From: Mobula birostris
Taxonomy: Eukaryota
DNA length: 64,000 nucleotides
Direction of reading: 5' to 3'
NCBI RefSeq assembly: GCF_030028105.1
Contig: NC_092388.1
Location: forward strand, 10,874,508 to 10,938,507
The notes under the pieces were generated by a model. That model was not told the origin of the DNA and searched no databases. It was given only the letters and a program-made list of their open reading frames with translations. A program made the translations under genes and the position numbers. Positions 1 through 64,000 of this stretch are shown piece after piece (position 1 is the stretch's first letter; every line of letters begins with the position of its first letter).

Positions 1-244
1 TTTGATTTTGAAAAAAAAAGAGAAATATTCTTACTGGAAAACTCAGAAATTGCTTGATCCAACTGCCGCTGCACTGTGTACGTTAACAAAATCTTGTGTT
101 CCCTGGAAGATGAATAAAACGTATTTCGTCGGAGTCCTTTGAGATAGGTATATGCACATTGTTTTTTTAAAGTTCATTTTGTGTTCGGTGTTTTTTCCTT
201 ACCTTTATCTGTTGAGAAGGTTTACTACAGGAATGGTGGGTTTA

Positions 245-573
245 AGACTGGCAATTACCGTTGCAATCTATTTAAATATTACCTAGACGGTCGTAATTTG
301 TCTGGGCTATATAGCAATGGTGCTGTAACGTTTGTCGGCTTTTGTTGAGTTTTATGACTTGCTAGTATATCTGGGTTGTTGCTGTCTTGGACGAGTGGTT
401 TCAGTTGAGCGAACAGCCACGAAGACAGAGGAAGCAGCGCACCGCTCGGATGTAGGACATTGGTTTTCTTCGAACAAAATGCACTCCAGATCTTTAAATC
501 TGCAAAATTCAGAAGAGTTTGAAGAATCGAAATACTCTAGCAGATCAAACATCTGGAAGTATTCAGGATGAAG
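245..573 (+). promoter_or_regulatory. Conserved-looking distal promoter/non-coding first exon upstream of miR-196 and HoxA9
   Basis: TATA-like TATATAG (~308), Hox/Cdx-type motifs GTCGTAATT and TTTTATGAC, and a good splice donor AAG|GTGAGA at 574. Position matches the Hox10-Hox9 intergenic promoter region. Confidence 0.45.
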
Positions 574-1211
574 GTGAGATCTGTATGAAGAGCGAAGTCC
601 ATTATCGTATATTTAAACCAATAGGTATGGGATCATGTATAACAAACACGTGTTTTTGGTATATTTTAAATGTAATCTGTGGTTTTAGCAAAGGAAAGTT
701 AATGCTACTGTATGGGTTATTTTCTTTTTGGGTGGGGAATATGGAAGAAGAAGAAAAAGAAAATATATATTTATTGTCTGTGCCATCTGACTAGCTCTTC
801 GGGCAAACCTTGAACTCGTTATTATTGCAGTGCACGCAAGTTACAATAGCTTATCATTACTAGAATGAATGACATGTATAGAGATCGCGTGAAATCCTGC
901 ACAGGGATAATAAAGAACCCCGCCATATTTAGTGGGGTCTAACAAGTATTCTCGTGCTGAATTTGCAATTCAATTTATTCATTTGAATTGGAATCCGGCA
1001 TCAAAACCCCGAAAACCCCTCGATTATTTGGGAATAATTTTAGGGACAAACAGCCTGGCATGTTGGAGCGTCCTTCGATTCTGGTAAATGTATGCAAGAT
1101 TTTGACGGGAAGCGCAATGATTGTGACCTTTATCTGAGTAAGCTTGTTGAATGTGCATTCAGATTGCCCCCTACTTATGTACAGTGATAGGAATCTAAAG
1201 ATCTGAGATAG

Positions 1212-1294
1212 AACTGACCTGTGATTTAGGTAGTTTCATGTTGTTGGGGTAAAGTCTAACTCTACAACACGAAACTGCCTGAATTACTGCAGTT
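1212..1294 (+). ncRNA. mir-196: pre-miR-196 hairpin (HoxA-linked, orthologue of mir-196b)
   Basis: Mature TAGGTAGTTTCATGTTGTTGGG at 1227-1248; complementary 3p arm CAACACGAAACTGCCTGA; closing AACTG...CAGTT stem; located upstream of Hox9. Confidence 0.97.
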
Positions 1295-4200
1295 ATCGTC
1301 TTCGCCAGTGAGTTCTTGAGCTGGTTTGGAAAGAAACATCAGATACTTTAAAAAAAAGCAAGAAAAAAATTAAAAGCTTTTGGTTTGATACGGCCAGCGG
1401 TAAAGTTCTGTAACAGGAATAAAAACGTGTAGCAAAACGATATAGTAGATTCCTATTGTATAACTTTCCACCCCCGCCCATTCCGAAATTAATGCAATGG
1501 TATTTTTTTTTAAAGAGCACAAGAGATTCTTCTTTATTTTATAAACTAAAGCTGGATTGTGCTTTCCGAACGATGTGGAATTTCCTGAATATAACATTCT
1601 ACATTCGATCTGTTTGTTTTTCCTAAGAAGGATCAAGTTCATGTTTAAATTAAATATGATACATTTCGATTTCCCTTCAATATGTGTGCGCTGTCGAAAC
1701 ATTATTTGAAAGCACCGATGATAGTCCGCGGTACCCTGCTGCAGATCGCTGCAGTTTCATACGTACGGCGGCGTAATCGATGCATTTCAGATTTCCATTT
1801 TGTTAGTGATAAATATTCCAAGTTACATTAGCATAGCTAAAAAAAGTCACATATTTGCTTGATACATTCTGTGCATGGTTCATATTGTAATTCGTGGTGA
1901 AAATTTGAAATAGAAAAAAGGTCCTTGCAACATGATTTAAGATACGCATTTTATGCATATGTATTCTACCATGTGCAAGACAAAGAAATTACTTGAAAGG
2001 CACAAGGCCTCGGTTATGATCATTACATGGCGCCTAGGCGCGTAATTTTGGTTTGTTCTTGGAAACAGCGACCTCGGCGGAGCGTAGTGGAAGCGCTGCT
2101 CAGTCGGAGGCTCAGGCTCTGCTGAAACTAGACTAAACACAGAAAGCAGACTTGTCCCATTATATTGGGCTGTTTAGACCAGACAAACAGAAGCTTTAAT
2201 CTAAGCAAAGCAAGTAAATAAGCACACTGGTGCTTTATTTTGTTGGTTAAGTTAAATGAACATCCTTTGGAATTAAACTATTTAAAATGGATGTTTCAAT
2301 GTCATTATGCAAAGCAAGGATCATTATATCCACATAGTTTCTTGTCCTGTTTTATGAATGCAAAATTAAATTCATTGTTCATCTAATGTATGTTCAATAA
2401 TTGTTCTGAAGTTAAACGAGCAGAATAAATTAATGGAGAAAATGCAGAACTTGCATATTGTAAAAAGAAAATATCCTTACATACAATTTTCCATATGTTC
2501 CTGTAAACGATTGGAAATTAGCTTTGCGAGGAAACTATTTCTGTTTAATTCATATATGGGTAAAGGCTCATCTGCAATATTAAATTATGTCATCCAGCAT
2601 GTTGTCGAAGGAGAATTTACGTAAAGCAGAAATACCTATCTTGATTATTTTCTCAGTTCAATATAAAAGAAGATCTCCCGAAAAAAAATAAGTGCGTTGG
2701 TTCACCACAGCAGGTTCGTATTCTCCTGATGCCGCTGTGCCACCTTAAACTATCGACGGCATGGTTTATTGACCCGCGAAGGAAGTCAAGTTTGTACTGG
2801 TCATCCCTTCTGGTAACTGGCGGACCCTACTTAAAATGCTGTAAACGCTGCCCTTCGACTAAATGCATTCCCTCTCATTTATCTCGATTCTATAGACGAA
2901 TACATTACCAAGAAGTTGGAGATATTTCTTAAATCATTACGCATCCGAATAAATATCGAATTGTGCTTTATATCATCCATATTTTAATGCTATTTTTCCC
3001 AATTTAATGTCCTTTAACTACTACTTATTTGACAAATCTGATAGAACAAATTATATTATTTTTAAATATCATTCTGGTTACATTTTGTATTATAATACGT
3101 TTGCGTTGTTCGCAGTCACCTCCGAGGTTCATACGATTTATAATCTTATAAAAAAGGAAACCGCGACAGCTTTGTTGTCGCTTTCATTAATGTTAAATTA
3201 AAAGCTCGCTTTCCTTTTTGTTAAATACCAGTGCATGCAGTCCTCCACAGTTTTACATTGAGTATTTAATTTCGGATTGCTGCGAATGAACTAAAATGCG
3301 ATTCAATTATTCGTAAACTTACCACACTCCAATATAATGTTTGTTTTTTTTCTCAGACTATCATCAGACATGACTTGCTCGCAACTGAACGTGAGCGTTT
3401 AGCTCCAAAGCGTTCAGACCAATTTTGAATCCCATGTAGATATCGCCAGCATGTAAATCATATAGTTTATACACCGTTGAGTCTTGGTCAAATTATTTTG
3501 CTTATAGCAAATTAGACACGAACACGATGAAAGATGTTTATCGTCCTCACGTACTGTGAGTGTACAAATTGGGCTTTGCAATTTTACACAGATGTTATCT
3601 GAACGGAAACATAGGCGTCAGCATTTTTTAAATGATAAGGCTGTAAAGTCCCTCTAAAAAGTCGAAATTTCCAGGCTATGTCAACCTTAAAAATTTTATC
3701 AGTCAGCTTTCTCTCAGTCTTTCCAAATTAGTCTGACTACAATGTGCATTCAATGAATATCCAATTTGTCTGGATAATTCAATAAAGCATTAAAATATTT
3801 TTTTTGCTGAGAAAACATCGGTATAATACTTTTGTCCGAACTTTCATTGATATAATATTTGCACGAATTCATAACGATATGCTATTTATTTACAATAAAC
3901 GTAATTCTAAAGTAGAAGTAAACCAGACCAATTCGACACTGCACAGGAAGAGCAATTTAGCTTTATCCTTAATCCATTCGCCTTGTCATAGAATGAGATA
4001 CGAAATATCTGTCTACCAAATATATCTTAAACTTGAAGTGGATGCCTTGTTGCATTCCTCTACGCTGAATTATCTGCATCCTTGCCGCATTGTAACAATT
4101 TATTGGAGAACTTAAGGAATTGCATCCAAGAACGGTCATACATTTTCTGTCTTTATGCTGTTTTTAAAATGCCCTTGCTTGAGAGCTGGAGCTTGCAAAC

Positions 4201-6769
4201 GACATGTGAGCTTCCCGTCCAGGACGCCTGAACAAAAGTCGCAACTGTATATCTAAACTGAAATACAGACTATCAAAATTCGTAACTATATTTTAGGTGG
4301 GGGGTGAGGGAATGGATTAGGTTTTGGTAGGAAAAAAGTAATGATTATACTACTTGCAACGAATTCAACTATATCGTTTAAAATCAAGCATTACATACAA
4401 ACTATAAATCTTTAGGATCACAGCTAGACGCGGCGCATTCCAACTTTTGTTTTAATGGCTAGTCGTTTTTTTAAAAATCTCATTTAAAAAACCTTAATTT
4501 TAATTAGATGAACGGCTCTGTTTAGCGAAGTACAGATTCAGGGCCCCGTGGCTTCACTTTATGTATATATAAAATCAACATTTTTATCCCAATTTCAGAC
4601 AATCTGCACAGGAAACGCAAACGTCTCTTTTTTTCTCCCTTAGGCTCAGCACTGGACTTGAATGGATCTTGATTCTGCTCTCGACCTCATCACTCCACCA
4701 GTTTCAATGTAACATTGCGCTGTCTAGATACTCATGTCCGCTCGCAAGCGACCGCTGAAGCTCCCCAACACCCGCCCCCACCCCTCGCCCGCAGACACTT
4801 TAGACTCAGACTTCAGCACCCCCCCCCAGAACCCCCCTTAACACCAGCATACCACCCACACAAAAAAAAATCTCCCTCCTGGCCCACTCTCCCTAAACGC
4901 TGAAAAGTCGAAGGAGTAAGAACAAAAATATAATTGTTCAGATTAAAAGAAATCCAGAGGAAAGATCGCTGCGTTTCAGTTATTTGCAGGTTTATACAAT
5001 CATCGGATGGTTGTAAGGGCAGCCGTACTAAGGAGGGTGCATGTGTGGGAGCTATCTATTCACCACAAGCGCGATAGCACGTTGGCTTTAAGTGGCATCT
5101 GATAATTGTCTTTGTGTCTTCACTATTTCTGCGTTATCAGATATAAGGCAACAGTTCAAGTACTTCACATTGATTGCGGGGGAGGACTTTGTTGCTACTG
5201 TCGAGGTACACCAAGATATTATTTCCACCTTCATTTTAAGCAGAAGAAATATTTTTAACCGCATATAGCTGGCCAAATAGCCGCAAACAAAGATAAAAAT
5301 TAAAACTGAAACATTACGGCTGAGTTGTGAATCGACAGCTTCAACAGCCAAATCTAATTACTTGGCCTGAAAGACCAAGGGTATTTTTAATTAAAACAGA
5401 ACTAGGCTCAATGCCAGTCATTTAGAATAGCTGTTATTAATTCTTTCGCAGATTCTGAGATGTTTCCTCCATACAAACACATTTAAAAAGCTGTCCCAAT
5501 GAAACACTGTAAAAAAACTACCATTTTATTCTGCGAATACAGCGCAGGAAAGCCAAACAAATAAATGAATCGACGTGTGATCATTAGATATAAAAGAAAA
5601 TATTTCCTGTTAGAACGGCAATGATAAGTTATTCTACGCAAAAACGTTATAATAATAACGGAAAATTATTACGAAATATTTCTGAAGTAATTTCACAGAT
5701 TTTTTATTAAATATATTGTATATTTATTTACTTAAACTCTGAACCAGGCCATAATACCGGCTTTCAGGAATATCCTTTATGTTAATTTTAATCTTGTTGA
5801 GTAAAATCATCCGTCGCTTTAGAGATACACATTCACACATCTTACATATATCGGTAGAACGTGTGTGCGTGAGAGAGATGGTTAGGCCCAATTAGGTTTT
5901 AAAGCACAGTACTTCGTTGTAATATTTAATATGCCGAGGGGAAAAGGTAATAAATGAAGCCATTAATACTGATGCTGGCGAAATCCACAGAAATAGGCCT
6001 CGTATATTTGTTCAATGTCTAATGGTTTGTTTTCATTTGCCATTGAAAGGAATCTATCTGAATCATATAAGAGACGAGAATTCCAAATACCGTCAGTGAA
6101 GGAAGGCTTTGCAATTTTCGCCCACATAATCCTCCAGTGAATGTATGAAGGAGATTGTCCACGAATCCGAAGAGAAAGATGTGTGGACTACTGGATTTCC
6201 GAACAAATTAATATCCCCCGTGTATCTGCATCTGTCTACCAAAAATAGCACGTTGTACGCGGAAGTTGTAATTTATTATGGTTTACTGTAGGTAAAGAGC
6301 CGTTTTGCAATGGCCATAGTTTGCTAACATGTAGTTTAATTGCTCAAACGGTTATAAAACGGAGATTGACACAGTGGGTTTAATGTGGAACTCGTTTTTA
6401 AAAGGAGCGATGCATAAAAGATGCAGGTACACACGACACTTCTCAGGGGTAGTCTTTAAAACTTCGTTAACAATTATCATTTATTAAAAATGCATTTGAA
6501 TTTTAGTTTTTACCAAGCATAAATAATAAATACCTGCCCGAACACACATTCTTCGTTGTTTTTATGCAGTTTATAATTTCACTCTTTCCATAATATTTTA
6601 TGAGAAGGTTAACGATTATAAGGTGTTCGTTAAAAAAAACGAGCATCTGAGGGGAAGATTGATTATGATATAAAGTAGTCCCCTCAGAAAAGAAATACAA
6701 CCGGATACTTTTTCACATTTCAGTTGCCAGAAACAAATCGACGGGTTTATATAGAAGAAATTATATCCC

Positions 6770-7012
6770 TTTGCATAAAAAAACATATGAACTTGCTATA
6801 TAAAATTATGACTATAAAAGATTGACCCCGCTACAAGCTGCGGATTGATTTATCTTTTATTGTTGTTTTTTGAGTCACGTGGGTAATTTATCCAATGGCG
6901 TGGAAGTGCGCTTGCACCATATTAGCGGACTGTACTTGTCCCGGCGGTAAGTTGTTATATTGAAATCTGCTCTTTCATATTTTCAGAGGCGCTTGCTGTG
7001 TCTTTGCCGAGA
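6770..7012 (+). promoter_or_regulatory. HoxA9 proximal promoter / conserved 5' leader
   Basis: Cdx/Hox motifs (CATAAA, TTATGAC, TGATTTAT), E-box GTCACGTG (~6874), CCAAT, and leader GTTGTTATATTGAAATCTGC resembling the mammalian HOXA9 5' UTR. Confidence 0.65.
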
Positions 7013-7553
7013 ATGTCGACATCGGGGACTATCAGCAATTATTATGTCGACTCTCTTATAATGCATGAAAACGAGGATCTGCTGTCGTCCAGATATGCCT
7101 CGGGTCCATTGGCTCAGTCTTCCAGGCAGGCACCTCTCGCTGAGCACCCCGATTTTTCCCCATGTAACTTCCAATCTAAAGCGACCGTGTTCAGTACGTC
7201 CTGGAACCCGGTTCATGCTCAGAGTTCTGCCAACATGCCCGCCGTTTATCACCCATACATGCACCAGGCACCTATTGCCGCTACGCCTGATGGTAGGTAC
7301 ATGCGCTCCTGGCTAGATCCCATGCCGGGAACCTTGTCCTTCCCCGGGTTACCTTCCAGTAGACACTACGGTATCAAACCTGAGCCCGCAGCTGCCCGCA
7401 GGAATGACTGTACTACGTTTGAAACACACACGTTAGCCCTCTCAGATTATCCTTGTGGACCATCTCCCGGTGATAAACGTCTGGCCGAGATTTCCTTTTC
7501 TGAAAATAATGGAGAGGTTGAGCCAAACGCAGATAAACTGCACTTGGATCCAA
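7013..7553 (+). CDS. hoxa9: HoxA9 coding exon 1
   Basis: MSTSGTISNYYVDS N-terminus, YMRSWL and YGIKPEP motifs; phase-1 donor A|GTAAGT at 7554. Confidence 0.96.
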
Positions 7554-7685
7554 GTAAGTATGGAAATCTCGCGTCTTTTTTTAAAAACTTTTCTAAGGAT
7601 TATAAATTAGAGTCATTTTATATACTTGACTTTTTCATTGCGTGCAGTAATAAAAAAACATCTTTCTCCTTTTAATTATGCGTTT

Positions 7686-7752
7686 TGTGTGTGTGTGTGT
7701 GTGAAAGAGAGAGCGAGTGAGTGAGTGAGTGTGTGTGTGAGAGAGAGAGAGA
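7686..7752. repeat. (TG)n/(GAGT)n/(GA)n compound microsatellite in HoxA9 intron
   Basis: Directly visible. Confidence 0.9.
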
Positions 7753-8410
7753 ATATTATGCATAAATTCAAGGTATTTGATCAAGGTTCATTTGTACGTT
7801 TTAGGGCATTTCCATGGACAGAAACCGTGTGTAAACTGAACTAGTATGCATTTCGTTATAACAGAGGAAGGGGAAGATATTAATTGCAGACCCCGTAATT
7901 CAAGTGCAAGTAAATGAGATGGAGATAAGTTCACTGGAAAGATGAAATGCATGCAACACACAATGCAATTAGCTAACGTTTTACCTTGATTAACAATTTG
8001 TCTAATACTGCTATTTTATCTCTTCGTTTTAAACTCTGTACAGAGACTTTCTTCATTGAACTGAACAATGCGTGTAAAAGTATAATAATTCAAAGATTGA
8101 AGATTCAGGATTGCTTAATGTCATTTCCAATACTCAAGTGTAAAAGAGAACGAAATAATTGTTGCTCGAGATCAAATGCAGCACAAAAAACACAATATGA
8201 TAAGAAAGAAATAATATTTTTAAAAAACAAGATAAATGTAAATACATAAGATAATCAGTGTGAACATATGAATTTGCAGAAAACAGTTTCATCAACCCAG
8301 AGTTGCCCACCCCCTATTATCTGTAAAGGTGTTTTGATTCTGGGAATATTGCAATATTTGACTAACATGGGAAGGGAAATAAAGTAAATGTGTTTCCTTT
8401 ACACTTTCAG

Positions 8411-8652
8411 ATAACCCTTCCGCTAACTGGCTGCATGCAAGGTCCACCAGAAAAAAACGCTGTCCTTACACTAAACATCAGACGCTGGAGCTGGAAAAGG
8501 AATTCTTGTTTAATATGTACCTCACCAGAGACCGCAGATACGAAGTGGCCAGAGTCCTCAATCTCACCGAACGGCAAGTTAAAATCTGGTTTCAGAATAG
8601 AAGAATGAAGATGAAAAAGATTAACAAGGAACGACCTAAAGATGACCGGTGA
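8411..8652 (+). CDS. hoxa9: HoxA9 coding exon 2 (homeobox); spliced protein 260 aa
   Basis: Acceptor TTTCAG|; [80 protein letters not shown]. Confidence 0.97.
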
Positions 8653-8888
8653 CACGGATTAAAATATCTTGGAAGGGGAAAGGACTAACTCACAAATACA
8701 ATCGAAACGGACCCTGCTTAGAAAGACATTGAGAACATTATATCATACCATTAGCACAAATTACTCCTTTGCCAGTTCTGGACTACACTTGGTGGGAAAG
8801 ACTAATGCATTGGTTAGATGGGAACCAAAGATGGAGACATCTACGGCAAGGTTAAGTCTGTGGCTACGGAAGCTACCTTTACATGAAA

Positions 8889-9512
8889 ACTACCTTCTCT
8901 TAATCTACCGCTATTCTGTGCGGGCAGTAATTCAGTAATACTGTATTAGTTTAATATTTACTCGTTTTACACGCAGCAAACGAGGCTGCCTATATACTTG
9001 AATCCCTGTGTCTGTCGTGATTATCTCTGTGACTGGGCCTATGTGCTTGGGCGGTGTCTGAGTTAAGATCGAGTAAACCAACAAAAGAAAAAACTCAGCT
9101 CAACTCAGGATGTTTAATATAAAACTAACAGGCTGTGTGTTGGACATGAAATGTTATTTTCGTGGTGAACTTGGGACATATATTGTATTATTTTCACTGT
9201 GAATTAACTTGTAAAAAAAAAACGCCGGGCTTTATGCTGTCTTTGTGAGGCTGAGTAACGGCCTTGCCTGGGTGCATGACGATTGTGTTGTTCTTCAGCA
9301 AGTATATGAAACTGAATTGCATAGAATGCTAATATAAGTTTTATTTAAAATAAAAAAGCAGCGCTGAACATTCTGCTAAACGATACTATTGTCTATTGTG
9401 ATGAAAGCACGAATAAAGTTCTCAGACACTTTGTATTTATCGGTGTTGTGGTGCAAAGAAAAGTATAAGATTTGGTTTAAAACTACCTATATGTATAACT
9501 AGTAACTACCTA
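8889..9512 (+). promoter_or_regulatory. miR-196 target sites in HoxA9 3' UTR
   Basis: ACTACCT at 8889-8895 (with ACATGAA upstream); 8mers ACTACCTA at 9482-9489 and 9505-9512. Confidence 0.65.
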
Positions 9513-11139
9513 TGTTTCGTGTGTAAATGTCACTCTTAAAAACTGTCTAGATGCATTTATGCGATGGAAAGAAAACAATATTGTCAATAAAGGTAATGTG
9601 TACAATACAAGGAAAATATTTGGGTGCAATAGAAAGAGCATATACCACTAATGTGTTTTAAATGGGATTTTCTTTAGACCTGCCAAGCTAACACATTTAA
9701 ACTTGTGTACACGTTTAAAATGAATACCTCGTGTCATATTGACCAAACTATACTGTTTGTAATGAAATGTCATTTTATTTGTTGTCTAATAAAATATATG
9801 TTTCACTACATAATACACGTGTTTTCTCGTCATGGAATTCAATGTACGGAAATGCTTTCCGGGGTACTCTGTCCCCGAATATATTTCATCTATTGAGCCC
9901 TAATTCCAGAATTTTTCGAAACTCGCCAACTATTCTTTACGGGTTTAAAATATTAGAATTAAACCCAAATTTTTACAACAAAAGGGATGATGAAATAAAA
10001 ATTATATATATATCAATTTCAAGGAAAAATCCGTTCAGCACCAAGACTTAGTCTGTGATATCAACACATAGTTTTGTAACATTTAGCGATTATTTCAACA
10101 AAAGCTATTAGGTTTCTTTCCAAAGTTCTGGTATTCAAAATTTGATCTACTCTTTGGATTTCCCGGAATAAACATGAGATGTTTACTCGTAACTAAAACT
10201 AGAGTTCGAGGTTTCCGGGTGGAGGAAAAAAAGAATCATAAACATTGAAGTAGTAGCTTTGTTTTGGAAGCGGATTTGATGACGCAGGGTCTGAATACAT
10301 CTGAGCTTAACGCCCAGTTATCACCAATTAACCCGAGAACCTGCAAAAGCGCACTAACAACTTGTATTTGTCGCTTGGCCATGCTCCAATGCGGCTGGCT
10401 ATTTATACGATATGTTGTGGGTTACTTATGCAAGAAATGCAGTAATTTTACTCGGAGTGGAAATAGATAACCTTGATCCGGTTGCCCGTGAAAAAAAACT
10501 CCAATGCTATTGGGATTTTATCACATTATAATGAAACGAATATCTATATATTTTTAAAAAATCAGTCTAGCACTAATCCTTGCCGCCATTTCCTCAACAT
10601 ATCAGCACAAAAGAATCGGAGCCTTTGAAAGCAAAGAAAGTTAAAATAGTCTTTGATTTTCCTCCCCTAACAAAATGTACACGATTTGGCCATTTGTGCA
10701 ACTTCCTTACTAATTGTACGATCCCTAAAACTTTTTAAATCCCCGAAGACAGTTTGGATGGATTTAGTGGGATTCAAACGATTTGGAATTTGGACGCAAA
10801 GGCCCGAGTAGCTGCAAGTCTTGGCAGTGGCTGTCGTTAGTAAAATTCAGAGTGGTGTACCGCAATAAAATAAAATGACTGCTGTAAGCGTTTATGGGGT
10901 GTAAAACGCTGGAGGTTAAGGGGCGAAGTACATAAACACGACACTGACGATCGAAGTATTCTTCATGTCTAGCGTCAACACACGAATAGGGTTTACAGTA
11001 ATTAAAATAAAATTTTATTATGATATTAAAACAGTTGGTAAATTGAAATTGCTTTATTTTATTTTTTAAAGTGTTCAGTCTGGAGGGTTATAATGTTGCG
11101 ACGCCCTCTGTTGTTACATATGGAACTTCAAAGACTAAA

Positions 11140-11245
11140 CAGGGAGACTTGCAATAAAATAAAGGGTCTGGCAAGCCGTCTGGAATTCAGGTTTTAATGA
11201 GTTTACAACTGTCCAGCTACAATCAGTATTTTTCCAGGGAAGGCC
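11140..11245 (+). promoter_or_regulatory. Candidate enhancer paralogous to the Hoxc8 early enhancer
   Basis: CTGGCAAGCCGTCTGGAATTCAGGTTTTAATGAGTTTACA resembles the recalled Hoxc8 early-enhancer core; adjacent Cdx motif GCAATAAA. Confidence 0.5.
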
Positions 11246-11543
11246 ATCCATTTGTTTTGTCTGGCTGCTTAGACAAAAGGGTCTGCGGAAATAACGACCT
11301 TTATTAGTCTCGTCTCTAACGTGGGCCCCTCACATATCTCTTTACCAATGTATTGCGTCTAGTGGCAAAAATAACTGATATATAGTTATTTTAAGTCTGT
11401 TTTTAAAATGCTCGATATTTAATTGGGTAGATATAAGAAAATATCTGAGTGAAATCGATAGAGTTATTAGATTGAACACAGTTTAGACAAGGCTTTCTGG
11501 GCATTCCCAGCCAGCAGTTTCTTTGCAGCAGGATCTCCCTACA

Positions 11544-11560
11544 GCCAGAAGATGGCAGTA
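11544..11560 (+). promoter_or_regulatory. CTCF site between HoxA9 and HoxA7 (CBS7|9-like)
   Basis: GCCAGAAGATGGCAGTA fits the CTCF core; TGCAG upstream motif at ~11524; syntenic with a known HoxA boundary site. Confidence 0.7.
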
Positions 11561-13957
11561 TTAATCCACAAAAGAGTTTAAAAAGAGTGCCGCCAAGCTG
11601 CCAAAATGTGCAAATACTGTTATACCCCGGGATTTATTTATACAGTAGGTTGTAAATAGGATGAAAACATCTACGACAAATGACACTTGTAAATTCGGAC
11701 TGTGGTCGATGGAGTATATTCATTTTGAATCCATCAACTCATTTGTGAACAGATTAATTCCACTTCACAGAGGGTCTGAAAACCATTTGTACTTTAGTGT
11801 TTTATTTTTAATGTACAATAAGGCGTTTTAAATTGGTTATTTTCCACTCTATTCCTCAGCCCTACTGTGCAGTTTGCAGTACTGGAGAGCAATTAAAAGT
11901 TACTTGAAAACGAATCATTAAATATCTGCACATAAAATCGTGCATATAAACTACGTGCACAATACGTCCGCTCATCCACGCAACTATAACACAAATTCAT
12001 GCATTCAGACATATACGCAAGCAGTTTCATGCATATGATTGCACGTTAATTATTTATGGTGACTTCCTTTTCAAGAAGAGCAGGAGGAATCTCGTTAAAT
12101 GCAACACAACGAAGGAAAATAAAATCCATATCACATATATTTTATAATCAGAATTCAGATGATTATATTTAAAAACACCAACCTGACACTAAAAATATAT
12201 AATACATAATTAGGCAGGATAAGTTCGCCNNNNNNNNNNNNNNNNNNNNNNNNNNNNNNNNNNNNNNNNNNNNNNNNNNNNNNNNNNNNNNNNNNNNNNN
12301 NNNNNNNNNNNNNNNNNNNNNNNNNNNNNNNNNNNNNNNNNNNNNNNNNNNNNNNNNNNNNNNNNNNNNNNNNNNNNNNNNNNNNNNNNNNNNNNNNNNT
12401 CGCGCGGCTGTGATCTGGTCTGAATGAGAACAAGAGATTACTGAAATAAGCGATAATTTTATTTTGTATGAAGTCAGAAAATTATAGATTGCAAAGATGA
12501 TAACTCAGTGCAACATAAGATAGTGCATTTTAAATGTAGATAAGTATTAAATAGGGACGTCGTGAAATACCCGGTAAATTCATTCAAATAAGTTTTAGAA
12601 TCTGCATGAAATCATTAATAATTTATTTAAATTTGATAATGGTAACCAAATAAAAAGGTTTAAGGGGATACACGTTTATTTTTACACATACGTTGTCACC
12701 TACATAATATTTTAACATTGGGTCAAACTGCGACATTTAAGCATATAATTTTTTAAAGGGCAGTCTCTATAGGAACTTCCCCACATTGGTCTTGGAATGA
12801 ATAAGGGGGCGGCCGGCGTTAAAGAAGGCCTATTTATTACCAGAATCGGAATATTTAAAGAAATTCACTCAAGTTTATTTTGAAAGTCAAAAACGCACAA
12901 CCGCTTTTTGGAAGCATATTCGCTTTTACCTTTTGGAACAAAGCCGTGGCTCTTTCACCACGCTGAAAAGTGGTGTACATGGATTCAAAAGTTCGTCGGA
13001 TAGCCACAGAATTACGAACACGTGAATGATAATTATTTCACGATATATTTTCAAAAATGACGCTCGTAAATTGTATATATTTAAACGTGTATCCGTACGC
13101 GTGTGTTTGCACATTCTTGCCACAATGCTATGCTAATTTAGCAAAACTAGGCTTCCATTTTTTTAATAAGCTGCAGCGAGGAATCTGGAAGTTTTACAGC
13201 TCCATAAGAGATTACAAACTACAGCAAATGAGTTGTAATGGAATTTGATATAAAGGTATTTCAAAATATGTTGACAGCCAAGATATATATTATTATTCAA
13301 TCGCATTTCAAATATATGCTTCGTGATCAAGTGCTCGTTGCTACTTTGTCTATTGAAGTGTAAAGTTCACAGCTGCAGTTTCAATATGATCTGTTGCTGT
13401 GCAACATAATCTTAATGTTCCATAAAGTATTTTTTTCATGTATTTGCAACCGGCTGCCAATAACATTTAAATGTCTATTTAAATGTCATAGAAAAAAATG
13501 CTCATCGTTGAACGGGATAGGATTTCCAAAAATGCAAAATTTTCCAGATGACATGAAATTTGCCAAAATTTCTACTAAATATTGCGTTGCTACCCATTAT
13601 TGTGAATACGTCCTTCCGTCTCGATGTCCGTCTCCCTCTCTGCTGGCCTGTCTGCTTTCTGTCTGTCTGTTTTCCTGTCTATCTATTTATGCAATTGAGA
13701 AATTGTTAGTAATTGAATATTTATCGATTTTCAATCGTGCAAGATCAAATATGCCAGAACTGCTGAAGATATAACAGCAGAATTGTTTAGAGACCAGCAA
13801 TAATTGCAAAGCTTTATAAATCATTTTTATTTCTAAAATTTTGGCAATATTTGGAATTACGGCCACAATGTTTTGATATAATCGCATTAACGTGTATCTC
13901 GCTTTCTTTGCTTCTGCACGTCCTTCAATTCGATCTGTTACAACAATGCTGCGTATA

Positions 13958-14965
13958 ATGTACCCATGGATTCCTGGTAATAAAAAGAAAATAAGAATTT
14001 GGCATTGTTGATAAATAAACAGCATCAGTGCTTGATAGAGAAGGTTACAATTTAGTTAGATAACAGAATATAAGCATACTGACGATGTTGGACGGAATAT
14101 TATTATTTCTTCTATATTTAACAACAAATGCAACTAGGTCCACGCGTTCGGAATGATCATTGGACAACCGTACGAAGAAACTAGCAATCCTGGTAAATAG
14201 AGAAATATTGTGCCAAAGAAAATTGGAACAAAATAGTTTTGCCATTTTTCTGCTTCATGCTATTTGAAAATGATTTTTATGGAACTTTGAGGAACGTCGG
14301 TGTTCTTGGCGTGTATTTGACTTCAGTTAATAGCACAATTTTTATTATTATTGAAGTAATTTTGCATAGATGAAATGCTGATTTTATTCCGTTCAATTAC
14401 CTTACTTTTTAATTCAATTGCCCCTCTTCTATTGACTAGTGTCTCTTCAAGTTTTCGTCGGAGATCAATTATTTCTAATCATAGAACAATCGGTAGCGGT
14501 AACCTATTTTCTGCGAGGAATGTTTAGACTTAGAAAATATGATTTTTACACGTTATTTGATGGTTCTTCTCTCTGCTATATATATGCGTTCTGATTAAGT
14601 TAATTAAATTTACTTTAAAAATTATTTTTATATATTCTTCCGGCATCCTGTCAGTGTGTTAACAATCTTTGGCAGCCCGATTTCGGATTTATTTTAAGTT
14701 ATTTGTACTATAGGAAAAGTTTAGAACATAAAACCATCTCTCAAGCGGTTCCTGCGGTATTTACATTAGCACGTCGTTTCGTTTTAGGGATGTACAGGAA
14801 ATATGGAGATTACCAGCAGTTTTATAGCCTGGAGGTATATAAACTAAAGATTATTTTTTTAACGATCGAGAGACGAATGCAATCCAGCAACCTCCCGATA
14901 TAGCATCTTCGCGGATGCAAAGCCTAGAACTAGCCGGAGAGAACCAGAATTCAAAAGAAAATAAC
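13958..14965 (+). pseudogene. hoxa8: Decayed Hox paralogy-group-8 gene (psi-HoxA8)
   Basis: MYPWIP hexapeptide remnant with phase-1 donor G|GTAATA (13977); acceptor TTTCGTTTTAG| (14787); degenerate homeobox 14788-14965 in register with PG8, ending KENN; lies between HoxA9 and HoxA7. Confidence 0.7.
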
Positions 14966-16189
14966 ATTTAATAACATGAAAGCAAGTGCTTCTTAAAGGA
15001 TTTCAGACTCAAATGCAGAAACATATTTTATTGCAATAAGCCTTTACTTTTAACGTACCAGGTGCGTCGTTGTTAGACTGTGTGCCTGCTGTATGTACAG
15101 TGGCCTGGGGTTCCTTGCCTACGTATAACATCGAACAAATATAACAGTTAATCTTGCGCATTGAGGCAAAAGTTCGGCTAGGAAGCAACCAAAGCCAAAG
15201 TACAGCGACTGTCACAATTGCAAGGAAACTCGCTTCGGAGACACCTTCCATGATCTAATGAGAGAATTAGGAGACAGAGAGAATGAAAAAAAAGTTGTAA
15301 AACAGAAGGAGGAAATGATGCCGGGTTAAAGCCCCTGCGGGGATCTAGTCAGATTACCTAGCAACTCCAAGAGGTTTCCACAGAATATCTATGGCAGAGG
15401 AAATGCGGTGGTTTACAAAATGAAATTATGCATTTTGCTACATCAGTATGCAAACGTGATTGAATACATAAAAAGATCGAGAGTTCATAGCAGGAGCTGA
15501 TATCACAGGGACGCCCCGCCCAATTTCCTCGTAGCGTTACTGCGGGTTCTACCTCCTTTTTGCATTACTATTACCCATCAAAATCACACAGATTATCCCG
15601 TAATCTAGAGATTAGGTAGATGAACCTGATCATTAATTCCATAGGGCTCTGGTTACCACAGGCCTCCAACCCCTCCCCCATTCCCATATCCCTCTAATTT
15701 CATAGAGGAACTCATAATGCCGAATAACAGCAAACTCTTGCACAGACAGCGTGTGTGGAACAATGGAAGAGCGCCTGTCTTTTAATTGAAACCGTGTAAT
15801 GTCTACTTTTAACAAGGAAATTGTAGGAGATGTTTCGTAATTTTGATGTAATCGGTTTTCTTCTGTGTGTGAATTTTAGCTATTCCAGCAAGTAAAAGCA
15901 ATGTGTCCCCTTTTTTTTGTATCAAAGAAAACCTTTCATGACATTTCCAAATTCATCGCGCATCTCATTTTCAAAAGCGTTGGAGACATACCTGCGCTCA
16001 GAAAAATCTTCACATACGTGTGAGGGGGATTGGCTTGTCAAGAACTTGTTAGAAGATACTTACTTTTGGAAAGTTCCACAACCTATCTATATTAATAATG
16101 CAATCTTTTATATGATTCTTGCATAATTTATTTTGAAAATAGTCGAATAACATGATTTTTACCACCTGTGATGCGGAATGCTATTGGGC

Positions 16190-16346
16190 GACGGGATCAC
16201 ATGGTCGGGTCACGTGAATAGAAATAAGTCGGGCCGAAGGAAAATGGGTGTTTGGTGTAAATCGGGGGTGTAATGCTGCCATATATCACGCTATCTCGTA
16301 AAACCGACACTGAGGAGTCTCGGCCAACAAATCACCAGACAAAATT
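16190..16346 (+). promoter_or_regulatory. HoxA7 proximal promoter / conserved leader
   Basis: E-boxes CACATG and GTCACGTG, AAAATGG, TGGTGTAAATC, CATATATCA, TCGTAAAACCGACAC, typical of Hox7 promoters. Confidence 0.7.
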
Positions 16347-16740
16347 ATGAGTTCGTCGTATTATGTGAATGCTCTTTTTCCCAAATATACGGCGGGGACA
16401 TCCGTTTTCCAGAACACAAGTGGCTTTACTGAAGCAACTTCTTGTGCCTTTGCCGCGAACTCTCAGAGATCGAGCTATGGAGCGAGCGCGAGCGCCTTCC
16501 CAACCCCGATGGCCGGGTTGTACAATGTTAACAGTGCCATCTATCACGGCCCTTCCATGTACAACACGGGTTATAACCTAAATTCAGATTCCTACAACCT
16601 GCGCTGCTCTGCCTTAGACCAGAACATTCCAGTACTTTGCAGCGATCTGAGCAAACAGGGTTGCGAAAAATTGGACCAGACAAGCGTGCACCCTCAAGCA
16701 GAGAGCAATTTCCGGATTTACCCCTGGATGAGGAATGCAG
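16347..16740 (+). CDS. hoxa7: HoxA7 coding exon 1
   Basis: MSSSYYVNALFPKY start, FRIYPWMR hexapeptide, phase-1 donor CAG|GTATGG. Confidence 0.96.
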
Positions 16741-16888
16741 GTATGGGACATGAATGTAACTCGGCTATGGGAGACGTGCAAGCGGCCAGTTAAGATGAGA
16801 GCCAGTACATCCTGAAAGTAGTTAAAGAGTTTTAATGATAGCTGCGGAACAGTTCCTCAAACGCATGTGGCATTGTATGCAGATAGCA

Positions 16889-16936
16889 ATCATAAAACTT
16901 TTATTGCACAATTAATCAGTACAATCCTCGTAAAAG
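16889..16936 (+). promoter_or_regulatory. Intronic HB-1-like Hox/Cdx binding cluster
   Basis: ATCATAAAACTTTTATTGCACAATTAATC...TCGTAAAA at the 5' part of the HoxA7 intron. Confidence 0.6.
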
Positions 16937-17633
16937 CACTCGACATCCGCTCATTTAAGGTTAACAGCGAGGCACATATTGCTTATTTACTCACTTTAGT
17001 CAACATCAAATAAGCTTTTTAAAAACTGATACTCGGGAGGCAATATAGTCTTGAGCGTATGGAATGATATATTCCATGTCTAATGTAAGTTTACAGTTAA
17101 AACACAGTCGAAAGACTGAAAAAATTATACGTATTTTACCCCAAGAAAGATCCCTTGACCTATGTAAAGATTCAACCCTATAGATGTGAGTTCATCTTTA
17201 AAACGTACCATTAGGTACTGTAATGCAAGTGTAAATCTGCCCGGATTTGTGTGATTCTATTACTGGTCAACATACTTGAAGAACCTTTATTGAAACTGTA
17301 AGACATAAGTTACCTGTATTTTCTGATTAAATTGATATCCATAATCTTGAGTGAAATGTGTAGATCCTTAATGTTATTTCACTCTACTTGATAACAATTC
17401 TTAAAGACTACAGAGGCCTCCATTAAAGCTTATTCTCCTTGAATACACAGCCAGAAGAAAGAAACGCTTCGATCAAAATTGTTCATTTGCATCCTAAAGC
17501 TATTTAGAAATTAAATTTAGTCCATAGACAATTTAATGAAAGAGACAATTAGTCCACAGACAATTTAATAAGCAGACGTGGGGAAAGTTAGAGCGTCCAG
17601 TCGTGAATTAGACAGATTATCTATGTTTACTAG

Positions 17634-17933
<300 letters not shown>

Positions 17934-18002
17934 AATATCCATCTGAAGCTTGAACTGTGCGAATGTACAAAGCTGTTTCCCGACAGCTAACAATGACATT
18001 TA

Positions 18003-19028
18003 ACTACCTAGCCACAGTCGTGGACTATTAAAAAAAATGTTGTGCGTTGGCACTCATTATACTACCTATATGTTTCAATAGTCTTCTGAAATAAATAATA
18101 ATTTTGCTTTCTCTAATTTGGTTTTAATAAAAAAAATCCAAAATCTTGATCGGCATTAGTAAAACCATAAGAAGGAAATAGGTTCAGAATAAGTTCTTTC
18201 AATACTAAAGTGAAAGCAAATGGTTGTAGACCCTTTGCCCGGTGGTCACGTATTTTCCCCAGCTAATCCGAGAATCTCTTGTTGCAATATTTTAAAAAAA
18301 CACACAAATGAAAGGACAATTCTGAACCTCTGCACTCTACTTAAATAAGGGAATGGGATCCCGACTCTGTGCTCCAATAGTGGAGCGATAGGAACAATAT
18401 GAACCGATTAAAAAAAAAACAAACGGTAGCCATTGTATTAAATTCATTTACCACTCTGTGATATAAGATATATCTCATGCACTGAGCTATTTAGCAGTCT
18501 TATTTTACCTTCATTAATTCGCATCCTAAAATATTTTAAAACATTTCTGCATACCATTCACAAAGTAAGAACGTCGTGACTTTAGAGGCTAATTTCCAAT
18601 CCAACCAGAAACCAAGTATTGAGCCACTCTTTATCATGTATTGCAAGATCTGATGAGTTAAATGTTTTATTTCTGCTCAATTCCTCGTTTTTCTCTAGAT
18701 TGTTTATTGTGTTACTAGTGTGTCTTTTTATATGTATCGTCCCACCAGGGATGTAAAGCAATGGGTTGTATTCACTTGGCAATTAATTGTAAACTACCTA
18801 TACCACAGTAGTGGACATCTTGCACGTTTATGGAAACTACCTAAATGGATTAATTTAAAAAAATTGTTTCTAGACTGAGAATGTTCTTCTGGAGTCTTGA
18901 TTTTTCGCCCTTCTTATAACAGTACCATAATATGAGAGTACGACAGTGAAATATATTCCGATATGTGTGTATTTTAATGAGGTGTGTATGTAGTCACTTT
19001 ACAACAGAAACATAATGAATACTACCTA
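18003..19028 (+). promoter_or_regulatory. Five miR-196 8mer sites in HoxA7 3' UTR
   Basis: ACTACCTA at 18003, 18061, 18793, 18836 and 19021; AATAAA at 19179. Confidence 0.85.
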
Positions 19029-20439
19029 GAAGCCAGTTTACGTTTAACGCGAATGGAATCCTTTCGCAATATGCTTCAATACTATGCTGTACAAAGCAAA
19101 ATAGTTGTATTAGGAGGGAGAAATTGCATTATTACTTTTTGATGGGTGTCATTAAAATATATACTTGCTAAAGATTTCAATAAACCTTGTATTATTGACT
19201 GATGTAATCGTGTTTCTTTAAGTGTTGTATCAGTTGTCTTAGACATGTGTACTGTTTAAATTATATTAAAAAAATTAATAACCAAATGTAATAATAGAAA
19301 ACCCGAACTGCATCGTCAGCTGAATATATTGTGGTTCCATATTCGGTGTGGTATTTGTCAATCGAAAGTTTGCTTTGTAGTCTGTGTATGTGTTGTTCAA
19401 TAATAACCGATGTTAAAGGTTTAAGGTGCAATCTATTTAAATATATATATTCGTTCTTGACATGTATACTTTGAATGGAAACTGTGTAAGCAAAGAAAAC
19501 CCAGAAACATTAAAACGGTGCTTGAATAAACATGGTCTCAATTTCTTGTCTGAGCCATATACCGCCAAATGAGTGAGTATATGGTTCGTTATAAAGGTAT
19601 GGGATAGATAATTACTCACAAGAATTAAATATAAACATTAAATCTATGCATAACCCTTCATACATCGTCATACACCCATCACCTTCCAATAATCTCACTT
19701 TAATTATATTAAATTAAACATTGTTTTAAAACACCTTATCGGAAATCTTTATATTAATTAAAACACATGTAAGAAAAGTCGATTGTTAAAAGTGGGTAAT
19801 TGTGATCATAATTGGCCAGATGTTTTATTTTGAGCATGTCAATATTCAGACGGGATACATTCGAATTGAGAAATCCGGGAAAAGTTGTAGCTGAGTAATC
19901 AACATTCGATTCTAAATCGTGCCCATTTATCAATCTGGGAACATTGGAAGAAAAGTTTTTAAAAAATGAAGCAATATTGTACTCGGACTCAGTATAAAGA
20001 CAAATAAGAAGTGGGGTGAAGAGCCGAGTGTTCTATCATCGGCGACCTTTGAACGAATTTTCGGGCAAGTGCATCTATATACGTTGTGGATGCAGTGCGG
20101 CAGTGCGACCTGAAGTTGTGTCGCACGGTATGAACGAGCTGGGGTTCATTTTCCAACGGCACCATACTTAAATAAAATGGAAAACTGGGGAGGAAAACAG
20201 GAATGGAAAGCTTCGATTAAACATTAACACCGACTTGATGCGCTTTAATAAGAGCCTGGGTGCGGTAACAGTATTATCCTGTAAAAAAACCCCACGTATT
20301 AGAGACGAATATTACTATCATGATAACTTGTCTTCGGAAACTGGAAAAATATATTTAAACTGCGGAAAAAATCTTTTATAATTTCGCAATTTTAACTTGT
20401 CTCTTTGTTAAAAATGGCGTCTAGGACCTGCCTCCTAAT

Positions 20440-21015
20440 AGTCATGGGGAAATGTCATAAATCCGTTGTTGTTTTATGAAAATTTACAACTTTGCAATAG
20501 AACTTTACGAGTTGTTCGGTTTTTCCATTGGCCGCTGAAAGTCATGTGGAGAGTAACCGTGAACATGAACTTTTTATAATTTCCCTTGCGACTATAGAGC
20601 TGCATTCTTGTGCTAAACGCGTCTTGGTTCGGATGTGAGAGCTTGGAGGCTTTTATTTTCGCCGCATATTTTGTTCTTTTTTTCCCCCTCCCAGCGCACT
20701 GATTATTGTCCATGGAGCCTCAATGCATCCAAGCTTTCAGCACAGATCTCATGGCAGGCAACCTCGAATTCCTCCACAGAAGGTGGAGCATTGGACTAAA
20801 AAGAGCCGGCTGCTATCCGCAGGGCAGTTTCCTGCAAGTCGTCACTAAACGCCGCTGGCGGAATGCGAGAGCAATTGGCCCGGGTTGGATCTGAACGGAC
20901 AGCTGTCAAACTAACACGGACTCTACAACACAGTCTCAATGGGGATGAGTCAACCCTCCGCACGGCCTGCGCAGTGCCCGGGAAAGCCAGCCCGAGAGAT
21001 CGATTCGGCGACAAG
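20440..21015 (+). promoter_or_regulatory. Conserved Hox7-Hox6 intergenic promoter element (four-cluster-sequence type) with probable non-coding exon
   Basis: GTCATAAATC, TTTTATGA, TTTACGAG, reverse CCAAT (CCATTGG), CATGTG, TTTATAA; strong donor AAG|GTAAGG at 21016. Confidence 0.6.
20776..20789 (+). promoter_or_regulatory. Possible CTCF site between HoxA7 and HoxA6
   Basis: ACAGAAGGTGGAGC is an imperfect CTCF core in the same orientation as the other two sites. Confidence 0.4.
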
Positions 21016-24000
21016 GTAAGGCCCTCTCCCCATTCGTCACCTAGCAATTCCGTTAAAAAAAACCTTTTAAAGATATTATGCTAAAACCTGCTTTCTAAAA
21101 TTCTTAATTTGTCAAAGTTAAAGTCCACTTTGTAAAAGGGTCAACGACCTTCGGAATAACCAATTCCAAATATCACTTGGTTATGCATTTTTTAAGCAAT
21201 TTGAGTGTTGTCAGAGGCTGCTTTATTCTTTGAAATTGTGAAGTATGCTTTTGTTAAAAAAGAGTGTGAATAATACTATTGACGTGGTATGTTCTGGTTC
21301 ATCTGATCGACTCCGGCTTATTGGTTCAAAGTGTTTCAGGGGGAAAACACAGAACAAATCCGAAGAAGTGAAACATATTGCTTGATCGGTATTGTTTTCA
21401 AGAAGATACCGTATGGTAACAATTCTGCTTTATTTTTAACCACAGCTGTTGCACACTTTATAGAGTGAGAAACGTACATCTACTTAAGTTTAAAATAAGG
21501 TGCCGCTTGCAGTGATTGCGACGGCTTTCTTGCACCAATGAATTGATTATTTGTTTTGAATCGTCTTTTATCAATTAATAATTTTAGTTTAAGATACTAT
21601 ATTTTAAAATAATATTTCTATTATTTCTTTGGAAATTATCCGATAGCAACGCAATGAGCGTTCTCTGTTGGCGTTTACTTGAAGACGCCATCCGTAATTA
21701 TTAGAGGTTTATTGCTACGCTGATGTTGATAATGAATGTAAGGAAAGATCAAAGAGAACCTATTTTGGGTGTGAGCAGACAAAAGTGCCTGTTATTGTTG
21801 GATCTTAGCGCGGTGGTTGTCTTTCTGGCACTGAAACACTGTTGTCTGACTTAAAATGTGAAAATGTGTGGATATTGATGTTGGCTATGTTTTTGGACTC
21901 GATGCTGCCATCTTGTGTTTGGAGTGTGAACAAAACCTGCGCTCGGAGCAGCGCAGCGTCTCTTTCTGGTCATACGTTGTTGATTAAATGGTTGAGTTCA
22001 GTTCTCAAATTAACCGTTATGTAAGTTGTTTTGTGGACTCGTCCAGTAATCATTATTTTTGCTTACATAATGTCTGAATGTTCTGAATTCGATCCAAGAG
22101 CTTGGCGAAGCCCATTTACACGAAAGTAATGTATTAAATTTTAAACGGCTTTAGCTCTGATCGTCCAATTGCGCGCAAAAGAATAATAAGCTTTGTGAAG
22201 TGCATGTTTTGGAAAACCACCAGCAGCATGCAATGATTTTGAATATTTGTACATCAACAAATCGCCCCTATATTAGGCATTAAACTTTATGTGATCTCCA
22301 GTAATATTTATGCCAACCGTAGTTTGAACATAGTTGTGGTAAGAATAGAAAATTAGATTTAATAAGGACGTTGTAATTAATGAAAACTAAGAGAAATATA
22401 TCCCCGTTTACTATAAATCAGTGTAATTCTAAATAATAGTCTTAAATGTTACTAGCAATCAGTGTTTAAGGTGGCAAAGAGATTTTTTAAAACAGGCGTG
22501 GGACCGAAAGAAGAGCGAAAAATTAAATTAATCTAGAGCTTTAAAATAAGTGACTATGAAGTATGTTTTCGATTAATCGAACATTAAGTGGACAGACAAA
22601 TTTTGTATAAATACTGTAAGCTCAATTTATTTTAAAACTCTTCATAATAAAAAGGCTGCAAACACTACCTTCAATCAATTTAAACTGCCTACTTTTTCGA
22701 ATGTGTTGGAATTAATAGAAATAGTTGGGAGATTGTGGGACTTCTTCTCCTGACTTACATTTTTAATGCAGAATGTTAACGAGATGTGAACATATCAACA
22801 ACTAACACAAAATGCCAAGTGGGTAACATTCTGAATCACGGCCTCGAATTTCGTAGTTTCAGGGCCTGTATTGTATTATTTAGAAATTATGCGATGTTTG
22901 GTTTAATGTGTGCTTAAGTGTTAGTATATTATAAAATATTTATTGGTCGGGACAGTGATTATGCTATTCTACGTTAACTGTAAGCGCCAAACCAAGGCCC
23001 CAAATATACCTAATAGGCCAAGAAAAGCGCAAGGTATTTATGACTGGAATTACATCTGCTACGACTGTCTAGATTATACTAAACTTAATCACCCCCAGAA
23101 CGAAAAGTCTTTGCCAAAAATTCCCTCTCATTAACCAGATGATAAAATCTAATTTACATATCTTTGCGTTGACGGTAATATAACTTTAATGAAAAAAATG
23201 AACTTTAAAGGTACGAAAATTCCTAGCATTAATTTCTAAACTGAATGAGTTTGCAATATATTGGTTATTATCAGCTTTAGGAAGGTTTTGCTATTTGCAA
23301 GGAAATGCAAGTACGTCAACGGAAAGACTAACGGAATGATATTTTAACCTTTCCCAGACCAGTTACGATCTAGTTGCAAGTCGCAATAGAGTTAAAATTA
23401 ATTAGTACTCTGTCTCTAAACAGATGCATGCCAATTAAAAATCTGAGCCGAAAACTGCAGTGCAGTATTTAAATTGGTCTGCGTTGTTTTCCGTTTTAAT
23501 GACAAGAAGAAATTGTTACTGTTTAATATATTTGCTGAGCTCTTCGATTCAGATTTACGCTATTCTGCGTTCATGCTCTCATTATATTTATTGGCTTGTT
23601 TTCCTAAGTCATGGTCCAGCAGCAATTGTGAAGTGGTTATTAGCTATATCACCTAATAGGAAAATAATGGATATAGGTTACCACATTGCTCTTTAATCCA
23701 TCTTAAAGTGTCATATTTTATCTTTACCAACTTGTGAAAATTTCCTTTTTTTAAGAATACAGTGGTAGTGGTGGGAGGGGAGGGTGGGGTGTGGGTGGGG
23801 GGTCTTCAAAAACTAGCTGTCATGCTTGAGGCACGAATAAACGAAAGGCGAAAATAATATTTAAAACAAATCATGAGCAGAACAGATCAAACGTGGATGA
23901 GATAATTTCAAATTTATTAAAATCTTAGGTACAATTGCAAGAGGAGGCACACACGAGGAATTGCAACACAAGGTAAAATACTACAGAGCTGTTACTGAGG

Positions 24001-25855
24001 AAAGCGGCAAGCGACGGCCTTTCATTAAGAGGATTCGAACTAGCGTGGTCTTGCTCATTTCCCTCCACAGTCCCGCTGTACTTATACTCACACCTCCAAC
24101 AGCTACAGATTTTGATTTCGGCAGGCATTCTGTTTGTTTTTATAAAGCCAGTCTATATGTAGAGAAGAAAGACAGATATATAAGGGTTCAGTACTGAATA
24201 TTAACCTGTCGAGGTATTTTAACAACTTACAATAAATAAAATAACATCCTCCCCAGAAAGACATTATAACATTCGAAAATGTAAAATTGTCCAACCACTA
24301 ACCAACCGCGTTTATGACTCGCCCGTAACTTACAATCATTGTCCTATAATTGCTTTGTTTCGAGTTCGGGTACAGGGTCTGTAACTATATTTACCACATC
24401 ACTTAAATTACCCCCACTAAAATAGATAAACAGACACATTGTATGTGTGCATTGTTTACTCCAGCTTAGATATTTCAATCTCTGTATTACTATTGTTGAC
24501 GAAAAGAAATCTAACGGGATAATGAGATCTTTGGTAAGGAGCCCCTGGTTTCCGTCCTTTTACTGCGATCTGATGCCGCGCTGAGGGCGCAGTAAGTACT
24601 CGGTTATTCCAAAACACAAATTACTCCATCGAGATGTTCAAAAATGCCTAATTATTGCAAAAGAAACATTCCACTATTTTATGGTCGATAAAACCTTAAC
24701 AGCGTGCAATTATGGAAAATCGAACTTGGGATTTGGGGAGTATTAGCAAATTTCAATCGCGTGCAATTAAAATAACATTGTGATGGAAGGGAGCCCATAT
24801 GCGGACACATCAAGTATAAATCCGAGCTCCTGTATGTTTGTAGATCGGTTGGACATTTGAACAATCCCGGTAAACGTTTTGTTCAACACTTTTCTCTTGA
24901 AGTACTGTAGTGTTTATACACCAAATGCACATGTAGATACATGCACGCTTTAATGAAGAGTGCTGATGCAATAACAATCACTCCCACGCACAATTACTGT
25001 GAAATCCTTCAAAGCTAAGATATGGCGTTGTGCTCTTCTGTTGGGATTTTCTTTGCAAGAATATCAAAATTAAATCTATAAATCATCTCCCTGAATACAT
25101 ACTCTTATGGCTGTGTTCTTCCCTTTCTTTTAAGCAGGGGTAATTTACTGAAAGCAGAAATCAGGAGACTGTTGGTGTTTCCTATCCCACTAGGTGTAGA
25201 CGCTGTTGTTCTTTACCGCATTTAAAATAGTCAGAGAAACACTATTCCAGAGACTGATTTCTGATGTTTCCCTAGTCTACACAAGCTAACAAAAAGGGAC
25301 ATTATGCCTGTACAATGAAAAAAACCCAAATGGAGAACTGAATGAAAAAAAAATCTATTCTTACAACTGTTATTTACCTATCTAAATTACAATGTTCATC
25401 TACATATAAAACACATTTACTGAAATAATAATTTGTTATTCTGTTTCTTATTTTCGCATCTGTCTTCTAATCACTGTTGATCGAGCTATTGTTAAATACG
25501 TGACGCAGAGCCATTTTTCCATGTGTTAGACTATATGAAATATGCATGCATAACTATATCCTGTAACCTAATACGGTTCTCATTGGGCCACTAATATTCT
25601 ATTAGAACCACCTCTGTTATAGTTCAGAACTGATTTGGTTGTTTGTAACTTTGCTAGCACAGTCGTCGGATCTCCAGGGAGTTTTTTGAACTAAAGTCGT
25701 TTTCTATTGGCCAGACACTGATCAGCTGGTTATATTTGCTGCTGTCGCTTTGGCGCTCGGCCATCCTGAAACAAACCACCTCGATGACTACTAATAGCTA
25801 AACCACATTGTGTACTAATACATAACAAATCATATTACTACAGAGTGTGGAGCAA

Positions 25856-26285
25856 ATGAGTTCGTATTTTGTGAACCCCAGTTTCCCTGTTTCACTGCCT
25901 AGTGGCCAGGACTCTTTCCTCGGACAGATCCCACTTTATACAACGGGCTATGATGCTCTAAGGCACTTTCCAGCTTCCTATGGGGCAACCACCCTCCAGG
26001 ATAAGAGTTACTCTTCACCTTGTTATTATCAACAATCCAATTCAGTAATAGCTTGCAATCGTGCATCGTATGATTATGGAGCTTCTTGTTTCTACCCTGA
26101 AAAGGATCTAGCCAGTATCTCGCCATCCGGTAGTGGAAAGCATAGACCCCAGGATGACTTCTTTTCCTCAGACCAACATTACAAAACAGATTGTGCGCAA
26201 AACAAAATTTTGAGTGAAGAAGGAAACGACCGGAAGTACAGTACTCCAATTTATCCTTGGATGCAACGAATGAATTCAAGTTCCA
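25856..26285 (+). CDS. hoxa6: HoxA6 coding exon 1
   Basis: [38 protein letters not shown]; phase-1 donor A|GTGAGT. Confidence 0.96.
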
Positions 26286-26448
26286 GTGAGTATATTTTAG
26301 TGCCTACAGACACTTTGTTCCAACTTTACTACAGGAGTGCTTACATATGTTAATTGCAGTGTTTAAATGGGGCACTCTGGGTCGAATCGGGGAATTGAAT
26401 AATATGGTTGATTTGATAATATGACTTTACTGTTTTGAATTTCTTTGA

Positions 26449-26730
<282 letters not shown>

Positions 26731-28417
26731 GAGCGCAAATTCAAAGGAAGTTACCCTGGGCCTTTCTGTTTGGTAGTGAGTTACAATGTGCTCATTCTGC
26801 TAAACAGTTTAGAGAGAGAAAAAAATAATCGTATATCTGTTTGTTTTCGTTGTTCCTCTTGAGCTTGTGTCTATGTATAATTGGTAGAGGAATTGTTCAA
26901 ATAATTCGCATTCCATAGGATACAATAATTATACGGTGTAGGATTAATTGTTTTATAAATGCGAAATGTGAATGTTTCTGCTTTTCTAGTCGTTACTATG
27001 TGATGGGTTGCACCACAAATAATGACCCAATTGTTTCAATGGATAGTTTGCTCCGTAGGTATAATTTGACAGTCTCCAAATAAATGATCGTAGTAGATAT
27101 GCCCATTTGCTAATGATAAATATTGCATTGTATATGTCCACATTTTGCCCCCATTTTTTGTTGTTTTTAGATAATTAAGAGGGCACAGTATTCAGGCAGG
27201 TCGTGCCATTCTTTCTCTTACAAAGAAAACAATTATATTTCCTTTTATCCTGACATTCGTACGATAAACTAAGCTAGGTTGGTAACGCTTTCGCTTTAAA
27301 TTGAAGTTTTGAGGATAAAAATGTCTTAAATATATATTAAGATATACATTAATATATAATTAAAAGCAAGGTGCCCAATTTGTAAGAATTTAGCCTTTAG
27401 CAAAAGCTGCCGAAAACTTTTTGTATTAAATAAGCTGTGAAAGGAAACTTAGCACTGTGAAATTGATCGGTAGATGTCCTTGTTTCAGAGAGGAAAAAAA
27501 TGGACTGTATACGTGGTAAGAATGACTATTTGGTTTCTGGGTTCATTAAATAGGGCAATTTTCACTAAATGCACAAGTAAAGACGTAGCTAGAGCCGCGT
27601 TTAAATTGTAAAACGTTCTTCATGATATTTATTACAACAAACCTAGAAATAGTGGTCTTGCACAAAGCTGATGTTTTGATTAGGTGGATGACTATTTGTA
27701 AAGTGCGCTGCCTTTTGTTAGATAATGTACAGCATTTACTAATCGAACCAACGCAAAATGCTGTGCAAAAACATTATTTCCACGTAAACTGGGCACAAAA
27801 CGACGTTTATATACCAATCGAAAAGGGGTCCCTGTTTAGGATGTAATATGTAATAAAGTAAATTGGAAAAATTTAAACGCATCTTCAATATACGTGACAT
27901 GAGTTTTAAGAACGCGAAAATTGGCTTGAGAGTTTAAGTGCGGGGTGGCTTCGAAATTTCCGCAGATACACGGTGAACTCTAACATTGTGAGCTATGCAG
28001 ACAAAATAAAAATTTAAAACGGCGTAACAGATTAAAAGAATTAGCATTTTGATGCTGTACGATACCGTTTCTCCCCTGAACTAATCAGCGATGGTACCCG
28101 AAGCGTACGAAAATCACAGAATACATAACTAAAATTAAATCTAATTTAAAAAATTTCAAAACAAGCCAGTTACAAGAAAACGTCGAGTCCTATCTGTACC
28201 ACCATCAGCTCTATCTTAAGAAAACCCAACATCTCTGGTGGGTTAAATAAATGTACTGCTGTGCGACGTAGATTTTTTTTGAAAGATGCTCTTCCCATTG
28301 GTTTATGTGATTTATTCTACGAAATGTAATGGTTAAGTTTGAAATGTGTGGTAGCCTTAATTCGACCCGAGGCCGATTTTCCCGTTCATCACAACCACAG
28401 TCGCATAGCCTCTGTCT

Positions 28418-28431
28418 CCAGAGGGTGGCGC
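28418..28431 (+). promoter_or_regulatory. CTCF site between HoxA6 and HoxA5 (CBS5|6-like)
   Basis: CCAGAGGGTGGCGC matches the CTCF core, upstream of the HoxA5 promoter. Confidence 0.65.
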
Positions 28432-28751
28432 GCAAGGACAACCCAAAGCCAGTGCTGGGAGCCGCCGGCGCGCCCCCGTGCGCGCCACCCTCTTTCTTTC
28501 TTCCTCGCAACCTTCCAATTTGTAGCCACAGTGCACGGATTTACCTCTAGAGNNNNNNNNNNNNNNNNNNNNNNNNNNNNNNNNNNNNNNNNNNNNNNNN
28601 NNNNNNNNNNNNNNNNNNNNNNNNNNNNNNNNNNNNNNNNNNNNNNNNNNNNNNNNNNNNNNNNNNNNNNNNNNNNNNNNNNNNNNNNNNNNGACGCACA
28701 AACGACCAAGAGCCACAAATCAAGTAAAAAATAAATAAATAAAAAAATCAA

Positions 28752-29337
28752 ATGAGCTCTTACTTTGTAAACTCATTCTGCGGTCGCTATCCAAATGGCC
28801 CGGACTACCAGTTACATAATTATGGAGATCATAGCTCGGTGAGCGAGCAATACAGGGATTCTGCAACGATGCATTCCAGCAGGTACGGCTACGGTTACAA
28901 TGGGATGGATCTCAGCATTAGTCGTCCAGCATCTAACCACTTTAATGCCAGTGAAAGATCTCGAAGCTACTCTGCAGCAGCAGCAACAACAGCAGCAGCA
29001 GGAGCAGGACCAGAAGCAGGGGCAGACACCAGGTACAACCAACCTGCCACGTCCACTCAGTCTCCTTCACCTGACCCTCTGCCCTGCTCCGCCGTGGTCA
29101 GTCCGCCTGCCAGTGACAACCACCCCGGAATCAAAAACTCCATAGCAAGCCCAACTACCTCCTCAAATTCCAGCAGCAGCAGCAGTCAAATCAGTAGAGA
29201 TGGGGTTGGCACGTCGCCTGGTACTGAGGATGACACCCCGGCAAGCAGCGACCCTCCAAGTTCACAGAACGGGCAAGGCACAGCACAGCAGCAGCCTCAG
29301 ATTTACCCCTGGATGCGAAAACTGCACATAAGTCACG
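28752..29337 (+). CDS. hoxa5: HoxA5 coding exon 1
   Basis: [46 protein letters not shown]; phase-1 donor G|GTAAAC. Confidence 0.97.
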
Positions 29338-29667
29338 GTAAACTCCCTCCTCTTTCATCCTTGCATTAGTGGAATCTTAAATTACTTTACGCGTTGTAAA
29401 TCAAAACGCTAAATATATACGCTAAGACTTCCGTAAGGGTCATAATTTTAAGCTGTAATTATATTTGTAACCATTTGCGGGGTGGGATAATATTAGTATC
29501 CAGTTACGTATCATAATGTGGGGGTAAATAAGAATTGTTAGATTGAAAAAGGTGTGGTTAATAGTGGGGCAGATTCGTCCAAGTGGAGACTTCAACATTT
29601 TGTTCCAGTTAAGTTTCTAAAGTCATTTTGCTATTAAGGCATAGAAGGAGCGCAAAGGTTAACGTAG

Positions 29668-30045
<378 letters not shown>

Positions 30046-31509
30046 TCAATAGAAGCACTGGCCACTAGCTGACCAATTAGCATAATGTCAATACAGTACT
30101 GACTTCCAAAACTCTTTTCCCGTGTTACTTCTATGAAGAAAAGCATTTCCATGTTGCCGTATTCCAATCTTTGCATCGTTAGTCTGCTTTCTGGTCGTAC
30201 TGTTGCCTGTACAAGTCATTGCTTACAGTATATTGTCTAGGAATAGGATAGCCTTGTGAATTATAGCTGTTTTAACTTATTTATATTAATACAAGCGGTA
30301 TTACTTGAAGTAACTGTATAAAATCGTCTAGTAAAATGTAATTATGTGTTGCACTCTGCAAAAAAAGTGTATGTATGTGTTAGTGTTGCTAAATGTCAAA
30401 ATAGCTCCAAGCTTGCAATACGAATTTAATTTCAGACCATCGTCCTCTGTATTTGATATCGTAGTGTTAAATCACTGAGATGCTACCTATTCTGTGTTAT
30501 TAGTGAGCAGTGAATTTTGTGAAGGGTATTGCGACTTTGAACTGTATGTCTATGCTGTGCCTTTGTATGACTTTGCACGAATTCCAATAAGTGGCTCTTA
30601 GCGCAGCGTCGGTGTATGTTTTTTTGTGACAAAGGATAACTATAAAGCCTAAAAGACTGGCAGTTTAAGAAATTAGTGATGAGCTTTTGTATTTGTTTTT
30701 AAAACTGACTGGAAGTTAAAATAAAGTTTCTATAGTAACTTTCCTGCTCTTTAGACTCCCAGATAAGTATTTCTCTTGCGTTTGTTGTCTTGTGAATTAA
30801 AATGCTTCCACTACAAACGCTTAACATAGTTTTTGTCCAAAAAAAAGTAAAAGTTTGGCATAATTTTTATAACTTTGCTCTAGATGAAAATATTGTAGAT
30901 TGGTTAACCGTAGGGTTTCAAGTTGCGCAAACTTGTAAAGACGGGTCTCTAACAAATGCATTTCGAAATTTATGATTATTGCAAATGGCGGAATTCGGTA
31001 GGAATTAGTTCAGTGAATATTTGAACGTGGTGCTATATTGTAATTTGGTGTTTTTACGCATTTCGGAGTGAATACGTACGCCTCTTGAATCCCAGTCCTT
31101 GCGCTCTGAATTTTGCGCACCGTTTCCTTCTCCTGCTAAAACGCCAATTTCCTTGCTGCCTCCATTGCTGTTCTTGCAATTGAACAAACCCTTTTCATAG
31201 ACTTGATTTCTCTGAAACTCTATAGTGTGGGTCTGAGGAAAGATTGCACCCTGAAGCATTCCAACCACTTTTGTTCCGCAGGTAGGCGTTAAGCCACGAT
31301 CTCTCAACTCCCCCATTCTAAAGTGTAGCGTAAACCTCTTCCAACAGGTATTTTCACTTTACAGAGTTAACTTCACTTACCGCGTGAAAGCAGGGCAGAA
31401 AAGTCACCACTTAGCTCCTGACAGCAAGGGGGATCAGTACTTTCACCCTTTCTGCTGAGTGAGTGCTCGTCCTTTAAAGTTATAAACAGTAAACTTTTAT
31501 ACACCTCAG

Positions 31510-31837
31510 TTCCGGCTATATGACATTTGGGTGCCAAATGAATAGGGTTTTGTCTATGAATTAGATCGTAAAATCATCCATAGCACAGACTGATAGCCTC
31601 ACTGGCTATAAAAAATCACGTGGTGTCATTAAAGTAAGTTTTATGGTTTTGGGGAGTTGACATGGAACAGTATATTCTACATAACATATAATCTCACTGA
31701 CGCTGGACTTCATTTGGCTCCTTTGCAGATTGCGTGTGCAGGCAGGCCACTCAAATGGCTAATCTTCTTGCTCAGAGGACTATCCACAGCTCCACAACTC
31801 CAGTATACAGGAAAGTTGTGTTTTCTTGCAATACAAG
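31510..31837 (+). promoter_or_regulatory. Conserved Hox5-Hox4 intergenic promoter and non-coding first exon of long Hox4/Hox3 transcripts
   Basis: TCGTAAAATCA, CTATAAAA, ATCACGTGG, GTCATTAAAGT-GTTTTATGG and CATAACATATAATC motifs as recalled for paralogous clusters; donor AAG|GTAAAT at 31838. Confidence 0.65.
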
Positions 31838-33713
31838 GTAAATTCTGTTGAAATATTATCGTTGCAATTCTCAGCAAGAAATTTGGCCCAGTAACACAGG
31901 CCTTGAGCGGCACCCAGAGTGCACTGAGGCAGAGAAAAAAGTCTGAGTGAGCTACGAATTAGTTTCTTTTTGCGTTCAAATGAAGCTTCTGTTTTTTTTA
32001 ACAAATCAAGTCGTGAAAAAATGAAAGATTAAGAAAGAAAAAAAAACTTTGAGGGAGGAGTGTGTGTGTTCCATTAAAAATGTAACAGGTTTTTGCAAGG
32101 CACGATTAATTCTTACCGAAAGCTACTGTTATTGTTCAGTACTTTTATATTGTGGACAGACTTTTTTTTTGCCCCGCAAAGTCTGATAGTGGTGTTTAAT
32201 GTGTTTATCTGTGATTTGTTTGAGGGGAGTGTTCTGCTGCTGTTGTGACAAGTCTCTTGTTGGTGTTGTTTCAAAGTATATGTTTCAAATGTATTCATTG
32301 GCAAGCAATTCGGGAGCTTACGGGGTACTGATATTTTAATGAGTAGGGTGTAAGTGTGGTTTGAAGAGTTCCAAAATAAAGCCAGTCTGCACACATGAGC
32401 TGATTAAGGTACACAGACTGTATTACATGATTCTTTCACGTAACCAAGCAAACCGCCCCTCCCCCCAGCCCCCTCCTCGAAATCGTAATTTAAACTTTTA
32501 TGGCGACAATCATCAGTCTTTTGAGGAATGGAAGTACGGGTAATATAACAAAAGATGTTACTGCAAAGAAAAACATCCTTAAGATCTAAACTTAGGCACA
32601 TGTGCGACAGAAAGACCAAATTTATTTGTAACATAACATCTGAAATACGCCCAATAGAAGAGTTACTGCAACTTTTACTCTTAATTGTTGTAACGCCAAC
32701 ATTGTTTTTCTCGTGAATTGCAGGCTTCCCACAGTAGTGGCTGACGAACCATAAAGTTTATGACCGATTTTTTATTCTTTGAAGCTTCCGCTAGTCTAGA
32801 ATGTAGATGAAGGCTTACATGTATAATCAAAGGAAGAATGCTTGAAAACAGTATTTCCGAAGAACGAAAGTTTTTTTTGAGAGCAAAATTCATTAACTTC
32901 TCTGGATATTTCATTTTCGTTTGTAATGTCATAGCAAACCTATACTATAAGAAGTAGAGATAATAGGCGACTACAGATTTAAAGAGGTTGAAAGCAATTA
33001 CCCTCCAGAACTTACACTCAAAACATTCCACTGCAATTAGGTCTGTTTTACGACGTGCTATAAAACCCAACAGTAAATAAAGGAAATCGGCCCCTGTATC
33101 AATACAGCAGTTCCGGATCGGCCATGTCAATCGCGTCAATCTGTTGTAATTTCCTTTGTATTAGTTTACATTTAAATATGACAGTTTAATATATCATCTG
33201 TCCAGATCACTTAAAGGCCTCTTATAACAAGCCAAAACGATCTTTAGTTTCAATCAGTGCTGGAGTGCCATTCAGACAAACATTACATATTACTTATTAC
33301 AGTTACAATTGATTTCCTTGCGAATGCATTCCTAAACCCTAGTGGTAATGTGTTATTTCGTTTCAAATTACTCAAAGGGTTATGCACTTGATATAATTTG
33401 TTGAACTTGTGGGGGGGGACATTTCATTTATATATAAAAAAACATTCTACACTCCAAACTGGACAAGAAGTTGGAAGAGCATGCTGTGAAGTTAAGGATT
33501 AAACGTGTGCATGCTATCTAAAATGGGAACTGCACACCTTTGAGCAATGCAGATATTCTATGGAGACCAATACAGAATGGCTTAGGATGCTCCCCCACAA
33601 GTGCCGAGTTCTGAGATTTCCTCGGTAAGGTACCTACTATTTCCTATAAGGCCTTCTTTCTCCATTTAGTATACTGCATCTGTATACTTGAGGGTGTAGG
33701 AGAGAGGGAGGGT

Positions 33714-33797
33714 GTGTGTGTGTGTGTGTGCGTGTGTGTGTGTTGGGGAGGAAGAGATAGAGAGGAAGAGAGAGAGAAAGAGACTGAGAGAGGGGGA
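33714..33797. repeat. (TG)n and (GA)n microsatellite
   Basis: Directly visible. Confidence 0.85.
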
Positions 33798-36700
33798 GTG
33801 GGAGTTTAACTAGTTTCTGAGGAGAACTGTATTTGCCTTTCAGAAGCATCCTTTCAATGGTTTGAGGCTGCCATTTTACGTGAACGATTACAGACACATT
33901 TTCAAAACAAAATCAGCGGTTCATTATTTGATATGCCTTTTACAAAGTCTTCTTCAAGAAGGCCATGGGCAAAGACATAACACGGAGTACAAAGGCAATC
34001 TGTTCAGTTTGTGAAACACAAATTGTCAATAAATTCAATTTCTTACAAGACAGAATGTTTAATCTGAAAATGTAGTGAATGAACCCTCATTCAAAAAGCA
34101 GTTGTTCAATTTAGAAATCGGATATAGGTGAAAAATCTTTTGTTTTCTCAAATTGAAGCAATGGATAAGTTTTAGTTGAGGCGTTTAATTGAGAGCTTTA
34201 ACGTAACATATCTCTACCCTTTAACATACCATCTCATTAATCAGTGGTTGAAATTAAAAGCAGCTTCTGTGTGGTTCAGCCAACAATTCCCTTATCGTGA
34301 AGAAAAAATATAAATGTTAAACAAATGAGAAGTTCTGAGTGGTAAAGAGATGGACGCCAAAAAACCTGGAATGCGACGTGCTTACGTTTCTTCTGTGCTA
34401 AGGGCATCGAAAGGGCACCACGTACTTCAATTGCAATCTATGCTAGTTTGCTTTTGGCCAGAATAGAAGTTTCTCTAACCACAACAAATAGATTCTTTAT
34501 CAAACCAAGAGCCCGTAACAAGGATTTTGATGTAGTTGTCCCTTTTTTGTAATCTATAAAATGTACGCATCTTTGTATTATGTGAGACAGGGACAAATTT
34601 CTCGGGGGCCCTCTCAGTGGATCTGGGGTTGTTGGTGGTGGTGGTGGGAAGGTGGGTGGGAAAGAGCGGCTGGCAGTGTTGAGAGTAACTATTTATGATT
34701 AAAGTAAGATAATTGACTTGGTATTCATTGCATCTTAAAATAACTTTAAAAGGGAGTGGCAATATTCCTCTGTTTATGAGCATAAAATGTTACCATACAG
34801 CTCACTGAAATGCATGTGTGATAATATTATCCACATGATGACCTAACATATCAGTTCAGATTATCTAGCAAGCTACGTAAGTGCTTAACCGAGTAGTTGC
34901 CTTTTTTAGTTGCATTTAGTCCATCTATCTGACTCTTGGCGATATTGTTAAATGGAATATTTGAGGTCTAAAAATGAGGGTTGTTAAAAGAAAGTAACAC
35001 ACGTATGCTCTCAGGAGTTCCGTCACGTTCACGTTTTATTTCTTTATTTTGTTCGAAGTCCCTTGGCACTCAGGTTCATGGAATTAACTGTATTTCTGCA
35101 GAGACAACTAATGAGCTAAAGAAGCAGATTGTTACTAAATACGCTGCCATGAATTTTTCAGCCGTAAAGTTTTGACTGCAGCATGACCTTGTAGAAATAA
35201 AGAACTTGTTAAGTCTTCCTGAAATGATTTCATTAATAACCGCGGTGTGTTTACTGGAATGGAAGATATTGTTGTAATAAAACGCTGAAAGATTCCGTTC
35301 ACATCAGTATGTCTTGCTACAGATGGAATGGGTTGGGGGGGGGGAGTGAAACATGCGAACCCACTAAATAAACCATAATATATATTTTTTATTTTGTTAC
35401 TAGAGACATGTCCTTCATAAAATAAGGGGGATGCAAGTAGTTATCATACACACTTTATCTAAATAGGGTATCATTACGCAAAGATTAAAATAGCAGTATG
35501 TATTATGTTTATGCATTTGTATTTGTCAACCCTCTTCTCTGGAGGAAGGAATCAGTAGCTTAAAACAATCTTTTAGAGAGAGTTCACTTAGAATCAATTC
35601 GCAAAAGGAAATTTCACAAAGTTTTATTATTTTCCCGCCTCCTTTTTTGTTTGCCTCATCTACTGCTTACAGTTGCGACATAAACTAATTAATAATGCAT
35701 CTTTTTTTTCTTAAGAGGGTATCATATTAAAGTCACGCGTCTTTGGCAAGGAGAGTTCAGAATGCGCCCCTCTTGTACAAAAATTATGTAATTTGGATGG
35801 GGATTATTTCATTGATTGGAGGATTTTCGTTCCTTAAGTCAAAAAAGGGCATGTTTTCAGGGAAGAAAGAGGTATCTGCACACTCTGCAACTCACCAGCA
35901 GAGCTCGCTTTAGACCAAGTTCACAGTCAGTATTAGCAGGGGCTGGAAGCTTGCGTACCCATTGTTCTATCAGTATAACAGAAAAGAACGAAAATGCGAA
36001 AGTAAACTCGTGTTAAATTGATTTGTTTTTCTCCCCCACACTATCTATAATTACATTGGCTGGTCGCTGCAATGATAAAAAAAACTTACCCTCTTTGCAC
36101 ATCCAACAAAATAAAGGAGCACTCGAATAAACAGCTTGCAGACTGTTGAGTTTCATGCCATTTTTAAGATTAAAAGGACGTTTCACTTATGGGGGGACGG
36201 GTTGGGGGGGGGTTAGGTGTGGGACAGACGGAGAGGGAATGGATGCAACTGCTTTAGCTTTCCAAAACTTGAAATTAGCAGTACATCATGAAAATACTGA
36301 ACGAAAGGGGATATTATTTAGTCCTCAGTGGGGCTTTGAAAAAGGCTCCCTGTACGGTGGTTGGCAGGGCGGTACAACTATAGGGTCAAAAAGTTGAGGG
36401 TCAAAAGTTTACGTTTTGCCCGACTTGCAATCATCTGCTCAGACAGAGTTTGATGTCAATGTTATAGCGCGATCTTGACTATCAGCACAAAAGATAAAAT
36501 AGCTTTGAGTTACCCGTGTATCATGCTATGGACTCCAGGTGAACCCTAGCGACTGAACGACCTCAATTACTGACGAAAGGAAAGAAAAAAATGCTCTTTT
36601 CATGATGGAGACACATTGTATTTCATATTGAAAAATCGACCACGGTATTTCTCCTATCTCCCGTGTAAATGTAGCAGGTAAATCTTTCGAAATTATACCA

Positions 36701-38753
36701 AAAAAAAATCAAGAGACCTTTGTCTAAAAAGATAATTCAATTGTTTTATTTAAGTTCGCACTAAAATACGCTTTTTAGGATTTGAAATACAGCAGAAGTC
36801 TGTCGAATTCCAATATACAACAGGGTACACAGTCCTCCCCTAGGCAAAGATCGACATCAATTAAATTTAGATTCATAGAAACCTTCTTTTAAAAAGAAAT
36901 GTAGAACAACTGCTGCTAATTTAGAATTAATGAACATTTCAAAAGTACATATGTTTGCATTGACATCCTATTTAAATCATAAAATTATATAGGTATGTGT
37001 CCTACTCTGTATCCTTTTCATTTCCGTTTTGTTCATATCGATGGAAGTGTAACATTTGAGAGGGAAATAACTACATATAAAGCTGTTAAAAAAGCTTAGT
37101 TATTTCCTCAATTACTTCTATTTATTTGAACAAATCCTTAGCTATGTCTTGCTCTCTTATTTTTTTCACCCCCTAAAATAAATTTCAGTAGATAATATGA
37201 AGAATATAAATTATATATAGAATGATAAATACACAAGCTAACATTAGAATCATTACAGGATTACGGCCAGTGTTTTAAATGTATTACAAACTAATCTTAG
37301 CTATGCGTGTAATCTTAACGACTAAGTAAACTAATAAGTAAACGACTAAATTATAGAAGAAGGTCAAATTTTGTTTGGGGCATTAAATCCAGATATAATA
37401 TTTTATACAAATATAAGCATTTAAATAGCACCGCCGCCGTTTGGTCATGTTATAGATCATGATCAAATACGTCTTAGCTTAAGATACCGATAGAGAATAT
37501 AAAGCCGTGTAAAAACGTCTTATATTTCTTGATTTTCATCATAGTTAGCAAATTATGAGTAACGGGATGCAGCGTATTTTGTAAACCAATATTAGCGTTC
37601 TACCTAGAAACTGGAGAATGCGTGCATTCGAAAATCATTAACACACAGGTAATGGATTAGGAAAGTAAAAAAAGCATAGTGTTGTAGGGATAAACGAAAT
37701 TAATGTTTGTTAAGAGCAGGCCAAATTGCATAATCAGTACACCAACAGTTTGCAAAAAAACCCAATCTATTTCATATGTGATTCAAAAACAAATGCATTA
37801 TTCAGTAGGTCAAGGAGCCATCTTTACTCGGAGTCCATATAACCTTCTTCACACCCCCTACCCCCACCCACTCCTCCATCTCATTCTTCTTGAAACTTAC
37901 AGATTATATTTATTTACTGTATGTATGGATAAAAAGGAGTAACATTTCTGACACAGTAAGGGACTCATAGAAAAGTGGCGGATTTTGGTGAAAGAAGGAA
38001 ACGGCATGATATTGTATAACAGATACGAATAAAGAGAAGACAGGAATCCATCATGCATAAATGGACCTTTTTTCCTTCGCTAAGAAAGATGGGAAGCTTA
38101 TTCTAAACGAATAATTTCGTTTTGCGATTTTGACACTTGTTACTAGAATAGTTTGTTGGAAATTAAAACGTTTTCCGAAGCGGGAAATCATTGGAGAGGG
38201 AACACTCCATTGGTGAAATTAGGAAACAGGACATCTTGTCACAATTTTCAAAATTGAAGGTCATATATGAAAAACGTGTTCCCTAAAATAGTAGATTTAT
38301 TTTATGAGAACGACATTCTGACATAATATATTGGGGATGAAGTTTGTAGAGGGATGGAGGCACGAGTGAGTGGATTTCAAATTAAATGCAGATGTATTAG
38401 TAACACAATACAGCCCTTTGTGCAACTTTTTTGTATGTTAAAATTATTATCAAATCTAAAAAGAAAATTATCCGATCCCGGGTATTTTTAAATGTTATTT
38501 AATATTTTCCCGAATTATTTTTTTCTGAGTTTGATCAAACAGATTTTTACAAATGCATTGATCTTTCACTAGAAGTTATATTTACAAACATTGAAGCACG
38601 CTACAGAAATGGCTATTGCGACACTCGGGACTGTATAGAACCCATGCATTTTGGCTACTTTTCCCCCCTCCACAAAGGTAATGACCTGGGCAAAACACTC
38701 TGGTATTTGAAAGAGCACTATAGGCCTTTTAGAAATGGCTAAGTCCAAGGCCG

Positions 38754-38770
38754 AGGTGAAATTCAGGTCA
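38754..38770 (+). promoter_or_regulatory. DR5 retinoic acid response element 5' of HoxA4
   Basis: AGGTGA-aattc-AGGTCA ~2.9 kb upstream of the HoxA4 ATG, followed by a conserved-looking block to ~38880. Confidence 0.85.
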
Positions 38771-39865
38771 CCGCGTCTAACAAATATGAAAATGTCGCCT
38801 CACGAATGGCACGCCTTGTTACTTAACAAAGACTGTCAATGTATAAGATTAATAAGAAACAAAATGCACACGGTGTCACTTTTCGGTCACTTCCAAACTT
38901 AGCTTCGCGTATCCCTTACGAAATCTCATTTCATTGAATAAAACCTTTTGTTTTGTTTCCCGTGTCGAAGTCCAATAAATGCACAGTTGTGCAGCTCTGT
39001 GGGATGCGGTGCAAGCCTGCCCGAAGATGTATCTTCGAAATGTACCATTTTATTTGTTTTATTTTGTTTTTGACTCGGAGACCGGCTGTTTTAACCACAT
39101 GCCCCAGATAGAGATGCGAAACAAGTACACTTTGGCATGATGCAATCTATCTGATAAATCCCGAGATGGATTCGGACGCCTAATGAAGAAAATATGAAAC
39201 TCTTAATCATCTAAACTACTGATTTGCTGTTCGGAAGAGTTAAGACTGGTAAAGTGTAATTTCTGATTTATTAAAACGCGAAAACAAATCTTCCATTCAG
39301 TGCCTCAGAACTTGGATCCTCTTTTACGTGAAACAGATTTCATGAACTCGACTCTTTCTAAAATTAAAATTTGGTGAAAGTTCTTAAGATCCCCAGGTTT
39401 TGGAAATGTCGTAAAAAGCGTTAACTTTGCCTCTCTCTTTAAAATGGCTGTAAATCTGCCCTTGCAGTAAAAATGTCAAATGTGCACGCAGGCGAGCTAA
39501 CACTTGGGGGTCTTGGCTCTATCTGTGTTTATTATGGAAAAAATGCTTTGGCGACTGACCTACATTTGCTCGTCTTCAGAAACGCCCTGTGTTTATACGA
39601 TGAGCTCTAATTCCCCATTTTTCGACAAAAAACGTAAATACAGATATCACCCAAGTTAATTAGTAGACTGCTTTATTTACTGGCAATTTATTTGGTTAAT
39701 GCAAAACGATGCACTCTAAGCCTACCAAAGGAAAATCATGGGGCGTGTGGTGGTGGTGGGGGGCACAATAATTTTAGAAAGTTTGTATTTCTTATAAAGG
39801 GCGTTGTTTAACAGGAAGTAAGATTTTATTAACATAATCTAGACCACATTATTTCATAACATTGT

Positions 39866-39925
39866 GGGCCGTATTATACTTAATTTAAATATAAACATGC
39901 ACAGAATGTATTCTAGGGGGTGTAC
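39866..39925 (+). pseudogene. Possible degenerate mir-10 remnant
   Basis: CACAGAATGTATTCTAGGGG is 17/20 identical to the recalled mir-10b 3p arm CACAGATTCGATTCTAGGGG, ~1.8 kb upstream of Hox4; 5p arm barely recognisable. Confidence 0.45.
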
Positions 39926-41559
39926 AAAATAAATTCGCACAAGAAATGTATGTTGCTGTGTTAAATTGTCCCTTCTTTGTACAGTGAGCAGTGGAAATAA
40001 GCGTGTATTAATTACACCGAAAGTCAATTGATTTTTACAGCATGGTATTTAATTGAACGCGTTCTAATGGGCGATTACACTCCGCTGCAGAACAGGCTGG
40101 GCTGGTAAATGTACTCTACTAAATATGTGTTCCAGTGCATGGAAAAGATTCACTCTAATAAAATGTGAGCAAATGTGCCTGGATACAGTGTGCCGTTCAA
40201 ACAATAAAATTGAGATTTTAACGCATCCCTTATTGACAAGAACGAATGCTAATGAATCACTTTTATGGCAGTCCAGAAAGCATATTGCATATGCTTATTT
40301 TGGAAATGTAACGCGCAATGCAGCAACTTGGCACTTATTCTGTTGAGGGCAACTTCTTATTGCATGTATTCGAAAAATATCAGAATTCGCATGTAAGCAT
40401 GATAGAATTTTAATCAGGTTAACTAATCTAAAACGCTAATCAGCGTGCTCAATTTATTATTGTCTTTTGAAGGAAAAGACAGCAAACATTAGAAGGCGTT
40501 ATCAAATACCACTGGTGTTTTAATGCATTGCTTTAACAGATAGCATTTATTAAAGTTACATGTTTCATTCATCCACTCTTAACCATGATATTGTAGAATT
40601 ACCTGGAAATTAATTGTTTTTTTCAGTAATTAGCTATGCAAGGAGATGAAATAAGCTTCGTTTCAGATTGAAATGTGCAAAATTAACAAAGTTTAGTAAA
40701 TTCCCTTTAACATATATCCATTCAAATTAATCGATTTACTGAGCATTTGTGCTTTCTGCATGCTTTTATACATAAAAGTAATGCAATCAGTATACATTTT
40801 AACAATCCATTTCCAATAATACAATGTTCGTTTCTGTCACTCGTATTTCACCTAGCTCAATTAAATCAGATTTTAAAAAATAATATCATAGGACAATATT
40901 AAATTAAAAATATTGCACAATCGAACAACTAAATGGGAGTTTTAACAAAATTTTATTGTATCATGTTGTTGATATCAATTGAATACATCACGTTTAGTAG
41001 TATACATGAAGCAGTTGGACACAATCTTCCAACACTTAGCGAATGTGATTTTACATTGAAATCTTACTGAGATATTCGAAAAGACACAAGTTTTATTTCA
41101 TTAAACCTAATATTTCTTAGAATTTTATGGGAATTCTTTCAAAGGCTGAATCTCAGAATGTCTTCAATGGTATCTGTTACTCCAGTGAATTCTCGGAATT
41201 ATGCCACGAAATAGCCTTAACTTCCCTGCGATATATAGGTGAAAATGCTTATAGAGTCGCATTCTCAGAAAATAGTAAACTATTTAAGACATTATCAGAC
41301 CGCTCTTGATACTATCTTGTGATATTTTCCCCCGTTAACACACATCTTGCAAATATCTGTTGTCTATATAATATCGTGACATCATTGCCTATTTAAAATT
41401 ATTTTACAATTAGGTGTTTTTCCTGATTACTACGGTTTTTTTCTATCTATGCGGCAACATAATTTCGGGGAAACGAGATTTTGAATGATAATATGGAATT
41501 TTTCACTGGACTCCATGCATTCATCATTGGTGTATTTCCTTATCCGGGACCCACAGCCA

Positions 41560-41686
41560 CTCGTCCCATTGGCTGCTTACATCACATGAACAGCTAACTT
41601 TATACACTTGACAGCAAGTAGGAGGGTTTTATGGAACAGAAAAACGACAACGCGAGAAAAATTAGTATTTTGCACTTCAGAAATTA
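41560..41686 (+). promoter_or_regulatory. HoxA4 promoter and conserved Hox4 5' UTR
   Basis: CCATTGG, CACATG, TTGACAG, AGTAGGAGGG, GAAAAACGACAACGCGAGAAAAATTA, AGAAATTAATG, characteristic of PG4 leaders. Confidence 0.8.
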
Positions 41687-42104
41687 ATGACCATGAGTTC
41701 GTTTTTGATAAACTCCAACTACGTTGAGCCAAAATTTCCACCTTGTGAGGAATATTCTCAAAATAACTACATACCAAGCCAATCTCCTGAATACTACGAG
41801 CGACCGCGGGACACTGGATTCCATCATGAGGCACTATACCCACAATCAAACTACCCAGAGCCGACCTACAGCTTCAACAATGTCCAAGGCACTGGCAACC
41901 AGGACATGTCGCAAAGGGGTCATATGCAGTCGCAGACTAGCCTCCAAAATCACATACCGAGACAGAATCAGCTTTGTGAAGTGGTCCCAGTAGCTACACC
42001 AGCATTGTGTGGCCAAAACGCGAAAAATCCCACTGCCCAGAAGGGTACTCTCAGCAAAGAGCCCATAGTTTACCCGTGGATGAAGAAAATTCACGTTACC
42101 ACCG
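41687..42104 (+). CDS. hoxa4: HoxA4 coding exon 1
   Basis: MTMSSFLINSNYVEPKFPPCEEY, KEPIVYPWMKKIHV; phase-1 donor G|GTAAGT. Confidence 0.96.
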
Positions 42105-42189
42105 GTAAGTAACTAAAGCAAACTGAAACAATTAAAATTCACTTGAAATCGGATGTGCGGAACCCTTTCTGTAACTAGCCCTTTCATGA

Positions 42190-42247
42190 GATTTACGATC
42201 ACCTAACTGTTAGGTCGGTAATTACAGAGCCCATAAATTTGATTGCT
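42190..42247 (+). promoter_or_regulatory. HB-1 element in HoxA4 intron
   Basis: GATTTACGAT...GTAATTACA...CCATAAATTTGATTG, the typical Hox4 intron homeodomain-binding element. Confidence 0.7.
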
Positions 42248-42453
42248 CTGGATCTCGCTTCTGGCCATGTGTCTTTGATGCTTTTCTAACCTAAATACCC
42301 AGAGCCATTTTATTGCAGTAGATTGTTCTCCGTTGTCAGAACACTTTGACAAAAAACTCTGGACTTTTATAACCTTCATTCACGTGCATCTAATCCCATT
42401 GTCAGATTCGTGCCTGTCTCTGTATTTATGTTTGGTACTTTTTTTTTGTTCAG

Positions 42454-42779
42454 TGAACCCAAATTACACTGGAGGAGAGCCCAAACGGTCTCGAACTGCT
42501 TACACGAGACAACAAGTATTAGAGCTGGAAAAGGAGTTCCATTTTAACCGTTACCTAACCAGGCGTCGACGGATTGAGATTGCACACACTCTTTGCCTGT
42601 CTGAACGCCAGGTGAAGATCTGGTTTCAGAACAGAAGGATGAAATGGAAGAAAGATCACAAACTGCCTAACACTAAGATGCGTTCTGCTAGCTCATCATC
42701 TTCTACAAGCCAGCAAACACAAGTATCCTCCCAGGGCCCACAGCCAGATGGTTCAGCACCAAATTCATCAAGCCTATAG
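42454..42779 (+). CDS. hoxa4: HoxA4 coding exon 2 (homeobox); spliced protein 247 aa
   Basis: [78 protein letters not shown]. Confidence 0.97.
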
Positions 42780-45268
42780 CTGCTTCGAGTCTCCAACCCC
42801 TCTCCCACAACATAGTTTGGACCAAAATGTGTTCGCCACATAATTGACTTGAATGTGGAAGGATTTCTTGGCAATGAGAATTTTCTTCCAAAGGAAATAT
42901 GCTGTTAACCTCATTAGGGCCACGCATTTCTATTGTGTTAACCCATTCTCAGCAGACTTTAAAAATGTTTTACTGTTTCATTGGGTACGTTCTGTATCCT
43001 TCAATATCCCTACATGAACCGATGCTAAGTTCTGTCAAAGTGGCTTCTACCATGATATTCAAAGCAAAAAGAGCAAAGGACCGTGAATAATAGATATTGT
43101 GAGGAACCGTAAGCGTCATCATTTCAACTAGTGTAGTCTGTTGAAATATTTGTGAGAATATAAGAATAAACATGTTTTAGAAAATGAGAAGGGCAGCAAT
43201 ATTTGTGGATGTGGAAATGGTTTTTAGAGCAAATAAACTGTTCAGATGCTACATATATAGGAAATAAATTATGTCGCCAGCGTTATTTAAGGTGTTTTCT
43301 TTATTTTAAATCTGTATCCTCTATATAGTTGTGGTACTGATATCAGTATAACGAATGTGCAAGAAGCTTATTCAGAGATTTCAGACGAGTTGTATATTTA
43401 ACAATTTTGGTACAGTCCAAGTGTGACGAAACTGTACAAATCATTGGTAAGATTTGTGTATTTTCTGTGGATATTTCAGTGTGCTATGTGCAGTGCCAAA
43501 TGTTCCTGAAACGAAAGACATAATTTACAGTGTATAAACCAAAGCCCCAGGCTTTAAATAAAACGTTAATTCGTGGACCATCTCAGTTCTTATGTGTACA
43601 ATTTACTTGCAGCGAGGATTTGGTAAACACACCGAAGCTGAGAACTCCTTCCACTCCAAAACGTGACCATACATTTAAGTGATTGTTCACGTTTTTAACT
43701 AAAAAATCTAGCTTTCTAAAAAAAATTGCAAAAAATAGCCCGTGATTCCTAAGAATAATCCAGCGAAAGAGGATAAGTTATTGTCTGGGTCTATAATTCA
43801 TCTTTCTACAACCTTTCCACATCAAGTTCTACGTCACTAGGTCGTAAATAATGCAGTAAAATGTGAGGCGATCAAATAATAAGTCATCTGCAAGGTGGCG
43901 AATAGGGCCTTTTATAAAGCTAATTGTTATATTTCCGATCCTGCAATAGGGTATATATAATCATGTGAAATTATTCTTTAGATTGACTTTGCATCTAAGG
44001 GCCAGGGAAATGCTAAATTTAAATTTCGCTAACCAGTATTACTTGTTCTCAATGGTCAAGGAAACATAAATTGCGGGAGCATAAAGCGAATATTTACTGT
44101 TATATAGTTTTGCTAATCTTGTAGAAGAGGCTAGCTAAGCAAGAATTCACTAAATATAAAGTCGTATCTATCGATTTCTAACATTACGATAATCTAATCT
44201 GCTTGATTATATTGTTTGTTTGAAGCAACGCTGATATCAGCGTTCCTGAGAATCAGCGTAGTTTTTTTCTGTGTATTAAATGATGCGTTCTTCAAATAAT
44301 AGTTTGGTAGAGCAATTGTTTAAAGTTCACTCAAGGAAATTTCGTTCCTTTTTAAAAAATTATTTCTCTACAAAATATAACAAGAACAAACAAAGTCAAA
44401 ATACCGAATGCACCACATTGTGGCGAAGGGAAAGCATTTTAAGCGCGTTGGGTTCATTTCCTCCTAAAATTATTGCCTAAAAACTGGAATAATCTGTGGT
44501 CACGCACAAAATTCTCACGAATAAATCAATCAGAAGCTTTTCCCGGAATCTCAGAAAAATAAACTGAATTGTACATTTTACTTTCTAACCGCAATCTTTT
44601 AAAATACATTGTTTTTTAAAAAGAAATTGCAAATAACCAGAGCTAATATCAAACAGAAACTTTATAAAACACGGCTTCTAAAAGGTCTTTAAGACAACTG
44701 CAAACGAATATAGAAAGGAAAAGAAAGGACGACGAGAAACTTCAGCCATTAGACAACCGTGCTTGCTTATCTGAAAAAGGAATTTTAAACAGATTGAAAA
44801 TAACAGATTTTACCCAGAATCATTAATCACCTCATTCAATAAATACTTCTTTGTATACTTCAACAGCAAGTCTGAAGGGTGTTCTTTTAGAGAAGTGTAT
44901 GAACACATTGGATCTCTTGAATAAAATGTGGCCATCTCGACACACACCATGCCTCTCTGCAACCCCCCCCCCCCCAAGATCCTTGGAAAAGTTGTGGAGT
45001 TTTAGCTGGACAACGTTATTACAGCAGGAAATCATAGGACGCATATTTCAAAGGGCAGGCGGCAATTTACAATATGTAAAAGCAGTTTTGCAAAGTGCAA
45101 GTTGATTATAGCCTGTCCTTTATTAGACCAAATTTTAGGTGCCTTGAACACATGAAACCCCAGTTTGCATCTTTTTCTTTCTCTTTGATGTTTTTAGTTT
45201 ATTGTAAATCGAACGGCCTTTTGTAATAAAAAGTTGCATTGTTTGTCAACGGCTGGGCAACCAGAGTG

Positions 45269-45285
45269 AGTTCACCAAGAGGACA
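45269..45285 (+). promoter_or_regulatory. DR5 RARE 3' of HoxA4
   Basis: AGTTCA-ccaag-AGGACA, matching the Hox4 3' neural RARE type. Confidence 0.8.
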
Positions 45286-46549
45286 AATTTTCTGACCGAT
45301 TAGCCGTTTTTAGCGTTGCAGACTGACCCCTCAAACCCTTGACCTTTAAGAGATGGACAGTGCTCTTTCCACTATTTCCTATGCCCGCAGATAGGAACTA
45401 AAAGAATACAGCTCGTTATCAAAAAAGCTGTCTAAGATGTCCAAGCAATGTGCATTTAAACTACCTTGATGTATCCAACAATATTGAATATTACACACGC
45501 AATAAAGCACAATCACACATATACATTCATGGACATACACGCACACGCAGATCAACTGTATCTAACTTCATGTTTTTAAATGTGCGGCGTGTGCTTATGT
45601 AAAGGAGATTTGTCAATGATTTATATACAAGCTCGGAAAGTTGCACGTGATAAGAAACAATGGTTGTTTTGAATGGTTTAATTAATAACACATTTTTAGT
45701 TAATGACTTAAGAGAATGGATTCAATCCTTCACTTGTAATCGTGAGATAATTCACCTATCGGAGCACTCCATTGTTCGGATTATTGAAGAGAATAACTGT
45801 TACTTTTTTTCCTCGGCCAAACACGTGCTTACTTTCTTGATATTATATGTTTTGCAGTCGACATTTACGAGAGTTGTTGGCAACTGACTAAATTTATTGT
45901 AAAAACATTTCTTCATTCGAAACATGTAAACGGAGTCACAAGTGCAAAGTGCCCAGAACAATATGGGTTGAGTCTAAAGCCAACTGAGGTTGTAAGCAAA
46001 ATTGCCACCAAACCATTAAATTTACTGGGACTGTTATTAAATCGACTGTTTTTGCTGCACAATGTTCCTTGTCACACTTAAAATAACCAGTGTATGTACC
46101 ATGATAATCGTAGGATGTCGAAGACCTCTAATCACAAAATAAAGCCTAATACACATTTGGGTGGTATAATAAAATATCGACTGTGGCTAGTGAGGGTCGA
46201 TTCGGTGTCAAATTTAACAGCCTTATGGGGATGTAAAGTCACATATGAAAGAGTTAGCCTTCCCTGTGACTGTTATGTATGCGGAGTACTGTAACACTGA
46301 GCTTCAATATCAAACTGTCAGGCGAACAATAAAGACAGCTTGAAGAAATGCCCAGGAATATTGGACTGAGGCAGCTCGAAATGTAGGTGACATAAATGGC
46401 GGACCTGTCAAATCTGGGATCAGGACAAGCCAGTCATTTTTTTCATTATCACTTACCAGCGAGCATCCAAACACTAAAAGAAACCCACGAACAATAAAGA
46501 TTCAAGTAAGAAGGGCGCAAAGAGGAAAAAAAAACTCCACACTCCAAGA

Positions 46550-46774
46550 TAAAGGGTCACGCGTCTCCTCCGTGTATGTATTGAAATTTTAATCTCTCCC
46601 GTCACGTGACTCATTAAATAATTAATGCAGCCGGTCCGGAATAGATATGTAGTCGTCAGTATTCGCACTAGATCTGTTTCAGTCTGATGTGAAAATGAAG
46701 TTTCCTTAAAAAATAAGTCTATAATTGGAAGATCTGTCTCAGAGTGAAGTGGTACAGATCAGCTAAGAATTGTG
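46550..46774 (+). promoter_or_regulatory. Upstream HoxA3 promoter / non-coding exon
   Basis: GGGTCACGCGT, GTCACGTGAC palindrome, TCATTAAATAATTAAT; donor GTG|GTAAGT at 46775. Confidence 0.55.
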
Positions 46775-49700
46775 GTAAGTAGTGTTTTTATGATCATTCC
46801 TTTATTCTGTTTATGTTTTAACATTTTTTTTATTTCTTAAAACTGTCATAAATGTGATGAATAGCGCCCTTTAGTATTCAGATTTAAATCACGGCATGTC
46901 TGTGATGGTGTTTAGTCAGTCTCTCGCGTGTCAGTAATATTTTAGATTTTTTCATGATTAATTGCAACAAATACAAACACATATGATGATGTTCTAGTTC
47001 ACAGTATGTATGCCTGGATACCACGGTGTAGCTGAGCTGCTTTGTTCAATTTTCCTGTCGTTAATAAATCACCATCTCTTACATGCGCAGGGCTGCAACT
47101 GTAGGCAGGAGCGTTTGGAAATGAAGAGGCATCAGCTAAATTCCTCTATGATTCATTAATTTGAGCGATTTACAATAAATGACAGAGTTATGCTGCTCTA
47201 GTAAATGTACTAACATATGTAATTCTGAACAAAGTGATGCACTTATTCTGACTATATACTGCCTGGCTCTTGTCTAGACCTGATTTGCAACTATGAACAA
47301 TACACATAAGACTACAGAGTTGTATAGAAACACCTGTCTTTATTATATGTTGCGATAATTCCCCAGCCCTGTTGATTATTCAAATTTTAAATTCATTTAT
47401 TTTCATCCGTTGTTGGAATAAACTTTGAACTCATATAGATGCAATTTGTCTTCGCCAGAGAATACATTCATCCTTTTCAATATTCTTTTCCTATTTAACA
47501 GATAGATTTGGTTTTGTTACCTGGCGAAAGGGCATTCATAAAATGTGCATTTGTTTGCACTCGTAATTAAGTACTGCTCCCAATATTTACAACAAACCAT
47601 CATTAGTAAAAGTACATAGCACTTAATTAAATGTCTTATCGTTCCATTCAAGTACATTTTATTAGTCCTACTATTCGTTATGATCAATCAAAACAAGATA
47701 ATTGCAACAGTATACCGGCTAGTACAATGCTTGAACTTCCGGGCTGGCATTCCAATAAAACACTTCTGTAATTGGATCCACCTCCTAAAATTGGAACAGC
47801 ACAAACACATTATGAGTTGCACATTTGGCAACTGTCCTTTAATTTAACATTGAATGCTTCTTACAGATCTGGATCTCTCTATTCAGAAACAGGGCAAGCA
47901 CCAGGATTACCAAATTGGGATTTGAGATGGGCTAGAGACCAGAGTTAAGGAGGTAAAAAAATGAAATGGAATTAGGTGTAATGCCGAAATTCCATGGCTA
48001 GTCTCAGGTACACTTATTTGGGAGTAACAGGTGGTTAGGTGCTACAGTTCATCGGAATCAGTGGACACTAAATGAAAATGTCATTTATTTTTCCAAGAGT
48101 GTTATAAGATGAGAGGCGGTATGCTCTCGGCAGAGCAGATTCCTTCCGCGTTAAAATGTATTACCCAGGCGCAAAATAAGGTAGTCATGGAGCCATTTGA
48201 GAGTGTCAGTTTGGTGGTTAGTTGAGGGAACAAAAGCCTTGGGTACTTCCTTTGTTAGGGGTTCACAGCAACCTCAAAGAATTCACTGGAGCCACAAACA
48301 TACAGCTTGATTTATTTAAACATTTCTAGAATTAAATGTGGAGCCCACTAATTATTTCCAGGAAAACCAACTTCAAGATACTAATAAGTATAGGTTAACA
48401 TCCCTATGTTTTCCAGACACATTTGTGGGGAAACCTCCTCTAACTGCAGTTGTGCAGGGCAGTTATGTTCCTTTACATGTTAATTTGTTGTAAAAAAAAG
48501 ATTGGCAAAATACAAGTGCTTTGTGCAACTACCCTTTATTTGCCATCTGGTCCCTGCGTTATTCTAATGTAAACCTCCCTAATGTCTGTGTTTATAAAGT
48601 TAGTAAGCAAATTTCATCCCATTTATTGAAGCTAACACGCGATTCCCCAGCTATAATCAACAAAATACAGTGAAGCGGGTTGAAATACTAGCGCGTTTCT
48701 TTGTTTAATTATTACTCGACTTACAAGGACTTCAAAGAGCCACCGCCTATTTCCGTTTCTCTCATTTTTCCCGTTTCATGTAACTATCTACAAGCGTTGC
48801 ATTTCCGATTTGATTTGCAGTTTTATCACAGACAGAATAAAAATACAGTTTAAAAGTGAATATTCATTTACGACCTTCCCGTGTTGGAACATTGAAAATC
48901 CAGTTGGGATTAGAAATTTTCAACAGCGCGCAAAATGGGAAATAAAACTCAAGTTTCTAAGAAAAAAGAGGCTGCTAGTAAGAAAGACCCTCAAGAAAGA
49001 ATCGATTTGGGATAGAATGGCACAGGTGCCCTTAATCTGTCTGTTTACTCCTTAAAATCCGGTGGATTAATGGTAATATTATGCCCGCAGTAAATCGAAT
49101 AAATATTATTGCCAAATTTTTGTTAGGTTAGAAGTAATGAGAAAGCTCAAATTTTCTGGTTAGTTTAAACTGTCGTTTGATAACTGGAGTAGTTTTATGG
49201 CGTGGAATGAGATGTGCAATAAATTACTCGACCTTAATGCTTTGTTGTGATGGGTTTGTCAATTGGACCCGCACACAGAAATGAGTTTCTCATATGCCAC
49301 TCTGAAAATGAAAACCAACCAGAATTTTACTGGTACATAACCGCTTTACTTTTTTTTAAAAGAGACCTTCCTTTTACGGTTTACATCAATTAGATTTAAC
49401 CAAATACAATTGTTTCATTTGGCCCTCTCGTTTGTTTGAATGGTTTATAAATTCTTGGGTTCTCAAGCAGATGCACGTCAGAAAGAAATGTGCATGGAAT
49501 CCCAGTTTAATTACTGTTTTGAGGTCCAAGTAAAATAGTTTTCTTCTCTCTTTCTTAAGCAGCGTGAATTGTGAGATTTCAACGCAATAAATTATCTTAA
49601 CCGGTTATATTGTTTGTTAAATACGAATATCTAGATTTTTGTTTTTTTTTAAAGTCAATGAACGAGTGGCAGTGGTTAGGGTTTAAAGTGCAAATCCCCT

Positions 49701-50754
49701 TTCCTCTGTTGCAAGGTTTCACCCTTACCTCAGTAACGCATTTGGACTTAGCTCTTCTCAAGCCTGGTGCAGCTGTTTCCTAAATCAACTTCGCATATAT
49801 GCAATGTCAGTTTGCAAGCATACTCGCTTAACAATGAACCACAGAAACTTTATTGTATGCGGTTAATAACCAAATTTAATCCAGATTCTGCTAACAATTA
49901 TTTTTAAGTCACGTGAACGGATTCCACAAGGTTTTTTTCCCCCTCGGCTTGGCCCTACTTGTTTCCCGGGCTCTTTTTTTTCTCTCTCTCTTTCTCTAAT
50001 ACACAGATCTCACAGAAAACTAGTACCCCAGACGGCTGCAGAAACCTATAAGGGAAACAGATCAGCACTTTGCAGGGCGCCGAATCAGTATTAGGGGAGT
50101 AACTTCATTCTCCGGCCTTTCTGTTTTGAGAGAGGTTTGTAGAAAGGAAATGCGCCTGCAGCAAGCACAGTGCAAGATATTCAAAACCACCGGATAATTT
50201 GGAAAATGTAGGATCTTCAGCGTGCGTTGAAACTTTTCCCCTGAAAGCACATTATCAATTTCACAGCAGTCTTTATCTGTCCTTTGAGGCTGGTTTGGAT
50301 TTGGCTGAATTGTCAGGTAAGCTATAAGACTTCTTTTAGCTCTGTCTATCTGCACAGAGGAAAAAAATTCCAGTTCAGTTAGTAATTGATGACTCAAAAT
50401 TTGACCTAAGGAAAGGGAAGTCATTGCTTATCGTCAAGCCCGAAGGCCCCTTTATTTGGATCCCTCACTCTTTATAATGCATGTGTTGATAAAAGTAATT
50501 TTCTCGAATATTTTCAGGTTGAATTTTGTATTCCTAAAAGTCTTTTCTGACTTTCCTAGGATTGAAATACAGCCTGACTTCGAAAAGTAATCTAACGACA
50601 TGCCCTGAGCTTTAAGCGAATTCATTGCCTGGATGGATCCCCTGCTCAATTCACTCTTTTAACTTCTCTACGCTAATTTTTTGACCTTCCCACGTCCCAA
50701 CAACAGGATATTTCCTTCTGCAAAGAAAGCTGGAATAAAAGATCGACTCTTTTC

Positions 50755-50840
50755 TTTCTATCTATCTATCTAGCCATTTATCTATCAACCTATCCATCTA
50801 TCTATCTATCCATCTATCTATTTATCTATCTGCCTATCTG
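50755..50840. repeat. (TATC)n tetranucleotide repeat
   Basis: Directly visible, degenerate. Confidence 0.85.
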
Positions 50841-53800
50841 TCATCATTCATATGTTTGGTTATACTATATATTCAACTATTTATGCAAACGTGCTTCTTA
50901 ACTTTCGAACTTCAAGACGTTAATCAATAATTCATTAATGTTTTACTCAATGTTAAAAGTTTTACTCCGGCCTTTTTGGAACACGGATTTTGGTTCGAGT
51001 TAAGAATCTAGAGAATGTGCAATCATAAAGTGTGTTCAGTTTAAAGGGTGAACAGATTGTCCTTCGTCCTTCATTGGAAGACATAGTAACGATCATAATT
51101 TTAATCAATTCATTGCCAGCTCGTCTTAACTGCGGAACTGAAAACTTAAGGTGTGCGAGTTTTCTTAAAACTTTTAAGAGTGTTATATTCAGAACCACGT
51201 TGCACCATTTGTGGCATGGGACAATGTTTACTGACGAGAATATAGGTTGAAGACTGTGTATCTACGTTGTGTAAAACTGATTAGAATGAATGCTTAAATA
51301 ATGACTTTTAGAAATATAAAATGATAAGACATAAAATGATATGTAGAAGAACGTAAAGAAAGAAAAATAATAAGAGCTACCTGTTAAGGACAGAATTTAC
51401 AAAAGGAAACAACGTTTTACAAATAAAATTAAATTGATGAAGTTACGTGCTTGGAGTAGAAAGATACCAGATACCAACCCTTGCCATAACGCATTTTAGC
51501 AATTTTAATCCAGAAAAAAATTGTTAGGTGTACCAATATTACCTCTTACATGTTTTATGTTCCTCAACTTTCAATCTATGGTGCACTTACATAGCTTAAA
51601 AAAACAAATAAAGAGTTTCAGTTCTATTGAATTAATAGAATTGTCTAATTCTCTTCAAAGGTTCCCAATGACCATTGGCAAGTCTCATGTTGAAACTACT
51701 TTAGCTTTCTTACCCCCAAGAAATTTTGCGCGTTATCAACTTGCCCTGAAGCATCTAAACATACATTTTGCATTAGTGACCCCAAAGGCACGATTTACGA
51801 TTCATTTGGGGGGAAAATCAGAATCATTATGTCCTTATCAAGTCTACCCCCTCACTCTGTGCTGCACTGACTAAAATCACCTTAGCTTTCTCTGTCTGCC
51901 TTTTGTCAGGTAAATACAAACCTTATCTAGTCCCCATAACTAGCTTGGTGTAACGTGTGGGTGTTAAGCAAGTCCAATACAATAGCGCTCTAAAAAGCAC
52001 GCCCAGAAAAAAAGGGAGAGTCGCACACAAGCTTAACAGCTGTGGGGCTTCCCTGATTGTTTGGGTTGAAAATGTGGAGTGCTCGCTTTCTTATAGATCG
52101 ATTCAAATTCCAGACCCCAGTTTTAGTCCATTACAAACAGCTATTCGTCTGCTCCAAGTAGTTCAGCCTACACGCTCCGGATGGAGGTCTTTCACACCGT
52201 GAGACACAGTCGACCCAACTTACCTTATCGCGGATTTCTTGCAAGGAATTATCATGGAACAACCTTCTGCAATACCAACAAAACTGAGCTTAAGAAACTT
52301 CTTAGGATTTGTTGGGTTAAAAGTTAGACTTTGAAAAAAAAAGTATTCCTTTAATTATCTCCCAAATTCAAATAAAAGGATTTAAGTTGACGTATGACCA
52401 CGTGAGCACATAATACAGCGCATTATTGTGGCATTTGGATCGGAGACCCAGGCTGGCTTCGGCTGTGATTACGCTTTTCCACTTTCTGTTAAGAGCCAGC
52501 TTTTTTCTTCTAAAGAGATTGCACTCTGGGCGCTGGATTTCACATGAAGGGATATATGCGAACAGGGAGAGATGCTGCATTTAGCGGAATGGATTTTATT
52601 TTGAGGTATTTCAAATGCTTCCGTTGATTGTTCATTAATATGGTGAGTTATTGCTGTTCAAGGCAAAGGTCAGTGGAAAGCCTTACGGGTGTCAGATTGT
52701 GCCAAAACACGCTTAGTTTCCTCTTTTCTGCCTGTTTCGGCGCATAGTCCATTTCCAGTAATGTTTGCTCTCCATATGGTAAATATAAAAGAAGTTATTT
52801 TGTACAATAGTGTGTGGATCACATGTATTGTATGTGTTGTTCCTTAAATCATGAACAATCGAATATTGAAATCCTGTCAATGGCCGCTCTCTGTCCGAAT
52901 AAGTACAAACAAAACAATGTATGTTTATTATATATAATTCGACGCCAATATTTCTGGTTGTAAGAGCCAATAATAAAATGATTATTATAACACATGGGCA
53001 TTAATGTACATTTACTTTTTTGACATTTTATTCTTTATATAACAAGCTACAATGAAAGGTTCATCGTCCATTTTAAAAATCCTGCTAGCTAGTTTATGAA
53101 TTGTTGTGTCCTTCAAATTTAGGTTACTAGGTTTTTCCTTACTATGTGAGAATTACCGAAATTGCAATGAATCACATCGCTTCATGGATNNNNNNNNNNN
53201 NNNNNNNNNNNNNNNNNNNNNNNNNNNNNNNNNNNNNNNNNNNNNNNNNNNNNNNNNNNNNNNNNNNNNNNNNNNNNNNNNNNNNNNNNNNNNNNNNNNN
53301 NNNNNNNNNNNNNNNNNNNNNNNNNNNNNNNNNNNNNNNNNNGGGAAATAACAAGCAAGCTCTTTAATGGATGATCTAAACACAATTGCCCACATTTCTC
53401 CATCGTCACTGTGGTAATATTTGACCAATTTGAGGTACAAAGCAGGTTGTATTGGGGTATTATTTACTAGCAGGCCGTCATTGTGTTGGAATATTGACTG
53501 CATAAAGAAATTAACGAAATAAATTAATAGGCGATGGAACCCAACTCAATACTGCCATTGTCTTAAGAGTACATTTGCGGTGAAAAAGGCAGGAAAAGAC
53601 TCCTTATGTTATGCTGGTGGGTGCAAATGGTATATAAAAAAAATTGCACCCACCAGTGAGCCTTTCTCAGAAAAGGTCAGAGTGCTGCGATTTGATTTAT
53701 GTTTTCGGTGTTTTGGGACAGTCATGCCAATGCAATCCGCTTTAACGAATGCTTTACTTCTTTTTATATATGACAAATCACATTGGCAATTATTGATAGC

Positions 53801-55448
53801 CTGATCGGTTATCCTACCAATGCTAAATTCTACCAATCGTGCAAAATTAAGCCAAGTATTGGGTGGGGTGGGTGTGGGGTATTGCGTGGGCTGAGGAGAG
53901 GAGGAGGAGGGTAGTGATGTTTAGAATATAATTGCCAATAAACAAAGTTCGTTTCTGGGATCTATGCGATTAAAACAAAAATTGAATAATAAACGTGTTG
54001 AACACTATCGCGACTTTGCAAACAGTTATTTCACAAAAGGTTCCATGCACATACAGTGATCATCGCCTTAGTATTTTTTTTAGCCCTAATTGGACTCTGG
54101 AGCAGGGTTTTGTTTGCCTATTTAAATTCGTGTGTCCCATCTGCCGTTTCTATTACAACCCCGTCACCCCAATATAAAATGTAAACACTGGACAAAGATT
54201 TTTCATGAAGGTTTCAATTTTTTTTAATCGCTCTTGAGTTACAATTCCTTTCTTGCCCACTATCCAATACTGAAGCAAATTTAACATGTCTAAAACATAC
54301 AGCACACAGTTTCATAGCGTCTTACATGTTTAAAGAACAATAAGAAGTTGGGTTAGTACAGATGCATTTGGGAAGACATGCGTACATAAAATACAACACC
54401 GGCGATGACGGACAGAAGGTTTACATGTTGGGTTTATGATAAATCTTTACTTAGAAGAATCCGTTCGATATACAACGAAGATCCGTACATATTGGACGTT
54501 TTTTTCCCTCATTGATTGGAATATTGTATCTTCGTGTAATTGATTTGAGATCTTAGGTTGATTTCTGTCCGTTAATAATTCATGTAGATTTAGTAGATGC
54601 TCTTAAACAAGGATTTTTAGCTTCCCGGCGCCTTTCTTTTTATCGCGTGGAAATTAATGGTTTCTCGATTTCGTTGCAGACTTTGTCCTAAATAACATTT
54701 ACACAAGCAAACGCAGAGACTGTACAAACTTTCGGTGAGTTTTCTAAACTTTTATGATACCTAAGTAGATATATGGTGGCTAAGGACAGAAAATGCTCTC
54801 ACTGCAAGGTGTCATCTTTATTAGTTCACGTTTAAGCGGCGGGTTATCTTGAGCTTCTAACAAATGAACCGCAATAGGTTGTTACAATTTAAATCACGTG
54901 TGCTTTTGGATATTGGACATAAAAAGACACATACCAGTTATAGAGGAAGTTACATTCAACATATTATAGATGGTAACATGGATGCTCTACCATAGTAATT
55001 AGCATTATCCGAACATTAGAACATCGATTGGAAATGTAATATTTCCCTTTATATTGAACAAATATACCTTCACAATGGAAGGTGTGACGGTTGCAGTAAA
55101 TTATACAGACTCTTTGTTTAAAAATATTGGCATCTATTGCTAATACCAAGTCAAATCAAGCAGTCGCCACTTCCAGCTCTCTCCGTTTACTCTCTCTTTG
55201 TAAATATTTGCATCCGTTAAAGAAAATAGATTCTTATCCAATATTGCAGTTCTCTTACATCCGAGGATAGTGACTTTACAAGGTTCGCTGATATAAGCGG
55301 GGCCTTCAGTTTCTATCCAGTCGCTTCTGAACTGAAATTCACGGAGCCAAACTTAAGAGGTAGAAAGTTTTAAAGGAAAGATCCAGCATCCGTTGGCGTT
55401 ACTATTTTCCCACCTTCGTACGATCTCACGAGAGAAGAAAAGGTTGGA

Positions 55449-55689
55449 GTCAGCACATTAAGATAGTGGAAGGGTTGATCATTGACAATAAAGTACTTCA
55501 CTACAGAGAGAGAAAAAAACATTGAGCGGCTTACTTGCAAAGTTGCATACGAGTGAATTTTTGGCCCTATCTTCCCTCCTACGCTGCTTGGCTTCCCCTT
55601 TCATGTAGTTGCATCGCAATAAGCGATAGGGGCAAGTGTTTTCTCTTTAGTGCTCTGTTTACAGCCTTAGTGCATGAAGTCATAAATCT
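55449..55689 (+). promoter_or_regulatory. Probable HoxA3 rhombomere 5/6 enhancer (Maf + Hox/Pbx + Meis/Prep)
   Basis: Maf half-site GTCAGCA (55449), TGATCATTGA with overlapping TGACAA (55476-55488), TCATAAATCT (55680); same order as recalled for the mouse Hoxa3 kreisler/auto-regulatory element. Confidence 0.6.
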
Positions 55690-56665
55690 TACGTAGCCAT
55701 AAACGACAGAAGCATTGGTATGCATAAGGGGTGTCTATAGCTCATATACTCTTTCATTGCTCGCCTTCTCTCTTTCGTTTCCTCCCCAGTTGTAACTTTT
55801 TACTCTTGTAGCTGAAATACTTTGAGTTTAACATTTCTAAAACCTGTAGTTTCGGGAACACCGAAATACTGGATGTGCCTTACAATCAACTGAACCGGTT
55901 TGAAACCGGCTGGACTTTTACTCCCGCATCGTTTTTCCTCTTAACTATTCTCATGCTGTACCTTCAAACAAAGGCCTTTCTTTGCAACCAGGGGTTAATA
56001 AAAAGTTAAGCTAGTACTTTTAATGCGAAAGTGTGTGTCCACATTTAAATAAGGCAAAACTCTATTCGGATCTGAGTGATTATTAAAAAGTGCGTGGATT
56101 TAAATGGGACAAGCTCGTTTCAAGTTTGATTGCATAGATTCAGTGATTGCCAAACCAAGGCGCTTGTGTTCTCCGTGTTGGTTAATTTGCATAATTTTTC
56201 AGTTGTGACGCTATGTTTCGGGGGAGTTTACCCAGCCTGTCTGTTCAGTACTGCCAGACAGCAAACTTAAAATCCGCGCTTTTAGCATTCAATATTCATA
56301 AGAAACATACCCCATTTCTTTGGTATGAGATAAGAGCAGCCAAGGAAGCTGATAGTAGTCTTATCTCCCTGACCAGGGCGCGCTACCATAATCACAAGGG
56401 TGGCCATCCAAAAGCTACAGCCCTTCTCTCCAGCTTTTTTCAGCTCTACCATTTTCCTTTCCCATTTGCCGTTGTCGAATTTCAGCGCTCAAGAGTAATT
56501 GTTTGCCTTCATTCCAATTAATTCCGAAGTTCTGAAACTTCTGCTTATCGATTTCCCCCGGTGAATCTGAAAATATTGTGCCGTGGTCTGCGCCTATCGT
56601 CAGAGACTAAGGTAAGCTGGACACAAATAGGCTATCACTCGTGAATGGCGGAGTTTATGTCCCAG

Positions 56666-56710
56666 TGATTTATGACCATATGACTTAAATCTCGGTTCAA
56701 GAAAAGTTCA
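56666..56710 (+). promoter_or_regulatory. HoxA3 upstream DR5 RARE with adjacent Pbx/Hox site
   Basis: TGATTTATGA (56666-56675) and GGTTCA-agaaa-AGTTCA (56694-56710). Confidence 0.85.
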
Positions 56711-59700
56711 CATGCTATAGTTTCCTTTCATATCGTGACTGATACCCGTAGGCTTCCAATTCAAGTCTTTCATTCCAATGTTCTGCTTCTCCTTCGCCCT
56801 TGATCGGTTTCTTTGAGCTACTTCCCTCTGCACTTTCGGAGTTTTATGAATTTATTATTGCCTACAACGCAGCCTAGGGCACACCACCACACACCTACCA
56901 AGATACTCATTCTGTTCTTCCTGTTAGAAGCTGAGTTCCAATGCTTTCTTTTTCGACCTTCCCACCTTTCTAACCTTAGTGATGTAGAGAACGCTGAAGG
57001 CTGTTATGGAGGCATTTTTTTTAACTTTCAGTATGCGTAGTTTAGGGTTATTTGTGCAATAAATTAGAAAATACTCCTAGCATTTGAAGAGACTTCTAAA
57101 TTGGTGAAAGGATTGTTAGGTGAACTCTATATGTTACTTCAGTTGACAACCCTTTGACCAGATGGCAGTTAATATACACGCACACACGTGAATATGCAGT
57201 ATTATCTGTGCTGCGTATGTGCTTCCAGTTACCAACCATCTCTGCACTCAGACACATAAACAAAACGAGAGTCCAGAGTAATTCGAGAGTAAATAATTTC
57301 CCTTAAAATAGAAATTGGAACAAAAATTATTTTGCCGAATATCGGAGTGTAATTACGTAGAATTAAATCATAGCGTTTATACAGGTGAGTAAAGTTGTGG
57401 TTGTTGCTTCAGGGAAAATGGCGGACGGCACGCAGGGCCGAAAGAGCAAAAGACATTTTTGATGTTTGAGCAGTGATTCACAGGGGTTTCTATTAGTTAT
57501 TCGTCGAAAAGAAATGAAAAATTCACAACCTTTCCCCGTTGGTTTATTTATGTATGCTTGTGAAACAGTTTCGATCATATAGTAAGAACTGGAAATAAGG
57601 CAAATTACTGACAAGTTCTTAACATTAAATCCTAATAACTCAATACATATGGCGATAACTAGCTCCTAAAGCAAATCGTCGCAGGGTTTAGGTTTCAGGC
57701 GCAGCTGTGGAGAGTCTGATGCATAATACTCGCTATTTTATGATTTCAATATTTAAAATGCTTTGGGACCATTAAGTGCTGCTGTCAACAATGGCACATG
57801 ACTTGTTCTGAAGACAGGAGGTTAAATGTATCTTTGAAAAGCATAGTTTAGCGTTTGAATCGCCCACTTTCAGAAACGCACAAAAGGTGTCATTTAAAAC
57901 CTTAGCGCAAGTTTATCCCGCCTGCTGACCTCGGTAGTTTCGTTTTCATTTATAGACCTGAAAAAAATTACAGCGGCCTTGGAGGTAACTCCAGGTTCAT
58001 GTCATATTCACTGGAATGCTGTGAGTTATGTTTTATTGAAAAATAGGGACGTACAGGGGGACAGAAGGGCCAAGTAGTTCATCAGTGTTAACCGGTCAAT
58101 AATTTTATACGAAACGCGGAGAAAACATTTCGGAATGACCGTTTTGAAAGTAGTTTGAAACTAGTCTCAGTTTGGTCTGCTGAACATCTTCAGCATTTTC
58201 TGCTTTTATTTCAGACTTTCATCATCTGCAGTTCTTGACTTTTCAGACAGATTCGCTTTGTATTAGGGTGACCGAGTCAAAGAAACCCCAAGGAAACAAT
58301 GGTTTGCTCGATAGGGCTAACTTCTTTCAGAAAGTAATACTCCGGTGTAAGCAGGGATCCTTAGGATAATTAACCTACCAGAGGAACCCATCAATGACCA
58401 AGTAACCGAACATTATTTCTAGATTAATTAGTGATCTGTAGGCCTTAGCGAGTTTTATATATCCAATGCAAAAATAATTCAACATTATTAATTTATTCCG
58501 CGCGACAGTATAAAACTATTCTTTAACCACCGGTATGGTTATATTTTTAGGAAAATAATAATTAACTGAAAGGTTTGAAGTGGGTTGTTTACTGCCCCTT
58601 TCTCGTGATGCAGGCGCTTTCTGTGGGCTGGGTTTTCAACTCTTCTCCCGGCCTAGTGACCCCCATACATCAAATTACGAGCACTTTCAGAGACAGAGCC
58701 TATTATCGTTTGGTCGGAAGAAAAGTTCACACCGTGGTCATGAAGAAGAACGCCAGTTTTTCAGGTTCCTGGCGCTTTCCGATCCATCATGCATTTAACA
58801 GGTAGAATTCAAACAGTAAAAAAGAAGGCTTGAAATTTCCGCCCGACCAAATGGTGACCCGTTAAAAGTGGAACCAACAAAAAAAGCAAGACATTTCTGC
58901 TCGCCAGTCTGGGGAAATCAGGAGAGTCAAAACAAACACTAGTTAAATTATTTAGAAAACAATGCACTCAGTGCAGGGCGAGAACTGAAATTCTTGTCCA
59001 AGGCTCAGAGTTTAGGCATTTTAAAACGAAGCTCCTCTCCGGAGGCGCGTAAATACCATTAATGTCTATCTGGCAGGAATGTTCAAATACTGGCCAACAC
59101 GGAAATACAGTCTGCAATAAAGTTTGGTAATAGTTTTAAAGAGTTACTTAAAAGGTACTTTGCCGATAATTAACTTTATAGTTATCAATTTAATCGTAAT
59201 CATAAATTAAAACTTTGCACAAGTTAGTGTTCACTTTTTGTATTTATCCTTGCTGAAAAGTTAGCGTTCCAAAAACTGCTTTCCTTTGGTTTTATTTTTT
59301 TGAACAAATATTTCAAATGATTTAATCATTTGTGTGAGCTTATGTCAATATATCTGCTTTATATAATGATCGGCCTATTTAAAATCGACCAATTTAAACG
59401 GATATACACAAATCAAAAATCACAAAGCATTAGTTTTAACATTTGTTTTATTCGCACGCAGTGTTTCTTTTTAACTACCTAAGGAAAAAAAAAACCGTCT
59501 GCTTTTAGGTCAACCTCCCGAAATCCATGGTTCACAGGAAACCAGAAGTAGTATTGTATTTCCATAATCAGACAAAATAAAACAAGAAAGCAGAATCTGA
59601 AGGAACTCAATGTTTGGTTCTCACCCACACTGAGCATTTAGTGCTGAGGGTCAGTTTTAAACTGCTGTTATACTGAGAACGCCTAGGGCTAAGCTGTGTG

Positions 59701-59926
59701 ACCAAATATTGCTGCACACTTTTTTCATTTATGGCTTTGATGTCAGCTGCTATTGAGAGTAAGATGGATTTGTACCATTTCACCATTATGGTTTTGTTTG
59801 TTGTAACCCTAGGTCTACCCGAAGAGGCCATTGGAAGAAGAGTCACGTGACACCGGGTGCCAATGTTATTCTATAAGGGTGTCAAGACCCTGTCAGTTTG
59901 CGAAATAAATATTGGGAAGCAACGAG

Positions 59927-60383
59927 ATGCAAAAAGCAACATACTACGACAGCTCTGCGATTTTCGGTGGTTACACGTACCAAGGAGCAAATGGTTTTAA
60001 CTACAATGCCAGCCAGCAGCAATATCCGCCTTCATCTCATGTGGAAAATGACTACCACCGGCCTGCCTGCTCTCTACAGTCACCTGCAAGCTCTGCCCCT
60101 CATCACAAGCCCAATGATCTTAATGAGAGCTGCATGCGAACCAGTGCCAACCAAACGAGCCATCTCCCTGTTATTGCAGAGCAACAAAAGCCGCAACCAC
60201 CTCCACCACCCCCACCCCCACCATCTGTATCCCCACCCCAAAATGCCAGCAGCAACTCAAATCAATCTAGCACAAGCAAAAACCCCACACTTACCTCACA
60301 AACCACCATTAGTAAACAAATATTCCCTTGGATGAAAGAGTCACGCCAAAATGCCAAGCAAAAGACCAGCAGTTCTAGTTCAG
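59927..60383 (+). CDS. hoxa3: HoxA3 first coding exon (exon acceptor at 59812)
   Basis: [26 protein letters not shown], poly-Pro, [13 protein letters not shown]; phase-1 donor G|GTATAA. Confidence 0.97.
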
Positions 60384-60617
60384 GTATAACTTAACCTGTT
60401 TTTCTTTTGACTTACTTGTCATGACAGAGTTGCAATGAGTACATGCTAACAAAGTCAATCTCATTATCACTATCACAGGTGGTCAATCAAATAATTGTGT
60501 GGCTTATGTAGCCTTTAAAAGTGGTTTAAACATTTTCACACAATAATTAGACAAAGAGCCAATAAATTTCATTATTTCCAAAATGTAGTTTAGGTAAATT
60601 AAGGTACATATTTATCC

Positions 60618-60740
60618 ATATCTATATCTATCTATCTATCAGCTTATATCTATCTATTTATATCTATGATCTATCTATCTATTTATGCATACGTATATGT
60701 GTATTTGTATGTATATGTGTATACGTATGTGTGTGAGAGA
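60618..60740. repeat. (TATC)n/(TATG)n low-complexity repeat in HoxA3 intron
   Basis: Directly visible. Confidence 0.8.
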
Positions 60741-61384
60741 GCGAAAAGCAATTATATCTCACCTTCTCTCCACAGCCCTGTTGAACCCTCTTCCCCCATT
60801 CTTTTCTCTCTCTTTCCCACTGATCTTTTATCTCTAACATATTTAAAATCTTAGCACAACTTTGTTCTACTTCATTTATACTGGGTTTATTTGAATATTA
60901 TATTTGTTATTTATGTATATGTTCATACTGATCAGAAGTTAGAATCATATATATATAACCTGTTCTAATTTCAATAATGTCCAGATGGGTAGTTAAGTAT
61001 GTCTTCAATCCAAGGATTGGACAGTGAATAGCATAATCTTCATTTCATTTCAAGGTTTAATGACCAGTATAAATGTGGTTTAACTTAAATTATCTGTTAT
61101 CTAAATGCAATCCCTGAAAATATGTGTATTATTATATGATTAATAGCATGATTTGTGGACAGCAGTGATTCTTTTATAAATTAAAATGGCTTGGAAATAT
61201 TTAAAATTTAGATTTGCATCTGTGGTCACAACCAAATATATGCAAACATATATTTATATTCACAAGCTGAGAAATACATTAATAAGAGATTTGATAAATT
61301 TTCTGTAAACCATAACAACATATGGCATTGCAATTGAAAATTGCGATCAGTAGTTATGAATTATCATTATCCATATTGAATATA

Positions 61385-61490
61385 TTTTTGTTCATTTATT
61401 GGATGTGTGCATTGCTGGCAAGAGCTGAATTTATTGCCTATCCATAATTGCCTTTGATTATGTGTGGTGAACCACCTTCTTGAACCACTG
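61385..61490. mobile_element. Short degenerate fragment of an elasmobranch LINE/SINE-type interspersed repeat
   Basis: GCTGGCAAG...ATTTATTGCCTATCCATAATTGCCTTTGA...GGTGAACCACCTTCTTGAACCACTG resembles a recalled abundant shark/ray retroelement segment. Confidence 0.55.
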
Positions 61491-61930
61491 AAAATTATAT
61501 GCAATCAAGTGCTTTTTTTAAGTAACCACTCAATAACTTGAAATAACATGCCATGTTAGAAACTGTAGTGACATAAACAAGCATATTTCTTGTAGAGGGT
61601 GAAGGACACTTCAAGTTGGTTTGTTAGTATTTTATATAAAGTAGATCAGGCGCTAGAAATCAGTGTTCATTTCTAAATATAACTCAATATTATGATTACC
61701 TATGTATGTATTCAGTATAGCCCAGAGTAGCATGTGTTACAGTTCTTAAAGGTCCAATGGCCAATTTTATTGTGTAACTTCTTAAAAATATTAGAATATA
61801 TATATACATATATATTCTAACATTTTATATATCTTTTAAAAATATAAAGTAGATAAATAGATACTTAGATATGTAGATATTGATGTATATCCTTACAGAT
61901 GTGCTTAATGGCCATTTCCTTTATTTATAG

Positions 61931-62703
61931 TTGAAAGTTCTGCTGGTGAGAAAAGTCCACCTGGCCCAGCATCCAAGAGGGCACGCACAGCCTACACCAG
62001 TGCCCAGCTGGTGGAATTGGAGAAGGAATTTCATTTTAATCGCTACCTTTGTAGGCCCCGGAGGGTCGAAATGGCCAATTTGTTAAACCTCACTGAAAGA
62101 CAAATCAAAATCTGGTTCCAGAATCGTAGAATGAAGTACAAGAAAGATCAGAAGGCAAAAGGTATGCTAACTTCCTCTGGAGGACAGTCGCCATGCAGAA
62201 GCCCCATCCCGCCTTCCGCGGCGGGAGGATATGCAAACTCGATGCATTCCTTGGCGACCAGTGCACCCTATGATCCTCACTCACCTACTTCCTTCAGCAA
62301 ACCTCATCAAAATGCATATGGTATTCCTACATCTTATCCTGGGCCTCTCAACAATTGCCCACCTCCACAGAAGAGATATGCTGGGACAACAGCTGTGACA
62401 CCTGAATATGACTCGCACCCTCTTCAAGGTAATGGCAGCTATGGGACTCCTCATTTACAGGGTAGCCCAGTGTATGTTGGAGGGAACTTTGTAGAATCCA
62501 TGCCAAGCTCTGGGCCTTCTCTTTTCAGCTTAACCCACCTTGGCCACCCTCCCTCTGGAAGCATGGACTATAACGGTGGAGGGCCAATGACCAGCAACCA
62601 TCATCATGGACCTTGTGACCCACATCCCACATACACAGACCTTTCTTCACACCATCCGTCTCAGGGAAGAATTCAGGAAGCACCGAAACTGACCCATCTG
62701 TAA
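61931..62703 (+). CDS. hoxa3: HoxA3 second coding exon (homeobox + C-terminal tail); spliced protein 409 aa
   Basis: [69 protein letters not shown] ... [12 protein letters not shown]. Confidence 0.97.
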
Positions 62704-64000
62704 TGGACCGGTTGGCTCCTGGTGTACTATCACTGTCTTATGCATTTATGTCATCTTAACCTTATAATTACATTTCTCCTTTCACCTCTTTCTCCTTTTT
62801 GATTTAGTATCAATCTTTATAGTTTACATGTAATGGTGTTTCTATAGACAACCAATCCTTGCTTGTATTGCTCTGTCTCTGGTTCGTGGTTGTTCTTCTC
62901 ATGGACTCCAGCCTTAGCATTCAGTAGTAGAAGTGAAGTACTAAGGCTTCCAGAACTTTGCATATATAATCTTCTACTCTTATGGAACAGGGTATATGAA
63001 CAAATTTTCTAAAAAAAATACCTAAACGTGAATTTGTTCGTGCTTTATTTTTCCTTATGAGGAACAGTAAAATGGTTTATATTGCACTTCTTTACATTGA
63101 ATGGTTAAACGAGATCGATGCGCTTGTACAGGGTCTCCCTGGGCAAATAGAAATTCTTGTCCATCTTTCAGTATGTGTGTATGCTGGTGAACATTCAAAT
63201 TTATTTATTTGCTCTTTCAAAGGAGAATAATCTAAGTGTTTAAAATATTATTTATCCCCATTGACACATATTTATAAAGAAAACTGTACATTAACTATTT
63301 ACTTGGTTATGTTCAGCCTTGTGTTTTAAGTCATGGTAAATATATGTTTCTTTTTAAATTCCTGTAAGATACACAGAAAAATAGTTTTCTGTCCATAATG
63401 TAATAAAGGAAAGCAATTTGGTCAATTGTGGGAATAATGCCAAGAAAACAGAATTTAGTCTGTAACTGTAGTATTCTTAAAATGAAACACAACATTGCCA
63501 CAATTTTGTTTTAGATATGCATTCCATGCTGCAAATGAAATACCCGTTGAACAGCTAGTTCTGAAGAATAAATTTTTTTTGTCAGCAATATTGTGTTGCT
63601 TGAAATATTAACTCTGCTCAAATCAATGCACTATTTTCCTTCTGAAATGCTTGTAAAAATGCAAACCAGTTCAGCAACACACAGTAAAGCACACAGCCCT
63701 GTAATCAGGTTTCCTTTGTGTTGTGTGGCTACAACCAAGTCTTCCACCCCCACACTGTAACATCATCCATTTTCATGTGGCTGGCATCTGTCTCCAATGC
63801 TGCATTTATTGAAGTCCAAAAGGAAAGGGACTCTCTCTGCCCCCCATGTAGGAAATGAAAAACTCTACAAGAAAATAGTGTTGGATTTATTATATTTAAT
63901 AATTAGTAATAGTTTGTTTGATCAAGACAAATACACACTACAAATAAAAGGTACAGATAGTACACTGCACAGAAAATATTTCACCATCGGAGAGAAGCCC

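Follow-up and report, generated by a model that had tools for sequence, protein, structure and literature searches.

Possible remains of HoxA8 and a candidate antisense RNA between HoxA9 and HoxA7 in the HoxA cluster of Mobula birostris

What is left of HoxA8? Jawed vertebrates are described as being without the gene, in the available text of PMC3394115 for mouse and human, and the part of PMC3509897 at hand gives 11 HoxA genes for shark, coelacanth and bichir. The question is raised here by a stretch of 64,000 nucleotides of Mobula birostris DNA (the window), which is filled by the HoxA cluster: mir-196 (1218-1290, the sole Rfam match over the window), then A9, A7, A6, A5, A4 and A3, all on the + strand. 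The B, C and D clusters of the same 4.0-Gb genome encode intact B8, C8 and D8, and no intact fourth PG8 homeobox was seen among the 30 best genome matches translated. HoxC (G000:C38, 53.11-53.32 Mb) has several intact homeoboxes, C10, C9, C8, C6 and others, wider-spread than in the other clusters. An earlier note on this DNA had placed a fossil HoxA8 homeobox in the gap between two genes:

8446..8625, + strand: HoxA9 homeobox, the 5' neighbor (sequence match)
16347..17888, + strand: HoxA7 from the ATG through the homeobox end, the 3' neighbor

As to the place the earlier note was right, and a motif at 13958-13978 that it had overlooked favors A8 ancestry of the region. We regard it as an evenly balanced matter that the region 13.55-15.0 kb represents the remains of HoxA8, decayed almost to noise, with the hexapeptide end kept within an antisense RNA.

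The gap carries elements that recur in the other Hox clusters of this genome:

10843..10918, + strand: non-coding element paralogous to one between HoxB9 and HoxB8, the 5' anchor (blastn 78% over 76 nt, E 7e-11)
11545..11557, + strand: CTCF-like site (one mismatch to the CTCF consensus)
16238..16354, + strand: conserved element before the HoxA7 ATG, the 3' anchor (blastn E 8e-12 versus D; within a long B7 match)

Their order is that of HoxB, i.e. element, CTCF-like site, gene slot and pre-Hox7 element, and the slot is 4.7 kb long. The 3' anchor is common to HoxB7 and the D8-D5 gap, and we take it to be the 'four-cluster sequence'. The CTCF-like site is collinear with sites before HoxB8 and HoxC8 and is likely the A7/A9 boundary site; a CTCF motif between A7 and A9 is reported to be conserved in skate in the available part of PMC9605692. 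In HoxD, about 1.2 kb after the D8 homeobox (G000:C7, near 166,998,800), the pre-Hox7 element is kept though HoxD7 is missing, and it resembles HoxA7 up to the position of the start codon, which reads ACG. The 5' anchor holds Cdx-type A/T words, and it is a candidate enhancer, either a leftover of HoxA8 or one that serves HoxA7.

The clearest sign of a Hox gene inside the slot is a short motif:

13958..13978, + strand: hexapeptide-like exon-1 end, M-Y-P-W-I-P and a phase-1 GT, 830 bases upstream of the claimed homeobox

Like HoxB8, HoxC8 and HoxD8, it reads M-x-P-W followed by Pro and a phase-1 GT, and a splice from this GT to the acceptor at 14787 would keep the frame. In 245 kb strand-bases there are 10 instances of T[AT][CT]CC.TGGAT, nine of them in real hexapeptides and one at 13961, and the motif is the only non-gene site with at least 15.4 bits in 645 kb of Hox DNA. 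The motif was found by eye, and its P value in the interval is 0.013-0.015 with an all-Hox matrix and 0.03-0.06 with a PG8-only matrix; a longer profile of the PG8 exon end does not rank it among its top 4 peaks. It has the Tyr of the PG4-7 type, and reaching the PG8 donor takes two 3-base deletions. The sense 'donor' is not independent evidence, because CCT-GGT-AA can be read simply as an antisense acceptor. The motif supports the A8 ancestry of the region and likely marks the remains of the gene.

Upstream of the motif a coding exon can be traced weakly:

13553..13976, + strand: would-be exon 1 (weak), with an in-frame ATG, 3 stops and a microsatellite at about 13610-13690

The ATG lies 408 nt before the motif, compared with 405-411 in the PG8 genes, and this spacing alone has a P value of 0.35. 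The 3 stops in the frame compare with an expectation of 7.7 (P 0.04). The alignment of this stretch to PG8 exon 1 is not above shuffles (P 0.12-0.42), and the search for an MSSYFVN-type start gave P 0.80-0.95.

The homeobox itself was claimed further downstream:

14766..14787, + strand: two possible acceptors, AG 14786-14787 (the one in the earlier note) and AG 14768-14769, read from the sequence
14788..14965, + strand: claimed homeobox remnant, the would-be HoxA8 exon 2, within intron 2 of the antisense RNA

At the level of letters all that had been stated about it is correct, i.e. the acceptor AG 14786-14787 and the translation, 12 identities with PG8 at homeodomain positions 16-58 (12/43), the TAG stops at positions 48 (14925) and 50, each a single base off TGG or CAG, YxxYQ one codon early, and KENN at 14954-14965 after a frame shift. 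Beyond the 12 identities, R5 and Q12 likewise match, a third TAG occurs at position 40, and the acceptor AG 14768-14769 reproduces the B8/D8 spacing to Y11-Q12. In the helix-3 core WFQNRR, W48 and Q50 are one change away each and R53 is kept; F49, N51 and R52 need 2-3 changes each, so the core as a whole is more than a few changes away.

These matches do not rise above background. Outside the homeoboxes the window has 117,574 diagonals; 3 of these attain 12/43 and 115 attain the local BLOSUM score of 26. The 12/43 is rare per diagonal but not per interval, because 7.6% of 1500 dinucleotide shuffles of the A9-A7 interval attain it and 9 other non-gene diagonals in 645,000 strand-bases of the Hox clusters of the same genome have at least 12/43. 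Pfam, where PF00046 was sought, gave 0 families at E<=10 on the claimed homeobox in two frames (HoxA7 control 9e-24), and nhmmer with a PG8 exon-2 model found no match on it. Searching for five PG8 parts by nhmmer (promoter, promoter plus exon 1, exon 1, exon 2 and 3' flank) gave nothing above -5 bits. The claimed homeobox is outside the top 8 in every one of 12 DNA weight-matrix scans, and blastn of the A9-A7 interval against the B, C and D loci left the candidate without a match. Using gapped codon-aware profiles we obtained P values of 0.34-0.92 for the interval and 0.27-0.67 for the expected 1.1-kb zone; with cheap gaps the best PG8 alignment in this zone is exactly 14789-14966, yet its P value is 0.27. 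Across Pfam, nhmmer and the DNA profiles (P 0.27-0.92) the score is thus no better than that of shuffles, a comparison the earlier note had itself proposed as the test of its claim.

The assignment to paralogue group 8 did not hold up either. The combination of L21, S35 and KENN had been taken to single out PG8; HoxA10 matches at 13/43, HoxB9 at 12/43 and PG8 at 12/43. At the DNA level the claimed homeobox is closer to A7 (55/129) than to B8 (51/129), and in the register of the note the identities with HoxB8 are spread over the three codon positions as 14, 18 and 19 of 43. Codon positions 1 and 2 have 32/86 matches (chance 23), and these are bunched into 12 identical residues. In neutral-decay simulations with 31-33/86 matches at these positions, 12 identities were reached in 1 of 8770 cases, with a mean of 5.1. 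Such bunching of residue matches has the look of a best-of-many match, and the residue-by-residue alignment of the earlier note is probably not the true one. Because the profile and paralogue-group tests failed, we do not file the candidate as an established PG8 pseudogene.

In its arrangement the candidate is similar to HoxB8, HoxC8 and HoxD8 of the same genome: it has their cluster slot, and its would-be hexapeptide and homeobox and the elements on either side come in the same order and at like distances. It differs from them by having no significant alignment, by its stops and frameshift, by Tyr for Phe and by the lack of a miR-196 site. It lies on the coding strand between Hox9 and Hox7 with paralogous spacing, as a PG8 pseudogene should. 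The distance from the hexapeptide to the pre-Hox7 element is -2290, between those of D8 (-1646) and B8 (-2804); the distance from W48 to this element is -1326, between D8 (-1246) and B8 (-1691); and the hexapeptide and W48 are 964 apart (paralogues 400-1575). Motif and homeobox are found collinear in 2/1500 shuffles, with thresholds set after the fact, and this number overstates the case because the motif was found by eye, other motifs would have been acceptable and the thresholds equal the observed values. The joint DNA-profile score at the candidate place has a P value of 0.14; under a stricter joint setting the P value is 0.007, but the homeobox is then placed elsewhere, at 15273-15317.

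The close rival of the HoxA8 reading is that we are looking at chance patterns only, i.e. no recognizable HoxA8 but AT-rich intergenic DNA that gives rise to a Hox antisense RNA of the usual sort and may include a HoxA7 enhancer. We consider it a serious possibility, somewhat short of even. Every single homeobox test is at background, the residue matches cluster as they do under best-of-many selection, and a second alignment, with KDYFFN at 14846 read in the frame of KENN at a separation of 36 codons rather than 40, is by eye no worse than that of the earlier note and incompatible with it. The lost HoxD6 and HoxD7 of the same genome left no clear exon or homeobox signal after the HoxD pre-Hox7 element either (P 0.05-0.96). 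What argues against chance is the motif with its P value of 0.013, on the right strand and in the right order and spacing, inside the 4.7-kb slot that the CTCF-like site and the pre-Hox7 element enclose. The evidence for a HoxA8 fossil is circumstantial, and the fossil is probable but unproven.

Related sequences are informative about the homeobox and its surroundings. Runs of 10 organisms carry the 2.1-kb stretch wholly or partly, with word shares of 0.26-1.0 in nine of them. This presence is unremarkable because the non-coding HoxA DNA of chondrichthyans is highly conserved, according to the available text of PMC2746220. Our comparison covers four of the 24 listed runs (X10, X12, X16 and X18) and 40 of the 108 rows of substitutions. 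X10 and X12 come from two close relatives, about 3-6% apart.

One T of a run at 14854 is missing in both X10 and X12, hence the gapless register is limited to the lineage of the window (the polarity being inferred). R30 and the stop at position 40 are altered in both relatives, and in X12 R31 is changed to a stop and TTT is inserted inside KENN. With the letters of the relatives the identities in the claimed homeobox go down from 9 to 8 or 7 of 34. Among the changes listed, four are shared; two of them (14915 and 14918) approach PG8 and none departs from it, a number too small to weigh. The survival of the homeobox had been ascribed to slow decay or regulatory constraint; we saw no constraint on it: in X12, 137 of its bases carry 9 substitutions together with 2 indels, and the next 278 bases carry 4 substitutions (contrast p 0.012). 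Divergence is lower around the motif:

13664..14015, no strand assigned: conserved stretch (edges set by the contig)

X10 has 4 differences in the 351 bases of 13664-14015 versus 63 in the following 1003 (p 4e-5), and X12 has the same trend more weakly, with 22/781 versus 19/399 (p 0.09). The divergence pattern therefore places the constraint upstream, at the would-be exon 1, and not on the homeobox. None of the 40 of 108 substitutions listed for the relatives falls within the hexapeptide-like motif. X16 (72 million letters, another organism) covers just 13515-14158 with 0 differences, which is uninformative on divergence; this coverage could reflect a transcript, capture or low coverage.

The reading of the earlier note, a gapless PG8 homeobox fossil at positions 16-58 that survived through slow decay or regulatory constraint, is largely refuted by these data, and we think it highly improbable. 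Its rank among the top 3 of 117,574 diagonals, its position, which fits B8 and D8, and the two changes toward PG8 speak for it; the missing T at 14854 with the falling identities, the 2-3 changes needed at each of F49, N51 and R52, the single case in 8770 neutral simulations, the lack of constraint and the better match of A10 speak against it.

Near-perfect miR-196 sites follow B8 (-36.7 kcal/mol) and D8 (-33.0 kcal/mol), and seed-type sites follow A7 and A9. We found no miR-196 site downstream of the candidate, the best duplex having -18 kcal/mol versus -37 (B8) and -33 (D8). A miR-196-like 12-mer after KENN (about 14969-14980) was rejected, being without a seed, altered in X12 and not the best 3' duplex.

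If the constraint is at the motif, what is it for? A contig of X18 (322 nt, depth 16), from the same organism but another sample, joins 13863-13972 to 15058-15256. The joint at 13972/15058 skips 1085 and has the ends CT..AC, and the 13-nt loose end of the contig maps once in the window, to 15994-16006. The exons are as follows:

15992..16006, - strand: antisense RNA exon a (known from its final 13-15 nt), about 340 nt before the HoxA7 ATG, with a consensus GT donor
15059..15254, - strand: antisense RNA exon b, 196 nt (X18 contig; GT-AG)
13863..13973, - strand: antisense RNA exon c (5' part seen; X18 joint), with a pyrimidine tract

On the minus strand both introns begin with GT in a good donor and end with AG after a pyrimidine tract, and therefore the contig is taken as a spliced RNA that runs from the upstream side of HoxA7 toward HoxA9. 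The strand comes from the splice sites since contigs carry none, the RNA nature of X18 is a guess, none of the runs with the stretch being on record as RNA, and the antisense RNA is known from this one contig of one run. The donor of exon b is the same in X12 and X10, and its acceptor is the same in X10, in contigs whose differences are listed in full. By its anatomy, spliced with two GT-AG introns and on the opposite strand, it is a Hox antisense transcript. The acceptor AG of exon c is the CT of the Pro codon right after Y-P-W-I, so the motif provides the first bases of the exon, while the claimed homeobox sits in the second intron.

The spliced RNA has an open reading frame of 159 codons (ATG at 15251, stop at 13687) that is open across the junction, with A at -3 and G at +4 of the start, a hydrophobic N-terminus and no indels in either relative; 0/3000 shuffles have an ORF of equal length. 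Exon b shows 8 distinct changes in the relatives; 7 of them replace an amino acid, and third codon positions are untouched. A protein search with the antisense frame (proteins of 67-214 aa) gave 4 candidates, none significant, an Atlas search with the ORF gave no usable match, and a 22-nt pattern had 0 matches in metagenome contigs. That the RNA encodes a 159-residue protein, explaining the conservation instead of a Hox past, is in our view highly improbable too, despite the frame and its start, given the residue-altering changes, the lack of a homologue and a contig that ends at 13863, short of the stop codon. We read the antisense RNA as probably non-coding.

On the reading that these are the remains of HoxA8, the gene would have died early and its exon 2 would have drifted to background, the would-be homeobox being now inside an intron of the antisense RNA; because of this drift no single homeobox alignment is trustworthy. 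The end of exon 1 would have been kept through a second job, as exon and acceptor of the antisense RNA or as part of an overlapping enhancer, and the hexapeptide end likely survives because it is now the start of the third exon of the RNA. The RNA may be transcribed from a divergent promoter upstream of HoxA7. Either the RNA or an overlapping enhancer could cause the conservation around the motif, and would probably act in cis on HoxA7 and HoxA9. We speculate further that HoxA8 was recycled, its exon-1 end turned into a splice acceptor and exon of an A7-A9 antisense lncRNA that would be an ancient counterpart of HOTSCRAMBL, which we regard as a long shot.

As kinds, neither Hox pseudogenes nor Hox antisense RNAs are new. 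Early horn-shark HoxA work is said to have marked an A8 vestige. In the literature searched there is no report of a HoxA8 pseudogene or remnant, and none is mentioned in the available parts of PMC2746220, PMC1845163, PMC3707753, PMC5054437, PMC3509897, PMC1831499 and PMC9605692. In the elephant shark, Hox14 pseudogenes (A and B) are recognized in the accessible part of PMC3707753. Going by that text, they too stand for a lost Hox gene whose remnants have stayed at their site in the cluster of a cartilaginous fish; our candidate differs by being indistinguishable from background in profile searches and by concerning group 8. In the 32 kb upstream of HoxA13 we saw no homeobox-like peak of a HoxA14 remnant with a general Hox profile, which may miss a three-exon PG14 gene.

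In human, HOTSCRAMBL (ENST00000602610) is a 633-base antisense lncRNA between HOXA7 and HOXA9 that supports HOXA9 splicing, as given in the available text of 10.1101/2025.07.16.664824; the same text states that its similarity is low outside mammals and, according to its authors, that it has no orthologues. Our RNA is likewise a transcript of the opposite strand in the A7-A9 gap, and the likeness is one of position alone. The part of PMC8293171 at hand reports homologues of Hox antisense lncRNAs down to the elephant shark and notes conservation by position alone. Spliced antisense transcription inside the cluster is shared with HOXA-AS3 and HOXB-AS3, as described there, whereas none of the antisense lncRNAs tabulated in that part comes from the A7-A9 gap or has a link with a lost Hox gene.

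If a HoxA8 remnant can be traced, it would fix the place of the gene and could contribute to dating the loss. More promising as a lead is the antisense RNA, spliced and located in the A7-A9 gap of a cartilaginous fish: with it one can test whether the slot of human HOTSCRAMBL is of ancient origin and whether the exon of a dead Hox gene found a new use. If the recycling is true, HOTSCRAMBL, described as recent, would go back to the base of the jawed vertebrates and would have been born from a dead Hox gene.
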